From Promethearchaeia archaeon (lineage in GTDB: Archaea > Asgardarchaeota > Lokiarchaeia > Sigyniarchaeales > SOKP01): a stretch of DNA of 64,000 bases. A program made the position numbers and the translations under genes. Below are positions 1 through 64,000 of this stretch, one piece after another. The DNA lies in assembly GCA_029856045.1 (NCBI GenBank), contig JAHQWG010000046.1, positions 32,001 to 96,000 of the forward strand. Direction: 5' to 3'. Below the pieces are notes generated by a model. The model searched no databases. It saw only the letters and a list, made by a program, of their open reading frames with translations, and was not told where the DNA came from. Position 1 is the first letter of the stretch. Each line of letters begins with the position of its first letter.

Positions 1-2
1 TT

Positions 3-1517
3 GAACATGGTTTTAAAGTAGGTGATATCGTCGGACTTAATCTAGTGAATACTCCGCAATATGTTATAGCATGGCTTGGAACATTGAAGGCGGGTTGTGT
101 TGTCTCAGGAGTAAGCCCTTTATTATCATCGGAACAGATGGAGTACCAAATTAATGATTTAGGTTCAGCAGGGAATAAAGTTGCATTAGTCACTCTTGAT
201 GCTATTTTTGAACATCGTTTAAAGCCAATTTCTTCTAAACTGCCACAATTGGAATTAGTAATAGCAACAAACGTAGCAGATTTCTTACCAAAAATCAAAC
301 AAGTCTTAGGAAAATTATTGAAAAAGGTTCCAAAAGGTAAGGTGACGCCTCTTGAAGGTAAAAAAGTCATCAATTTTATGGATGTCCTAGATACTTACTC
401 CACAGAATTGCCTGACGTTAAAATAACTCCAGATGACTTAGCTTACATCCAATATACCGGAGGAACTACGGGTCCTCCTAAAGGTGCTATGTTAACTTAT
501 CGTAGCTCTATGGCTGATTTATTAATCGTTCAGCACTGGCTCAACTGGGATGATACGAGAGGTACAGGCATTGCCGTGTCAGGATTCCCTTTCTTTCATA
601 TAGCGGGCTTATTTTTTTGCTTGAATTGCGTCTATCTTGGCTGGACTCAACTATTGATACCAAATCCAAGAGATACAAATCACATATGCAAAGTTATTGA
701 AAAATATAAGCCAACTGCCTATGTAAATGTGCCTTCCTTGTATCAAATTTTATTAAAAAATCCAAAATTTAAACAGTTAGATCATTCAAATTGCGAAGCT
801 TGTATTTCCGCTGCTGCTCCATTTCCAGTTGAAAGCCAAAAAGAATTTGAATCAATAGTTGGGAAAGGTAAATTAATTGAGGCATATGGAATGACAGAAT
901 GCTCGCCTTTAACAACAATGAATCCCTCAAAAGGTAAGAAAAAGTTAGGATCAATTGGTTTACCTTACCAGAATTTGGATCTTAAATTGGTGGATCCATC
1001 TACAGGAAAAGAAGTGCCTTTAGGTGAGCCAGGAGAGATTCTTGTAAAAGGACCTATGGTGATGAAAGGATATTTAAACAAACCTGAAGAAACTAAAAAA
1101 GCAATTGATTCTGATGGGTACATACACACCGGGGATGTTGCAGTCTTCGATGAAGAGGGATATCTAAGGATTGTGGACAGAACTAAAGACATGATAATTG
1201 TAGGTGGGTTTAAAGTATTTAGTACTAAGTTAGAGGATACATTGATGAAACATCCAGCTATTGGAATGATCGCTACGATTGGTATTCCGAATCCTGAACG
1301 ACCAGGTTCCGAATTAGTTAAAGCCTATATACAACTTGACCCTGATTATCCATATGATGGCAATGAAGAAAAATTAAAGGAAGATATTACCAAATTTGCG
1401 AAGGAAAAATGTGCCCCTTATGAAGTCCCAAAAATTATAGAAATCTCCGAGGAATTGCCACTTACAGTTATTGGTAAGGTAGATAAAAAGCGATTGCGAA
1501 AAGAAGTAAAAGGATAA
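3..1517 (+). CDS. Long-chain fatty acid--CoA ligase (AMP-forming), 5'-truncated by the window edge
   Basis: YTGGTTGPPKG and YGMTE motifs, TGD, DRTKDMIIVGG, terminal GKVDKK. The frame is open upstream of 45 to position 3 (EHGFKVGDIVGLNLVNTP), matching the paralog at 2777. Confidence 0.93.
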   Translation, partial: EHGFKVGDIVGLNLVNTPQYVIAWLGTLKAGCVVSGVSPLLSSEQMEYQINDLGSAGNKVALVTLDAIFEHRLKPISSKLPQLELVIATNVADFLPKIKQVLGKLLKKVPKGKVTPLEGKKVINFMDVLDTYSTELPDVKITPDDLAYIQYTGGTTGPPKGAMLTYRSSMADLLIVQHWLNWDDTRGTGIAVSGFPFFHIAGLFFCLNCVYLGWTQLLIPNPRDTNHICKVIEKYKPTAYVNVPSLYQILLKNPKFKQLDHSNCEACISAAAPFPVESQKEFESIVGKGKLIEAYGMTECSPLTTMNPSKGKKKLGSIGLPYQNLDLKLVDPSTGKEVPLGEPGEILVKGPMVMKGYLNKPEETKKAIDSDGYIHTGDVAVFDEEGYLRIVDRTKDMIIVGGFKVFSTKLEDTLMKHPAIGMIATIGIPNPERPGSELVKAYIQLDPDYPYDGNEEKLKEDITKFAKEKCAPYEVPKIIEISEELPLTVIGKVDKKRLRKEVKG

Positions 1518-1628
1518 AAATAAAATATTAAATTATTTTTTCAAATATTCTTTTTTTTATTTTTATTGGTAATTGATTTATACAAATGTATAAACTTGTG
1601 AAAAATGATAGAAACCCATTTTAAAGAG

Positions 1629-2396
1629 TCAAAAATAAATAAATTTACCTAAATCCTCTTCAATTAAATAAATACGATTTTCTTCTCGCGGAAGCTTATT
1701 ATACATCAATCCCAAGGTTGTTAATCCGTGCAAATTCTTAAGCCCCTTTATTTCAGTAATTTGGTTATGGGTTAGTATTATTTCTCTTATGCTCTTGAGC
1801 TCGCTTAACCCTTCCATTTCGGTAATTTGATTGCCTGAAAGATCTAACTCCCATAAATTCTTCAGATTATCAAGCCCTTCAATCTTAGAAATTCGGTTGT
1901 CAGAAAGATTTAACACATCCAGATTTTTTAAAGAGTTCAGTCCCTTAATCTCGGTAATCTGGTTGCCGTCAAGGTATAGGTTCTCCAATTTTCTGAGAGC
2001 GTCAAGCCCTTTAATCTCGGTAATTCGGTTGTTGCCAAGGTTTAAAATCTTTAAATTGGTGAGAGAATCCAGCCCATCAATCTCGGTAATTCTATTTGAG
2101 ACCCACAAATATGTTAAATTTTGAAGGTGTTCCAGCCCCGTGATTCTTGTCACAGGATTGCCCGTTAATCGTAAAGATTTAAGATTTCTTAAAGAATCCA
2201 GCCCCTCAATAACTTTTATCTCATCAGAATTCAACAATAACTCTTCAAGATTTTCTAATTCAGTCAGACCCTTTATCTTCGAGGTGCTCGTAATCCGTTG
2301 ATCCGATATTGCCAATTTGCGACCGTTTTTCTTGGTCATGAATCGTTTTCCATTTACAATAACAAATTGTTCGGAGCTCATGTTTTGCAAATTCAT
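1629..2396 (-). CDS. Leucine-rich repeat protein (SDS22-like 22-aa repeats)
   Basis: About 8 repeats of LxxLxLxxNxITEIxGL. Confidence 0.9.
   Translation of the reverse strand: MNLQNMSSEQFVIVNGKRFMTKKNGRKLAISDQRITSTSKIKGLTELENLEELLLNSDEIKVIEGLDSLRNLKSLRLTGNPVTRITGLEHLQNLTYLWVSNRITEIDGLDSLTNLKILNLGNNRITEIKGLDALRKLENLYLDGNQITEIKGLNSLKNLDVLNLSDNRISKIEGLDNLKNLWELDLSGNQITEMEGLSELKSIREIILTHNQITEIKGLKNLHGLTTLGLMYNKLPREENRIYLIEEDLGKFIYF
1810..2100 (-). repeat. 66-bp-period coding tandem repeat (LRR units)
   Basis: aatctcggtaat-like units recur at about 1816, 1881, 1947, 2013 and 2079. Confidence 0.75.
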
Positions 2397-2776
2397 CTCA
2401 CTATATATATAATATATTATTTCACAAATATAAATAATTTAAGACAGAAAGATTACTGATGTAATATTTATTGAGCCTAGTCTTCGTCTTCGCGTTCGGA
2501 TAAATATAAATACCCTCCAACCCACGGGATATGGAGCATATCGCAAGATTTTTTTCTCTTTTACAATTTTTCAGTCTTTCCTCAATTGTATAATCTTTAT
2601 TAATTAATATCTTTTATGTGTTGTTTGAACACAAGATAGTGAGATTTGGATATTTTAAATGAAATATATCGTGAAAAATTAGTCCTAATATTGCAAATAT
2701 AAAGATTTATAAAATAATTAGATGCAATAATATTATACAAAAATTTAATAAAAAATATTATACAAAAGTGTTAAAG

Positions 2777-4501
2777 ATGTCAGAAACTTATAAATCGAGA
2801 TTTTGGAAGAAAAATTGGGATCCCGGTATGGAAGATATAGACCCCAAAGAATTTGAGACGACTTTTGTTGCTATGATGAAAACAGCATTTGATGATTATC
2901 CAGATAACATTGCTTTAGGGTTTTTGGGAGTAGACATAACTTTCAGAGAGTTGGATAAATATACTAATCAATTTGCCAACATGCTAATTGAGAATGGCTT
3001 TAAAAAAGGTGATGTTGTTGGTATATGTTTACCAAATACACCAGAATATATAATAAGTTTACTTGGAACATTGAAAGCAGGGTGTATCGTTTCTGGAGTA
3101 TCTCCGCTTCTTTCAGCGGCACAAATACAATATCAACTAAATGATTTAGGATCGGGTGGAAAAAAAGTAGCACTTGTCACGCTAGACGCCATATTCGCTG
3201 GGCATATAGTCAAGATTGCCTCAAAAATACCGCAACTGAAATTAATTATAACAACAAGTGTGGCTGGTTTTTTACCAAAAATTAAACAGGTTTTAGGAAA
3301 ATTGCTTGGTAAGGTACCTAAAGGTAAAGTAACTCCTTTACCTGAAAAGATTGTTATTGGTATGCACAAAGATGTTCTAATGAATTATTCTATTGATCCA
3401 ATACATGTTAAATTAACTCCTGATGATATAGGTTGGATTCAATATACAGGTGGGACAACGGGTCCTCCAAAAGGAGCTATTTTAACTCATAGAAATTGCG
3501 CTTCGAATATTTTATGCATTATACGATGGCTAGATTGGGAGTTGGGAAAAGGTGTCCTATTAAGTGGTTTTCCAATGTTCCATATTGCCGGTCTTACAGT
3601 TGCTGAAGGTGCGCTGTGTTATGGTTTTGGTCAAGTATTAATTCCAAATCCAAGAGACACAGATCATATAGTAAAAGAAATGGGTAAGTATAAACCAACC
3701 AACTTAGTAAATGTGCCTTCTTTATTTCAGATGTTAATTAAAAATCCGAAATTTAAAGAAATTGACCATTCAGCTTTAGGAACCTGTATATCTGCCGCTG
3801 CTCCCTTTCCTGCCGCTAGTGCGGAAGAACTAGAAAGCGTCATAGGAAAAGGAAAGCTGCTTGAGCTTTATGGTATGACTGAAACTTCACCAGTTTCAAC
3901 TATGAATCCTTCTAAAGGTAATAAGAAATTGGGGACAGTTGGAATGCCGTTTTTAAATGTAGACTTAAAGCTGGTGGATCCGGCAACTGGAGAGGAAGTT
4001 CCTTTGGGAGAACCTGGCGAAATTTGTGTTAAAGGTCCTTTAGTAATGCAAGGTTATTACAACAAACCAGAAGAGACTAAAAAAGCAATTGACAAAGATC
4101 AATATATGCATACGGGGGATGTTGGATTAATGGATACGGATGGTTATATTAGGATTGTTGATCGTACGAAAGATATGATCATTGTGGGCGGCTTTAAAGT
4201 ATTTTCTAGCAAAGTTGAGGACATATTAGTTAAACATCCAGCAATCAATACTCTTGCGTTAATTGGAATGTCCAATCCGGAGCGACCCGGTTCAGAGATA
4301 GTAAAAGCATTTATTCAACTCAACCCTGATTATACATATGATGGCAATGAAGAAGCATTGAAGGAAGATATTACGAAATTTGCAAAAGAAAAATTAAGTC
4401 CCTATGAGGTCCCAAAAGTTATTGAGATTTCCAAGGAATTACCACTTACAGTTATTGGAAAGGTAGATAAAAAGCGATTGCGAAAAGAAGCAAAAGAATA
4501 G
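2777..4501 (+). CDS. Long-chain fatty acid--CoA ligase
   Basis: YTGGTTGPPKG, LYGMTET, TGD and GKVDKK motifs. ATG 2777 preferred over GTG 2768. Confidence 0.94.
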   Translation: MSETYKSRFWKKNWDPGMEDIDPKEFETTFVAMMKTAFDDYPDNIALGFLGVDITFRELDKYTNQFANMLIENGFKKGDVVGICLPNTPEYIISLLGTLKAGCIVSGVSPLLSAAQIQYQLNDLGSGGKKVALVTLDAIFAGHIVKIASKIPQLKLIITTSVAGFLPKIKQVLGKLLGKVPKGKVTPLPEKIVIGMHKDVLMNYSIDPIHVKLTPDDIGWIQYTGGTTGPPKGAILTHRNCASNILCIIRWLDWELGKGVLLSGFPMFHIAGLTVAEGALCYGFGQVLIPNPRDTDHIVKEMGKYKPTNLVNVPSLFQMLIKNPKFKEIDHSALGTCISAAAPFPAASAEELESVIGKGKLLELYGMTETSPVSTMNPSKGNKKLGTVGMPFLNVDLKLVDPATGEEVPLGEPGEICVKGPLVMQGYYNKPEETKKAIDKDQYMHTGDVGLMDTDGYIRIVDRTKDMIIVGGFKVFSSKVEDILVKHPAINTLALIGMSNPERPGSEIVKAFIQLNPDYTYDGNEEALKEDITKFAKEKLSPYEVPKVIEISKELPLTVIGKVDKKRLRKEAKE

Positions 4502-4578
4502 AAAATATAAAATTTAATTATTTTTCAAAAAATTTTTTTTTTATTATTACCAAATTTTAATCAAAAATAGGTTTCACT

Positions 4579-5463
4579 CTATTTTATTTTCTCCAAGAGG
4601 TTTTCTGTATTGTTATATAAAATATCTTGTTTTTGTTCATTAGAGATTGGTAGAGTTAATATCTTATCGATTTCGATTTGAATTGGGGATGTTATGGGTG
4701 CGTCAGAGCCAAATAGAAGTCGTTTATGACCGACTGTTCGAATTAAACTTAATATTGCAAAACTGACTGAACATGAAGTTTCAAAAAAGATATTTCTATA
4801 TTGTTTTAAGCTTATACCTACATCTATAGCATATTCCATGCAAAATCCGGCATGCCCAACGATAATTCTTAAATTTGGAAATTGTTTTGCAAGTTTTGCC
4901 ATATCCCTAGTGGATATTCCGCTAAAAAAGGGTGTTTTGGGAGTGGAGTGAATATAAAAGATCAATTTTTTATCATATTCTTGCATAAATGAAACTAATT
5001 TAATTATATCTTTAGGGATCTTTATTAAGTGAATACCTGAATGTATTTTTACGCCACAAAACCCTTTTTTAAAATGGTCTTCTAAAATTTTATAATCGGT
5101 GTCTTCTTCTTTAGGTTGAATTTTTGGATTGAACCAAAATACTTTAAAAAATCTCTCTGGAGCTTTCTTAGCAATGTCTATAATATCTTGATGATCTAAT
5201 TGACCTCCCTCTGCAAGACTTTTGCGAAATTCAAGCATCTTCTCGAGTTTTTGTTCTTCATTTAATTCGTTTGATTCACTATCAGCTAATTTTAAGTGAG
5301 CTGTTGGTCTAGCTCTCCTATTAGTTGTTGTGATTAATGCTTTTTCCACTTGAAATCGATCCATATATTCAATTATATCCTTGCTAGGTTTCATAAATGT
5401 TCCGTAGCTATGGAGGTGTGCATCAAATATTTTAAAAGATGTGGGATTTATCAAATAATACAA
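4579..5463 (-). CDS. Amidohydrolase family (Amidohydro_2) metal-dependent hydrolase
   Basis: DAHLH, GVKIH, IIVGHAG and LLFGSDAP motifs. Confidence 0.85.
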   Translation of the reverse strand: MYYLINPTSFKIFDAHLHSYGTFMKPSKDIIEYMDRFQVEKALITTTNRRARPTAHLKLADSESNELNEEQKLEKMLEFRKSLAEGGQLDHQDIIDIAKKAPERFFKVFWFNPKIQPKEEDTDYKILEDHFKKGFCGVKIHSGIHLIKIPKDIIKLVSFMQEYDKKLIFYIHSTPKTPFFSGISTRDMAKLAKQFPNLRIIVGHAGFCMEYAIDVGISLKQYRNIFFETSCSVSFAILSLIRTVGHKRLLFGSDAPITSPIQIEIDKILTLPISNEQKQDILYNNTENLLEKIK

Positions 5464-5611
5464 CTTTTTTCTTAGATGGTATTATTTCTTAAAAATTAGC
5501 CTAGTTAATTAAATTTTTTGAACAATTAAGGAGATTTGAAAATTTAAGTTTTAATTAATTTTTTTTATTAATAAGTTTTTTATTTTAAATAGAAATTAAT
5601 CAGTGAAAAGT

Positions 5612-6592
5612 ATGAATGACGTTAAGTATAAGATAATCGATTCTTTGTGTTATGTCCCAACTGAAGAAGTTTTTGTTGATCTTTTAGTGTCATTGCCACC
5701 TCAGATGGCAAGATATTTAAGAGATGTTTTTGGTCCAAGGGTTGCTCCTTTGTTGGGTATTTCAGCTGAAGAACTCTACAATTTGAAGACATCAAAGAAT
5801 GCATTTGAACTTAAAAACGCCCTTAAGCCTTATTTACCGAAAATAAGGAAATTAACTTCAACTTTAAATGATTTTGTCGTGCAGCTCGATAAAATGGGAG
5901 TTGAAAAAGCGGTTATTTTTAATCTAGATGAAGAAACACCAAGTGGAATTGCTGGTCTTCCTAATGATTATTATGCTGGGATTGTTAAAGAGTATCCAAA
6001 TAAATTCATTGGATTTGCTGGTATTGATCCTTTAAAAGGAATGGATGCTGTAAGAGAGATTAAAAGATCTTATGATTTGGGTCTTAGAGGTGTGGCTGTT
6101 CGGCCATTTATGTTCCAAATACCACCGACTCATGCGAAAATGTATCCAATTTATTCTACATGCGTAGAGCTTGATATACCTATTTGGTTTCATCTTTCTA
6201 TAAATTTTTCGACTAATTCGATGGAAGTTGAGAGACCAATCTATTTAGATATAGTTTGTCAGGATTTTCCTGAATTAAAAATTATTGCAGGACATGGTGG
6301 TTGGCCTTGGGTGAATGAACTGGTTGCCGTTGCATGGCGCAATCCAAATATGTATATTGACATTGCTTCTTACGTTCCTAAGTATCTAGGAATGAAAGGG
6401 ACGGGATGGGAACCACTTATTAATTTAGGAAATTCAATTCTACAAGATAAAATTTTGTTTGGTTCAACTTGGCTTTTTATGGGCTTATCAATTAAACAGT
6501 TAGCGGATGGTGTTATGGAATTACCTCTAAAGGAAGAGGTTAAAAAGAAATGGTTATATAGCAATGCTGCGAAACTTTTAGGCATTGAGTAA
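5612..6592 (+). CDS. Amidohydrolase family (Amidohydro_2) protein
   Basis: FIGFAGIDP, IIAGHGGWPW, ILFGSTW, NAAKLL. Start is ATG 5612 or GTG 5603. Confidence 0.85.
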   Translation: MNDVKYKIIDSLCYVPTEEVFVDLLVSLPPQMARYLRDVFGPRVAPLLGISAEELYNLKTSKNAFELKNALKPYLPKIRKLTSTLNDFVVQLDKMGVEKAVIFNLDEETPSGIAGLPNDYYAGIVKEYPNKFIGFAGIDPLKGMDAVREIKRSYDLGLRGVAVRPFMFQIPPTHAKMYPIYSTCVELDIPIWFHLSINFSTNSMEVERPIYLDIVCQDFPELKIIAGHGGWPWVNELVAVAWRNPNMYIDIASYVPKYLGMKGTGWEPLINLGNSILQDKILFGSTWLFMGLSIKQLADGVMELPLKEEVKKKWLYSNAAKLLGIE

Positions 6593-6659
6593 TAGATTCT
6601 TTTAAAATTTTTTTAAAAAAATAAAAATTAATAATAAAAAAATCAATTTAGAGTTTATT

Positions 6660-8693
6660 TTATACTAGGTATTCTATTTCGGTTTGAACACGAATATCTC
6701 TAGATGAGCTTCCAACAAGAATTTTAAATATTCCCCCCTCTGCTTTCCACGAGTTGTTTATCTCGTCAAAAAAAGAAAGATCTTTCTTTTCTAGTACAAA
6801 TATAACTGTCTGTTTTTCACCTGCCTCCAGTTGAATTTTCTTAAACCCTTTTAATTCTTTTAACGGTCTTTCTACACTACACTCAACATCTTGAACATAT
6901 AATTGAACAACTTCTGCTCCAGCGCGATCACCCGAGTTAGTAATATCGACTAATACCGTAAATTTTTCATCTCCTGATACTGTTTCTTTGCTGATCTTAA
7001 GATTCTCATAGCTAAAAGTTGTATATGATAAACCATGACCAAAAGGAAAGAGGGGATCAATCTTTTTTGTGTCAAAATGTCGGTATCCAACAAAAATACC
7101 TTCATCATAATAAACTTTTTCATTGCCAGGATAAGTTCTTTTTGAAACATGTGCTGGTGAATCTGAAAGTTTTTTTGGGAATGTTATTGGAAGTTTTCCT
7201 GATGGATTAATGTCTCCAAATATGATATCTGCGATAGCATTTCCTGCTTCTTGTCCTGCATACCAAGCTTCAACAACGGCAGGTACATTTTCTATCCAGC
7301 CATCCATAGCGATAGGGCTACCATTGATTAGAAAAACTATTGTTTTGGGATTTTCTTGAGCAGTCTTGTTAATAAGTTCAATTTGCTCAGGAGAGAGTTC
7401 AAGCTTAATTTTGTCCTTACCTTCTCTATCTCCATATTTTTTATGATTGAGTCCCGCAAAAACAATGGCTACATCTGCCTCTGATGGTAGATCTATAATT
7501 TCCACTTTATTACTACATTTTTCCTTCAGTCCTTGAAACGGTGTGATTTCATAAAATGTTCGAATCATTGAACTACCGCCTCCAAAAGCCATTTTCTTAT
7601 CTGCATTAGGTCCTAGAACAGCCAATTTTTTGATTTTCTCGATATCTAAGGGCAATAGATTTTCTTTGTTCTTTAGAAGCACTATTCCTTCTTCAGATAT
7701 TTTTCGGGCTACAATCTGATGTTCAGGGGTATTTCTACTGCCCGGTGGGATTAAACTCTCATCATCAAGAAGACCGGTAAGAAACATTACTCTTAATAAT
7801 CTTTTCACATTCTCATCAAGTGAATCTTCCATAAAATTTCCTGCTATAAGCGCCTCTCTTAATCTTTTTACCTTATATTTGATGGGGTATGGCATCTCGA
7901 GTGTCATCCCAGCGTTTATACAACTTTCGGTTTTTAAAATATGTCTAGTTGCAAGCCAGTCACTTACTACAAAACCTCTAAAACCCCATTCTTCCATCAG
8001 CCTTTCTTTTAATATGTTTTTATTTTCGCAGCCAAATATACCATTAACTTTGTTATAGCAAGCCATAATAGACCATACATCCGCTTCCCGAACAACAGCC
8101 TCAAATCCGGGAAGATATATCTCTTGAAGCGCCCTTTCACTTACTTCAGCACTGACTTTAAATCTATTTAATTCTTGATTATTACATACATAATGTTTCA
8201 CACATGCCGCAATTCTCTGACTTTGAATTCCTTTAACAACGGGAACGGCCGTTTTTATGTTTAAATGAGGATCTTCTGTTTGATATTCAAAAGTTCTTCC
8301 ATTGAGCGGAGTTCTATCAATATTTATACCTGGGGCAAGGAGCATATGATATCCGACATCTCTTACTTCTTGCGCTATAGCTACTCCGAATTGCTCAGAT
8401 AACTCTGGGTTCCAAGTGGCAGTCCTACAAATAGCAGTAGGGAAGTAAGTAGTTTTTTTTATAAAAAAAGTCCCTAAAGCTCCCACACCATGGGGTCCAT
8501 CAGTCATTTTGAATTTTGGGAGATTTAATCTTTTTATTCGTTTAGTAAAAAAAAGTCTTGTTCCAGAACATATCTTGAACTTTTCTTCTAAAGTTAATCG
8601 TCCTAAAAGATCTTCCACTCTTTTTTCCAGATCCAGGTTGCTATCCATAAATGGTAGTTTTGCAATATCTTCCTTAAATAAATCTTTATCCAT
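6660..8693 (-). CDS. Glycoside hydrolase family 3 beta-glucosidase (copy 2)
   Basis: TDGPHG, GRTFEY, CVKHY, VVSDW nucleophile, PSGKLPITFP, C-terminal Fn3-like domain. An AGGTGA SD precedes ATG 8693. Confidence 0.95.
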   Translation of the reverse strand: MDKDLFKEDIAKLPFMDSNLDLEKRVEDLLGRLTLEEKFKICSGTRLFFTKRIKRLNLPKFKMTDGPHGVGALGTFFIKKTTYFPTAICRTATWNPELSEQFGVAIAQEVRDVGYHMLLAPGINIDRTPLNGRTFEYQTEDPHLNIKTAVPVVKGIQSQRIAACVKHYVCNNQELNRFKVSAEVSERALQEIYLPGFEAVVREADVWSIMACYNKVNGIFGCENKNILKERLMEEWGFRGFVVSDWLATRHILKTESCINAGMTLEMPYPIKYKVKRLREALIAGNFMEDSLDENVKRLLRVMFLTGLLDDESLIPPGSRNTPEHQIVARKISEEGIVLLKNKENLLPLDIEKIKKLAVLGPNADKKMAFGGGSSMIRTFYEITPFQGLKEKCSNKVEIIDLPSEADVAIVFAGLNHKKYGDREGKDKIKLELSPEQIELINKTAQENPKTIVFLINGSPIAMDGWIENVPAVVEAWYAGQEAGNAIADIIFGDINPSGKLPITFPKKLSDSPAHVSKRTYPGNEKVYYDEGIFVGYRHFDTKKIDPLFPFGHGLSYTTFSYENLKISKETVSGDEKFTVLVDITNSGDRAGAEVVQLYVQDVECSVERPLKELKGFKKIQLEAGEKQTVIFVLEKKDLSFFDEINNSWKAEGGIFKILVGSSSRDIRVQTEIEYLV

Positions 8694-8723
8694 ATTTATT
8701 TTCACCTAAATTTAAGATTTCAT

Positions 8724-10754
8724 TTAATCTTTATATTCAATTTCTCCTTTTTGATGAATATTTCTTGACGAACTTCCAATGAGAATGTTAAAAAATCCCT
8801 TCTCAACTGTCCAGCAGGAAGTTTTTTCATTAAAAAAGGAGAGATCGCTTTTTTCTATTTCAAATTCAATGGTCTTTTTTTCGCTAGAGTTCAATTGAAC
8901 CTTTTTAAAACCTTTTAGTTCTTTTAATGACCTTTCTACACTGCACTCAACATCTTGAACATATAATTGGACAACTTCTGCTCCGGTGCGATTACCAGAG
9001 TTTGTGATATCGACTGACACGGTGAATTTATCATCTCCGGATATCGTTTTCTTGTCGATTTTAAGATTATCATATGCAAAAGTAGTATAGGATAAACCAT
9101 AACCAAAAGGAAAGAGAGGTTCAATATTCTTCGTATCAAAATGGCGATATCCAACAAAAATACCTTCATCATAATAAACTTTTTCATTACCGGGATAAGT
9201 TCTTGTTGATACATGCGCTGGCGAATCTGATAATTTCTTAGGAAATGTTATTGGTAATTTTCCTGAGGGGTTTACATCTCCAAAAAGAATATTTGCAATA
9301 GCGTTTCCTGCTTCCTGTCCAGCATACCAGGCTTCAATAACTGCAGGTATATTTTCTATCCAACCAACCATATTAACAGGGCTGCCACTAATAAGAACAA
9401 CTATTGTTTTGGGATTTTCTTGCACAGTTTTTTTAATCAATTCAATTTGTTCTGAAGGAAGATCAAATGAATCCCTATCAAAATGTTCGCTATCCATCCC
9501 TTCTTCATGATTAAGTCCAGCAAAAACAATAACTAAATCCGCTTCTGATGGTGAATTAATTATATCAACCTTATCTCTACATTTATTTTTCAATCCCTGA
9601 AGAGGCGTAATTTCATAAGGGGGTCGAATCTGTGAGCTGCCACCACCCTCTGCCATTTCTTTATCTGCATTTGGTCCGATTACTGCAATTTTTTTGAGTG
9701 TGTTTATATTTAAAGGAAGCAGATTATCTTTATTTTTTAAAAGAACAATTCCCTCTTCAGCTATTTTACGAGATATAGTTTGATGTTCGGGAGTATTTCT
9801 ACTACCCGGTGGGATTAAACTCTCATCATCAAGAAGACTGGTAAGAAGCATCACACGTAGTAATCTTTTTATGTTCTCATTAAGTGTTTCTTCAGTATAT
9901 TTTCCTTCTAATAAAGCTTGATTTAATTTTTTTTTTTTATATTTTATTTGTACAGGCATCTCGAGAGTTAATCCGGCGTTTATACAGCTTTCAGTGCTCG
10001 TTATTTTAGCTGTTGCGATCCAATCTGAAACAACGAAACCTCTAAAACCCCATTCTTCCATTAACCTTTCTTTTATTAAATTTTTATTTTCACACCCGTA
10101 AATGCCATTAACCTTGTTATAACAACCCATAAAGGACCATGCATCAGCTTCGCGAACCGTCGCCTCAAAAGCAGGAAGATAGATCTCTTGAAGAGCTCTT
10201 TCACTTACTTCAGAACTGACTGTGAATCTATTTATTTCTTGATTATTGCATATATAATGCTTCACACACGCCGCAATTTTCTGACTCTGAACACCTCTTA
10301 CAACGGGAACTGCCATTTTTTTATTAAGATATGGATCTTCAGTTTGATATTCAAAATTTCTTCCACAGAGTGGAGTTCTATGAATATTTACGCCAGGTCC
10401 GAGAATCATATGGTATCCAATTTCTCTTACTTCTTGAGCTAAAGCCACTCCGAATTGTTCAGATAACTCCGGGTTCCAGGTTGCAGCCCTACAAATGGCT
10501 GTAGGGAAATAAGTGCATTCCGCATTATTTGAGCTATGAGGCCCAATACCATGAGGTCCATCTGTCATTTTGAAAGATTTTATTCCAAGTCTCTTTATTG
10601 GTCTAGTAAAAAAATTTTTGGTTCCTGAACAGAGAGAAAATTTTTCTTTCAGTGTCAATCTTCCTAAAAGATCTTCAACTCTTTTTTCTAGATCCAGATT
10701 ACTATCCATAAAAGGCAGTGTTTTCAGTTCATTATTAAGAATTTTCTCATTCAT
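8724..10754 (-). CDS. Glycoside hydrolase family 3 beta-glucosidase (copy 1)
   Basis: Same GH3 motifs (GRNFEY, CVKHY, VVSDW, FPFGYGLSYT). No signal peptide. Confidence 0.95.
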   Translation of the reverse strand: MNEKILNNELKTLPFMDSNLDLEKRVEDLLGRLTLKEKFSLCSGTKNFFTRPIKRLGIKSFKMTDGPHGIGPHSSNNAECTYFPTAICRAATWNPELSEQFGVALAQEVREIGYHMILGPGVNIHRTPLCGRNFEYQTEDPYLNKKMAVPVVRGVQSQKIAACVKHYICNNQEINRFTVSSEVSERALQEIYLPAFEATVREADAWSFMGCYNKVNGIYGCENKNLIKERLMEEWGFRGFVVSDWIATAKITSTESCINAGLTLEMPVQIKYKKKKLNQALLEGKYTEETLNENIKRLLRVMLLTSLLDDESLIPPGSRNTPEHQTISRKIAEEGIVLLKNKDNLLPLNINTLKKIAVIGPNADKEMAEGGGSSQIRPPYEITPLQGLKNKCRDKVDIINSPSEADLVIVFAGLNHEEGMDSEHFDRDSFDLPSEQIELIKKTVQENPKTIVVLISGSPVNMVGWIENIPAVIEAWYAGQEAGNAIANILFGDVNPSGKLPITFPKKLSDSPAHVSTRTYPGNEKVYYDEGIFVGYRHFDTKNIEPLFPFGYGLSYTTFAYDNLKIDKKTISGDDKFTVSVDITNSGNRTGAEVVQLYVQDVECSVERSLKELKGFKKVQLNSSEKKTIEFEIEKSDLSFFNEKTSCWTVEKGFFNILIGSSSRNIHQKGEIEYKD

Positions 10755-10992
10755 ATAATTATACTCAAGTCTTTAAGCATATTAAATTAATAATATATTT
10801 AATTCAATAAACAAATAAAATATTCTTAAATTTCATCTTTATATTTGGTTAATCTGGTTTGTTATTATATTGGAAAAAAGGGATTTTAACAAAATCTCCG
10901 AGATTATAGAAATTTCTGAGAAATTTGCAAATTTTATTTGATATTAATTATTTTAGTTGTATAAGGAAATTATAATGACTCCGTTTTGAAAA

Positions 10993-12483
10993 ATGACTGT
11001 AAATAATGTTGAAGATCCATCAAAAGAACATTTTTTGTATTCAATTTTAAATCCGAAAAGCTTATGCTTTTTTGGTGCGAATAATAATTTACTTAAGACG
11101 ATGGGCTCATTTCAATTATGGAATATTATTACTGAAGGTTTTAAAGGAAATATATATCCAATTCATCTGAGAGAAGAGAGAGTTTTAGGATTAAAAGCAT
11201 ATAAATCAGTATTAGACTTACCAGAGATTCCAGATTTGGCAATGATTGTTATACCTACGAGTCATATTCCTAAAGTAATGGAAGAATGTGGTCAAAAGGG
11301 CATAAAGCAATTGATAATAACATCTGGAGGTTTTCGTGAAATTGGTCCCGAGGGGAAGAGGTTTTCTCAACAAATAGATGAAATTGCTGGAAAATATAAT
11401 ATGAGGTTTATTGGTCCTAATTGTTTAGGAGTCTATAATGGTTGGTATCAACCAGAAAATGATAAAAACAAACTTAATACATTTTGGATTTATAAATTAC
11501 CAGAAAGAGGGACAATTTCAATAGCCAGTCAATCCGGTACTGTAGCATCTCATTTATTCTGGTATGCTGAAGACATTGGGACTAAAATAGGTCAATCAAT
11601 TTCTTTAGGGAATTCAAATAATATTGATATCGTGGATTGCTTAGAATATTTCAAAAATGACCCTCATACAGATGTGATAGGGTTATATATTGAAGAGATA
11701 AAGCATGGTAAAGAGTTTATAAGTATAGCAAAAGAAATAACTCCAAAAAAGCCAATTGTTGCAATTTATGCGGGTGGGACTGAAGCAGCATTTAGAGCGA
11801 TTGGTAGTCATACGGGGTCAATTGCTGGTAATGATATTATTTATGAAACTGTGTTCAAAGAAACTGGAATTATATCAACAACTTCGGTAACAAATTTCTT
11901 GCACTATTTAAGAGTGTTATCTCATGGTATATTTCCAAAAGGGAATAGAATTGCTATTATTTCAGATTCTGGGGGTGCCAGTGCAATGATGGCAAAATCT
12001 ACAGAAAGATATGGATTACAAGTTCCTGAATTTTCGAATAAATTACAATCTGAAATAAGCAAGGTTTTAAGTGATATCTCATATCCAAATAATCCTGTAG
12101 ATTTAACATTTAATTTAAATCAATATAATCTATACATTAAAGTACCAAAATTACTGATGAAATCTGGAGAAATCGATGGGATTATGATTTACGGTGCATT
12201 TGGTATTGATGAATTTATTGAAGTTATGGAAAAAGCGGGATTTAACACGGATTTTTTTTCGGAATTGGGAACTTCTATGTCGGGAGTTTATTTAAAACCA
12301 ATTCGGAAATTATCGCGTAAATATTCTATTCCTATATTTTATGTGGGACCACAAGGTTATTCCGACCGTTGGATAAGAGAATTTATTGCTTTAGATATGC
12401 CAATATTTGATTTATGGGATCTTCCTGCAAAATGCATGAAAATTCTCTGTCAATATTCCCAATATCGTCAAAAAGTTGTTTGA
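10993..12483 (+). CDS. ADP-forming acyl-CoA synthetase, alpha (CoA-binding) subunit
   Basis: ITSGGFRE, IGPNCLG, SQSGT, SHTGSIAG phospho-His loop, NNPVDLT. Confidence 0.9.
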   Translation: MTVNNVEDPSKEHFLYSILNPKSLCFFGANNNLLKTMGSFQLWNIITEGFKGNIYPIHLREERVLGLKAYKSVLDLPEIPDLAMIVIPTSHIPKVMEECGQKGIKQLIITSGGFREIGPEGKRFSQQIDEIAGKYNMRFIGPNCLGVYNGWYQPENDKNKLNTFWIYKLPERGTISIASQSGTVASHLFWYAEDIGTKIGQSISLGNSNNIDIVDCLEYFKNDPHTDVIGLYIEEIKHGKEFISIAKEITPKKPIVAIYAGGTEAAFRAIGSHTGSIAGNDIIYETVFKETGIISTTSVTNFLHYLRVLSHGIFPKGNRIAIISDSGGASAMMAKSTERYGLQVPEFSNKLQSEISKVLSDISYPNNPVDLTFNLNQYNLYIKVPKLLMKSGEIDGIMIYGAFGIDEFIEVMEKAGFNTDFFSELGTSMSGVYLKPIRKLSRKYSIPIFYVGPQGYSDRWIREFIALDMPIFDLWDLPAKCMKILCQYSQYRQKVV

Positions 12484-12590
12484 TTTGATTTTCAATTTGA
12501 TTAATTTGTTCAATAATTAATTAAATTTTTAAATATAAGTTGTGTAAAATTATTAATATTAATTTTAATTATTAACAAATTTGATAAACA

Positions 12591-14381
12591 ATGAGTGATG
12601 AAATTAAAGAATATTGGATGGAAAATTGGCCAAAAGAAGTGCCAAGACATATAGATTATGACGAGATTTCATTAGGAGAACTCCTAAGAAGAACATCTAC
12701 TAAATATCCCGATTCAAATGCAATATATTTTGAAGGTTTCCGAATGACATATAAAGAACTTGATGAGGCAGTTGATAAATTCGCAACTGGTTTATCTAAA
12801 TTAGGTATTAAGGAAGATGATGTGGTGCTTATCGATTTGCCAAATATGCCCCAATTTGTGATATGTTTTTACGCAGTTGCTCGTCTTGGTGCTATAGCAA
12901 ATCCCATAATTCCATTAAACCGTTTTACAGAGATTTTACATCAGGCAAATGATTCAAAAGGAAAAGTATTGATAATACTTGATATATTATTTGAAGAGCA
13001 TCTTGAAGGTAAAGATTTAAGCAAAATGGAAAATTTAGAACATATAATTATTACAGGAGTAGCAGAATATCTGCCAAAAATTAAGGCAAAATTAGGAACT
13101 CTGTTAGGAAAAGTGCCAAGAATGAAAAATTGGCCTGAGCAAGTTGAAGATATTAAATGTCATAAATTTCAGGACATTTTACAAAATGGTACTCCAATAA
13201 ATATACCCGCAATAAAAATAAATCCAAAGGAGGATATTGGTGTTTTAATTTATACTGGTGGAACTACTGGTTTACCCAAAGGTGTGATGTTATCTCATTA
13301 CAATCTAACAGTAAATGCTGAACAAGGAAATACTTGGGCGACAAAACAATTACCAGAATTAGAGGACACTCCTGGAATAGGTGGTATGGTTGTTATTTTA
13401 CCCCTAGCACATCTTTTTGCTTTATCAGTTGCAATGAATATTGGTATTTTTATGGGATACCAATTAATTCTTTTTATAACGCCACCAAAGGAAAAAATGT
13501 CAAAGATATTGGATATTATCAAAAAAGAAAAAGCTACATTTATCCCGGGAGTCCCAACTCTTTGGAACGCAATTAATTTAGACCCGAACTCTAGTAATTA
13601 TAAAAATAAGCTCACTTCATTTATTGCATGTTTGAGTGGGGCAGCGCCTTTACCTGCTGAAGTTAAACATAAATTTGAAGAATTAACAGGTTCCTTAATA
13701 ATTGAAGGATTCGGCATGAGTGAAACGAGTCCCATATTAACTGTCACCCCTTTTCCCCCATTATATCGCACGAATACAGTCGGCTTTCCTGTGAGTGATA
13801 CATTAATAAAGATTGTCGACGTTGAAACTGGCACTAAAATATTGCCTCAATGTCCTCATACAGAGCCATATTGTACAGAGAAGTGCGGAATTGAAGAATC
13901 AGAGAGATATATTGGTGAAATATGTGGTAATGGTCCACAAGTTATGTTGGGTTATTATAATCGAGAAGAAGCAACTAAAAATGCACTTCGAAAAGATTCG
14001 AAAGATAGAGTATGGTATTTCACGAGCGATATTGGTTGCATAGACGGAGAAGGACACCTACGTATTAAGGATCGAAAACGGGATATGATAAAATATAAAG
14101 GACATGCTGTTTTCCCAAGAGAAGTAGAGGATATACTTTACATGAATCCCGCTGTGAATGAAGTTGGAGTTGTTGGAGTTCCAGACCCTGATGTGGGTGA
14201 AAATATCAAGGCATTTATATCTTTAAAAGAAGAATATGTTGGCAAGGTTACAAAAGAAGATTTAATGGAATGGGCTAAGGAAAATATCTCAGCCTTTAAA
14301 TATCCAAGGATTATAGAAGTTGTAGAAGAATTGCCAAAATCGGTAGTAGGCAAAATTCTCAGAAGAGAATTAAGAGAATAA
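12591..14381 (+). CDS. Long-chain fatty acid--CoA ligase
   Basis: YTGGTTGLPKG, EGFGMSET, DRKRDMIKYKG, LPKSVVGKILRR. Confidence 0.94.
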   Translation: MSDEIKEYWMENWPKEVPRHIDYDEISLGELLRRTSTKYPDSNAIYFEGFRMTYKELDEAVDKFATGLSKLGIKEDDVVLIDLPNMPQFVICFYAVARLGAIANPIIPLNRFTEILHQANDSKGKVLIILDILFEEHLEGKDLSKMENLEHIIITGVAEYLPKIKAKLGTLLGKVPRMKNWPEQVEDIKCHKFQDILQNGTPINIPAIKINPKEDIGVLIYTGGTTGLPKGVMLSHYNLTVNAEQGNTWATKQLPELEDTPGIGGMVVILPLAHLFALSVAMNIGIFMGYQLILFITPPKEKMSKILDIIKKEKATFIPGVPTLWNAINLDPNSSNYKNKLTSFIACLSGAAPLPAEVKHKFEELTGSLIIEGFGMSETSPILTVTPFPPLYRTNTVGFPVSDTLIKIVDVETGTKILPQCPHTEPYCTEKCGIEESERYIGEICGNGPQVMLGYYNREEATKNALRKDSKDRVWYFTSDIGCIDGEGHLRIKDRKRDMIKYKGHAVFPREVEDILYMNPAVNEVGVVGVPDPDVGENIKAFISLKEEYVGKVTKEDLMEWAKENISAFKYPRIIEVVEELPKSVVGKILRRELRE

Positions 14382-14704
14382 CAACTTTATTTTTTCCTTT
14401 TTTTTATTTTTAACGCTTTTGTAAAAGTCATAATTCTCTTTTACAATATTCACATATTTTATTTAATATAAGTAGTTTATTTATTCTTAACATAAATATT
14501 TCTAAAATAAGATTCTTTTACGGTCTTTACAATAATTATAATTGAGTTAAGATAACATATAATGTTTGGATAAAATTTATTAAAGAAAAAATCGAATTAT
14601 TAAAGCTTTTAAATAACAATTAAACTTAAATTTTCTATAATACACATCAGTCTTGGAATTTTAACTATACATATTAATTTTAAATAAAGAGTTATTTTTT
14701 TTTA

Positions 14705-14730
14705 TTAGATATAACTAAAAGTTTTAAATA
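14705..14730 (+). promoter_or_regulatory. Candidate DtxR/MntR operator (TTAG-N6-CTAA) abutting the BRE/TATA box of the feo operon
   Basis: TTAG ATATAA CTAA at 14705-14718, then aaagTTTTAAATA about 30 bp before feoA. The operon encodes a DtxR-family regulator. Confidence 0.55.
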
Positions 14731-14761
14731 CTAGAAAAATTAAATATTAAATGGAGATACA

Positions 14762-15001
14762 TTGAATAAGATGATTACTTTAGATATTTTACAAAATAAT
14801 AAAGAAATTATTGTTCGCATGGTTCATGCTGGTTGGCGTGCAAAGACAAGATTAGCGAATCTTGGAATAGTCCCTGGTACTAAAGTGAAAAAATTAAGAT
14901 CCGCGCCGTTATTTGGTCCCGTTCAAATTAAAGTGAAAGGATCTGATTTAGTTATTGGAAGAGGATTAGCTAGAAAAATTTTAGGAGAACTGGTTTCATA
15001 A
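14762..15001 (+). CDS. feoA: Ferrous iron transport protein A
   Basis: RLANLGIVPG...APLFGPVQIKVKGSDLVIGRGLA; located upstream of feoB. Confidence 0.9.
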   Translation: MNKMITLDILQNNKEIIVRMVHAGWRAKTRLANLGIVPGTKVKKLRSAPLFGPVQIKVKGSDLVIGRGLARKILGELVS

Positions 15002-15138
15002 TTTAATGAGTATTAGATTAATAAAATAATCCATTTTTCCGTATCATATTTATAATATTAAATTCAAATTGATCTCCACTATATGAGTAATTTTAAAATA
15101 ATTTAAGTTAATTTTAGAAAAAAATAACATGATAAGAT

Positions 15139-17118
15139 TTGACAGAAAGAAAAATAATAAATATTGCATTAGCTGGAAATGCAAATGTAGGAAAATCGGT
15201 AATTTTTAATCAACTTACTGGAATGAAGCAGTGTATTGGAAATTGGCCAGGAAAGACTGTAGAGAAATGTGAAGGAAATCTAACTTTTTTAAATTATAAT
15301 TTTAATATAGTTGATCTTCCTGGAATTTACTCATTATCTACTTATTCAATCGAAGAGATTATTTCGAGGGAATTTTTAATTGGTGAAAATGTTGATTTAA
15401 TTATAAATGTAATAGATGGTACAAATCTAGAGAGAAATTTGTTTTTTACAGCCCAGCTGATTGGTTTAAAATTACCTATGATTATTGCGGTTAATCAAAT
15501 GGATTTAGTTAGAAAAAGAGACATAATGATAGACTTCAAAAAGCTAGAAGAATTATTCAAAGTACCAGTTATGCCTGTTATTGCGGTTCATGGTCGAGGG
15601 ATCCATGAATTATTAGAGAAAGCCATTATAATGTATGAAAATAGACTTCTAATACCTAATGAAGATATTTTTAAATTTGGCAAAGAAGTAGAAGATAAAG
15701 TTGAACAATTAATAAAAGAAATTGAAAATAACCAAAAGGAGTTAAGAAGTATAAAATATCCAACTAGGTTCTTGGCTGTTAAGATTTTAGAGGGAGATGA
15801 AGATTTAGTTAATAAAGTTAAGAAATTCAAACCAGAGATTATTCATCTTTCAAAGCAAGGTAGAAGCGAGCTTGAAGATTTACACGGAGAAGATATTACT
15901 ACGATTATTTCAGCAGAAATATACAATAAAATTCATGATATCATGCACCAATCGGTGATTAAAAGTCAAATACCGAAAAAAGTAACTTGGGCAGATAAAT
16001 TGGATCATATTACAACGCATTCGATATTTGGATATGCTATATTATTCCTTATTTTAATTTGTTCAATTTGGATAGTATTTACTATAGCTGAAATTTTAGG
16101 AGGATTAATTGACGGAATTTATGATTTTCTAACACCAATAGTATATGATTTATTTGGTGACACTATATGGACAAACATCTTCTGGGACGGAGGAATAGCA
16201 AGTTTATTTGGAGGGATAAGTGGAGTACTAATTATAGTTATACCTTTTTTCTTAATTATTGAGATTCTCCAAGACTCAGGTTATTTACCAAGAGCCGCTT
16301 TTATGATGGATAAAATGATGCATCAGCTAGGTGTGCACGGGAAAGCAATAATTCCATTAATTCTCGGTTTTGGATGTAATGTTCCGGCTTGCACCGGTTG
16401 TAGAATAATGGAAACTGAGAGAGAGAAAAGAATTACTGCATTTTTAACAACAATGATTCCTTGTGCAGCAGTTATGACCGTAGTCTTAGGATTGGTTGGC
16501 AGATATCTTGGATTTCAATATGTTGCAATTTTGTATGGAATAAATTTTGCAGTTATAATTTTATTTGGAAAAATTGCATCAAAAAAATTACCTGGAGAAA
16601 GTACTGAATTAATTATGGAGATGCATGAATTTAGAACGCCAAATGTAAAAGTTATTTTATTGCAAACATGGGTTAGAACTAAGGATTTTGTTTATACAGC
16701 GATGCCTTTAATAATTGTGCTTGGAATAATTATGGAGATCATGATAATGTTTAATTTATTAGTAACAATTAATGTAATTCTTTGGCCAATAACTGTATTA
16801 TGGTTAGGATTGCCAATAGAAACTGGTATTTTTTTAATTTATGGAATAGCAAGAAAAGAATTAACCCTTGTATTACTCGAAACTTTTGCACTTGAGATTT
16901 CAGGAATTCCATTAATTGAATTTATGACACAAATTCAAATGTTTGTATTTTCTCTAGTAACTATGTTATATATTCCATGTATTGCAACAATAATAGTATT
17001 AAAAAAAGAAACAGGTTGGAAATTTGCACTTAAAGTTGCACTCGCAGAAATCGGATTTGCAATTTTATTAGGAGGTATTGTTAATTGGGGGTACATTTTT
17101 ATAACCGGAGGAGGTTAA
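15139..17118 (+). CDS. feoB: Ferrous iron transporter FeoB
   Basis: GNANVGKS, GNWPGKTVE, DLPGIYSL, DSGYLPRAAF, GFGCNVPA, YIPCIAT. Confidence 0.97.
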   Translation: MTERKIINIALAGNANVGKSVIFNQLTGMKQCIGNWPGKTVEKCEGNLTFLNYNFNIVDLPGIYSLSTYSIEEIISREFLIGENVDLIINVIDGTNLERNLFFTAQLIGLKLPMIIAVNQMDLVRKRDIMIDFKKLEELFKVPVMPVIAVHGRGIHELLEKAIIMYENRLLIPNEDIFKFGKEVEDKVEQLIKEIENNQKELRSIKYPTRFLAVKILEGDEDLVNKVKKFKPEIIHLSKQGRSELEDLHGEDITTIISAEIYNKIHDIMHQSVIKSQIPKKVTWADKLDHITTHSIFGYAILFLILICSIWIVFTIAEILGGLIDGIYDFLTPIVYDLFGDTIWTNIFWDGGIASLFGGISGVLIIVIPFFLIIEILQDSGYLPRAAFMMDKMMHQLGVHGKAIIPLILGFGCNVPACTGCRIMETEREKRITAFLTTMIPCAAVMTVVLGLVGRYLGFQYVAILYGINFAVIILFGKIASKKLPGESTELIMEMHEFRTPNVKVILLQTWVRTKDFVYTAMPLIIVLGIIMEIMIMFNLLVTINVILWPITVLWLGLPIETGIFLIYGIARKELTLVLLETFALEISGIPLIEFMTQIQMFVFSLVTMLYIPCIATIIVLKKETGWKFALKVALAEIGFAILLGGIVNWGYIFITGGG

Positions 17119-17122
17119 TAAA

Positions 17123-17575
17123 TTGGAAAAAGTTGATAATCGGTTAAAAAAAATACCGGAGAGTCAGCAAAGATATCTCGACGGAATTTATCTAATTTCA
17201 AAGACCAAGAAGGCAGGTTGGGTTTCAAACAAAGAGATTAAAGAATTTTTAAAGGTGCAACCATCATCCGTAACAAATATGCTGCGTCAGTTAAAAGAAG
17301 GTGGGTATATATCATGGACACCAAGAAAAGGGATCAGACTTACTAAAGAGGGTAAAAAAGTCGCAATGAGATTAGAACAGATCGATTCTCTTTTAAGGGA
17401 TTTCTTTTCAACGATTTTAAAAATAAAAGATGAGGAATTAGTAAATTCTTTATCCTGCGATATTGAACACCATATCTTTGAGCAGGAGGAAATGGTTTAT
17501 CAAAACTTAAAAAAATTTATAGAAAATAAAGAAAAAATCCTTAAATTTTTGGAAGAATTAGATGACTCAGAGTAA
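17123..17575 (+). CDS. DtxR/MntR-family metal-dependent transcriptional regulator
   Basis: YLDGIY...VQPSSVTNML HTH, IRLTKEG, CDIEHH; follows feoB. Confidence 0.9.
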   Translation: MEKVDNRLKKIPESQQRYLDGIYLISKTKKAGWVSNKEIKEFLKVQPSSVTNMLRQLKEGGYISWTPRKGIRLTKEGKKVAMRLEQIDSLLRDFFSTILKIKDEELVNSLSCDIEHHIFEQEEMVYQNLKKFIENKEKILKFLEELDDSE

Positions 17576-17660
17576 TTCCTCCAATTTAGGATTCTATTAA
17601 ATTAAGATTTAAATACTAAATTACAATTTAAATATTTATGAAATTAAAAGGAAGATCTGT

Positions 17661-18419
17661 ATGACAGTAAATTTAGAAAAAAAGATTGAATATATAAAAA
17701 ATGCTTTTAAAAATTTTAAAAATTATATCGAGTTAGAAGATTTTAAGAATTATCTTTTTTTTACTCTAAATGCTCCAACAGGAATTATAATTACACCAAC
17801 TATGAATTTTGGGAAAAATCCGAATGTAACACTTGGGTACGATCCATTCAGAAAGATATATTTCACAAAACTCCAGACGAACTTATTTGTCAATTCTGAA
17901 ATAATTATTTATTATGCAAGCAAACCACTAACAGATAAATTAATTTTGAAAAAAGAGGACAAATTTTTTGATAATTATTTGACAGCAAATGAAAAAGAAA
18001 TTGCTTTCGCTGGGAGAGAAAAGTTTCTATTTATAAAAAAATCAACAGGAATCGAGAATGATAAAGAAAAAAGTAAAATTGAATTTGAAATAGATAATTA
18101 CTTTGATGAAATGGAAAGTTTTATTAGCTCAACCTCCCTTCCATTCATTTTTCTTTTAGAAGGAAGCACCAATGACGACCCAGATCTATTATTTACATTT
18201 AATATTAAACCATCTCTAAATTTATCAAATAAAATTGTATATTATATTGATTGCTTTTTAGATAAAGAGCAAAAATTAAGAGAGATTAATTATATCAAAC
18301 AAGATGAGAATTTGGAATTAACATTTATGAAGGATTTTAAAGATATTGGGCACTCTGAGCTATTTAAATCTATATTTGATTTGTTGCTTAAAATCAAATC
18401 TTTTAATATTCCAAGTTAA
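17661..18419 (+). CDS. Hypothetical protein
   Basis: 252-aa ORF with no recognised motif. Confidence 0.7.
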   Translation: MTVNLEKKIEYIKNAFKNFKNYIELEDFKNYLFFTLNAPTGIIITPTMNFGKNPNVTLGYDPFRKIYFTKLQTNLFVNSEIIIYYASKPLTDKLILKKEDKFFDNYLTANEKEIAFAGREKFLFIKKSTGIENDKEKSKIEFEIDNYFDEMESFISSTSLPFIFLLEGSTNDDPDLLFTFNIKPSLNLSNKIVYYIDCFLDKEQKLREINYIKQDENLELTFMKDFKDIGHSELFKSIFDLLLKIKSFNIPS

Positions 18420-18661
18420 TTTCAGTTTTCATCATATTTTTTCAAAAAATTTTTAATATATTAAATGGTTAATTTGGAAATATTTATGTGTTATTTATCA
18501 GACATGATTTATTCTTTAAAATTAGGAATTTTATTATTAATTTCTCATCTTCTATTAACCAATTAAGGTATATCGACATAAATATTTATATTAAATTAGG
18601 ATTTTAATAATATTTATATTAATTTCATTACAATAGTTGTTAAAATAACAGAGGTATGTGA

Positions 18662-18871
18662 ATGAGGATTATAACAATTAACCTTCCACACAGATATTTA
18701 GATGCTATTCAATGTTTAATAAAGCTAGGTTATTATCCCTCGCGAAGTGAAGCTATAAGAATAGCACTTCGTGAATTTTTGGGTAATGAGATAGAAATGT
18801 TTTCGAAACTAGAGAAAGGTTATTTTGAAAAGATGAAAAGAGCTCAATTGCAATCAATGATTGAATTATAA
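18662..18871 (+). CDS. Ribbon-helix-helix (CopG-like) transcriptional regulator
   Basis: MRIITINLP...YPSRSEAIRIALREFL; GAGGT SD upstream. Confidence 0.88.
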   Translation: MRIITINLPHRYLDAIQCLIKLGYYPSRSEAIRIALREFLGNEIEMFSKLEKGYFEKMKRAQLQSMIEL

Positions 18872-18910
18872 GAACAGCAAAATTAATCATTTTTTATTTT
18901 ATTTTTTATT

Positions 18911-19771
18911 TTATAAGAATTGCAAAAATTCTCCTACTTTATTTTTAATTTTTTTAACAATCTTTGGATCATATTTTCTGGCGATATATTCCCTTAATGC
19001 GGTAAGATGATCGTTTGAAATTTTCGGTTGCATTAGTTCATCTGAGAGTTTGGCAATTAAATCGACATCATAAATATTTTTTACTTGTTTTAAAAGATCG
19101 ACAATTTTATTTGCTTGAATAAGAAATTTTTCAATTTCCTTTTTAATAATAATGTTTTGACCTTGAACATCTATAATGTCAAGAGCCTTTTTGACAATTT
19201 CCTCTTCAAATTTTAATTTACTTCTCCATGGACTCTGAATAACAATGCCTGATGGATCAATTAATAGTGATTTATCTTCTGTTAATTCTATCGCATCATA
19301 AGTCTTAAATTCAATAGAAGATATATTACCTGTCTTATTTAATTGAGTAGGTATGAATTTAGGAAATAATTCATTTATAGAGTCTGTTAAATCAGGAATT
19401 TCTTTTCGTATTAAAATATATATTGGATAATTAAAAATATACCCATGAAGGAGATTATAAAGAATATATGTACCCCATTTCTTAAGAATATCATTTATTG
19501 AAAATTTTGTAATAATTTCTTCAGTAATTTCTACTTCTTCCTCCTCAATAGGCATATCGAATTGAAAATCAATTTTTTCATACCCTTTAACTATGGCATT
19601 ATTATCTAGAAATAGAATAAATGGATGTTTATCGCATACCAATCCCTTAGAAACTTGGACTTTTATGTTTCCAAATTTTTTTTGTTGAAATAATGTTTGA
19701 GGGAGTTTTATTATTTTTTCGGAAGAACACATAGGACATTTAACATTAATTTCTTTATACTGTCCAGACAT
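18911..19771 (-). CDS. Hypothetical protein with N-terminal zinc-ribbon-like motif
   Basis: CPMC...VCDKH near the N-terminus. Confidence 0.75.
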   Translation of the reverse strand: MSGQYKEINVKCPMCSSEKIIKLPQTLFQQKKFGNIKVQVSKGLVCDKHPFILFLDNNAIVKGYEKIDFQFDMPIEEEEVEITEEIITKFSINDILKKWGTYILYNLLHGYIFNYPIYILIRKEIPDLTDSINELFPKFIPTQLNKTGNISSIEFKTYDAIELTEDKSLLIDPSGIVIQSPWRSKLKFEEEIVKKALDIIDVQGQNIIIKKEIEKFLIQANKIVDLLKQVKNIYDVDLIAKLSDELMQPKISNDHLTALREYIARKYDPKIVKKIKNKVGEFLQFL

Positions 19772-19960
19772 AATTTAGGATTTGTATTTTAAAATAAAAT
19801 ACAATTTATATTAACTAGTAGAATAAATAATTATTTATTGATTTTGAAATAAAATTATTATTATTTCAAATATGAATATAATCATGAGGATCTCTAACTT
19901 AAGTATTAAAGAGTTAATAATTCCATATTTGCTATTTGAGATTAAAAAAGAGGGTAGAAA

Positions 19961-20857
19961 TTGAGGTTTGGAATCCAACCAGTTAGTTTTCATAGTGTTA
20001 TTGGACAAATGAAAGATTCGAGAAATGTTTTGAAATTCGATTTTACTAAGATTGTTATAGATGCAGTCAAACGAGGTTATAGACATATTGAACTTACTCT
20101 TGACATGCATTACGTGTTACCCGAAGTATTTCAGAAAAAAGATATTGAAAATTTAATAGAAATCAAAGAAGAGCATAATATATCTTATTCGGTGCATCTT
20201 CCACTTTGGTCGATTGAACCAAGTAGTCCAAATCGTTATATTAGAAAAGGATCAACTGACTGTTTGATAGATGCAGTAAAGATGGCTGAACCATTAGATC
20301 CGGAAGTATATGTTTTACATGCAACTGGGGCATTAGCAGCAGAATTTTCACGTATAGAAATACCTGAACGATATAAAAAAATTGTATTAAACATGATTTC
20401 TGATTATGGAGTGAGTGCAATAAATCGTATGATTAAAGAAACGAATTTGGATCCAAGTAAACTTGCCCTTGAAACGATAGAATTCCCTCTTGAAAATACA
20501 CTTGACCAAATCAAGAAGATTAAAGGTGTAAAATTATGTATTGATACGGGACATGTTTTAGCGAAATATCCTGGTGATTATGACTTATTTGAACTCACTA
20601 AAAAATATATAGATATTACCAGTGAATTTCATTTACATGATGGATATAATTTTCCTAACAGAATAAAGGGTAAAAAAATAGAAGATCATATTGCTTTGGG
20701 TGAAGGAGAATTGCCAATAAAATTTTTAAAACTGTTATATGAGAAGCATTTTCAAGGACCCATTGTTTTTGAATTAAATTTTAATCAAGCAAGAAAGTCT
20801 TTAGAATTTATAAGAAAACATGTACCAGAAATTGATATTGATTTTAATGACCAATAA
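19961..20857 (+). CDS. TIM-barrel metalloenzyme (AP endonuclease 2/xylose isomerase-like; possibly CbiR-like)
   Basis: SVHLP, LALETI, CIDTGH, FHLHD, DHIALGEG, IVFE metal ligands. Confidence 0.8.
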   Translation: MRFGIQPVSFHSVIGQMKDSRNVLKFDFTKIVIDAVKRGYRHIELTLDMHYVLPEVFQKKDIENLIEIKEEHNISYSVHLPLWSIEPSSPNRYIRKGSTDCLIDAVKMAEPLDPEVYVLHATGALAAEFSRIEIPERYKKIVLNMISDYGVSAINRMIKETNLDPSKLALETIEFPLENTLDQIKKIKGVKLCIDTGHVLAKYPGDYDLFELTKKYIDITSEFHLHDGYNFPNRIKGKKIEDHIALGEGELPIKFLKLLYEKHFQGPIVFELNFNQARKSLEFIRKHVPEIDIDFNDQ

Positions 20858-20878
20858 AAAAAGAATTAAGATGTTATT

Positions 20879-22387
20879 ATGTGTAGTTCAAAATCAAAAT
20901 TAAAAGGATTATTTTCAATATTATTATTCTTACCATTAATTATCTTTTTAAATACTGATATTGCTATTTTTAATATTAATCTAGTCTTAATTGCGGCAGA
21001 ATTTGATTTAGGCGCAAAATTTGCAGTTCCTGGATTAATTTCGGGATTATATTACATAGTTCTTGCTGTTTTTACATTAATTGCTGGTTATTTTTCTGAT
21101 ATATTTAAGCGAAAATGGCTACTAATTACTGCAGGTGGAATTTGGGCAGTTTCAGAAATTTTTACAGCCTTTTCAATCAATATTGTTATGTTAAGTATTT
21201 TTAGAATAACTGCTGCAATTGGAATTGGAGCAGCAAGCCCAATTTCGATAAGTTTATTGGCAGATATATTTTCTTCCGAGAAGAGAGGGACTTCATTTGC
21301 TTGGTGGAGCCTTGCAACAACTTTTGGTGGACTTCTTGGGGGTGTCTTTTCATTAGTAGTTAATGTTATTCCGTATGATTTCCCCGAAAATTGGTCTTTA
21401 GTGCAAAAAATTAGTTTTATTAAGTTGAATTACCCAGTAGAAATGACCTATTGGCGTTTACCTTTTTTATGGGCAGGATTGATTGGGGTTTGCTTAGTTT
21501 TTCTTTGTTTTTTAATTAAAGAACCGAAAAGAGCCAGTAAAGAAAGTATATTAAAAGGGATATTATCGGACGAGAAAATTGATTATTCTCGCTCTTATCG
21601 AATAAAGATAAATGATTTGAAAAAAATTTTTACTAAACGTTCTAATTTCTGGTTGATTATAAATTTTGTAGATACGATTTTATATGGATTTTTATTAACA
21701 TATATCATAACATACATAACGATTGAGGTTGGATTTTCTCTAACAGATATTACTTCAATTGTAATGTTATTAGTTTTTCTTTTACCAATCATAATTTCAA
21801 TGTTTGCTGGACAGTTTTATTTTGCTAGATTAGGTGATAAAAAAGTATCTAAAGGAGATCCGGCAGGTCGAGTTAAAGTTGCTATTATATGTGGTTTAGT
21901 TCATATTCCATTTTTATTTTTTGGGTTTTTATTTTATCCTAATGTATCGCATTTAACTTTTTTTAAGGGAACTCTAGATCTATCTAATGTGTTGCCACTA
22001 TTTTGGATAGTACTCATAATAATGAGTCTAACAATTGGAGTAGGCATGTTTTTCGAATTTGGGATAGGTCCCTGTTGGTTTTCCAGTATGGTGGATGTAA
22101 ATTTACCGGAACATCGAGGTACTGCATATGCTATGGCAGCTATGATGGATGCAATTGGAAGGGCTTTAGGACCAATAATAGGTGGGTTATTGGTTGATCA
22201 CTACACAAGTATTGGAGAGATCTATCCTTTCGGCACGACTATAGTAATTTCTATATTATCTTTTGGTATAATTTCGGGGCTCTTATGGCTTCCCATCTAT
22301 AAATATTGTAATAAAGATTTTGCTGAAATTGGGGCAATATTAGAACAAAGGGCTGAAGAACTTAAAAAACAATCAGTTACAAAGTAA
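20879..22387 (+). CDS. Major facilitator superfamily transporter
   Basis: GYFSDIFKRK motif A, ADIFSSEKRG, about 12 TM segments. Confidence 0.92.
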   Translation: MCSSKSKLKGLFSILLFLPLIIFLNTDIAIFNINLVLIAAEFDLGAKFAVPGLISGLYYIVLAVFTLIAGYFSDIFKRKWLLITAGGIWAVSEIFTAFSINIVMLSIFRITAAIGIGAASPISISLLADIFSSEKRGTSFAWWSLATTFGGLLGGVFSLVVNVIPYDFPENWSLVQKISFIKLNYPVEMTYWRLPFLWAGLIGVCLVFLCFLIKEPKRASKESILKGILSDEKIDYSRSYRIKINDLKKIFTKRSNFWLIINFVDTILYGFLLTYIITYITIEVGFSLTDITSIVMLLVFLLPIIISMFAGQFYFARLGDKKVSKGDPAGRVKVAIICGLVHIPFLFFGFLFYPNVSHLTFFKGTLDLSNVLPLFWIVLIIMSLTIGVGMFFEFGIGPCWFSSMVDVNLPEHRGTAYAMAAMMDAIGRALGPIIGGLLVDHYTSIGEIYPFGTTIVISILSFGIISGLLWLPIYKYCNKDFAEIGAILEQRAEELKKQSVTK

Positions 22388-22518
22388 AAATCTTTGAATT
22401 TGTTGATAAAATTGAGAGATATCTTAAAGCCAAACTCCCAAGATATCGATAATTTCTAAAATCAATAAATATCATACGGAATAATAACAAAACCATAAGA
22501 TTTTAGATATAATTATTA

Positions 22519-23328
22519 TTAAATTCCTTTCGAAAAAAGATTCTTATGACATGAACAACATGGAATTCCAATTTTTATTTCATTTTGTAAATTATTGTCA
22601 ATTACTTTAGATTTTTTAATTATTTCTAACAAGTTTTCCCTTATTTTTATCAGATCAGGGTTATTACTTAAATAAAACTTTTTTAAATATGAAATATGAT
22701 TTTCTCTCTTACAAATTGGGCAGATTAAAAATAAATTTAAAAACTTTTGATAATATTTTCTTTTTTTACCTCTTAGTTTTTTCTCTAACTTAATAAAACT
22801 TGATTCTGAACCGAGGTTTTCAAGAATTTTACTTGCTAATTGGGTTAGTATAATTTTCTTTTTGATTCCAATATGAGAGGATAATAGAAAAAATTTTTCA
22901 ATTTGGTTGTCCTCAACAAATAGATTGATTTTATTATATAGTTCATCATGGATTATATCAGATTTATATCCTACTAAAAAGATTGGAATGTTATTGGTAT
23001 TATTTTTAATAATTCTTATCCAATAATACAAATTATTGAATAAATCATCTTCTGAAGCATCAAAAAACAGTAAGCACCCTTTAGCACCTCTGAAAAAGTT
23101 GGGGTATATTGAACGAAATCTATAGCTTCCATTTATATCCCAAATAGTCATTTTTAAGATATCTTCGTGTTCATTTGAACATTTTACAACTTTAATTGAA
23201 ACACCTATGGTTAAAGAAGATGTGTTATCAAAAGAATTTGAATATTGATCTATACTATTAAAAAAATCAAATTTACCAGAATTATATGATCCAACTGCTA
23301 TAACTTTAGAAATATATAATCCTGGCAT
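22519..23328 (-). CDS. Rab/Ras-like small GTPase with degenerate G-boxes and a C-terminal Cys cluster
   Basis: KVIAVGSYNSGK, TIGV, IWDINGSYRFRS, FFRGAKGCLLFFD, VGYKSD; C-terminal CPIC...CCSC. Confidence 0.85.
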   Translation of the reverse strand: MPGLYISKVIAVGSYNSGKFDFFNSIDQYSNSFDNTSSLTIGVSIKVVKCSNEHEDILKMTIWDINGSYRFRSIYPNFFRGAKGCLLFFDASEDDLFNNLYYWIRIIKNNTNNIPIFLVGYKSDIIHDELYNKINLFVEDNQIEKFFLLSSHIGIKKKIILTQLASKILENLGSESSFIKLEKKLRGKKRKYYQKFLNLFLICPICKRENHISYLKKFYLSNNPDLIKIRENLLEIIKKSKVIDNNLQNEIKIGIPCCSCHKNLFSKGI

Positions 23329-23537
23329 ATTATATCCACGCGAATTAACTTAAAACATTTATAATACTTAACTCCAATCAAATTAATAAACATTTAACTA
23401 TAAAAATTTTAAGATTTTATTCATTTAATTGTTATCTTTGAAGTAATTCCTAATTTAATTGATTTTAATCATTAACAATTATTAATTTATATTCAAAAAT
23501 AATTTTTAAGCAATTTAATATAATAAAAAAAATAAGT

Positions 23538-24869
23538 TTAAAATTCAATTTTTGGAAAAATATGTTCTTCTTTACGTAATGGTTTGTACTTGAAGAATCG
23601 ACGTGATTCGCTATCTTCCAGCACTAGATTAGACCCACCGCCATGGACCATACAGTAAGGGTCAAGTATACCTATAGGGACGCTATACTGCCTAATGAAT
23701 CCACGGCCACCCATAGTTCGAAAACAGTGCACAGCCGCCTCAAAAGCTAATTCTGACGCAGCAACTTTTAAACCCATTGTTTGCTGAGCCATTAATTTTC
23801 CGCTTCCCAATTCTGGATATTTATCTATTTCTCTCGCGTAATTAATTAATGCTGCAATTAATAAATTTAGTTCCCGAATATTTTTAGAAATTGGGAATCT
23901 AATAACTTGATATTGGTGTAACTTTTTCTCAAATTGTTTTCTCTGAAGAGCATATGTGTGTGAATATAATAGTTTCTTCATTGCGTCACCAAGCGCTTCT
24001 GCACTAATGACAAGGCGTTCTTCTGTGAGCTGGTGGAACATTATATCCATACCTGAACCTTTTAGCATATTCTCTATAGGAATTTCTACTTTATCAAATA
24101 TTAAACGACTTACAAATGCATCTGTCATTCCGTAGGTTCTAACTCTACTCGCTTTAAAATTCTCTAACTGTTGATTTTCAGTGTCAACAATAATTGCTCC
24201 GATTGAGCCTTTATTAACTCGACCGTATAAAATTAAATATTTACAAATCATACCATTTGTTATAAAGACTTTTTTACCTTTTGCAATAACTTTATCTCCT
24301 TGGGTTTGGAGATTTAATTCCATTCTTGCGATATCACTACCTGCGTTAAATTCAGTCATAGCGGACGCACCAACTTCTCCATCCCCTGCAACAGGAACTA
24401 AGAATGTTTCCCATTGATATTCATTTGCTTTATAAGAAACGGGATTGCAATAAAGTGTACCTCCCGCTAAACGTCCCATTTCAATACTCCAATTCCCAGC
24501 TATATATCTTTCGCTTTTTTCTGACCATCTTCCACCGCATAGAGCAAAAGCGATGAGGATATTCCTCATTATTCTCCCAACTTCGTATTTTTCAGGATAA
24601 AGAACCGTGCTATAATATCCTTTCTCTGCCAATTTTTTCATTATTTTAATTACAATATCTTTTTTTTTATCTTGAGTTGGTTCCTCCACAAGATAATTTA
24701 ATTCTTCCAAAGTCCTCAAATCTTTATCAAGTTCTTTTTCTAAGAAATCATAAAAAGTAGCCAAAAATTCCTTTTCTTGCACGTTTAATAATGGGTTATT
24801 TAATAAGTCTAATTCTGGAACATATTTTTGTATTTGAATTGGTTTAAAGTCTCTTAATCTTGTATCCAT
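23538..24869 (-). CDS. Acyl-CoA dehydrogenase
   Basis: AMTEFNAGSD, GKKVFITNG, EERLVISA, RKQFEK, MGGRGF. Confidence 0.9.
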   Translation of the reverse strand: MDTRLRDFKPIQIQKYVPELDLLNNPLLNVQEKEFLATFYDFLEKELDKDLRTLEELNYLVEEPTQDKKKDIVIKIMKKLAEKGYYSTVLYPEKYEVGRIMRNILIAFALCGGRWSEKSERYIAGNWSIEMGRLAGGTLYCNPVSYKANEYQWETFLVPVAGDGEVGASAMTEFNAGSDIARMELNLQTQGDKVIAKGKKVFITNGMICKYLILYGRVNKGSIGAIIVDTENQQLENFKASRVRTYGMTDAFVSRLIFDKVEIPIENMLKGSGMDIMFHQLTEERLVISAEALGDAMKKLLYSHTYALQRKQFEKKLHQYQVIRFPISKNIRELNLLIAALINYAREIDKYPELGSGKLMAQQTMGLKVAASELAFEAAVHCFRTMGGRGFIRQYSVPIGILDPYCMVHGGGSNLVLEDSESRRFFKYKPLRKEEHIFPKIEF

Positions 24870-25005
24870 AATGATTTACACGTTTTTTATTAATTATAAA
24901 TAAATAAGGTTGATTTTAAGATACCATTATATAAAACGTATATAAAAATTAAAATTTAATTCTAAAAAGAAAAGTTGAATGAAAGAAAGAAGAATAAATT
25001 TATTA

Positions 25006-27402
25006 TTATAATGAACACTCTGTTCGGGCAATAATATCGTCTTGTGCATTTTGCGATAATTCGGTAAACAAAACAGAATAACCTGCAATTCTTACAACCA
25101 AACCTCTATATTCATCTGGATTTTTTTGAGCATCAAGGAGAATTTTTTTTCCAACAACATTGAATTGTACCTGGAAACCACCATCAGGTCCAAAAAATGT
25201 TCTTATCAGAGCCGGAAATAATTCTAGCTTTAAAGAATTCGGATGAAATGTCAAAATAAGCGAATTTCCGTTAGTCATTAAATGATTCTGAAGTTTACTG
25301 ACCGAATTAAGAATAGCTGTGGGACCATTTTTATCCATGCCATTTGAAGGGCAGAGACTAGTTGAAAGGACATCCCTTGATTTTCTTCCATTAGCAGAAG
25401 CACCTGTAAAGAAACCAAAAGCTAAATGAAATGATGTTGAGTAGAAACCAGGATTAAATTTTCCACCTCGATAATTTGTATGCTTTGTAATTTCATCACA
25501 ATATACTTTTACCACATCCATAGCAATTTGGTCAACATAATCATCATCATTGCCAAATTTTGGAACTTTATTAATAAATAACTGCCTCCATTCTTCTCCT
25601 TTTCTTCCTTGATAGGTTCCTCTATAATTCTTTCTGAGCATTTCCACTAAATCTTCAAATGGGAGAATATTTTCTTCAAAAACAAATTTCTTAATTACTG
25701 CAAGACTATCCACTACCGTAGCAAAGCCAACTAATTGTGGTCCAGTAAAGTCATATACTGCACCACCATTTGTTATATCAAGTCCTCGTTCAATACAATC
25801 ATCTGTAGTTGCAGATAAAAATGGCTGAGGATTAAGTTCGGAAATTGCTTTATCAAGGGCATTCATAGTTGAAACCATAAAATTAACAAAATATTTCATT
25901 TGATTAACAAATGCATCCCAAAGATCATCATAACTAGCAATTTTTTTATCATTTTTATATCCATATTCCCTTCTAGTAAACATATCAATTCCATTTGCTA
26001 ATGCTAATTCTAAACATTTTACGACATTAATTTGGTTTGCATTGGTTGACCCAAATGATTTATGTGGATGTTGCGGTTCAACACAGCCGATTGGCGCATA
26101 TTCACGAGCATCTTCAAGTGTAAAACCAAGATTTACAAGTCCTTTTATCATTACTTGATCATTAAATAAAGCAATACTTGCGCCCGATTTTATGGATTCT
26201 CCAACTTTAAAAAGAAAATCTTCTGGTGTCTCTTTATGAATTCGAACGGAAAAAGTTGGTTGAACAGTTTTTAAATTAGTATATGCGTCTAATAAGAGGT
26301 ATGATAATTCATTTGTTGCATCGTTTCCCTCACTGTCAACTCCTCCTATCGTTAAATTTTCTGCTATTGGGGGTCCTTCAGCAGCAACAATACCTTTACT
26401 TAGAAGATAATTCCACAATGTTGTTAATTTTAAAAAAAATAATTCAATTAGAAATTGTACTTCATCATTTGAAATTTCTCTTTCGCTTGTATCTTTTAAA
26501 TAATATGGGTATAAATATTGATCTAATCGGCCAATACTTATTGCAAAGCCACCATCTTCCAAGCCAGATATTAAATGAGTAAAATAAATAAGTTGAAGAG
26601 CCTCTTTAAATGACTTTGGTGGATTTTCAGAAATATTGTAACAAATTTCAGAAATTTCAAGAAGTTCTTCTTGACGTTTAGAATTTAATTCATTTTTCGC
26701 TAAATCTTTAGCTAAATTTGAAAATCTTTGAATAAAAGATCTTACTGTATTACAAACAATTATAACAGACTGTAAAAAAATTCTTTTTTTGGTATTTTCT
26801 GGAGTCGAATCAGAAAAATTCTTCATTTTTTCCTCAGCTTTTTGAATTAGACCATTTATTCCATATTTCAAAACATTTTCATGTCCAGGAAAAAAATGAC
26901 CAATGCCATTGGAAAGTTCGGTATCAACAATAAAAACAAGTTTTTCCATCATATCTATTTCATCAGAATTTAAATAAGTTAGAAACCTTGCTCGAACAGT
27001 ATGTTCTTCATTTTTCCAATAAGGAATTATCTCTTCCTTTAGGAATTTTCTCTCTTCATTCGATATGATAAGTGGTTGTACAGGACGACTCTCATAAGTA
27101 TCACAATCTTGTTCAATTGTATCAACTCGAATTTCGGGATATAATGGAGTTCCTACAAATTTAGTCGTTCGGTTACCAACAATAAATTCATTATCCCAAA
27201 TAATTATAGTCATATTAGATAAATAATGTTCCATAGCTTTTGCGAATCGAATTATTGGATTTTCTCCTTTTGTTTTTTTATATGATTCCGTGATTAATTT
27301 AGCTCTTTCCATACAAATTTCTTTCGATTGCTTCACAACTTTTTTTCTCATTTCTAGAGTTCTTTGCTTATAATTTAAATGGGAAACTTGTTCTAACTGC
27401 AA
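25006..27402 (-). CDS. Glycyl radical enzyme (PFL-like, GCVEP eliminase/dehydratase type)
   Basis: SIGRLDQ, PIGCVEP thiyl loop, C-terminal VRIAGYS glycyl loop. Confidence 0.93.
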   Translation of the reverse strand: MQLEQVSHLNYKQRTLEMRKKVVKQSKEICMERAKLITESYKKTKGENPIIRFAKAMEHYLSNMTIIIWDNEFIVGNRTTKFVGTPLYPEIRVDTIEQDCDTYESRPVQPLIISNEERKFLKEEIIPYWKNEEHTVRARFLTYLNSDEIDMMEKLVFIVDTELSNGIGHFFPGHENVLKYGINGLIQKAEEKMKNFSDSTPENTKKRIFLQSVIIVCNTVRSFIQRFSNLAKDLAKNELNSKRQEELLEISEICYNISENPPKSFKEALQLIYFTHLISGLEDGGFAISIGRLDQYLYPYYLKDTSEREISNDEVQFLIELFFLKLTTLWNYLLSKGIVAAEGPPIAENLTIGGVDSEGNDATNELSYLLLDAYTNLKTVQPTFSVRIHKETPEDFLFKVGESIKSGASIALFNDQVMIKGLVNLGFTLEDAREYAPIGCVEPQHPHKSFGSTNANQINVVKCLELALANGIDMFTRREYGYKNDKKIASYDDLWDAFVNQMKYFVNFMVSTMNALDKAISELNPQPFLSATTDDCIERGLDITNGGAVYDFTGPQLVGFATVVDSLAVIKKFVFEENILPFEDLVEMLRKNYRGTYQGRKGEEWRQLFINKVPKFGNDDDYVDQIAMDVVKVYCDEITKHTNYRGGKFNPGFYSTSFHLAFGFFTGASANGRKSRDVLSTSLCPSNGMDKNGPTAILNSVSKLQNHLMTNGNSLILTFHPNSLKLELFPALIRTFFGPDGGFQVQFNVVGKKILLDAQKNPDEYRGLVVRIAGYSVLFTELSQNAQDDIIARTECSL

Positions 27403-27638
27403 TTTAAATCACTAAAAATCGTCAAATTTTTATTTTAATTTAATAGATTAAATAAAACTATATAATTAATTGAATAAATAATTCTCGAAGATAAATATAT
27501 TTAATATATATATCAAAAATTGGTTGAAGATAAAAGAGTTTTTCACTAAAAATTTTAAAAATTTGATTAGTAGAAATATAACTGCTAATGTGAAAGGAAA
27601 GGGAAAAAAAAAGAGATTAAATAAATTTATTAATTTAA

Positions 27639-28232
27639 CTATAAAGTAAATCCTTCAGGTAATTCTGATTCGGGTGTTCCTACTGGGACCCACGAGATAT
27701 CCATAATAGTGTATGTTGGTTTTTTTGTTTGAAAGATTGGTAATACTCGCATACCAATCTTTGGTTCACCTACTGAAAGATAACCCATAAAGATTGTGCA
27801 TACATCTTTGAATTCCACATTAATAAATTTAATTGGCTTTTTTAATGTATTAAAGGCGCCTGATCGTTCAGTAATTATAAAAGAGTGTATCATTGCCGTT
27901 TTCTTTGCTATATCAGTTATATCTATTACCGTATTTTTTCTAAGACAATCAGGACAATAAATTCTGAATGGCATAAATATGGAATCTTTTGATTCACATT
28001 TAGGATTATCACATCTTGAAGCCATTAATTTTCCTTTACTAAGTGATTCAAAAAATATTGCTTCTCCGCCATAGCTATGAATATAAGTCATGTCTCGTGG
28101 ATTAGTTATTCCACATAGTTTTCCATTATCATCAAATATAGGTGTGTTAGGCTCTATTATATGAAATTTACCTTTAATTTTGTATCTGCCATTTTTTACG
28201 GAAACCCGTCCAACATCATTTTCGCTTTTCAT
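27639..28232 (-). CDS. DUF35 Zn-ribbon/OB-fold acyl-CoA-binding protein
   Basis: RCDNPKC...PFRIYCPDC, PKIGMRV; directly downstream of a thiolase-fold gene. Confidence 0.88.
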   Translation of the reverse strand: MKSENDVGRVSVKNGRYKIKGKFHIIEPNTPIFDDNGKLCGITNPRDMTYIHSYGGEAIFFESLSKGKLMASRCDNPKCESKDSIFMPFRIYCPDCLRKNTVIDITDIAKKTAMIHSFIITERSGAFNTLKKPIKFINVEFKDVCTIFMGYLSVGEPKIGMRVLPIFQTKKPTYTIMDISWVPVGTPESELPEGFTL

Positions 28233-28238
28233 GATTTT

Positions 28239-29660
28239 TTAATCCTCCTTTAGTAGATGATTTGGATGCATTAAAATTGTAGCAGTAACATGGGACCCGA
28301 CACCAGCGTGACTGATAGCTAATCCACGTTTAGCACCCTTAACTTGTAAATCAGTCCAGTCCTTAGGTTTTTCTCGACCAAATTTCTTCCATTTCTTTTC
28401 ATCACCGTGTATTTCAGCCCATCGATTCCATATATGATATCCGATTTCAGCAATTTGCATTAAGCCCGTTGCACCAACAGCATGCATACATCCAATTAAA
28501 CCTCCGGAAAGGTTGCTTGGTAAACGCCCAGGTTTGCCAGTTTTAGGATTTGTATGATAACCATCTCCAGATTCAATATAATCACGACCTTCACCATATG
28601 GACGAAGTCCCACATCTTCATATGATTGAATATCACTAATTGTAAATGCATCATGTAGTTCAATTACGTCCAGATCTTCGCATGGATCAACAACTCCTGT
28701 CATATTATATGCATAGTAAGATGCAATACGTGCAGCCAAAAAGCTAGAAAAACCGGGATATCGATCTCCTCCTGGAAATCTCTTTCCTAAATCATCATAT
28801 AGTCCAGGTTCCTCATTGGGTAATAGTGGTATTTTCATATCTCGCCGATCTGCTACACGTAGAGTATGACTTCCTGCACCTATCCAAATTCGTAAAGGAT
28901 TATCTGTAAGTTCATAAGCTGTTTTTTCATCACAAACAACTCCACAAGCAGCTCCTACGCTCATTAAACAACAATCTAAAACTCGAAGCGGATATGCTAC
29001 AACTGGCGAGTTAATTACATCTTCAACAGTAATTTTCATACCACCATGTGCATAGGGATTCATCCTTCCATACCCGCGATTTTTTACAGCAATTTCAGCC
29101 ATAGTTTTTCGAAAAGAATCTTCAGCTTTCCCAAATATTTGCCAATATCTCTGTGCCATAACAGCGTAATAACCTGTATATATATGACCGAGTGGTGTCT
29201 CCCAATCTTTATCTGCTGCACATGCAATCAGGTGATTTCCTTCATCAGTAGGAACTTCATCCATTCTTTCCCATCCCATAGCTAGAGCACAATCGCTGTA
29301 ACCAGAAGCTACTGCTTTAATAGCTTCCCAAATAGTTGAACCCCCTGTAGCTCCCCCTGTTTTTACTCCAATAGTACCAAGAGGATCTAGACCAAGCCGA
29401 TCATGAATAACTGCTTCTCCTAAAAGTTGATCTCCGAAATGATCCGCAAAATGCCCGTAATATGCAGTATGTATATATTGTTTTAATTCAGCAGGAGTCA
29501 TTTTTATAAAATCTGCCGCTGCAGTAAATGCTTCAATACATAGTTCTTCAGTTCGTAAAGTGGGAAAGGCACGACCAAATCTTGACATACCTGATGTTGC
29601 TAAATATACTGGTCGCGCCATTTTTGGAATCTTAAGTTGTTTATCACTAAATTTAATCAT
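28239..29660 (-). CDS. Thiolase-fold (SCP2-type) protein lacking the nucleophilic Cys
   Basis: TGGATGG in place of the CxxG loop, ELHDAFT, SGGLIGCMHAVGATG. Confidence 0.9.
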   Translation of the reverse strand: MIKFSDKQLKIPKMARPVYLATSGMSRFGRAFPTLRTEELCIEAFTAAADFIKMTPAELKQYIHTAYYGHFADHFGDQLLGEAVIHDRLGLDPLGTIGVKTGGATGGSTIWEAIKAVASGYSDCALAMGWERMDEVPTDEGNHLIACAADKDWETPLGHIYTGYYAVMAQRYWQIFGKAEDSFRKTMAEIAVKNRGYGRMNPYAHGGMKITVEDVINSPVVAYPLRVLDCCLMSVGAACGVVCDEKTAYELTDNPLRIWIGAGSHTLRVADRRDMKIPLLPNEEPGLYDDLGKRFPGGDRYPGFSSFLAARIASYYAYNMTGVVDPCEDLDVIELHDAFTISDIQSYEDVGLRPYGEGRDYIESGDGYHTNPKTGKPGRLPSNLSGGLIGCMHAVGATGLMQIAEIGYHIWNRWAEIHGDEKKWKKFGREKPKDWTDLQVKGAKRGLAISHAGVGSHVTATILMHPNHLLKED

Positions 29661-29812
29661 TTAAACTCATCTTTTGTAGTTAGTTTGAATTTTTTTTAAA
29701 GTATGTAGTAAAATTAATGATTATATTAAAATTAAGTTAAAGAATTAGATTAATTATTCTTTGAATATTTAACTAATTATCTTTAAATCTTTTAAAAAGT
29801 TGAAAAGTTAAA

Positions 29813-31348
29813 ATGGTTGAAGTAGACACTTTTTTTTGGTGGAGTGATGAACAGAAAGAATTTGCGAAAAAAGTTGCTCAATTTGTAGAGGATAATTTAG
29901 AGGAAGCAGAATATTATTTTTGGAAGCAAAAATTCCCTCATTCAATAGTGAAAAAAGTTGCAAAAGAAGGCTTTTTTGGACCTGGCGTTCCAAAACAGTA
30001 TGGAGGATTGGGATTAGGAGCCACGGGAGGATGCATTGCAGCCGAACATTTAGGGAGTTTATATGCAGTTGGACATGTTTTTACAGTATCAATGTTGGCA
30101 GGATTAGAACAAATTTTAAGATTCGGTACCGAAGAACAAAAGGAGACATGGTTTCCCTCTGTTGCAAATGGCTCGGAGATAGGGGCAGTATGTATTACGG
30201 AACCATTTGCAGGGTCGGACGCGGCAAATGTTATGACAACGGCAACTAAAGATGGAGACGAGTGGGTTTTAAACGGTAAAAAGAGAATGATAACTGGTGC
30301 TGGAGTTGCTGATAGATATTTTGTATACGCTAAAACAAGCGACGATCCGGCAATCCGAAAGCAGTACGCACATATAACCAGTTTTGTGGTCAAAAAAGGC
30401 ACTCCAGGATTTAGTCTCGAAAAGATAAATCCTCTTATAGGTTTTGATAATGCTCCTAATGGTTATCTAGATTTTGATAACGTTAGGATCCCCGATTTCA
30501 ATAGGGTTGGTGAAGTAGGGAAAGGATGGGCTGTTATGATGGCAGCTTTAAATTTTGAGCGGTTGATTGGCTCTGCAGTTTTAATAGGCGGAGTTAAGGA
30601 TATCATCCAATTTATCTTCCACTATACTAAACGCAGAATTCAATTTAATAGGCCCATTAATCGTATTAGAAACATTCAGTTTGACATTGCTGATATCATC
30701 ACTAAATATAAAATGGCGAGGCTATACTCATATCACACTGCACATCAACTCGATTCTGGTATGGAGCCGATGATTGAAGCGTCAATTGCGAAGCTAATGA
30801 ACACTGAGTATCTTGTAGAAATAACAAGAAAAGCCATACAGATTTGCGGTGGTGACGCTCTTACCAAATTTTATCCCCTTGAAAGAATGTATAGAGAAGC
30901 GAAAATAGGTGAAATAGTCGCTGGAACTTCTGAAATCCAAAGATTGATTATATATCGCTTTTCGACAATGCTTCCGACGTGGAATAAATCTTTAAAATTC
31001 AGATGGAACGATGAGGTAAATGCTCCTTTAATATCAAAGAGAGATTCCAGGTTTAAAGGTTTAGAAATTAACGAAGAAAATTTATTAAAAGTTATTGCGC
31101 ATGATTATAAGATAAACCCTGGAATTTACATGACTTTAGATGATGTCAGAGAAGATATCGGGGGAAGTAGAGTGAAAATAAAGCAGGGTATTGAATCTCT
31201 TGAAAATCAAGGACTGATTGTTTGTCATCGGGATCGAAGCGGAAAGATTGGTCTTGTTAAGGCAACATATAAAGGACTTTCAAAAGCCTTTCCAAAAGAG
31301 TATTATAGATGGTTTCCTCCTTGGTATGATGAAGCAGACAAGTTTTAA
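29813..31348 (+). CDS. Acyl-CoA dehydrogenase with a C-terminal winged-helix-like extension
   Basis: ITEPFAGSD, LNFERL, RIQFNR, IQICGG, EIVAGTSEIQR, plus about 100 extra C-terminal residues. Confidence 0.9.
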   Translation: MVEVDTFFWWSDEQKEFAKKVAQFVEDNLEEAEYYFWKQKFPHSIVKKVAKEGFFGPGVPKQYGGLGLGATGGCIAAEHLGSLYAVGHVFTVSMLAGLEQILRFGTEEQKETWFPSVANGSEIGAVCITEPFAGSDAANVMTTATKDGDEWVLNGKKRMITGAGVADRYFVYAKTSDDPAIRKQYAHITSFVVKKGTPGFSLEKINPLIGFDNAPNGYLDFDNVRIPDFNRVGEVGKGWAVMMAALNFERLIGSAVLIGGVKDIIQFIFHYTKRRIQFNRPINRIRNIQFDIADIITKYKMARLYSYHTAHQLDSGMEPMIEASIAKLMNTEYLVEITRKAIQICGGDALTKFYPLERMYREAKIGEIVAGTSEIQRLIIYRFSTMLPTWNKSLKFRWNDEVNAPLISKRDSRFKGLEINEENLLKVIAHDYKINPGIYMTLDDVREDIGGSRVKIKQGIESLENQGLIVCHRDRSGKIGLVKATYKGLSKAFPKEYYRWFPPWYDEADKF

Positions 31349-31502
31349 ACATTACTTTTTATCTTTTTTTTTATTTTTAGTATATATATTATAATTTTCA
31401 AATATATTAAAAGAGCTTTAAAACCTTTTTAATTCATAAAAAATTTATAAAATAAATCAATATATTCTAATTATTCCTTTTATCAATAAGTTTTTCATTT
31501 GA

Positions 31503-32495
31503 GTGAATGATTTGGAACATAACGTTGAAAAAAAAACCGAAGATAAGAAAAGATATCTTAGCGTAGATGTATTTAAAGGATTGACCATTGCTTTAATGGT
31601 TTTTGTAAATTCAGTCCAATTATTTGATAGTGTTCCTGCTTGGACTAAACACGCAGGAGATTATGGGCTTACCTATGCAGATCTTATTGCTCCATTCTTT
31701 GTTTTCATGATGGCACTCAATTTTAAAACATCATTTCAGCGTCGATTAGAACAAAAAGGAAGGTCAAAAACCTATATTCACTTTATACGGAGATATTTAA
31801 TACTTATTGGAGTTGGACTTCTAATAAGCATTAATGAGGATATGGGAGTTATTTATTTTAGATGGGGCACACTGCAAGTGCTTGGTATATCGGGTCTTAT
31901 ATTATTACCATTAATCGAATTAAAACCAGAGATAAGGTTGATTTTTGCATGTGTAGGTCTGGTTTTTTATCAAATTCTAATAGAAACCGAAGTGAGTGAA
32001 ATAATATATAATGGAGTTGAGGGTGGAATTATTGGCTCACTTTCTTGGGGACTAATGATGATTTTATCCTCTGTTATAGCAGAAGGATTAGTAAATAAGA
32101 AAATTAAAATTTATTTTTTATTAGGAGGAATAATTTGCACAATATTGGGTATTAGTACACATTATATCTGGGGAATAAGTAGGCCTTATGTATCTAGTCC
32201 GTATGTTTTAATAAGTGTTGGAATTGCATCTTTAGTATTTTATGGGATATATTATATCTTCGAAATTTGGGGAAAGGATTATAAATTTACACAAAAAGAT
32301 AATTTTTTAAGTGTTATGGGAAAAAATGCTTTTATGTTGTTTCTTTTGCATTGGCTTTTGTTTATTATTACATATTTAATGCTTCCATCAGACACTCACT
32401 TCTTAATTGTGTTTATATTTGGCTTTATAAATATTTTTATCATTTGGATAATTGCTTTTCTTATGAATCGAGAAAAGATGTTCATTATTATATGA
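31503..32495 (+). CDS. Membrane acyltransferase, HGSNAT/DUF1624-like
   Basis: RYLSVDVFKGLTIALMVFVN, GLTYADLIAPFFVF, GTLQVLG. Confidence 0.85.
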   Translation: MNDLEHNVEKKTEDKKRYLSVDVFKGLTIALMVFVNSVQLFDSVPAWTKHAGDYGLTYADLIAPFFVFMMALNFKTSFQRRLEQKGRSKTYIHFIRRYLILIGVGLLISINEDMGVIYFRWGTLQVLGISGLILLPLIELKPEIRLIFACVGLVFYQILIETEVSEIIYNGVEGGIIGSLSWGLMMILSSVIAEGLVNKKIKIYFLLGGIICTILGISTHYIWGISRPYVSSPYVLISVGIASLVFYGIYYIFEIWGKDYKFTQKDNFLSVMGKNAFMLFLLHWLLFIITYLMLPSDTHFLIVFIFGFINIFIIWIIAFLMNREKMFIII

Positions 32496-32627
32496 TAGCT
32501 GTATTAGCTTTTAATTTTCTTTATTCTAAAGAATTATACTTAATTTATTCGAAAAATAATAAAAAATAATAATTATTAATTCTTTTACTGAAAAGAATTA
32601 TATTAATATTAAATTGAGGTTAAAAAA

Positions 32628-33860
32628 TTGGAAAAAGTAGCAATAATTGGTGTAGGAATTACTCCTTTCAAAGCACGTTATTTAGATAAAACCTATTTTG
32701 AGTTAGCTTATGATGCAACTAAATTAGCTCTCGAAGATGTAAATAAACAAGGCGCTGAAATTACCCATAAAGATTTACAATCTACCGTATATGGGATTTA
32801 TAATGAGTTATTTGAACGTCAATTTATGCCAGATATCTTTATTAATAGTTATATAGGGATGAACAATAAGCCAGGAACACGAATTGCTTCAGGTGGCGCA
32901 ACTGGAGGATATACTGTGAGAATGGCTTTTGCTGAGGTTGCGTCAGGGTTGTCAGATTTGTGTTTATGCTTAGGTGTGGAAAAGTGCAACGACTGTTATG
33001 ATGTACAAACCGGAACGACCACCCCCGAAGTTCTTAATGCGATTGCTTATTCAGCTGATATGACATATGAGTACCCAATGGGAATGATGGCGGCGTCCTC
33101 GTATGTATCTATGGTTAATGCCCATTTCGAAGAGTTTGGTAGTCCAACGGAAGAGCAGATGGCACTTGTCAGTGTAAAAAATCACGGGAACGCAATAAAG
33201 AATCCAAAAGCTCAATCACCAATGAAAATAACCGTAGAAGATGTAATCAATTCGAGAATTATTTGTTATCCGTTTAAAATGTTAGATTGCTGTTTATATT
33301 CAGAGGCATCCGCGGCATTAATTTTAGCCAACGAAGAAAAAGTTAAGGAATTGAAGATCGATAATCCAATCTGGATTACTGGTGTAGGTGCCGCAAATAC
33401 AGATTGTTTTATTGGAAACAGAGAGGATATGGGAAGACTTTATTCAAATATATACGCAGCAAAAGCAGCTTATAAAATGGCAGGATTAGATTATAATAAA
33501 ATCAAGGAACAAATAGATGTTGCAGAATTACATGATGCATTCTCTGGGCAAGAAGTAATTAGCTATGAAGAGCTAGGATTTGTTCCTTTCGGTGAAGGTG
33601 GTAAATGGATTGAAGAAAGAGGTCCTATGAGAGATGGAGAATTACCTTGTTGTCCCTGTGGGGGATTGATTGGATGTGGACATGCTGTTGGGGCAACTGG
33701 AATAATGTCAACTGGCGAAGCGGCGCTTCAATTAAGAGGTGATGCTGGAAAACATCAAGTAATAATTGAAAAGGGAAGGGGTTTAGCGCATTCAATCGGA
33801 GGTCCTGGTGCAGCATATGCAGCTATAATAATAATGGAAAATCAGGAGGCGAAAAAATAA
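32628..33860 (+). CDS. Thiolase-fold (SCP2-type) protein lacking the nucleophilic Cys
   Basis: ASGGATGG, KNHGNA, ELHDAF, GHAVGATG. Confidence 0.9.
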   Translation: MEKVAIIGVGITPFKARYLDKTYFELAYDATKLALEDVNKQGAEITHKDLQSTVYGIYNELFERQFMPDIFINSYIGMNNKPGTRIASGGATGGYTVRMAFAEVASGLSDLCLCLGVEKCNDCYDVQTGTTTPEVLNAIAYSADMTYEYPMGMMAASSYVSMVNAHFEEFGSPTEEQMALVSVKNHGNAIKNPKAQSPMKITVEDVINSRIICYPFKMLDCCLYSEASAALILANEEKVKELKIDNPIWITGVGAANTDCFIGNREDMGRLYSNIYAAKAAYKMAGLDYNKIKEQIDVAELHDAFSGQEVISYEELGFVPFGEGGKWIEERGPMRDGELPCCPCGGLIGCGHAVGATGIMSTGEAALQLRGDAGKHQVIIEKGRGLAHSIGGPGAAYAAIIIMENQEAKK

Positions 33861-33861
33861 A

Positions 33862-34353
33862 ATGGAATTTCAAGCACATCAAATAAAAGATATACTTAAA
33901 ATTGATTATAGGTATACTATGGGAGGACAATCTAAGTTTTTCATAGAGTTGATGAATAATAAAAAACTATTAGGTACAAAATGTACTAAATGCGGAAAGA
34001 TTTGGATGCCTCCAAGAATAAATTGCTCGGAATGCTACGAACCAGCGGAGTGGGTCGAGATGAAACAAACCGGAACAATAGATGTTAGCACCATTGTGTG
34101 GTATACTACATCTGCTTTTATTAAAGCGATTCCCTACGGAATTGGTTTTATTAGATTAGATGGTGCGGATACAGCGATGCTTCAAGGAATATTTTCCGAG
34201 AGTTTAATTCCATCTAAAGTAAAGAAAGGAAAAAAAGTAAGAGCAGTATTTCAAAAAGAAAGGGAAGGAAAAATGACAGATTTTTTCTTTGTACCCGAAG
34301 ATGAATATGAAGATTGGATAGCAAAACCAGAATATGAAGGGGGTTCAGAATGA
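33862..34353 (+). CDS. DUF35 Zn-ribbon/OB-fold protein
   Basis: KCTKCG...PPRINCSEC, IRLDGAD. Confidence 0.92.
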   Translation: MEFQAHQIKDILKIDYRYTMGGQSKFFIELMNNKKLLGTKCTKCGKIWMPPRINCSECYEPAEWVEMKQTGTIDVSTIVWYTTSAFIKAIPYGIGFIRLDGADTAMLQGIFSESLIPSKVKKGKKVRAVFQKEREGKMTDFFFVPEDEYEDWIAKPEYEGGSE

Positions 34354-34715
34354 ACGATGGTAGAATAGAATTTGAAAAAATTATTGATTTAATAAATAAA
34401 ACACCAAAATCAAAACAAGTTTTCGAATCAGAGGATTGGAGATATACTATTCAATTTAAATTGGATGGAGAAGATGATCCATTTTTTCTCGTTGTCAAGG
34501 ATGGAATTGGAAAAGTTTTTGTAGGTGAAGATATTAATGCGGATATGTTAATCACTGGTGACAGCAATAGTATTATAAAAATCAGTCAAGGGAAAGGTGA
34601 TTTTACTCATGGAATTAGTCGTGAAGAGATTAATGTTGAAAAAGGAAAAGTATTTGAATTAATGCGGATAAGTAGAGCAATTGGAGTTGCATTAAAAGAA
34701 CAGAAGATGAAGTAA
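34350..34715 (+). CDS. SCP2 sterol-carrier-like lipid-binding domain protein
   Basis: TIQFKLDG...FFLVVKDG...ADMLITGD...INVEKG pattern; ATGA-coupled to the DUF35 gene. Confidence 0.75.
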   Translation: MNDGRIEFEKIIDLINKTPKSKQVFESEDWRYTIQFKLDGEDDPFFLVVKDGIGKVFVGEDINADMLITGDSNSIIKISQGKGDFTHGISREEINVEKGKVFELMRISRAIGVALKEQKMK

Positions 34716-34830
34716 AAAATATTTTATTATTTTTTTTATTACTCAAAAAAAGCGATTTTAATTTTAGTATTTTATTGAAAATCTTTCTCTCTTATAATGT
34801 ATTTAATAAACCCTTGAATTACTTCTTTTT

Positions 34831-35448
34831 ATGGTTGATAAAAAACAAGCAGAAAGTATAGCTAAGAATATTGTAAAGAAGGTATTAAAAGATAACAAAT
34901 TGCTTTCTGAATTGATTAAAGGAGTTGCTTCAAAGGATGATTCTATAAGGTATCCAAATGCAATAGCTTTAGAGATTTTAAGCAATGAACATCCTGAGAT
35001 GATATATCCTGAATGGGATTTCTTTATAGATTTACTTAATCGTAGAAACGCATACTCGAAGTCTATTGCGATTAAAACCATAGCAAACCTTACGAGTGTA
35101 GATATAGAAGACAGGTTCGAGAATATATTTAACGAGTATTACAATGAATTAAATGACAAAAGCGTGATTGTAGCTAGGCAACTTGCAATTAATTCTGGAA
35201 AGATTGCCAAAGCAAAACCTAAACTTCAAACCAAAATAACAAACAAGTTATTAAGCATAGATGAAACTAATCACAATCCAAATCGTAAAGATTTAATAAA
35301 GGGAGATATTATAAAAGCGTTCAGTGAATATTTTGAAGAAATTGAGAATAAGAAAGAGATAATAAAATTCGTAAAGAAACAATTAAAAAGTACTAGCCCG
35401 AGTACTTTAAAGAAAGTAAAAGAATTCCTAAAGAGATGGGAGAATTAA
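34831..35448 (+). CDS. HEAT-repeat (alpha-solenoid) protein
   Basis: Helical repeats such as SKDDSIRYPNAIAL and LNDKSVIVARQLA. Confidence 0.75.
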   Translation: MVDKKQAESIAKNIVKKVLKDNKLLSELIKGVASKDDSIRYPNAIALEILSNEHPEMIYPEWDFFIDLLNRRNAYSKSIAIKTIANLTSVDIEDRFENIFNEYYNELNDKSVIVARQLAINSGKIAKAKPKLQTKITNKLLSIDETNHNPNRKDLIKGDIIKAFSEYFEEIENKKEIIKFVKKQLKSTSPSTLKKVKEFLKRWEN

Positions 35449-35516
35449 ATTTCTATTTTTTTATTTGAAACTTTTTAGAAAAAAATTTATATTAATCTTT
35501 AAATTAAGAATAGACT

Positions 35517-36350
35517 ATGGAATTTGAAAATTTAATTTATGAAGAAAAGGATCAAGTAGCTTGGGTTATACTTAATCGATCTGAAGTCTTAAATGCATTA
35601 AACATGAAACTTTCTGATGAGTTAGTTGCTGCTATAGAAATTGTAAGACAATCTACAAAACTTAAATTTTTAGTTATTAAAGGAGCAGGTAATAATTTCA
35701 GTGTTGGAGATGATATTAAGGAAATGATTAAATGGGGCGATGCTAATGATATAACACGAAGAGCGAGATATTATCAAAATATGGCTAATCAGCTTGAAGA
35801 GTTGGATAAAATCACAATTGCCGCTGTAGATGGATATGCTGTAGGTGGTGGCTTAGAAATTACTATGGCATGTGATTTTGTAATTGCCACTGAGCGCTCA
35901 AAATGGGGTATGCCAGAGGTGGATGTCGGAATAACTCCCGGATGGGGTGGGACCACAAGATTAGCTCGACTTATAGGTCGAAGGAGAGCTAAAGAAATTA
36001 ATCTTATTGGTGCACTTCATTCCGGAAAAAAGGCGGTGGATTGGAATTTGTGGAACCGGGTTGTACCAAACGATAATCTTGATGATGAGGTGGAACGGTT
36101 ATTGGAGGTACTTAAATCTAAAAATCAGCAAGGATTACGTCAATTAAAATTTGTAATTAATCGCGGAGTAGAATGTGATTTATATACTGCTCAAGGTTTT
36201 GAAGTATTATCTGCTGGTTTAACTGCAGCTGTTAGTGGAATGTGGAAAATAAAAGATGCTGATCAAGGTAAGGGTGTAATCGGCTTCACTGATAAGGCTG
36301 GTCTATGGCAAACAAGAAGACGAATGGCAAAAGACTTTTGGGTTGATTAA
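35517..36350 (+). CDS. Enoyl-CoA hydratase/isomerase (crotonase) family
   Basis: FSVGDDI, AVGGGLE, GMPEVDVGITPGWGG; both catalytic Glu present. Confidence 0.93.
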   Translation: MEFENLIYEEKDQVAWVILNRSEVLNALNMKLSDELVAAIEIVRQSTKLKFLVIKGAGNNFSVGDDIKEMIKWGDANDITRRARYYQNMANQLEELDKITIAAVDGYAVGGGLEITMACDFVIATERSKWGMPEVDVGITPGWGGTTRLARLIGRRRAKEINLIGALHSGKKAVDWNLWNRVVPNDNLDDEVERLLEVLKSKNQQGLRQLKFVINRGVECDLYTAQGFEVLSAGLTAAVSGMWKIKDADQGKGVIGFTDKAGLWQTRRRMAKDFWVD

Positions 36351-36366
36351 AAGACTTTAACTTTAA

Positions 36367-36475
36367 CCTCTCTGTTAGTTACAGCCTTTTCATGCATAAT
36401 TTTTATTACTGCTATTTCTACTTTCTTGTTTGAAAATGTATAAGGAATAACATCTAGAGGAGTTTATTTTATAAT
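36367..36475 (-). pseudogene. Remnant of the 3' end of a second acetoacetate--CoA ligase gene
   Basis: Minus-strand frame reads IIIK*TPLDVIPYTFSNKKVEIAVIKIMHEKAVTNRE versus KIILETPPDGIPYTFSNKKVEIAVTKIIHGIAVANRG in the neighbour. In-frame TAA at 36466-36464. Confidence 0.8.
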
Positions 36476-36551
36476 AATAATTCCATAATTTGGTCATGGA
36501 ACACTTTAGTTACAAAAATATCTAAAAAGTAAAAAATTGAGAATTATTTCT

Positions 36552-38546
36552 TTATTTAAGATCTTCTTTAATTTTCTCATAGAAATCCAATGATTCAGGG
36601 TTTCTTAAAGCACCTCTATTTGCCACAGCTATGCCATGTATGATTTTTGTTACAGCAATCTCTACCTTTTTATTACTGAATGTATAAGGAATGCCATCTG
36701 GAGGAGTCTCCAAAATAATTTTAGGAACATGTCGTGGGGATGTTTTTTCCCGTAGAGTTTTCTTTATCTTTTCTTTTAAATCTCCAGTTAATTCATAACC
36801 TTCGTTTAATAGGACAAACATTATAATACGAATATCTCCCTCCCATTTTTGGCCAATTACCAAACTGTCGGCAATCTCGGGAAGTTGTTCAATAACATTA
36901 TAGATTTCTGCGGTTCCAATGCGAACACCTGATGGCTTCAAGACAGCGTCAGAACGACCCCAGAAGGTGATACCGCCTGTATCGCTATGAATTACTATGT
37001 AGTCGCCATGTCTCCATACATTCTTACCAGTATCTTTAAAGTGGTCAAAATACGCTGTCTTATATTTTGTCATATTATCATCATCGTCCCAGAAATATAT
37101 AGGCATTGAGGGTGCAGGTGCTTCACATACGAGTTCAGCCTGCTCATCAAGAACTGGTTCTGCCCTTTCATTATAAGATTTAACTCTCATTGCTAACGCG
37201 GGACCTTGTAATTCGCTGGAATAGACAGGAAGAATTGGGATAGCCCCAGCAAAGCAGCCATTAATATCCGTTCCACCGCTTATTGAATTAAAATATAGAT
37301 CTTTCTTGATTTCCTTATAAACATATTCAAATCCTTCTGGCGAAAGAGTAGAAGCCGTTTGAGATATTACTCTTAATGCACTTAAATCATATTTTTCAGT
37401 TGGTTTAGCGCCAATACCCATTAAATAATGAATATAGGAGGCACTTGTACCAAAAATTGAAATTTTATGCTTTTCCATAAGTTCAAACATTATAAGGGGA
37501 TCTGGATAGAGGGGATTACCATCATAAAGGAAGATTGTTGCACCTACTGCTAATGAGCTTATCAACCAATTCCACATCATCCATGAGGGTGCAGTAATAT
37601 AGATAATTACATCACTTCGTTTTAGATCTGTTGAGAGAATAAGTTCACTTAAATGTTTAATAAGAACTCCACCCGCTCCTTGTACCATACATTTCGGCTT
37701 ACCAGTTGTTCCCGAGGAGAACATAACATAAACTGGGTGGTCGAAAGGTAATTGTTCGAATTGATTTACTGGATTTTCCTCTTTAGAGATAAAATCGTCC
37801 CAATGGACCGCATTATGGATACTGCTAATTTCAGGCTTCCTATCGGAGATATATGAAGCAACGATAACTTTTTCAATTGATGGAATAACATCAACCACTT
37901 TTTTAATATTAGGAACTATTTCGAAAACTTTATCTCTGTAATAGTATCCATCGACCGTAAAGAGTACTTTAGGTTTAATTTGACCAAATCGATCAATTAC
38001 AGCACTAGGTTGTAATTCAGCACCGCAGGAAGCCCAAATTGCGCCAATACTAGTAGTCGCGAGCATAGCAATCGCAGTTTCAATCAAATTCGGAATATAT
38101 GATACGACTCTATCTCCAACTTTTACCCCCATTTCACGGAGTGATTTTGCTAAACGAGCTACAACTTTATTCAACTCTGCATAAGTCATTTTCTTTGATA
38201 CTTTTGTTTCACCTTGAAAGATAAACGCTAATTTATCGTCTTTAAATCTCAACATATTTTCTGCAAAATTTAATCTCGCTTTAGGAAACCATTTCGTACC
38301 AGGATATACGTTTAAATCCTCAACTACCTTTTCATATGGTTGGGATGATATTATTCCACTAAATTTCCACATTGCATCCCAGAAATCTTCTATTTTTTCG
38401 ACACTCCATTCATATAATTCTTTCCCAGTAGATATATTTTGAATATATTCTTTATTGATTAATTCGATAAACCGGGTAACTTCAGCGTTTTTAATCCAAT
38501 CCTCCGAAGGTTCCCAAAGTTTTTTTCGATTTGCTATATTTAACAC
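36552..38546 (-). CDS. Acetoacetate--CoA ligase
   Basis: WFPKARLNFAEN, FSSGTTGKPKC, SWMMWNW, SISGGTD, WRHGD, GRSDAVLKPSGVRIG. Confidence 0.95.
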   Translation of the reverse strand: MLNIANRKKLWEPSEDWIKNAEVTRFIELINKEYIQNISTGKELYEWSVEKIEDFWDAMWKFSGIISSQPYEKVVEDLNVYPGTKWFPKARLNFAENMLRFKDDKLAFIFQGETKVSKKMTYAELNKVVARLAKSLREMGVKVGDRVVSYIPNLIETAIAMLATTSIGAIWASCGAELQPSAVIDRFGQIKPKVLFTVDGYYYRDKVFEIVPNIKKVVDVIPSIEKVIVASYISDRKPEISSIHNAVHWDDFISKEENPVNQFEQLPFDHPVYVMFSSGTTGKPKCMVQGAGGVLIKHLSELILSTDLKRSDVIIYITAPSWMMWNWLISSLAVGATIFLYDGNPLYPDPLIMFELMEKHKISIFGTSASYIHYLMGIGAKPTEKYDLSALRVISQTASTLSPEGFEYVYKEIKKDLYFNSISGGTDINGCFAGAIPILPVYSSELQGPALAMRVKSYNERAEPVLDEQAELVCEAPAPSMPIYFWDDDDNMTKYKTAYFDHFKDTGKNVWRHGDYIVIHSDTGGITFWGRSDAVLKPSGVRIGTAEIYNVIEQLPEIADSLVIGQKWEGDIRIIMFVLLNEGYELTGDLKEKIKKTLREKTSPRHVPKIILETPPDGIPYTFSNKKVEIAVTKIIHGIAVANRGALRNPESLDFYEKIKEDLK

Positions 38547-38945
38547 CTCATATTTTTATATTTTAACAATTTGATAATTTATAACTAAAAATTAATTGAA
38601 TAATTCTATTTACTATTCTTTTTTATTTAATCTTTCTTAAAGAGTTATTAAATTGATTATTGAAATGCATAAAAATATTCAATTATATTTTAAAATTAAA
38701 AGCTTTTTAGCAGAAATTAATAATATTTCCAAATTTTATCATAGATAATCATATTTTCTTTATAATTCTTCAATTATTATTAAGATTTTTAACAAAACTT
38801 GAAAACTTTTTAATTAGATTTTCCCAATTTCGTCAAAACGATATTTTTTTGAGAAATTTTTGGTTAAGAATAAATCTAATTATTAATTATCTATTTTGAA
38901 AAAATTTAATAACTTTTTATTAATAAAAAGAGGTTAATTTGCATT

Positions 38946-39953
38946 ATGGAAATGAAAATTTTAAAAGAAGGAAGTGGAGAAATATTTTGTAAAAATACTC
39001 CCGCTGAAGTTAGAAAATGGACTAGAGAAAATAAATCTCGTGCTCTAAAAGATAAGCGTATGAGATTAAAAGATGCTGTAAAAAAATTTATTAAAGATGG
39101 AGATTATCTTGCCATTGGAGGATTTGGACATATTCGAGTACCAATGGCTACTATATATGAGATTGTAAGGCAAAAAATTAAAGATTTATCTGTAGCGGGG
39201 CATACGGCGGTGCAGGATATAGATGTATTAATGGCAGGAGGTTGTGTTAAAAATGTTGATATTGCTTATGTTGTTGGTTTTGAACTACGAGGGCTTTCTG
39301 GGGTCCAAAGACGCCTTTTTGAAAACGGACAGGTTAAGAAAACTGATTATACAAATGGAGCAATGTCATATCGACTTCGTGCAGGTGCTCAAGGAATACC
39401 TTTTATTCCAGTGAAGGTTATGCTTGGAACGGATACTATGATGCATTCCCCTGGAAAAGTTGTTAAATGCCCTTTTACAGGGGAAAAAGTGTTATTATTG
39501 CCTTCATTGAATCCTGATGTTTGTATAATTCACGCCCATCGGGCTGACATGTATGGGAATGTTCAAATTGATGGGCATATTGTAAAAGATGATTTACAAG
39601 CAAGAGCATCTAAAAGGGTTATAGTAACTTGCGAAGAACTAGTAGATACTGAAGTTATTAGAGCAGATCCTGGTAAAACTGTAATTCCATTTTATATGGT
39701 AGATGCTGTAACTGAACATCCTTGGGGATCTCATCCTGGTAATATGCCATATAAATACTACTTTGACCATGAATTTACTGAAGATTATTTGGCTGCTGGA
39801 AGAAATAAGGATCCAAAAGTTTTAAAAAATTGGCTAGATGAATGGATATATAATATTAATGATTTTTACGAATATTTAGAAAAATTGGGAGCTAGAAGAC
39901 TTTATACTCTTAGAGATGTTGAATTTTTAAGACCACCAGTGAGGGGGAGTTAA
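38946..39953 (+). CDS. CoA-transferase subunit A (glutaconate CoA-transferase GctA-like)
   Basis: DGDYLAIGGFG, RLRAGAQGIPF, CPFTGE, IHAHRADMYGN, PWGSHP. Confidence 0.9.
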   Translation: MEMKILKEGSGEIFCKNTPAEVRKWTRENKSRALKDKRMRLKDAVKKFIKDGDYLAIGGFGHIRVPMATIYEIVRQKIKDLSVAGHTAVQDIDVLMAGGCVKNVDIAYVVGFELRGLSGVQRRLFENGQVKKTDYTNGAMSYRLRAGAQGIPFIPVKVMLGTDTMMHSPGKVVKCPFTGEKVLLLPSLNPDVCIIHAHRADMYGNVQIDGHIVKDDLQARASKRVIVTCEELVDTEVIRADPGKTVIPFYMVDAVTEHPWGSHPGNMPYKYYFDHEFTEDYLAAGRNKDPKVLKNWLDEWIYNINDFYEYLEKLGARRLYTLRDVEFLRPPVRGS

Positions 39954-39956
39954 AAA

Positions 39957-40736
39957 ATGTCTGTAAAAAATTATACATTAAGAGAACTAATGGCTTGTGT
40001 TGCCGCGAAACAATTAGAAGATGAAAAAGCTGTTGCTGTTGGGACTGGATTACCTTTAGTTGCAACCATGCTTGCACAACAAACTCATGCACCAAATTTG
40101 TTAATTATTTTCGAAGCTGGTGGTATTGCTCCACAATTACCAACACTTCCAATATCTGTTGGAGATTCACGGACAATCCATAAAGCGCTTTGTACCACTA
40201 CATTAATTGATATTATGGATACAATTCGTAGAGGTTATGTTGATTATGCCTTTTTAGGAGGTGCCCAAATTGATAAATACGGAAACCTAAACTCTACTAT
40301 GATTGGGGACAATTACGAAAAACCAAAAGTTAGATTCCCGGGTTCTGGAGGGGCAAATGATTTTGGATCATTAGCATGGGAGACACTTATAATAATGGAT
40401 CGGCATGGTCCAAGGCGATTTGTTGAAAAGGTGGATTTTATCACAACTCCAGGATATTTATATGGTCCAGGAGCCCGAGAAGAAGAAGGTTTATCGGAAA
40501 ATACAGGTCCATCACGTGTTATCACAGATTTATGCCTATTTGACTTTGAACCTGAAACTAAGAGAATGAGATTGATCGCTTGCCATCCAGGAATTACTAC
40601 TGAGGACGTTATAAAAGCAACGGGTTTTGAAATATTAATAGCAGATGAAGTAGGCACAACTGATCCCCCCACCAAAGAAGAATTAAGGTTATTACATGAA
40701 GTAATTGATCCTTTAGGATTTGTCTTTAAAAAATAA
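39957..40736 (+). CDS. CoA-transferase subunit B (GctB-like)
   Basis: VGTGLP, IIFEAGG (catalytic Glu), GGAQIDKYGNLNST, PGSGGAND. Confidence 0.92.
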   Translation: MSVKNYTLRELMACVAAKQLEDEKAVAVGTGLPLVATMLAQQTHAPNLLIIFEAGGIAPQLPTLPISVGDSRTIHKALCTTTLIDIMDTIRRGYVDYAFLGGAQIDKYGNLNSTMIGDNYEKPKVRFPGSGGANDFGSLAWETLIIMDRHGPRRFVEKVDFITTPGYLYGPGAREEEGLSENTGPSRVITDLCLFDFEPETKRMRLIACHPGITTEDVIKATGFEILIADEVGTTDPPTKEELRLLHEVIDPLGFVFKK

Positions 40737-40858
40737 AATCATTTTTTTTTAATATAAATTAGAATGCGAAATAAAAAATTTTAAAATTCCAAAAATCAAT
40801 ATTAATTTTATTAAATTAAATTTGAATCTAAAAAGTCAAACAAAAAAAGTAATTTAAA

Positions 40859-41773
40859 ATGGAAGTATATGAAAATAATCCAAAAAATAAATTAGTAATA
40901 AGTGCAGCATTAGCCGGGGCAGTAACGAGAAAGGACCAAAACCCTGCTGTTCCTTATTCACCCGAAGAATTTGGAGATGAAGCTAAAAAATGCTATGAAG
41001 CGGGGGCCGCAATAGTCCATATCCATGCAAGAGATGTAGCACAGGGGGGTATTCCCACACCAAATTTGGAAATTATTAAAGCCACTATTGAGAATATAAA
41101 GCTAAAAGCCCCAGGTGTTATAATTAACTTGAGTTCCGCAATTAGCGCTGTAGCTACTGACCGGGAACGAATTATGCCTGTGAGAACATTCAAACCTCCT
41201 TTAGCGTCATTAAACACTAATTCAATGAATTTTTCGGTTGGAGATTTCAAGGCAGGAAAAGTAATTATGGGTGCTGGAAATATTTTTAATAACTCATTTA
41301 GCACAATTCAAAATTTCGCTAAACATATGAGGAAAGCGCAGACCAAACCTGAGATGGAAATTTATGATTTGGGGGGTATGTATAACATGCTATTTCTTAA
41401 CAGACAAGAAGGCACGTTTGAAAAACCTTTACACTTTCAGTTTGTTTTCGGTGTTCTTGGTGGAATACCCTTCAGTCCTCAAAACCTAGGGCGTCTACTG
41501 GATTTGAAGCCCCCAAGAGCAACATGGAGTGTTTGTGGAGTAGCTAAACAACAATTTCAAGCAGGCATGTGTGCTGCTGCATGGGGTGGGCATATTCGAG
41601 TTGGTTTAGAAGACAACATACGTAATATTAATGGTGATTTAGCTAAAGGCTCATGGGAACAGGTTGCTTGGGCTAAAAAAGTAGCTGAAGACGCTGGGCG
41701 AGAATTTGCTCAAGGTGCAGAGGCTAAAAAAATCTTCAACCTTTTACGCGACGATGTGGATTTGTCTGATTAA
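40859..41773 (+). CDS. Beta-keto acid cleavage enzyme (Kce/BKACE family)
   Basis: AGAAIVHIHAR, KPEMEIYD, HIRVGLEDN. Confidence 0.93.
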   Translation: MEVYENNPKNKLVISAALAGAVTRKDQNPAVPYSPEEFGDEAKKCYEAGAAIVHIHARDVAQGGIPTPNLEIIKATIENIKLKAPGVIINLSSAISAVATDRERIMPVRTFKPPLASLNTNSMNFSVGDFKAGKVIMGAGNIFNNSFSTIQNFAKHMRKAQTKPEMEIYDLGGMYNMLFLNRQEGTFEKPLHFQFVFGVLGGIPFSPQNLGRLLDLKPPRATWSVCGVAKQQFQAGMCAAAWGGHIRVGLEDNIRNINGDLAKGSWEQVAWAKKVAEDAGREFAQGAEAKKIFNLLRDDVDLSD

Positions 41774-41815
41774 AAAATAGTTATAAATTAATTCTAACCA
41801 TTTTATTTTGTGTGG

Positions 41816-41840
41816 TTTTTTTTTTTTTTTTATTATTTTT
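41816..41840 (+). terminator. Long T-tract, candidate archaeal terminator between convergent genes
   Basis: About 16 consecutive T after the Kce gene. Similar T-tracts follow many + strand genes in the window. Confidence 0.5.
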
Positions 41841-42098
41841 TCATTTTTTTTCACGATTTATCTGATAAATATATAGAGATATCGCATTATTTGGGCATTT
41901 TCTTATACATATATTGCATCCATAACATTGTCCAACTGTAATTGCCTTTCCATCAAGACCATACTCTCGAATTCTCAATGGACAAATTCTTATACAAGTC
42001 CCACAAGATTTACACTTAGATAAATCTGTTAATGCCTTAAATGCTCTTAACTTTAACTCATTTATTTTATTTTGTAAGGCATGGGATGCAGCTTTCAT
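41841..42098 (-). CDS. 2x[4Fe-4S] ferredoxin-like protein
   Basis: CKSCGTCIRICP and CYGCNICIRKCP. Confidence 0.9.
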   Translation of the reverse strand: MKAASHALQNKINELKLRAFKALTDLSKCKSCGTCIRICPLRIREYGLDGKAITVGQCYGCNICIRKCPNNAISLYIYQINREKK

Positions 42099-42186
42099 AA
42101 TTATAGATTTTAGATGTTTTATATTAATATAAATTTATTAAAAATTAAAAAAAAAAAGAAAAGATGATAAAATTCTATTCGATAAA

Positions 42187-43209
42187 TTAAGAAATATTTG
42201 AGCAAGCTTTCTTTAAGAGTTCCTCAGCTTTCTTAGTAAAACCACTTAAGATGTCATTAACACTTAAAATTTCATCAATTAATCCGACAGTTTGACCAAC
42301 AGGTATGGCTCCATCCTCAACATCGCCTTCTGTATATACAATTTCATATCTACGTAATTCTTCCAAAAATTCATCTAGATCATAGCCTAATTCTTGGGCA
42401 ATTTTATCCTCCTTAGAAATAATTTCACCATGTTCCAGAGCATATTTATTTTTTAATAATCTTATTGGACCAAAACCACCAGTTGTAAGTATAGTATCTC
42501 TTGCTGTTGCTGGAGGAATTAAATCCTTGTAATTTTGATGAAATTCACTCTCTTTACAGGCAATAAATCGAGTTCCCATAGCAATTGCATCGGCACCTGC
42601 AGCAATACCAGCTGCAATTCCTTCAGGACTTGCAAATCCACCACAAGCAACTACTAGATGTTCAGGATATTTACGCAAAACTTGTTGGAGTAGAACCAAA
42701 GTTGAAATTTCTTCATAGGATTGATGACCCCCTCCATCGATACCTGTAGCCACAATACCATCACATCCTGCTTTAACGATTTTATCAATCAACCATAAAG
42801 CAGGACCCACATGAAAATGTTTTACTTGAGGTAATTTCTTTTTTAACCATTCAGAGGCAAATCCAGCCCCTCCAGCGCTAGTTAATACATATACCAATTG
42901 TTCTCTAATTTTTGGATTTTCTCTCATCCATTTTGGAAGTGTCCGTATTAATACCTTGTGATCGGTTTGGATCCTTGCAGTTCTAATATTTAGGCCAAAA
43001 GGTTTATCGGTGCTCTCTATTACATGGATAATCTGCTCTTTCATATCTGTAACAGAATTCTTCCCTTGTAAAGTGGCATGACTCAGAACTCCCAGACCGC
43101 CTGCTTCAGAAACCGCAATCGCTAATTCCGTAGTATAAAAAGGGCCCATTGGAGCGCTTATAATAGGATATTTTAACCCAAACAGTTCAGTTATTCTGGT
43201 TTTTATCAT
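42187..43209 (-). CDS. Nitronate monooxygenase/FabK-like FMN enoyl-thioester reductase
   Basis: PIISAPMG, AVSEAGGLG, GIDGGGH, GGFA, MGTRF. Confidence 0.9.
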   Translation of the reverse strand: MIKTRITELFGLKYPIISAPMGPFYTTELAIAVSEAGGLGVLSHATLQGKNSVTDMKEQIIHVIESTDKPFGLNIRTARIQTDHKVLIRTLPKWMRENPKIREQLVYVLTSAGGAGFASEWLKKKLPQVKHFHVGPALWLIDKIVKAGCDGIVATGIDGGGHQSYEEISTLVLLQQVLRKYPEHLVVACGGFASPEGIAAGIAAGADAIAMGTRFIACKESEFHQNYKDLIPPATARDTILTTGGFGPIRLLKNKYALEHGEIISKEDKIAQELGYDLDEFLEELRRYEIVYTEGDVEDGAIPVGQTVGLIDEILSVNDILSGFTKKAEELLKKACSNIS

Positions 43210-43542
43210 ATTTTAACTTCACTTAAAATATTTTTAGATTAAATAAGTCTTCTTTAATTATATGGATATTAAATTTTTTATTTTGTATTCTTTTATTATT
43301 TCTAATTAATAATTTAATTAAAAATTGAGTATTACCAGCCCTTTAAGAAAAAATTATTCCTTTTTTTTCCATTTAAATAAATCAATAATTTAATGTTAAA
43401 TCATCTAAGCAAACTTCATTTGATATTCTATTAATAATTTTATTTTTTATGAGAAATTTAAAATAAAATTGAATACAGTATTAATGGTATTAATTTTTTA
43501 ATTAAAAAAATATTAAAAAAAATTTGAGATGATTTTCTAAAA

Positions 43543-44001
43543 ATGAAAGGAGAAATCCTAACTACTAAAGGTGCTGTTAGAGCTGAATTTGATTTTTGGG
43601 TTGGACTTTATTTAGATAAATTCTTGGAAGGTTTAGAACAAAAAAAATTTATTGGTAATAAATGTTCAAAGTGTGGAAAAGTATATATTCCACCCAGAAA
43701 AATCTGCGGAGATTGTTTTGAACACATTGAGGAATATGTAGATTTACCCGAAACAGGTGTATTAACTAATTTTACATTTACAAAATGGGCAATAAGTGAA
43801 AGAAGGCCTAGACAATCAAAAAATATCAAAATGATTGGTCTTGTAAAGCTTGATGGAGCGGATTCAGCAATGCTTTTACCCATATTAGAGACAGAACCGG
43901 AAAATCTTAAAATTGGGATGAAAGTTCAAGTTGTGTGGAGTGAAAAACCACAAGGTCAACCATCAGATATAAAAGGCTTTAAGCCAATCGGAGGTGCGTA
44001 A
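43543..44001 (+). CDS. DUF35 Zn-ribbon/OB-fold protein
   Basis: KCSKCG...PPRKICGDC, KLDGAD, LKIGMKV. Confidence 0.92.
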   Translation: MKGEILTTKGAVRAEFDFWVGLYLDKFLEGLEQKKFIGNKCSKCGKVYIPPRKICGDCFEHIEEYVDLPETGVLTNFTFTKWAISERRPRQSKNIKMIGLVKLDGADSAMLLPILETEPENLKIGMKVQVVWSEKPQGQPSDIKGFKPIGGA

Positions 44002-44003
44002 TA

Positions 44004-45149
44004 ATGGATAAAGTTGGCATTGTAGGTTATTATCAAGTTAAACCCGAAACTGACATTCAAATGAGTCGTCCTGAAATGATTTTTTATGCTACGCGCGGTG
44101 CTTTAGATTATGCTGGATTAAAAAGAGATGATCTTTCTACAGTTATTTCCGCCACCAATGATTATTATGATGGAAAAACTATCTCAAACTGTTTTACAGT
44201 CGATGCGGGGGGTGCCTATCTTAAGGATGAGAGTAAAGTTGAAATGGATGGCGCACATGCGGTAAACTATGGGTTAATGCGATGTCTTTCAGGTCATCAT
44301 AAATTGGCATTAGTGTGGGGCGCAAGTCAACCTTCAACATTTTATTATGGTTGTGTGAGGGTGCTTGAAAATGATCCTACATTTGACCGTCCAATAAATC
44401 TTTTAAACGATTATACAGCTGCTGCATTAGGAATGAGGGCATATATGAATAAATTCGGAGTTTCAGTTGAAGATATCGCAAAAGTTGGAGTAAAGAATCA
44501 TAAAAATGCAGCAAAGAATCCACTAGCGTGGAATGAAGCTCAACTACCAGGTATTACTGTTGAGGATGTTCTTAATTCGGAAATGTTAAGTGATCCTGTA
44601 ACTAAATTAATGCATGCAATGCCTTGCGATGGTGCTACAGCATTAATATTAGCTCCCGAAGAATTGGCGAAAAAGATTATAGATGATCCTGTTTGGATTA
44701 CTGGTGTAGGACTTTGTCAAGAAACATATTATCTTGGAGATAGAGATTTAAGTACTAGTATTTCAATGGAAAAAGCTTCACAACATGCATATAAAATGGC
44801 AGGAATAAACGATCCAAGAAAAGATATTGATGTAGTAGAGCTCTTTGAACATTCAGCATATGAGGAATTAATTCTTGCAGAAGCTTTAGGTTTATGTGAG
44901 AAAGGCAAAGGAGCCAATTTATCTTCAGAGATTAATGGAGAAATACCAATTAACCCATCAGGTGGAGCTATTGGAGCTTTTACCCCTTGTGCAATAGGAA
45001 TAACTAGATTAGTAGAAGCTGTAAAACAAATTCGGGGAGAGGCAAATGGTTATCAGGTAAAAGATGCAAATCGAGCGATAGCCCATGGTCAAATTGGTTT
45101 TTGTGCTCAAAATAATATTGTATTTATATTAGAAGGAGGTAAAAAATAA
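44004..45149 (+). CDS. Thiolase-fold protein, Ltp4-like
   Basis: ESKVEMDGAHA at the Cys loop, PCDGATA, INPSGG; no catalytic Cys/His. Confidence 0.8.
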   Translation: MDKVGIVGYYQVKPETDIQMSRPEMIFYATRGALDYAGLKRDDLSTVISATNDYYDGKTISNCFTVDAGGAYLKDESKVEMDGAHAVNYGLMRCLSGHHKLALVWGASQPSTFYYGCVRVLENDPTFDRPINLLNDYTAAALGMRAYMNKFGVSVEDIAKVGVKNHKNAAKNPLAWNEAQLPGITVEDVLNSEMLSDPVTKLMHAMPCDGATALILAPEELAKKIIDDPVWITGVGLCQETYYLGDRDLSTSISMEKASQHAYKMAGINDPRKDIDVVELFEHSAYEELILAEALGLCEKGKGANLSSEINGEIPINPSGGAIGAFTPCAIGITRLVEAVKQIRGEANGYQVKDANRAIAHGQIGFCAQNNIVFILEGGKK

Positions 45150-46396
45150 TGGGAGTACAACCAGTAATAGTTAGTGCGGGTTTTAGTGAACATGCATCAA
45201 AAAGATCTGATGTAAATATGGCAGAATTGATGAATGAAGCAATTGAAGATGCTTTAAGCAAATGTAATTGTACAATTGACGATATTGACTGTTTTATTAA
45301 TGGAAATATGCCTGCATTCGAAGGTGCTAATATTCCAGAGTTGTGGATGACAGATCATATGGGAGCAAAAAATAAACCATTTATGAGAGTAACCACTGGT
45401 GGAACCACAGGTGGTTCAATAGCTATTGCAGCATATTATGCTGTAGCATCAGGATTATATGATACAGTTTTAGCAACAGCATTTGAACAGCAATCTTGTG
45501 GAAGTACTACAGTTGGTCTATCCTCTGTTGCTTTAGGAGAAGTTTCAATATATCTTGAATTGGGATACGATTATGAAAAATTAAGGAGAAATATGGGTGC
45601 AGGGGCCGCAATTGGAGTTGGTGCTTATCAAGCGGTAAATTATATGAGACGAAGTCATTGTACGGAAGAAGATTTAGCCAGAGTTGTTGTTCAAAATAGA
45701 CATAATGCTGCAAAAAATTGGTGGACTCATTTAAAAATGCCTAACTATACAATTGAACAAGTATTAGATACTCCTTATATCTCATATCCCTTACGATTTG
45801 GTATGGTTACACCAGCTTCAGATGGTAGCTGTGCTATGATATACACGACTGAAGAAAATGCAAAAAAATTTACAGATACTCCTGTTTTTGTAAATGGAGT
45901 TGCAAGTGTAAGTAATGAAACAGCAATAGTAACGTCTGAAGCAGGGGGAGTTGGACAAATTGACCCTTGCGTACAATTGGGTGCAAAAATATCAGCAAAA
46001 TTAGCTTATGAACAAGCAGGTATTTCATTTCCAGAAAAAGAAATCGATTATGCTGAAGTATATTCTCCATTTCCTAATCAAGAACTTATGTGGTTAGAAA
46101 GGTTAGGGTTATTTGAAGAAAATACTGCACATATACAATACAGAGAGGGAATTACCGCACCTGACGGTGATTTACCGGTAAATTGCTCTGGCGGTGTAAA
46201 TTCCACTAATGCGATTGGTGCTTCAGCACTGGAAAGAGTCGCGGAAGCAGCTTTACAAATTATGGGGAAAGCAGGAAATCAAAGTCCAAAAGAAATACAT
46301 ACTGCTATTGGTCATGGATGGGGTGGCGCATTAAATTTAATTACCTTATCTGTTTTGGCAGATCAATCAAGAAGAAAATATAAAGGAGGGATATAA
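45149..46396 (+). CDS. Thiolase-fold protein, Ltp3-like retro-aldolase candidate
   Basis: KPFMRVTTGGTTGGS, AEVYSPF...LMWLERLG, SGGVNSTNAIGAS, GHGWGG. Confidence 0.82.
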   Translation: MGVQPVIVSAGFSEHASKRSDVNMAELMNEAIEDALSKCNCTIDDIDCFINGNMPAFEGANIPELWMTDHMGAKNKPFMRVTTGGTTGGSIAIAAYYAVASGLYDTVLATAFEQQSCGSTTVGLSSVALGEVSIYLELGYDYEKLRRNMGAGAAIGVGAYQAVNYMRRSHCTEEDLARVVVQNRHNAAKNWWTHLKMPNYTIEQVLDTPYISYPLRFGMVTPASDGSCAMIYTTEENAKKFTDTPVFVNGVASVSNETAIVTSEAGGVGQIDPCVQLGAKISAKLAYEQAGISFPEKEIDYAEVYSPFPNQELMWLERLGLFEENTAHIQYREGITAPDGDLPVNCSGGVNSTNAIGASALERVAEAALQIMGKAGNQSPKEIHTAIGHGWGGALNLITLSVLADQSRRKYKGGI

Positions 46397-46397
46397 A

Positions 46398-46919
46398 ATG
46401 GCGAGATTAGAATACATTAAAAAACAATATCCAAGAACAAGGAGAGTGCATGGAAATTGGTATTTATCCTCATATCAGTATAAATTCAATGTTAAAAGAA
46501 TTAATCAGTGTCTTGAACATCTAAGGATGGGAGAACTAGTTGGATTGAAATGTCGTTCATGCAATACAGTATCTTTTCCTCCTAGACTCATATGTCCCAA
46601 GTGTTTAAAAATGCCAGATCAATGGATCCATTTAAGGGAAACAGCTACGGTAGCAACATTTTCTGGAACCTATGCTAAAGAAAGTGGAGACACAGAAATA
46701 AGACCATATCCTGTTGTAGCAATTCGTCAAGATGGTGCGGACACAACTTGGCTTGCAAATTTACCAGAAGGCTTTGATTTCTTTAAAGTCTATGTCGGGA
46801 TGCCTTTAAAGATTAAATGGGCCGAGGATAAGAAGGGCGACTTTAGTGATATTGAATATTATGAACCAATAGAAGATCCAAGCATTGAAATGAACAAAAA
46901 AGAGGAAGCAGAGAATTAA
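46398..46919 (+). CDS. DUF35 Zn-ribbon/OB-fold protein
   Basis: KCRSCN...PPRLICPKC, RQDGADT, VGMP. Confidence 0.9.
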   Translation: MARLEYIKKQYPRTRRVHGNWYLSSYQYKFNVKRINQCLEHLRMGELVGLKCRSCNTVSFPPRLICPKCLKMPDQWIHLRETATVATFSGTYAKESGDTEIRPYPVVAIRQDGADTTWLANLPEGFDFFKVYVGMPLKIKWAEDKKGDFSDIEYYEPIEDPSIEMNKKEEAEN

Positions 46920-47080
46920 TTTAAGTATAAATTGATTCTCAATTATATATTTTAAATTTTTTTATTCTTTTTTTTTATTTACTACTTCTTGATTTATATT
47001 TTGATATTTTCATAAAGATTTTTAATATAATACTAAGAATTATTCATTAAGAAAAAAAAAAAAAGAGTATAAAAATTTTC

Positions 47081-48043
47081 ATGAAAGCGGCTGTTTTTAA
47101 GGGATTAGAAGAAAAAATAAAAATAATTGAAGATTATCCTAAACCAGTTCCAGATAAGGATGAAATTTTAATAAAGGTAAAATTCTGCGGAATTTGCGGA
47201 ACCGATGTATCTAGTTATTCTTATCAACTAGGTAGTGTTCCAATAATTATGGGGCATGAGTTTTCAGGCATTATAGAATCAATTGGAGAGAATGTCAAAA
47301 ATTTTCAAGTAGGAGACAGAGTTTCGGCTTGGGCAGATCAGGAATATTTCGGAAATGTTGAGGATGGTGGATTTGCTGAATATATGAAAGTAAAAGAGAG
47401 TTATGTAGTGAAAAAACCAAATGAAATAACTTTTGAAGAAATGTGTCTTGCAGAACCCGTATCTTGCCTTATTCATGCTCGAGATATTTCGGGTATAGAA
47501 AATAATGAAGGTGTCATTATTTTAGGTAGCGGCGTCATGGGAATTTCTTTATTGCAGGTATTATTAGCAACAAGAGAACCAAAATATGTAATAATGGTAG
47601 ATTTTAATCAAAATTTACTAGATAAAGCAATGGAGTTAGGAGCAACTAATTGTTTTAAACCAAAACAAAAAGTAAAAATCAGGAAATTTCTAAGAGAGAA
47701 GGGAGCTTGTTCTTTTGTATTCGATTGTGCTGGGACAGAATCTTCTTATTTATTAAGTTTAGAATTAGTTGAAAAAGGTGGAACGGTATTACTCGAGGGT
47801 ATTAAAAGAGGAAATATTCCAATACCAATGTTTATGATTGTATATAATGAAATTGTGGTTAAGGGAAGCTATTGCCAAACCAGAGAAGCCTTTTTGGGAG
47901 CAATAGAACTCATAAAAAACAAAAAGATAAACACGAAAAAAATGATTTCAGATATAATTCCTCTAGAAAAGGTTCAGGAGGGAATAGAACGAATGAAAAA
48001 AAGTGATAGAACCGAAATTAAAATATTAGTAAAAATATCATAA
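47081..48043 (+). CDS. Zn-dependent medium-chain alcohol dehydrogenase
   Basis: CGICGTD, MGHEFSG, GDRV, GSGVMG. The four-Cys structural-Zn lobe is absent. Confidence 0.92.
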   Translation: MKAAVFKGLEEKIKIIEDYPKPVPDKDEILIKVKFCGICGTDVSSYSYQLGSVPIIMGHEFSGIIESIGENVKNFQVGDRVSAWADQEYFGNVEDGGFAEYMKVKESYVVKKPNEITFEEMCLAEPVSCLIHARDISGIENNEGVIILGSGVMGISLLQVLLATREPKYVIMVDFNQNLLDKAMELGATNCFKPKQKVKIRKFLREKGACSFVFDCAGTESSYLLSLELVEKGGTVLLEGIKRGNIPIPMFMIVYNEIVVKGSYCQTREAFLGAIELIKNKKINTKKMISDIIPLEKVQEGIERMKKSDRTEIKILVKIS

Positions 48044-48076
48044 TTTAATAGTTTTTTTCTCATTATTAGTCTTAAG

Positions 48077-49414
48077 ATGAAAGAAAAATTTAATAATCAG
48101 CCATTAAGAGGAATGGTAGATCGTTTCCCTCCTGATTTGAGGGAAGAATATTACATAGTTAATAAAATTAGGGAGCTTTCTAAAAAATATGTTTATGAAG
48201 AGTTTGAAGCTCCTCTCTTGGAACCTATAGAAATTTACGCTGCAAAATCTTCAGAAGAGTTGGTAAATGAACAATCATTTACTTTTAAGAGTAAAGGTGG
48301 AGGTAAATTAATACTACGACCAGAATTAACTCCTTCTTTAGCTCGAATGATATCAAGAAAAAGTCAGGAAATGAAAAAACCCATTCGTTGGTTTAGCGTT
48401 CCAACTTGTTATCGATACGAGAGACCCCAGAGAGGGCGAACGAGAGAATTTAAACAGATTAATTTTGATATTTTAGGTGGGATTGGTTTATTAGAAGAAG
48501 TTGAAATCTTCAATATATCTGTGGATATTTTTACGTCATTTGGAGCAACAAATGACCAATTTCAAATATATTATAATAACAGACGACTAATTGATGCGAT
48601 TTTTAAATTTATTCTTAAAATTCCTGACAACATTTATATGAAAGTATATAAGGCACTTGATAAATCTGATAAAATGGTTGAAGAGGAATACCAAAAATAC
48701 TTAATGGATACTTTTAACGATGATAAATTAGCAAAGAATATTATACAATTAAATGAGATTGATAATATTGAGAAAATACCTTATGATAACATTCCGAATG
48801 AATTTTATAATTCACAAGGATATCAAGAAATAAAACAATTACAAATATTATTAAAAGAAACGAATTTGGAAGAATATTGCACTTTTTCAGCCGGAATAGT
48901 AAGAGGGTTAGATTATTACACAGGAACTGTATTTGAAGTATATGATACAGAAGAAAAAAATAGAAGATCTATTTTTGGTGGCGGTAGGTATGATGATTTA
49001 TTAAATTTATTTTCTAATGAACAGATATCTGGGATTGGTTTTGGAATGGGATTATTATCACTTAAATTGTTTTTACGAACTTATAACTTGATTCCAGAGA
49101 ACATAAAAGAGTTAGATTATTCAGATATTATTTATGTAACAACATTTAGTAGCGAATTGGCTCCTTTAAGTATTAAATTATCTCAAAAGTTTAGAAGAAT
49201 GGGTTTTAGATGTTTTATTGATTATTCTTGTGAAAAATTAGGAAATCAAATAAGTAAAGCTAATGAATTAAATTGTAAAGCAATTGCAATAATTGGTCCT
49301 CAAGAACAAGAAGAAAAGTCTGTAACTATTAAAAATTTACTCACTAATACCCAAAAAACACCAAAATTAAAAGATTTAAATGTAAATGTTCTAGAAGATA
49401 TACTTAAAAAGTGA
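48077..49414 (+). CDS. hisS: Histidine--tRNA ligase
   Basis: LRPELT, YRYERPQRGR.REF.Q, VRGLDYYTG, GGGRYD. Confidence 0.97.
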   Translation: MKEKFNNQPLRGMVDRFPPDLREEYYIVNKIRELSKKYVYEEFEAPLLEPIEIYAAKSSEELVNEQSFTFKSKGGGKLILRPELTPSLARMISRKSQEMKKPIRWFSVPTCYRYERPQRGRTREFKQINFDILGGIGLLEEVEIFNISVDIFTSFGATNDQFQIYYNNRRLIDAIFKFILKIPDNIYMKVYKALDKSDKMVEEEYQKYLMDTFNDDKLAKNIIQLNEIDNIEKIPYDNIPNEFYNSQGYQEIKQLQILLKETNLEEYCTFSAGIVRGLDYYTGTVFEVYDTEEKNRRSIFGGGRYDDLLNLFSNEQISGIGFGMGLLSLKLFLRTYNLIPENIKELDYSDIIYVTTFSSELAPLSIKLSQKFRRMGFRCFIDYSCEKLGNQISKANELNCKAIAIIGPQEQEEKSVTIKNLLTNTQKTPKLKDLNVNVLEDILKK

Positions 49415-49420
49415 ATTTTT

Positions 49421-50398
49421 ATGGGTAAAAATTTTGCAGATGAGTTAATTTCACAAATTAGGGAGAAAAAATCAATAATTTGTATCGGTTTAGATCCTCG
49501 GCTACCAGATGATAAGGAAACGTATTATATTCCACAATTTTTAGTAAATGAATTTAATGATAATTCTAAGGTGATATTTGAATTTAATAAAAGATTGATT
49601 GATGCTACAGTTGAATTTACTCCAATTTATAAACCAAACATAGCTTTTTATGAAAAATATGAGGCATTAACAGGATTAAAAAAAACAATAAAATATATCC
49701 AAAATAAAAATGCTTTAGTTATTTTGGATGCAAAAAGAGGAGATATCGGAACTACTTGTCAAGTATATGCTTCAAATCTTTTTGAAGGGTATAATGCTGA
49801 TTCAATAACTCTAAATTCTTATTTCGGAAGTGATGGAGTAGAGCCATTTATATCCTATAAAGAAAAAGGATTTTTTACACAAGTTAAAAATTCAAATAAA
49901 AGTTCTGTAGAATTTCAAGATTTATTCTCAATTCATTTAGAAAATATTCCTATTAAACAAGTTTCAATTAAGATTGACAAAATTAAAGGAGATCAGACAA
50001 TTTTAGAGCGAAATTTTATACATATGGCACGTCTAGTTAAAGAATGGGGAAAAGAGTTAATAGGAATAAACGGGTACAGTTCATTTGGTGCCGTAGTGGG
50101 CGCAACTTTCCCTGAACAGATGATCTCAATTCGAAAGATTTTAGATAATTGCTTTCTATTAATTCCGGGTTATGGCACACAAGGTGCTACAGGGGAGGAC
50201 GTGGTTCATGGAGTAAATGATGATGGATTGGGAGCAATTATTAATTCATCCCGAAGCATTGATTTCGCATATCAGAAACTGAATTATTCTAATAAGTTCT
50301 CTCCCGAAAATTTTGATAAAGCAGCAAGTGAAGCTGCATTGAAAATGAGGGAAGATATTAATAGAAAATTAAAACAGAATAATAAAAATATCATTTAA
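49421..50398 (+). CDS. pyrF: Orotidine-5'-phosphate decarboxylase (subfamily 2 type)
   Basis: CIGLDP, KPNIAFYE, DAKRGDIGTT, GAVVGAT, PGYGTQG, NSSR. Confidence 0.95.
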   Translation: MGKNFADELISQIREKKSIICIGLDPRLPDDKETYYIPQFLVNEFNDNSKVIFEFNKRLIDATVEFTPIYKPNIAFYEKYEALTGLKKTIKYIQNKNALVILDAKRGDIGTTCQVYASNLFEGYNADSITLNSYFGSDGVEPFISYKEKGFFTQVKNSNKSSVEFQDLFSIHLENIPIKQVSIKIDKIKGDQTILERNFIHMARLVKEWGKELIGINGYSSFGAVVGATFPEQMISIRKILDNCFLLIPGYGTQGATGEDVVHGVNDDGLGAIINSSRSIDFAYQKLNYSNKFSPENFDKAASEAALKMREDINRKLKQNNKNII

Positions 50399-50410
50399 GT
50401 CTCTAATTTT

Positions 50411-50800
50411 TTATAATTCTCCCATTAATGGTCCAATTATTGACATTGCGATTGTAATAGGAATTATTAATAAAACTGTAATAAAAATTGCCTTTTTAAT
50501 TCCGGTGTCATGAAAAATATTAATCATATTTGTCACAATGAAAACTGCAAGAATTGAAAGACCAAGAATTGCAACTATATCAAAACCTCTCATTTCAATA
50601 AACATTAATTGCAACATGATAAACATGATTGTTCCCAAATAAATGATATAATATATTAATACTTGTTTCATACCCGTTTTTTTTTCCGCTTTAACGATAA
50701 CCAATCCTAACTTTAATAATAGTATTCCGATCAGTGAAGCCACAGATACTATAATTATTTGGATAATCATTTCAACAGGAATTTCAGTTTGAAATAACAT
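50411..50800 (-). CDS. Small membrane protein (about 4 TM)
   Basis: Hydrophobic 129-aa ORF. Confidence 0.7.
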   Translation of the reverse strand: MLFQTEIPVEMIIQIIIVSVASLIGILLLKLGLVIVKAEKKTGMKQVLIYYIIYLGTIMFIMLQLMFIEMRGFDIVAILGLSILAVFIVTNMINIFHDTGIKKAIFITVLLIIPITIAMSIIGPLMGEL

Positions 50801-50976
50801 ATCAATACCTTTTTTTAAAAAGTAATTTTTTTATAAATTTTGTTTATATTTTTACAGATAAAAGATTTAAAGTTAGATTTAATTTATTTAACTTAATTAT
50901 AATTAATCAAAAATAATACACTTTAATAAATTTGGAGGAATATTTTAAAAGTAAAATAAAAATTAAGGTCATTGGA

Positions 50977-52941
50977 ATGGAAACTGAAGAAATAAGAATA
51001 TTTGTAGCAGTATGTCGTTGAGGGATAAATATTGGTGGATACATCGATACAAAAGCTTTAGCTGAATATGCCAAAACATTACCTAATGTTGTAGCATCAA
51101 CAGACTACATAAGTATGTGTACCGAAGGAGGTGCAGTATTTATAAAAGAGAACATGGAAGAAGCCAATTGTAATAGACTAATAGTTTGTGCTTGAACCCC
51201 AATAACACATGAACCCGTATTTAAGAAGGTTCTGGAAGGAATTAATATTGATCCATCTTATTTAGAATTTTGCAATATTAGGGAGCATTCATCATTAGTC
51301 CATATGCATGATAAAGAAGGCGCATTAAAGGTGGCAAAAGATTTGCTTCGTTCAGCTGTAGCAAGAGCTTTAAAATTAGAAAGAGTTCTAATTAGAGAGG
51401 TTGATGTAATCGATAAGATACTAATCATTGGTGGAGGAGTTGCTGGTTTAAAGACTGCTATTGAATTAGCAGAAGAAAATTTCGAAGTATTTTTAGTGGA
51501 AAAAGAACCCACAATTGGTGGGAAGATGGCGATGCTTGACAGAACATTCCCTACTGACGATTGTAGCATTTGAATTTTGGGACCTATAATGCTAGATGTT
51601 GCCCGAAATGAAAAAATAAGATTATTTACATATTCTGAAGTATCAGATATATCAGGATATATAGGGAATTTTTCTGTTGAAATTACTAAAAAGCCAAGAT
51701 ATGTGAAGGATATTTGCAATGGCTGCAGTGCATGTATGGATGTTTGCCCCGCGCATGGTTATAACGAATTTAATCTTGGATTAAATCCTAGACCTGCGAT
51801 TTATATTAGTTTTCCACAGGCAGTTCCTTCACTTGCCCAAATTGATATGGATAAATGCATCAAATGTGGTTTATGCATTGAGGCTTGTGAGTTAGAAGCA
51901 ATAGATTTTGACCAAAAAACTGAAAAAATAAATGTAGAAGTGGGAACAATATCTGTAGCTACTGGTTGGGACGAATATATTCCAGAGGATGGTTATTTAG
52001 GATATAATAAATATGATAACGTGATTACTCAATTACAACTTGAACGAATTTTAGCACCAAATGGGCCAACAATGGGGCAACTTGTAAGACCATCTGATGG
52101 AAAGGAACCCAAAAGGATTTTATTTATACAATGTGTTGGCTCGCGAGATCTTAATAGAAACGTATATTGTTCAAGTGGAGTATGTTGTATGGTAAGTATA
52201 AAGAATTCAAAACTTATTAAACAGCATTACCCAGATGCAGATATTACCGTTGCTTACATGGATATACGTGCATCGGGAAAATATTATGAGGAATATTACA
52301 CTGCTTCTAGAATAGCAGGTGTAAAGTATTTAAGAACTAATATTTCTCGAATTGAAGAGGTTTCTGAAACGAAAAACTTGAAAATTTTAGTCCAAGATAC
52401 ATTAAGAGAATCTTTAGGTGTTCAAGAGATGGAATTTGATTTAATTATTCTATCTGCTGCTATGATACCTAATTATGATATATTATCGCTGAATAAAGTA
52501 TTAAAATTGGAAGTTTCTCCGGATGGTTTTTTCAAAGAAACACACGCAAGATTAGAACCAATAAATACTAAAATTCCAGGTATATCGCTTGCAGGTGTTT
52601 CTCAAGGTCCAAAGTCTATTGCTGAGTCGATTATGCAAGCCGGGGGATCCGCATCATCAGCGGGTAAATTAATGACACGCAAAAAATATAAAATAGATCT
52701 GATAATTGCAGAGGTCGACAAGGAAAAATGTAGCAAATGTGGGTTATGTATTTTAAACTGCTCATATAATGCTATTAATATGACGGAAGATGGAGCTGAA
52801 GTTGATGAAATTAACTGTCGGGGTTGCGGTTCATGCCTTTCAAATTGTCCAAGTGAGGCAATAACTTTAAGATATTACAGAGAATCACACTATGAAGCCC
52901 AAATTGATGCAATATTAAAGGAGTTTGAAGAGGTGGCATAA
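50977..52941 (+). CDS. hdrA: Heterodisulfide reductase subunit A-like flavoprotein, selenoprotein with 3 Sec (654 aa)
   Basis: One continuous frame from ATG 50977, with TGA at 51019 (VCRUGINIGG), 51193 (CAUTPITHEP) and 51571 (FPTDDCSIUILGP), each at a conserved HdrA Cys. Also GGGVAG FAD motif, QCVGSRD, ferredoxin motifs. Confidence 0.95.
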
Positions 52942-52945
52942 AAAG

Positions 52946-53362
52946 ATGGAAGATTTTAAAATTTTAGCTTTTCTATGTTTGAAATGAGGTTATGGAGCGG
53001 CAGATATGGCTGGAACGATTCGTGCACAATATCCTACCACAATTAGACCAATTAGAGTAAACTGTACTGCAAGAGTAACTCCAAGTTTAATCATGAGATC
53101 AATTGGTAATGGAGCCGATGGAGTATTGGTAATTGGGTGATATCCAGGTGAATGTGATTATGAAATTGGAAATAAAGTTGCTTTAAAAAATGTGGAATAT
53201 GCACAAGAAATCTTAAAAACTATTGGTTTTAACCCAGAGAGAGTATTAATGGAGTATTGTAGCTCAGCCGAAGGAGATAAATTTCAAAAAACTGCAATAA
53301 ATACTTCGGAAAAGATTAATAAACTTGGAAAAAATCCCCTCAACAAATTAAAAACCGAATAG
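52946..53362 (+). CDS. mvhD: MvhD/VhuD/FlpD [2Fe-2S] subunit, selenoprotein with 2 Sec (138 aa); absent from the ORF track
   Basis: MEDFKILAFLCLKUGYGAADMAG...IRVNCTARV...GADGVLVIGUYPGECDY...NPERV...SSAEG. TGA at 52985 and 53138; TAG at 53360-53362; GAGGTG SD inside the hdrA 3' end. Confidence 0.95.
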
Positions 53363-53386
53363 AATGAATAATATGAATAAATTCTA

Positions 53387-53429
53387 GTTGTATTATGACT
53401 TCCTATTGCAATAGGATTCGGAATTACAC
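53387..53429 (+). promoter_or_regulatory. Candidate SECIS element (eukaryote-like AUGA/GA core) in the 3' UTR
   Basis: UGUA-UU-AUGA(53395-98)-CU-UCCUAUU-GC-AAUAGGA-UUCG-GA(53421-22)-AU-UACA, followed by a U-tract. Confidence 0.75.
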
Positions 53430-53475
53430 TTTTTTAATTTTTATGGAAATATTTAAAAAAACTTAATGAAAATTA

Positions 53476-53868
53476 GTGTTAAGCAATACGAAAGAAATTA
53501 TTATTGAGAATGATAAAATTGGTGAAATTAAAGCAGAATTATTACTAGATAAAAACCCAAAAACATGTAAAGCAATTTGGGACAATTTACCCTTAAAAAT
53601 ATCATTATCACGGTGGGGTGATGAATTATATGGTTCAATTCCTATAAAAATTGAGAGAGAAAACGCACAAGAAGATTGTGAAGTTGGTGATGTAGCTTAT
53701 TGGATTCAAGGAACTGGATTTTGTATTATGTTTGGATTGACTCCAGTTAGTAAAGGGGATAAACCGAGAGCTATTTCACCTGTAAATGTTTTTGCAAAAA
53801 TTGAAGGAGATATTTCAATCTTCAAACAGTTTGAAACATTTGAAGGAACTGTTAAAAAAGGGAAATAA
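53476..53868 (+). CDS. Cyclophilin-like fold protein (DUF369/TM1367-like)
   Basis: NPKTCKAIWDNLP, RWGDELY, GDVAYW, CIMFGLTP, SPVNVF. Confidence 0.85.
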   Translation: MLSNTKEIIIENDKIGEIKAELLLDKNPKTCKAIWDNLPLKISLSRWGDELYGSIPIKIERENAQEDCEVGDVAYWIQGTGFCIMFGLTPVSKGDKPRAISPVNVFAKIEGDISIFKQFETFEGTVKKGK

Positions 53869-53971
53869 TTAGCTTTTCTATAAAAAATCTGAATATTATG
53901 ATTTTTTATAAAATTTAAAAAAGGAAATATTCTTATTTTTTAATAATTTATTCATTCAGCAAAGTCTTCCG

Positions 53972-55294
53972 ATGAAAGAGAGAGATAAACAAAGCTTAAT
54001 CGAATCTGCAAATAAAAAATTAAATAAAGCAGAAAGATTTTTCGAAATAGAAAATTATAATAAAGCTGCGAAACATTTCATTAAAGCTGGAGAAGATTTC
54101 TATAAAGTTGGGGAATATGATGCTGCAGAAAAAATCTTTTTAATGGTAAGTAAATCTTATGAATATAGTCAAGAATATGAGAATATATTAACCTATTACA
54201 GGAAAGCAGCCAATGCCAGTTTAATGATAGATGAGTTTAATAAAGCAGGACGAAATTTTCAACTAGCAGCGAAATATGCTTTAAAAAGAGAAAAGAGTAA
54301 AGATCGAGATTTTGATGCATTGTTTTGTAGTAGCTTTTCATATTTCTGTTATTTCTTATTGGGACGACAAGATGAAGGATTAAAATATATAAAATCAATA
54401 AAAGTCAAGGTGGATATGGATTCTTTTAGAGAGAACATATTTACTCAACTAATAAAAAACACAACAACTGCAATTATTGAAAAAAATATTAAATCCTTAA
54501 AGGAAATTGAAAATAATTTGGAAGAGTATAAATTTAAAAGTGGAGAAATACGATTAATAAAATTTGTATTACTTTTAGCCTATATTAATTTATCAATAAA
54601 AAATCAGCTAAATTTTCAAAAGAATAATTTCACAACTGATGAAAAAATTGATTGTTCTCTTGATATTGATACAAAACTTTTACTTAATTTAACAGAAGAT
54701 AAAGGTTTGAATTTTGAAATTAAAAAGCTAACTTTTAATAATATTAGAATTGCCCATTCAGATAATTTATCAATAATTAGAAAGCCAAGATTACCAATTG
54801 AATTGAATAAAGGAGAACATATTAATTTAAAGTTTAAAGCCGTTTCAAATTTTCCTGATCCAGAATCATCTTTTGGTCCAATATTAATAACATCAAATAT
54901 AAATGATTTTTTAACATTTCATATTAAATCAAAATCACAGCATTTAAACATTAGTTCTCCTCCTACACAGCTTGGAGTTTATTTTAAAAATTTAAAAACT
55001 CCATTAATAAATCAGACTTTTCCATTGGAAATAACTGTCTCTAATAAAAGCACCGGAGAAGCTTTAGAAATCGAAATTGAACTAGAATTCCCCGAGGAAT
55101 TAAAAGTTATACGCGGGACAACTAAGAAACAGCTATATTCAATCAGACCAAATGAAGATATAAGATGGGAAATTCAAATTAAGCCACTTGAACCAGGTGA
55201 ATTTGAAATAAATACAACAGTAAAATATAAAGACAGTGATAATAACATTATTGGTCCAAAATCAAAAGTATATCCAATGAAAATAAAGCTATAA
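53972..55294 (+). CDS. TPR/SNAP-like helical repeats fused to C-terminal Ig-like beta domains
   Basis: N-terminal AAKHFIKAG/AGRNFQLAA repeats. C-terminal LEITVSNKS.GEA...IRPNE...IKPLEPGEF...VKYKD. Confidence 0.7.
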   Translation: MKERDKQSLIESANKKLNKAERFFEIENYNKAAKHFIKAGEDFYKVGEYDAAEKIFLMVSKSYEYSQEYENILTYYRKAANASLMIDEFNKAGRNFQLAAKYALKREKSKDRDFDALFCSSFSYFCYFLLGRQDEGLKYIKSIKVKVDMDSFRENIFTQLIKNTTTAIIEKNIKSLKEIENNLEEYKFKSGEIRLIKFVLLLAYINLSIKNQLNFQKNNFTTDEKIDCSLDIDTKLLLNLTEDKGLNFEIKKLTFNNIRIAHSDNLSIIRKPRLPIELNKGEHINLKFKAVSNFPDPESSFGPILITSNINDFLTFHIKSKSQHLNISSPPTQLGVYFKNLKTPLINQTFPLEITVSNKSTGEALEIEIELEFPEELKVIRGTTKKQLYSIRPNEDIRWEIQIKPLEPGEFEINTTVKYKDSDNNIIGPKSKVYPMKIKL

Positions 55295-55336
55295 AAATTG
55301 TTTAAAAAATAAATTTTTTCGTGTTTTTTTTATATT

Positions 55337-56593
55337 TTAAACACGCTCAATTATCATACCTCCTAAAATAACCGGGCTTGATGCGTTGAAAAGTTCAGTT
55401 GCTTTCTCTAATTTTGAATTATCTTTCGCATAAATTTTAAAAATTAGATCTCCTTCTTTAACCAGCGCACCAATTTTTTTGAAGAGTTCGATCCCGGCTG
55501 ATTTTTCTTGTGGACAGCCAGCCGTTTTAGCAATTTTATTAATTATTGAATTATCAATATCGGTTACATAGCCTGATTTGGCTGAGAAGAATTCTGCTTC
55601 TAAGGGACCTACTTCAATATCTTCAGGTTTGATATTTGGATTTCCCTCTTGGATTTCTATGATTTTCTTCATTTTTTCTAATGCTTTTCCGGATCTTAAT
55701 ATATTTTTTGCCATATGTTGTCCAGTTCCTTGTTGGGCTTTTCCACCCATTTCTAATAGGATACCCGCTAAATCAGTTGATTTTTCAATTAAAGAATTTG
55801 GTCCTTTTTTATAATCATATAAAAGGTATAAGGCTTCTCGTGCTTCTATTGCTGGACCTACACAATGTCCAATAGGTTGGATTGCATTTGTTAAGGCACA
55901 TTCCGTTTCAATTTTTACTTTTTTTGAGATTTCTTTAAAAAATAACGCAAATTTACGTCCTTCATCTGCATTCTTAAATTTAGTACCTTTTCCGCAAGGA
56001 ATATCTAAAACAAGCTTTTTTACACCCATAGACATTTTTTTTGCAAGAATTGACGGAATCATTAATCCAAATGGATCTAAGTGCAATTTTTTCTCAATTT
56101 TAATCAAGAGCGAATCTGCTGGGACTGTTTCAAGATGCCCCCCCCATATAATACAAGCACCATTTTTTTTAACCATTTCTTTAACTTCATCAGATTTAAA
56201 TTTAACTGGAGCAAGTGTTTCCATTGAATCAGCAGTACCAGAAGGGGATGTGATTGCTCTTGTAGAAGTTTTTGGAATAATCAACCCAGCAGCTGCAACT
56301 ATTGGGACAATTATTAAACTAACTTTATTACCTGGAACTCCACCAGTGCTATGTTTATCATACACATCTGAACCAAAATCAAATATATTTCCTGTGCTAA
56401 CTTCTGCTAGTGTTAAACTTACAATTTCTTGATTCATCAATCCATGTATCTTTACTGCAGTAACAAATGCCGCTAGTTCTACATCTGATAATCTTCCATT
56501 AACTATATCGTTAATAATTTCATTAATTTCCGATGCAGATAATATTTTCCCTTTAACCTTCTTTAAAATACAATCATAACTTATTGAAGACAT
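55337..56593 (-). CDS. deoA: AMP phosphorylase (thymidine phosphorylase family)
   Basis: DKHSTGGVPGNK, KTSTRAITSPSGTAD, DIPCGKGTK, QPIGHCVGP. Confidence 0.9.
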   Translation of the reverse strand: MSSISYDCILKKVKGKILSASEINEIINDIVNGRLSDVELAAFVTAVKIHGLMNQEIVSLTLAEVSTGNIFDFGSDVYDKHSTGGVPGNKVSLIIVPIVAAAGLIIPKTSTRAITSPSGTADSMETLAPVKFKSDEVKEMVKKNGACIIWGGHLETVPADSLLIKIEKKLHLDPFGLMIPSILAKKMSMGVKKLVLDIPCGKGTKFKNADEGRKFALFFKEISKKVKIETECALTNAIQPIGHCVGPAIEAREALYLLYDYKKGPNSLIEKSTDLAGILLEMGGKAQQGTGQHMAKNILRSGKALEKMKKIIEIQEGNPNIKPEDIEVGPLEAEFFSAKSGYVTDIDNSIINKIAKTAGCPQEKSAGIELFKKIGALVKEGDLIFKIYAKDNSKLEKATELFNASSPVILGGMIIERV

Positions 56594-56825
56594 AAAATCA
56601 TGTTAGGTAATGAATCGATTATATTATATTAATATAAATGGATTCAATAATTTAATATTGCCGTTAGAGAAAAAAATAGACAATTTAATGTATAATTAAT
56701 TATTTAATCGTTCCAATCGTTATAGTTGGATGCATTTATTGAAAGAGAGGTTAAAATTAATCGTTCTAGTACTAATAATGTACCTATTTTATTAATATCA
56801 AATTTAAAAAAAAATTATAATTCGA

Positions 56826-57161
56826 TTAATAATTTACCCAGATTCCTATAAGTGTGCCATATAAAAAAAACAATATTGGCAAAAACACTATAATAATTAT
56901 AATTATTAAAATATATTTTAAAGAACTACGAGAAATATGTAATTTTTTACCAATTTTATATCGATGGTAAATATTTATACAAATTATAACACCAAGTATT
57001 GAAAGGGTTATCATCCAATAATATATTAAATAATATGCCACAAAAGCTATAAGTGCAATAAGATATGGATAAATAAATAAGCTTGCAATAATTGCTCCAA
57101 CTGTTATAATTAGTAAAATAATAATCTGAATATCTTTTTTTTCTATTCTATCTGAAGACAA
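56826..57161 (-). CDS. Small membrane protein
   Basis: Hydrophobic 111-aa ORF with TTG start. Confidence 0.6.
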   Translation of the reverse strand: MSSDRIEKKDIQIIILLIITVGAIIASLFIYPYLIALIAFVAYYLIYYWMITLSILGVIICINIYHRYKIGKKLHISRSSLKYILIIIIIIVFLPILFFLYGTLIGIWVNY

Positions 57162-57686
57162 TAAATCATACTCTTATTTTTTATAAATTTTATATTTTTT
57201 TTTTGTTTATAAAATTTTTCTTTTCCATTTTTTATCTAGAATTAAAGATTAAATTTTAAAGTTTCCAAATTCCTTAATATTGCCAAAATGATGAAGTTTA
57301 TACAGATTATTGGTAGAATTGTTTAGATTTGTTCATTCAGAATTTAATATAAATTGGATAAAATCATTAGGAAATAGTAAAAAATTTTTAAAAATTTTTT
57401 TTCTAATATCGGAAAAGATACGAAAAATTGTAATTTGCAAAATTGCTCAAAAGATTCTATTTTATTTGAAATATTTTTTTTAAATTTTATCAAAGTTTAG
57501 TAAATATTATTAAATTGATTAGGAGTGATGTTTTTAACAATCTTCTTAAAAATATCTTGAAATTTAAAATACAGCATTTTAATTTAATTGAGTTTGCAAT
57601 TAAATGAAATTGATTAAAGAATAAGTTAAGAATTTAATTAACAATTTTTAAGTTTAAACAACTAAAATTGAGTGTTTTTTTCTAAC

Positions 57687-58889
57687 TCATTTTATTTTTA
57701 AATCTATAGTTTTAATCGCATTAAAACATATATCCAAACAACCGTTGAGAATTTCAGAAGAACATTTTTCAGGAGAATCTTTTATCGAATGAATAACTTC
57801 ACAATCCTTAACTGAATGAAAACAGCATATTTGAAATTTTTTATTAGTTTTTTTTACAAACGATCGAAATGATTTATGATCACTATCAATTCCAATTTTT
57901 TTCCTGTATTTTATTATACAGATATTCAATCTTTTTGCAGATACTTCAAGAATATCATTCAAATGATTATTAATTTTTCGTTTTTTAATTAAGCCAATTT
58001 TATCTAAAAGTCCAATATAGGTTCCTACCATATCAATGTTAATATTAAAAGAATTGTAAAGATCAAAATCTTGATTTAATTCATCAAAATATCTCTCACA
58101 GAATTTTTTTGAGCCTTTTAAACCAAATTCTTCAGCACCGCACCACAGAAACAGAAGATTTATTTTTTCGGGAGGATATTCTTTAAAGAGTTTTGCCAAT
58201 TCAATCAAAATAGCAACCCCACTCGCATTATCAATCGAACCAGTTGATTCACTCGTTTTAATACGTGAAATAAAAAAAAAAAATGGTAATATTATACATA
58301 TTCCAATTAAAGAAGATGCTCCAATAAATAATTTGAAAAATTCACTAATAGACCACTCAAAATAAGATCCAATATATACAATTGATGAAATAATTATAAT
58401 TAATAAAAAATAAGGTGTTATAATAATTGTTAATAATAAATTTAAAAATCTCTGCCATTTAAAGGTAAATTTTGACAAAATAGAATCATAGTGAGCTGAA
58501 AAAATAACTAAAGGTCGCTTTAATTCATTATTTTTTGCCGGTATTTTTGCTATGATATTACGTGATTTTTTTTTTCTTATTAATGAAATATTACGCATTT
58601 TATTAGACATAAATCTTAAAACGAAATATATTATTAAAATCAGAATCAAACGTAGAATGAACAAAAAACTTAAGATAATTATATATATTATTCTTATTAA
58701 TAAACGATTAGGACTTGTCCATTTAAAATATTCAATATTGGTTTCAATATTTTCTTTTGTTAATTCTTTTTCGATATAATTAATAGTTTTTATTTCTCCC
58801 ACAGTTGAAGCTGTACGATTAAAAGCTAAAGATTTGACATGTATTATCGTTGCTTTATCATTAAATGATTTTAAATTTGAAATAGACAT
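57687..58889 (-). CDS. M28-family zinc metallopeptidase with transmembrane segments
   Basis: SAHYDS, GSIDNASG, GAEEFGLKGS, NIDMVG, SDH, IHS..D. Confidence 0.88.
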   Translation of the reverse strand: MSISNLKSFNDKATIIHVKSLAFNRTASTVGEIKTINYIEKELTKENIETNIEYFKWTSPNRLLIRIIYIIILSFLFILRLILILIIYFVLRFMSNKMRNISLIRKKKSRNIIAKIPAKNNELKRPLVIFSAHYDSILSKFTFKWQRFLNLLLTIIITPYFLLIIIISSIVYIGSYFEWSISEFFKLFIGASSLIGICIILPFFFFISRIKTSESTGSIDNASGVAILIELAKLFKEYPPEKINLLFLWCGAEEFGLKGSKKFCERYFDELNQDFDLYNSFNINIDMVGTYIGLLDKIGLIKKRKINNHLNDILEVSAKRLNICIIKYRKKIGIDSDHKSFRSFVKKTNKKFQICCFHSVKDCEVIHSIKDSPEKCSSEILNGCLDICFNAIKTIDLKIK

Positions 58890-59117
58890 AATAATTTATT
58901 CGAAAAATGAAAATTTAATTTTCTTCATAACTGTACTTATAAAAATAAGGCTTAATTTTAATTTTTTCAATTAAAAATTGTAAGAATTAAAAAATACTCG
59001 ATTATAAAGAAGTGTGCATTTGTAATTTATTAATGAGTTTTTAATTTTAGCGTCGAAAAATAAAGAAAATAAAATTTAATCGAAAATATAACCTACTCGT
59101 TTGTAAAGTTATCCATG

Positions 59118-60134
59118 TTATTTAGTCTGATTGCACCATATATAATGTTCTCCACCGAGATGTATCTTTTTAGGGACATCTTCACTGCATGCCATAGATT
59201 TACCTTGTTCGAGATATTTAGGGCATCTTGGATGAAAAGGGCATCCGGAAGGCGGATTAATTGGGCTGGGAACATCACCTTCTAAAATAACTCTGCTTGT
59301 TTTTGTAGTAGGATCAAATGTAGGTCGGGCAGATAATAATGCTCTGGTATATGGATGTGTTGGATTGTAGAAAACTTCTTCAATTGTTCCAGTCTCCACA
59401 AACTTGCCTAAATACATTACAGCAATTCTATCAGCTACGTGCTGTACTACGCTTAAATCGTGTGTAATAAATAATAAAGATAAATTAAACTTCCTCTGAA
59501 GATCTTTTAATAGATTTAAAATTTGAGCTTGAACAGATACGTCAAGGGCAGAGGTTGGTTCATCTAAAATAATAATCTCCGGATTACACGCTAGAGCTCT
59601 GGCAATTATGATTCTTTGTTTTTGACCTCCAGAAAATTCATGTGGATATCTATCCAAGTGTTCCATTTTCATGGAAACTGTTTCCAGAAGTTCAAGAACA
59701 CGCTTGCGAATTTCCCTCGTTTTCTTCATTCTTTCTAGAATTCTAAGAGGTTCTCCTATAATATTAACAATTTTCCAGCGTGGATTTAATGAGGCATCAG
59801 GATCTTGAAAGACCATTTGAATTTTCTTACGCAAATCATTAGTAAAATTGTTATCGATTCTTACTCCTTTATAATAAATTTCTCCCGATTTCGCAGAAAC
59901 TAAATTTAGAATTGTGTTACCTATTGTTGTTTTACCACATCCACTTTCTCCGACTAACCCCAGAGTTTCTTTATTATATAGGTTAAAAGTAACTCCATCT
60001 ACAGCCTTAACTTCTGCAATTTTTCTTCTAAAAAGACCACCTAAAACCGGATAATAAGTCCTAAGATTTCTTACAGATAAAATAACTTCTGGATCTCTAT
60101 CTGAATCTTCTGTTTTCTCTTCAATAAGTGTCAT
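59118..60134 (-). CDS. oppF: Oligopeptide/dipeptide ABC transporter ATPase
   Basis: GESGCGKT, YPHEFSGGQKQR, HPYT, SGCPFHPRC. Confidence 0.93.
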   Translation of the reverse strand: MTLIEEKTEDSDRDPEVILSVRNLRTYYPVLGGLFRRKIAEVKAVDGVTFNLYNKETLGLVGESGCGKTTIGNTILNLVSAKSGEIYYKGVRIDNNFTNDLRKKIQMVFQDPDASLNPRWKIVNIIGEPLRILERMKKTREIRKRVLELLETVSMKMEHLDRYPHEFSGGQKQRIIIARALACNPEIIILDEPTSALDVSVQAQILNLLKDLQRKFNLSLLFITHDLSVVQHVADRIAVMYLGKFVETGTIEEVFYNPTHPYTRALLSARPTFDPTTKTSRVILEGDVPSPINPPSGCPFHPRCPKYLEQGKSMACSEDVPKKIHLGGEHYIWCNQTK

Positions 60135-60177
60135 TTTTTTTTCCTTTTATTTCTATTATTGATATATTATTATAATT

Positions 60178-61503
60178 TTATACCTTATAGGATTCTAAAT
60201 CTTCTTCTTTATACCATTGATATTTTGGAGAATTTTTATATTCAGGATCGAAAAGATGGCAAGCAATGAAATATTTATTTTCTATTTCGAAAAATCTTGG
60301 TCTAATTTTATCACAAACTTCCAACCGATAATCACATCTAGGATGAAACCTACACCCCATAGGTGGATAAATTAAGTTTGGAACCATTCCTCGAATAACT
60401 AGTAATTCTTGATTTCTTTTGTCAATGCTTGGAATGGCCCCTATCAATCCTTTAGTATATGGATGGAGTGGATTCTTAAATAATTTTTCAGCTGTTCCGT
60501 ATTCTACAATGTTTCCGCTATACATAACGGCGACTCTATCACACATTTCCGCAATAATTCCTAAATCATGTGTAATCATGAGAATTGATGTATTGAATTT
60601 CTTTTCTAGATTTTTCATTAAGTCAAGAATCTGGGCTTGAATAGTAACATCTAAAGCAGTTGTTGGTTCATCTGCAATTAATAGTAGAGGGAGACATGAA
60701 AGTGCCATTGCAATCATTATACGCTGTCTCATACCACCGCTTAACTCATGTGGATATCTATTTAGGATCCCCTTCGCATCTGCAATTCCCACCTCTTCAA
60801 TAATATTTTCTGCCTTTTCTAGTGCACAATCTTTCAATTCTATTTTCTTTGGTATTTTTTTTGCGAGTTTTTTAATTTTATCTTTAAAATCTATATTTTC
60901 TTCTTTTGTTAAATGATTTTTATTTTTATTAAATTCCTCTTTTAATCCTTTTAATTCTTGAACTAAATTTTCCCTTTCTATAAGGCGCTGATCTAACATT
61001 TTATTAAGATCCTCCTCTTGATGTAATAAAAATACTTCCGCTATTTGGTCACCAACCGTAATCACAGGATTAAGTGAATTTAGAGGATCTTGAAATATCA
61101 TAGTAATATCGTTACCCCGGTGCTCTCTCATTTCCTTTTCAGATAAATTTAATAAATCGACACCATTAAACTTTATTGTTCCTTCAATAATTTCTCCTGG
61201 AGATCTTACAAGACGTAAAATGGAAAGAGCTGTAACGGACTTTCCGCACCCAGTTTCACCGACAAGTCCAAGAGTTTCATCCTTAAACATCTTGAATGAG
61301 ACACCATCTACTGCTTTAACAATTCCTTCTTCGGTATAAAAGTATGTTTTTAGATTTTTAATTTCAAGTAGGTGTTCTGATTCTTCCTCTATAACTGAAT
61401 CTGCTGGATTCTTTTTATTATTTAGACCGAGCTTCTTATTTTTTTTCGTATGAATCATTTTCCTCTTTTTTTCCCTTTTTTCTTTTTTTTTTTTTTGCAC
61501 CAT
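60178..61503 (-). CDS. oppD: Oligopeptide/dipeptide ABC transporter ATPase (start uncertain)
   Basis: GETGCGKS, YPHELSGGMRQR, ADEPTTALDV, GCRFHPRC. Confidence 0.92.
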   Translation of the reverse strand: MVQKKKKEKREKKRKMIHTKKNKKLGLNNKKNPADSVIEEESEHLLEIKNLKTYFYTEEGIVKAVDGVSFKMFKDETLGLVGETGCGKSVTALSILRLVRSPGEIIEGTIKFNGVDLLNLSEKEMREHRGNDITMIFQDPLNSLNPVITVGDQIAEVFLLHQEEDLNKMLDQRLIERENLVQELKGLKEEFNKNKNHLTKEENIDFKDKIKKLAKKIPKKIELKDCALEKAENIIEEVGIADAKGILNRYPHELSGGMRQRIMIAMALSCLPLLLIADEPTTALDVTIQAQILDLMKNLEKKFNTSILMITHDLGIIAEMCDRVAVMYSGNIVEYGTAEKLFKNPLHPYTKGLIGAIPSIDKRNQELLVIRGMVPNLIYPPMGCRFHPRCDYRLEVCDKIRPRFFEIENKYFIACHLFDPEYKNSPKYQWYKEEDLESYKV

Positions 61504-62512
61504 AAATATTTCTTAATCTTGGATCCAGGGCATCTCTTAACCCATCGCCAAGCAACATAAAACCCAATACAGCTAATAAAATCATAAAACCAGGCCAGAA
61601 AGCTCCCCAAGGTGCTTCATATAAATGAAGTCTTGCATCAGCGATATCATTTCCCCATTCAATTAATTGAGGATCACTAAAACCTAAAAAGGCTAATCCT
61701 GCTAAACTTAATATAATTCCACCTATGTCAAATGTGAATGAAATTATGACTGGTTGGATACAATTCGGTAGTATATGTTTAAACATAATTCTCCAATTTC
61801 CTGCTCCGGTTACTTTTGCAGCTTGAACATAAGGTAAGTCTCGAGATTGTACTACTGAACTCCTAATTAATCTTGAATAATAAGGAACACCGATAATTCC
61901 ATATGCTAGCATTATATACTCCATATGCTGGCCCCACATTGCGATAAATACCATCGCAAGAATCAGACCTGGAAATGCAAGTAAGATATCCATAATTCTC
62001 ATGATTATTGAATCTGCCCATCCACCATAAAATCCAGCAATCACCCCAAAAATAACCCCAAATATTAAACTAAATAATATAGAAGGTAGAGCAATTGTTA
62101 AAGAAGCTCTAGCTCCATAAATTATTCTCCCTAAAATATCACGCCCTAAACGCCCTTGACCTAAAAGATGGGCTGGAGATGGTGGATCATAATTTCCTGG
62201 GGCAATACCGACTAATACATCAAAAGTATAGGGAGAAAACCATGGTGCAAACACGGCTATAGTAACAATAAAAAAGATAAGTAACATTCCAAAGATAGTT
62301 AATGTAGATTTCATTCTCCGAATGAATTTTCTTTTACTTATTTTCTTTTCATATTCAATCTGTCTGATTGATAATTCTTCTAATCTTGAAGCCGGTATGA
62401 GAAGGAATTTAACATTTTTCAAAATCCAAGAGAATATTTTTTTAATAATATTGTCTTTTCCTTTTGATTTTATTTCTTCTTCAATTTCTTGTTGCGTATT
62501 TTTTTTCTCCAT
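61436..62512 (-). CDS. oppC: Oligopeptide ABC transporter permease
   Basis: HLLG...GRDILGR, EAA-like loop YVQAAKVTGA, GDGLRDALDPR. Confidence 0.93.
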   Translation of the reverse strand: MEKKNTQQEIEEEIKSKGKDNIIKKIFSWILKNVKFLLIPASRLEELSIRQIEYEKKISKRKFIRRMKSTLTIFGMLLIFFIVTIAVFAPWFSPYTFDVLVGIAPGNYDPPSPAHLLGQGRLGRDILGRIIYGARASLTIALPSILFSLIFGVIFGVIAGFYGGWADSIIMRIMDILLAFPGLILAMVFIAMWGQHMEYIMLAYGIIGVPYYSRLIRSSVVQSRDLPYVQAAKVTGAGNWRIMFKHILPNCIQPVIISFTFDIGGIILSLAGLAFLGFSDPQLIEWGNDIADARLHLYEAPWGAFWPGFMILLAVLGFMLLGDGLRDALDPRLRNIYGAKKKKRKKGKKEENDSYEKK

Positions 62513-62559
62513 AATTATCCTTCCATCAATCTTTTTTTAATTTGTAAATTTTCACTTAT

Positions 62560-63576
62560 TCAATATCTTATTCTTGGATCAATAAATCCGTAGACAAGAT
62601 CGGTACATAAATTTACAATAACAAATGCTATTGTAATACAAAATACTACTGCGTTTAATATCCAGTAATCAAAATTAATTATAGCAACTATTATTAAGGC
62701 TCCAATGCCGTTTAAGTTAAAAGTTGATTCGGTGAGAATCGCTCCCCCTAATAAATATCCAAAATTTAATCCTATAACTGTTATTGTAGGGATCATAGCA
62801 TTTTTAAGAGCATGTGTATTTATTACATCTTTTTCTTCACATCCTTTTGCTCTTGCTGTTCTTACATAATCTTGTTCCAAAACTTCTAACATGCTTGATC
62901 GAGTTTGTCTTATAATTCCAGCAAGGGTTATAAATGATAAGCAAGCAACAGGTAAAACTAAATGATATAAATAGTCCCAAATCAAATAGATTTGACCAGA
63001 TAATATAGAATCAATTATTCTGAAATGAGTAATAATTGGAGGATCGCCAATACCCGGAGTTTTATAATTAAGACCTGGAAATATGGGTATTAAGTAACCA
63101 AGAATATATCGTAAGATCATTCCCATCCAAAATACAGGTACGGCTACTCCAACGAGGGCCGTTCCCCTCAATACAGTATCCTTAGGATTATTTCTATTGG
63201 TAGCTGATATTACACCCGTTTTAATTCCGATTACTGAGGATATAACAATCGATAATATTGTAATATCGAAGGTCCTTCCAAATCTATCTAAAACAAGATC
63301 CCAAACTGGTGCGCCTCTATTAACAGTCACAGAAACGCCCCAATTACCTATAAATAAATTACCTAAATAAACAAAAAATTGCTCTATCATTGGTCGATCG
63401 AGTCCGAGTAAGTGTTGTACTCTTAGATATTCTTCATTTGTCCAACGATCCCCTAAATAGGCTGCAACTGGGTCCCCTGGCATTAATCTAGAAAGAATAA
63501 AGGTTAGAGTTATAACTCCAAATAATACAGGTAATAGCGTTACAAATCTTCTTATAATATATTTAACCATACTCAT
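62560..63576 (-). CDS. oppB: Oligopeptide ABC transporter permease
   Basis: MPGDP, DYVRTARAKG, HALKNA, DPRIRY. Confidence 0.94.
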   Translation of the reverse strand: MSMVKYIIRRFVTLLPVLFGVITLTFILSRLMPGDPVAAYLGDRWTNEEYLRVQHLLGLDRPMIEQFFVYLGNLFIGNWGVSVTVNRGAPVWDLVLDRFGRTFDITILSIVISSVIGIKTGVISATNRNNPKDTVLRGTALVGVAVPVFWMGMILRYILGYLIPIFPGLNYKTPGIGDPPIITHFRIIDSILSGQIYLIWDYLYHLVLPVACLSFITLAGIIRQTRSSMLEVLEQDYVRTARAKGCEEKDVINTHALKNAMIPTITVIGLNFGYLLGGAILTESTFNLNGIGALIIVAIINFDYWILNAVVFCITIAFVIVNLCTDLVYGFIDPRIRY

Positions 63577-63612
63577 AAATTAGTAAATCACCTTTACTTT
63601 TTTCATTTCTTT

Positions 63613-63999
63613 TTATATATCCTCAATTTTTTTCAATTTTTCAATATATTTTTTATACTTCTCTTTTATAATCGAAGCCACAACGGCAGTAAGGAAATTA
63701 ATAGCCAATATCGACAAAATTGTTAAATAACTCTCAATTCGAATGAAATATTGACCAATAAAAGTTACATCAAGATCATTAAGAAACCAATACCAAATCC
63801 ATGACATAATGATTATGAAAGGAGTTAACCAAAGACTATTTCTTACTCCATATTCAAAGAAATCTTCTCTAATTACCATAAAAAATACAATAGCAATGAG
63901 AATTACTAATGAAATTACTGTGGTTGGATTGAATAAAATTTGATATAAAAATAATAATTCTTCCCCGATATTTTTAAGAAAGATATTACATATGAATCC
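63613..63999 (-). CDS. Membrane protein, 5'-truncated by the window edge
   Basis: The frame stays open from 63879 to the window end (GFICNIFLKNIGEELLFLYQILFNPTTVISLVILIAIVFFMVIRED...). Confidence 0.75.
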   Translation of the reverse strand, partial: GFICNIFLKNIGEELLFLYQILFNPTTVISLVILIAIVFFMVIREDFFEYGVRNSLWLTPFIIIMSWIWYWFLNDLDVTFIGQYFIRIESYLTILSILAINFLTAVVASIIKEKYKKYIEKLKKIEDI

Positions 64000-64000
64000 A

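Follow-up and report, generated by a model that had tools for sequence, protein, structure and literature searches.

The locus studied here raises the question of how two adjacent genes broken by five in-frame TGA codons are decoded, and of whether the one SECIS element visible downstream serves both of them. In the window, the 64-kb stretch of DNA that we analyzed, a standard gene caller returned only fragments of hdrA and mvhD. The first-pass annotation had joined these fragments across five in-frame TGAs into a 654-residue HdrA and a 138-residue MvhD, encoded by genes that end in TAA and TAG and lie 4 bp apart; we recovered the same five positions, with genes of these lengths, stops and spacing.

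hdrA and mvhD as selenoprotein genes

Both genes lie on the same strand, with hdrA upstream. The hdrA gene (50977..52941, +; 654 aa, TAA stop) encodes heterodisulfide reductase subunit A, an FAD/[4Fe-4S] protein containing three Sec residues, of which Sec15 (TGA at 51019..51021, +; CxU-G) and Sec73 (51193..51195, +) fall in the N-terminal domain and Sec199 (51571..51573, +) occupies the canonical DCxxU site, corresponding to Sec197 in Methanococcus maripaludis HdrA. The mvhD (vhuD) gene (52946..53362, +; 138 aa, TAG stop) encodes the [2Fe-2S] adaptor with Sec14 (52985..52987, +) and Sec65 (53138..53140, +). A Shine-Dalgarno-like GAGGTG for mvhD is seen in the sequence within the last hdrA codons (52930..52935, +), and a similar motif is present at most orthologous hdrA-mvhD junctions. 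A T-run at 53430..53435 (+) is a possible archaeal terminator.

With TGA read as U, HdrA matched the NCBIfam HdrA model over residues 7–651 (E 8e-228), with a score under the cut-offs set for longer methanogen models (762–777 positions), and it aligned along its full length with solved HdrA structures. Residues 5–133 of MvhD matched VhuD/FlpD models, and on a fused HdrA2 model the two proteins covered consecutive parts (HdrA, positions 1–645; MvhD, 648–773). Structure alignment placed the HdrA Sec sites on Cys residues of 5ODC HdrA, residue 199 on an X (non-standard residue) of 9SFI HdrA, and both MvhD Sec sites on Cys in 9SW2 and 8RVU. Residue 105 of the window HdrA (51279–51296) is Ser, where solved HdrA proteins have Cys (NIREHC motif).

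Orthologues carried TGA or TGT/TGC at the five sites and nothing else. Of eight Sec-type relatives, all had TGA at site 199, six at site 15 and two at site 73, with TGT or TGC otherwise; Sec73 was the most variable site and was TGT/TGC in several close relatives. Eleven more distant loci had TGT/TGC at all three HdrA sites, and a SECIS was absent from all 3 of these Cys-type loci whose mvhD was scored. Two TGA codons were found in nearly all of the best 150 MvhD matches from 161 genomes of the class. The earlier proposal that each TGA aligns to a conserved Cys is thus upheld by the exchange of TGA and Cys codons in orthologues and by the Cys residues in solved structures. These comparisons confirm, at the level of sequence, that hdrA and mvhD are genuine Sec genes belonging to a genome of the Promethearchaeota (Lokiarchaeia).

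The host genome (G000; C plus a number denotes a contig within a genome) is 3.34 Mb long and 100% complete, and the closest loci come from Promethearchaeota metagenome-assembled genomes, at 95% to 58% identity. The Sec machinery that the first-pass annotation had proposed to look for is present: SelD, which has its own in-frame TGA, SepSecS, a PSTK-like kinase (E 6e-43, under the TIGR03574 family cut-off), EFSec/SelB and a tRNA-Sec with anticodon TCA. On contig C1 (G000:C1:885-6582), a cluster of less than 6 kb contains the genes for SepSecS, tRNA-Sec and EFSec. Four Sec-type hdrA-mvhD pairs were found in this genome (contigs C46, C15, C32 and C44), the window operon being one of them, together with seven Cys-type mvhD copies beside HdrA-like genes.

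Outside Sec sites, TGA is an ordinary stop in this genome. Of 1376 long ORFs, 174 end in TGA, and the frame then stays open for a median of 9 codons, similar to what is seen after TAA and TAG; the frequency of TGG is 10 per 1000 codons. Within the window (48077–50398), the TGA stop of hisS (49412–14) is in frame with pyrF, which begins 6 nt on; there is no SECIS near, and we read this codon as an ordinary stop.

A single SECIS, probably shared by two cistrons

The lokiSECIS core (53364..53398, +) consists of AUGA (53364–67), starting one base beyond the mvhD stop, a 9-bp helix (53368–76 with 53388–96) enclosing an 11-nt loop, and GA (53397–98). All nine helix pairs are formed, four of the first five loop bases are A, and the loop ends in AG. 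This element meets the lokiSECIS (type I) definition given in the text of Mariotti et al. (PMC4989117), where the core is predicted to adopt a kink-turn and to bind protein. The distance to the core is 2345 nt from the first UGA and 226 nt from the last.

To search for further elements, we trained a covariance model on 32 elements taken from mvhD and vhuU genes. Because the window element was included in this training set, only the absence of further window elements is informative: in the 64-kb window the model gave a single match, the mvhD 3′ element, with the next best at E 2.1. It found no second lokiSECIS in or before hdrA, a search that would miss a SECIS of a different type. These results agree with the first-pass annotation, which had seen only one SECIS. 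Rfam SECIS families gave no match at the operon; standard SECIS tools also missed lokiSECIS elements, according to the text of PMC4989117. A plain IUPAC SECIS pattern run on 161 genomes without pairing constraints was too noisy, and a relaxed genome scan allowing long loops gave matches that were mostly due to chance. The RNAfold minimum-energy structure of this A+U-rich copy is not the SECIS fold, which is expected for a non-canonical core and is no confirmation of it. The hairpin preferred by RNAfold at 53395–53421 was rejected as the SECIS core; it has a spacing of 22 nt where 29 would be expected, and the AUGA that it would supply shares bases with the 3′ arm of the true core.

We consider it very likely that the locus as a whole is a Sec-type hdrA-mvhD operon with one mRNA and a shared 3′ lokiSECIS, and from the sequence we infer that the single element serves both cistrons. 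Following Mariotti et al. (2016), hdrA and mvhD would be carried on one mRNA, whose 3′ SECIS, with its kink-turn-type AUGA/GA core, would recruit EFSec with Sec-tRNA and serve ribosomes in either cistron, at any UGA lying upstream by more than a minimal distance. A SECIS that acts on upstream UGAs would therefore require hdrA to stop at UAA or UAG; the mvhD stop abuts the SECIS, so that UGA would be allowed there. The hdrA stop was TGA in none of 34 Sec operons and the mvhD stop in eight of them, and two of 10 Cys-type hdrA genes stopped at TGA, counts that come from kin genomes and are not independent. HdrA and MvhD are a textbook protein pair; the products here would be an electron-bifurcating HdrA flavoprotein and MvhD as its [2Fe-2S] input adaptor, and Sec199 would form part of the Cys/Sec pair located close to the flavin. 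The other two HdrA Sec residues (Sec15 and Sec73) and both Sec residues of MvhD stand in for conserved Cys residues that we take to be putative Fe-S ligands. We searched HdrA literature, including PMC13518236 and PMC13580544, and found no such ligand role assigned to Sec15 or Sec73. In M. maripaludis HdrA, Sec197 and a Cys form a pair located between the flavin and the Fe-S clusters, the role of Sec197 being described as unresolved (PMC13518236; see also PMC13580544).

Two other accounts of the five TGAs were weighed against the shared element. One holds that hdrA is recoded through a separate signal of a different type, placed in the 5′ leader or the coding sequence, and that the 3′ SECIS serves mvhD only. 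The SECIS of methanococcal fdhA is located 5′ and provides a precedent, and recoding over 2.3 kb across a stop codon is not known from experiment. However, neither the Rfam SECIS families nor the lokiSECIS model matched at hdrA, the 5′ region folded no better than shuffles (z 0.18), and the avoidance of a TGA stop by hdrA fits a downstream signal; an RNAz scan reported in the text of PMC4989117 likewise found no other conserved structure. We regard a separate signal for hdrA as improbable. The other account, that TGA is reassigned genome-wide to Trp or Cys, or that we are looking at pseudogenes or assembly errors, would agree with the fragmented gene calls, but these TGAs are found again in paralogues and in genomes independent of this one, only at conserved Cys positions, and the ORF ends and TGG usage given above also speak against it. 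It is refuted by the Sec/Cys exchange and the ordinary use of TGA as a stop, and we give it almost no weight.

The shared-SECIS operon is not new in kind. The first-pass annotation had credited Mariotti et al. (2016) with eukaryote-like SECIS elements in Lokiarchaeota, but the text of that paper (PMC4989117) already describes the hdrA-vhuD tandem itself, in which as many as six UGAs spread over ∼2 kb share one SECIS, on purely computational evidence. The published tandem has the same gene order, a very short gap, a two-Sec VhuD, a multi-Sec HdrA that includes the canonical site near 200, a single 3′ SECIS with a 9-bp stem and 11-nt loop, and an hdrA stop that is never UGA, over a span of ∼2 kb; we see no difference in kind from what the paper's text describes. 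The shared-SECIS inference is therefore a rediscovery, and the window operon would be one more example of the published claim that a single SECIS recodes multiple UGAs in two successive cistrons. Huang et al. (2024; PMC11227280), covering more than 400 Asgard genomes, state in their text that hdrA and frhD are always adjacent and that almost all hdrA-frhD clusters share one eSECIS-like type I element. The M. maripaludis Hdr-Vhu-Fwd system (PMC13518236) has homologous proteins, with Sec at the DCxxU site (U197) and a two-Sec VhuD; its HdrA differs in having one Sec rather than three, a euryarchaeal-type SECIS and a part in methanogenesis. Eukaryotic type I SECIS elements share with the window element the AUGA/GA core, the apical adenines, the 3′ location and action at a distance, whereas the window element has a shorter helix (9 bp), a polycistronic context and an extra side hairpin.

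Related loci show other arrangements. On contig C44 of the host genome (G000:C44:59122-56640, −), a ferredoxin motif of a paralogous HdrA contains a fourth TGA, at the position aligned with Cys297 in the window protein; the C44 mvhD ends in TGA directly beside a type II SECIS that has a side hairpin, giving six UGAs for one element. An orthologous HdrA in another genome (G028:C11) has a further TGA aligned to residue 595, in the C-terminal ferredoxin region. At G006:C3:39991-43067, HdrA is followed directly by its own SECIS with a side hairpin, with no mvhD between, and the HdrA stop is the TGA of the SECIS AUGA.

A side hairpin beside the core

The palindromic hairpin favored by RNAfold (53401..53416, +), with a 6-bp stem and a UGCA loop, is a second, conserved hairpin 3′ of the core. 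In the whole SECIS fold (53355..53421, +), a lower helix pairing 53355–59 with 53417–21 closes a three-way junction, and the 5′ arm of this helix is made of the last mvhD codons. In a MAFFT alignment that had not been fitted to the structure, all five side-hairpin pairs examined had changed on both sides and 86% of cells paired, and sliding the pairing partners destroyed this signal. The lower helix paired in 56% of cells in the MAFFT alignment and 66% in a fitted one, the lower figure being partly due to MAFFT leaving some rows one column out of register; outside mvhD elements this helix was weak or missing.

All 66 elements chosen by core pattern alone had a side hairpin containing two or more G-C pairs, whereas shuffling the bases of these flanks would give ∼8 such elements; in three large gene-family groups, the hairpin loop contained a G-pyrimidine step in 62 of 64 elements. 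By eye, the hairpin was also recognized at model-selected elements after selD, prx-like and vhuU genes and after mvhD in two other Asgard families, as well as at loci picked by protein only, namely after the Jordarchaeum mvhD and in four distant families. The selD 3′ region of the host genome (G000:C44 ∼100400–100500, −) has a long stem, an AUGA/GA core, an apical mini-stem and apparently the same side hairpin (z −3.9); this element was not detected by the lokiSECIS covariance model.

The side hairpin goes unmentioned in the text of PMC4989117 and PMC11227280, so that it is probably undescribed so far. Literature searches on Asgard SECIS elements with a three-way junction, and on selenocysteine at UGA in promethearchaea, returned nothing. 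The text of PMC11227280 describes a model made up of the core, the upper stem and the apical loop, and reports that no flanking nucleotides are highly conserved, whereas the 3′ flank of the window element carries a conserved hairpin with a G-pyrimidine loop. Comparative evidence establishes that the hairpin exists, and it would most likely be a structural component of the Asgard SECIS. A competing explanation is that it lies outside the recoding signal, as a terminator or RNA-stability element that is merely downstream. The A/T-rich sequence and T-run (53430) that follow it, and the position of many such SECIS elements at the ends of transcription units, are in keeping with that explanation, but the hairpin keeps a near-constant distance from the GA core and its loop motif, is enclosed by the lower helix in mvhD elements, and also occurs where the next gene is close by on the same strand (vhuU on C35 and mvhD on C32). 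We therefore think a downstream terminator or stability element unlikely, if a serious contender.

The broader proposal, that the Asgard SECIS is larger than published, with a conserved 3′ side hairpin that has a G-pyrimidine loop, often lies in a three-way junction and is needed for recoding, and with a fuller model that reveals unlisted Asgard selenoprotein families, is put forward tentatively, at slightly less than even odds. The hairpin might, for example, be a contact for EFSec or the ribosome where SBP2 is not found, and would be absent from eukaryotic SECIS elements; SBP2 was not detected in Loki, according to the text of PMC4989117. The unlisted families would include a ubiquitin-fold protein with two adjacent Sec residues and a small membrane protein with a Gly-rich Sec tail. 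If the Asgard SECIS does include an additional conserved domain, that would bear on the origin of the eukaryotic Sec system before SBP2. The hairpin also suggests concrete mutations, and it sharpens the search model, pointing to families of Asgard selenoproteins that are cut at UGA by annotation.

Candidate selenoproteins outside the window

A 2026 review of archaeal selenoproteins names 11 families in its text. Six canonical SECIS elements were found in the host genome, two of which follow ORFs outside the families named there, and these two merit follow-up of their own more than the hdrA-mvhD operon does. In two other genomes (G099:C220 and G146:C4), a SECIS follows a small TGA-containing ORF of unrecognized family, one a membrane ORF and the other possibly a zinc-ribbon ORF.

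The first candidate is a 153-aa ubiquitin-fold Cys-Sec-Sec protein encoded on contig C32 (G000:C32, ORF ∼26956–27414, +; with its element, to 27489), in which Gly-Cys-TGA-TGA is followed by 38 conserved codons. Beyond the tandem TGA there are no stops in this frame versus 88 and 90 in the other frames. Homologues were found in 135 of 161 genomes of the class; the tandem TGA was present in all 32 examined, most with a SECIS 110–150 nt downstream, and four distant families also carry both. Variants of the motif read Asp-Sec-Sec and Sec-Gly-Sec-Sec, and many members seem to start at ATT or ATA after a GGTGA site. The predicted structure (pLDDT 88) was weakly closest to SAMP1/Urm1 (best E 1.5e-3), and no Pfam or NCBIfam family matched. 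Most database entries end exactly at the TGA, and a few homologues with a single Cys read on. Since no database homologue had Cys-Cys at both sites, the assignment of Sec relies on the SECIS and conservation, and we propose this protein as a candidate new selenoprotein family.

The second candidate is a single-pass membrane protein of 49 aa (G000:C10:2362-2511, +; with its element, to 2610) with a Gly-Gly-Gly-Sec motif, the C terminus reading Pro-Pro-Pro-Asn-Gly4-TGA-Cys-stop. We take this tail to resemble those of SELENOK and SELENOS, in likeness only and with no homology implied. It is likewise a candidate new selenoprotein: similar Gly-rich TGA tails with a SECIS occur in four genera, and in its own genus the UGA is only ∼40 nt from the SECIS core.
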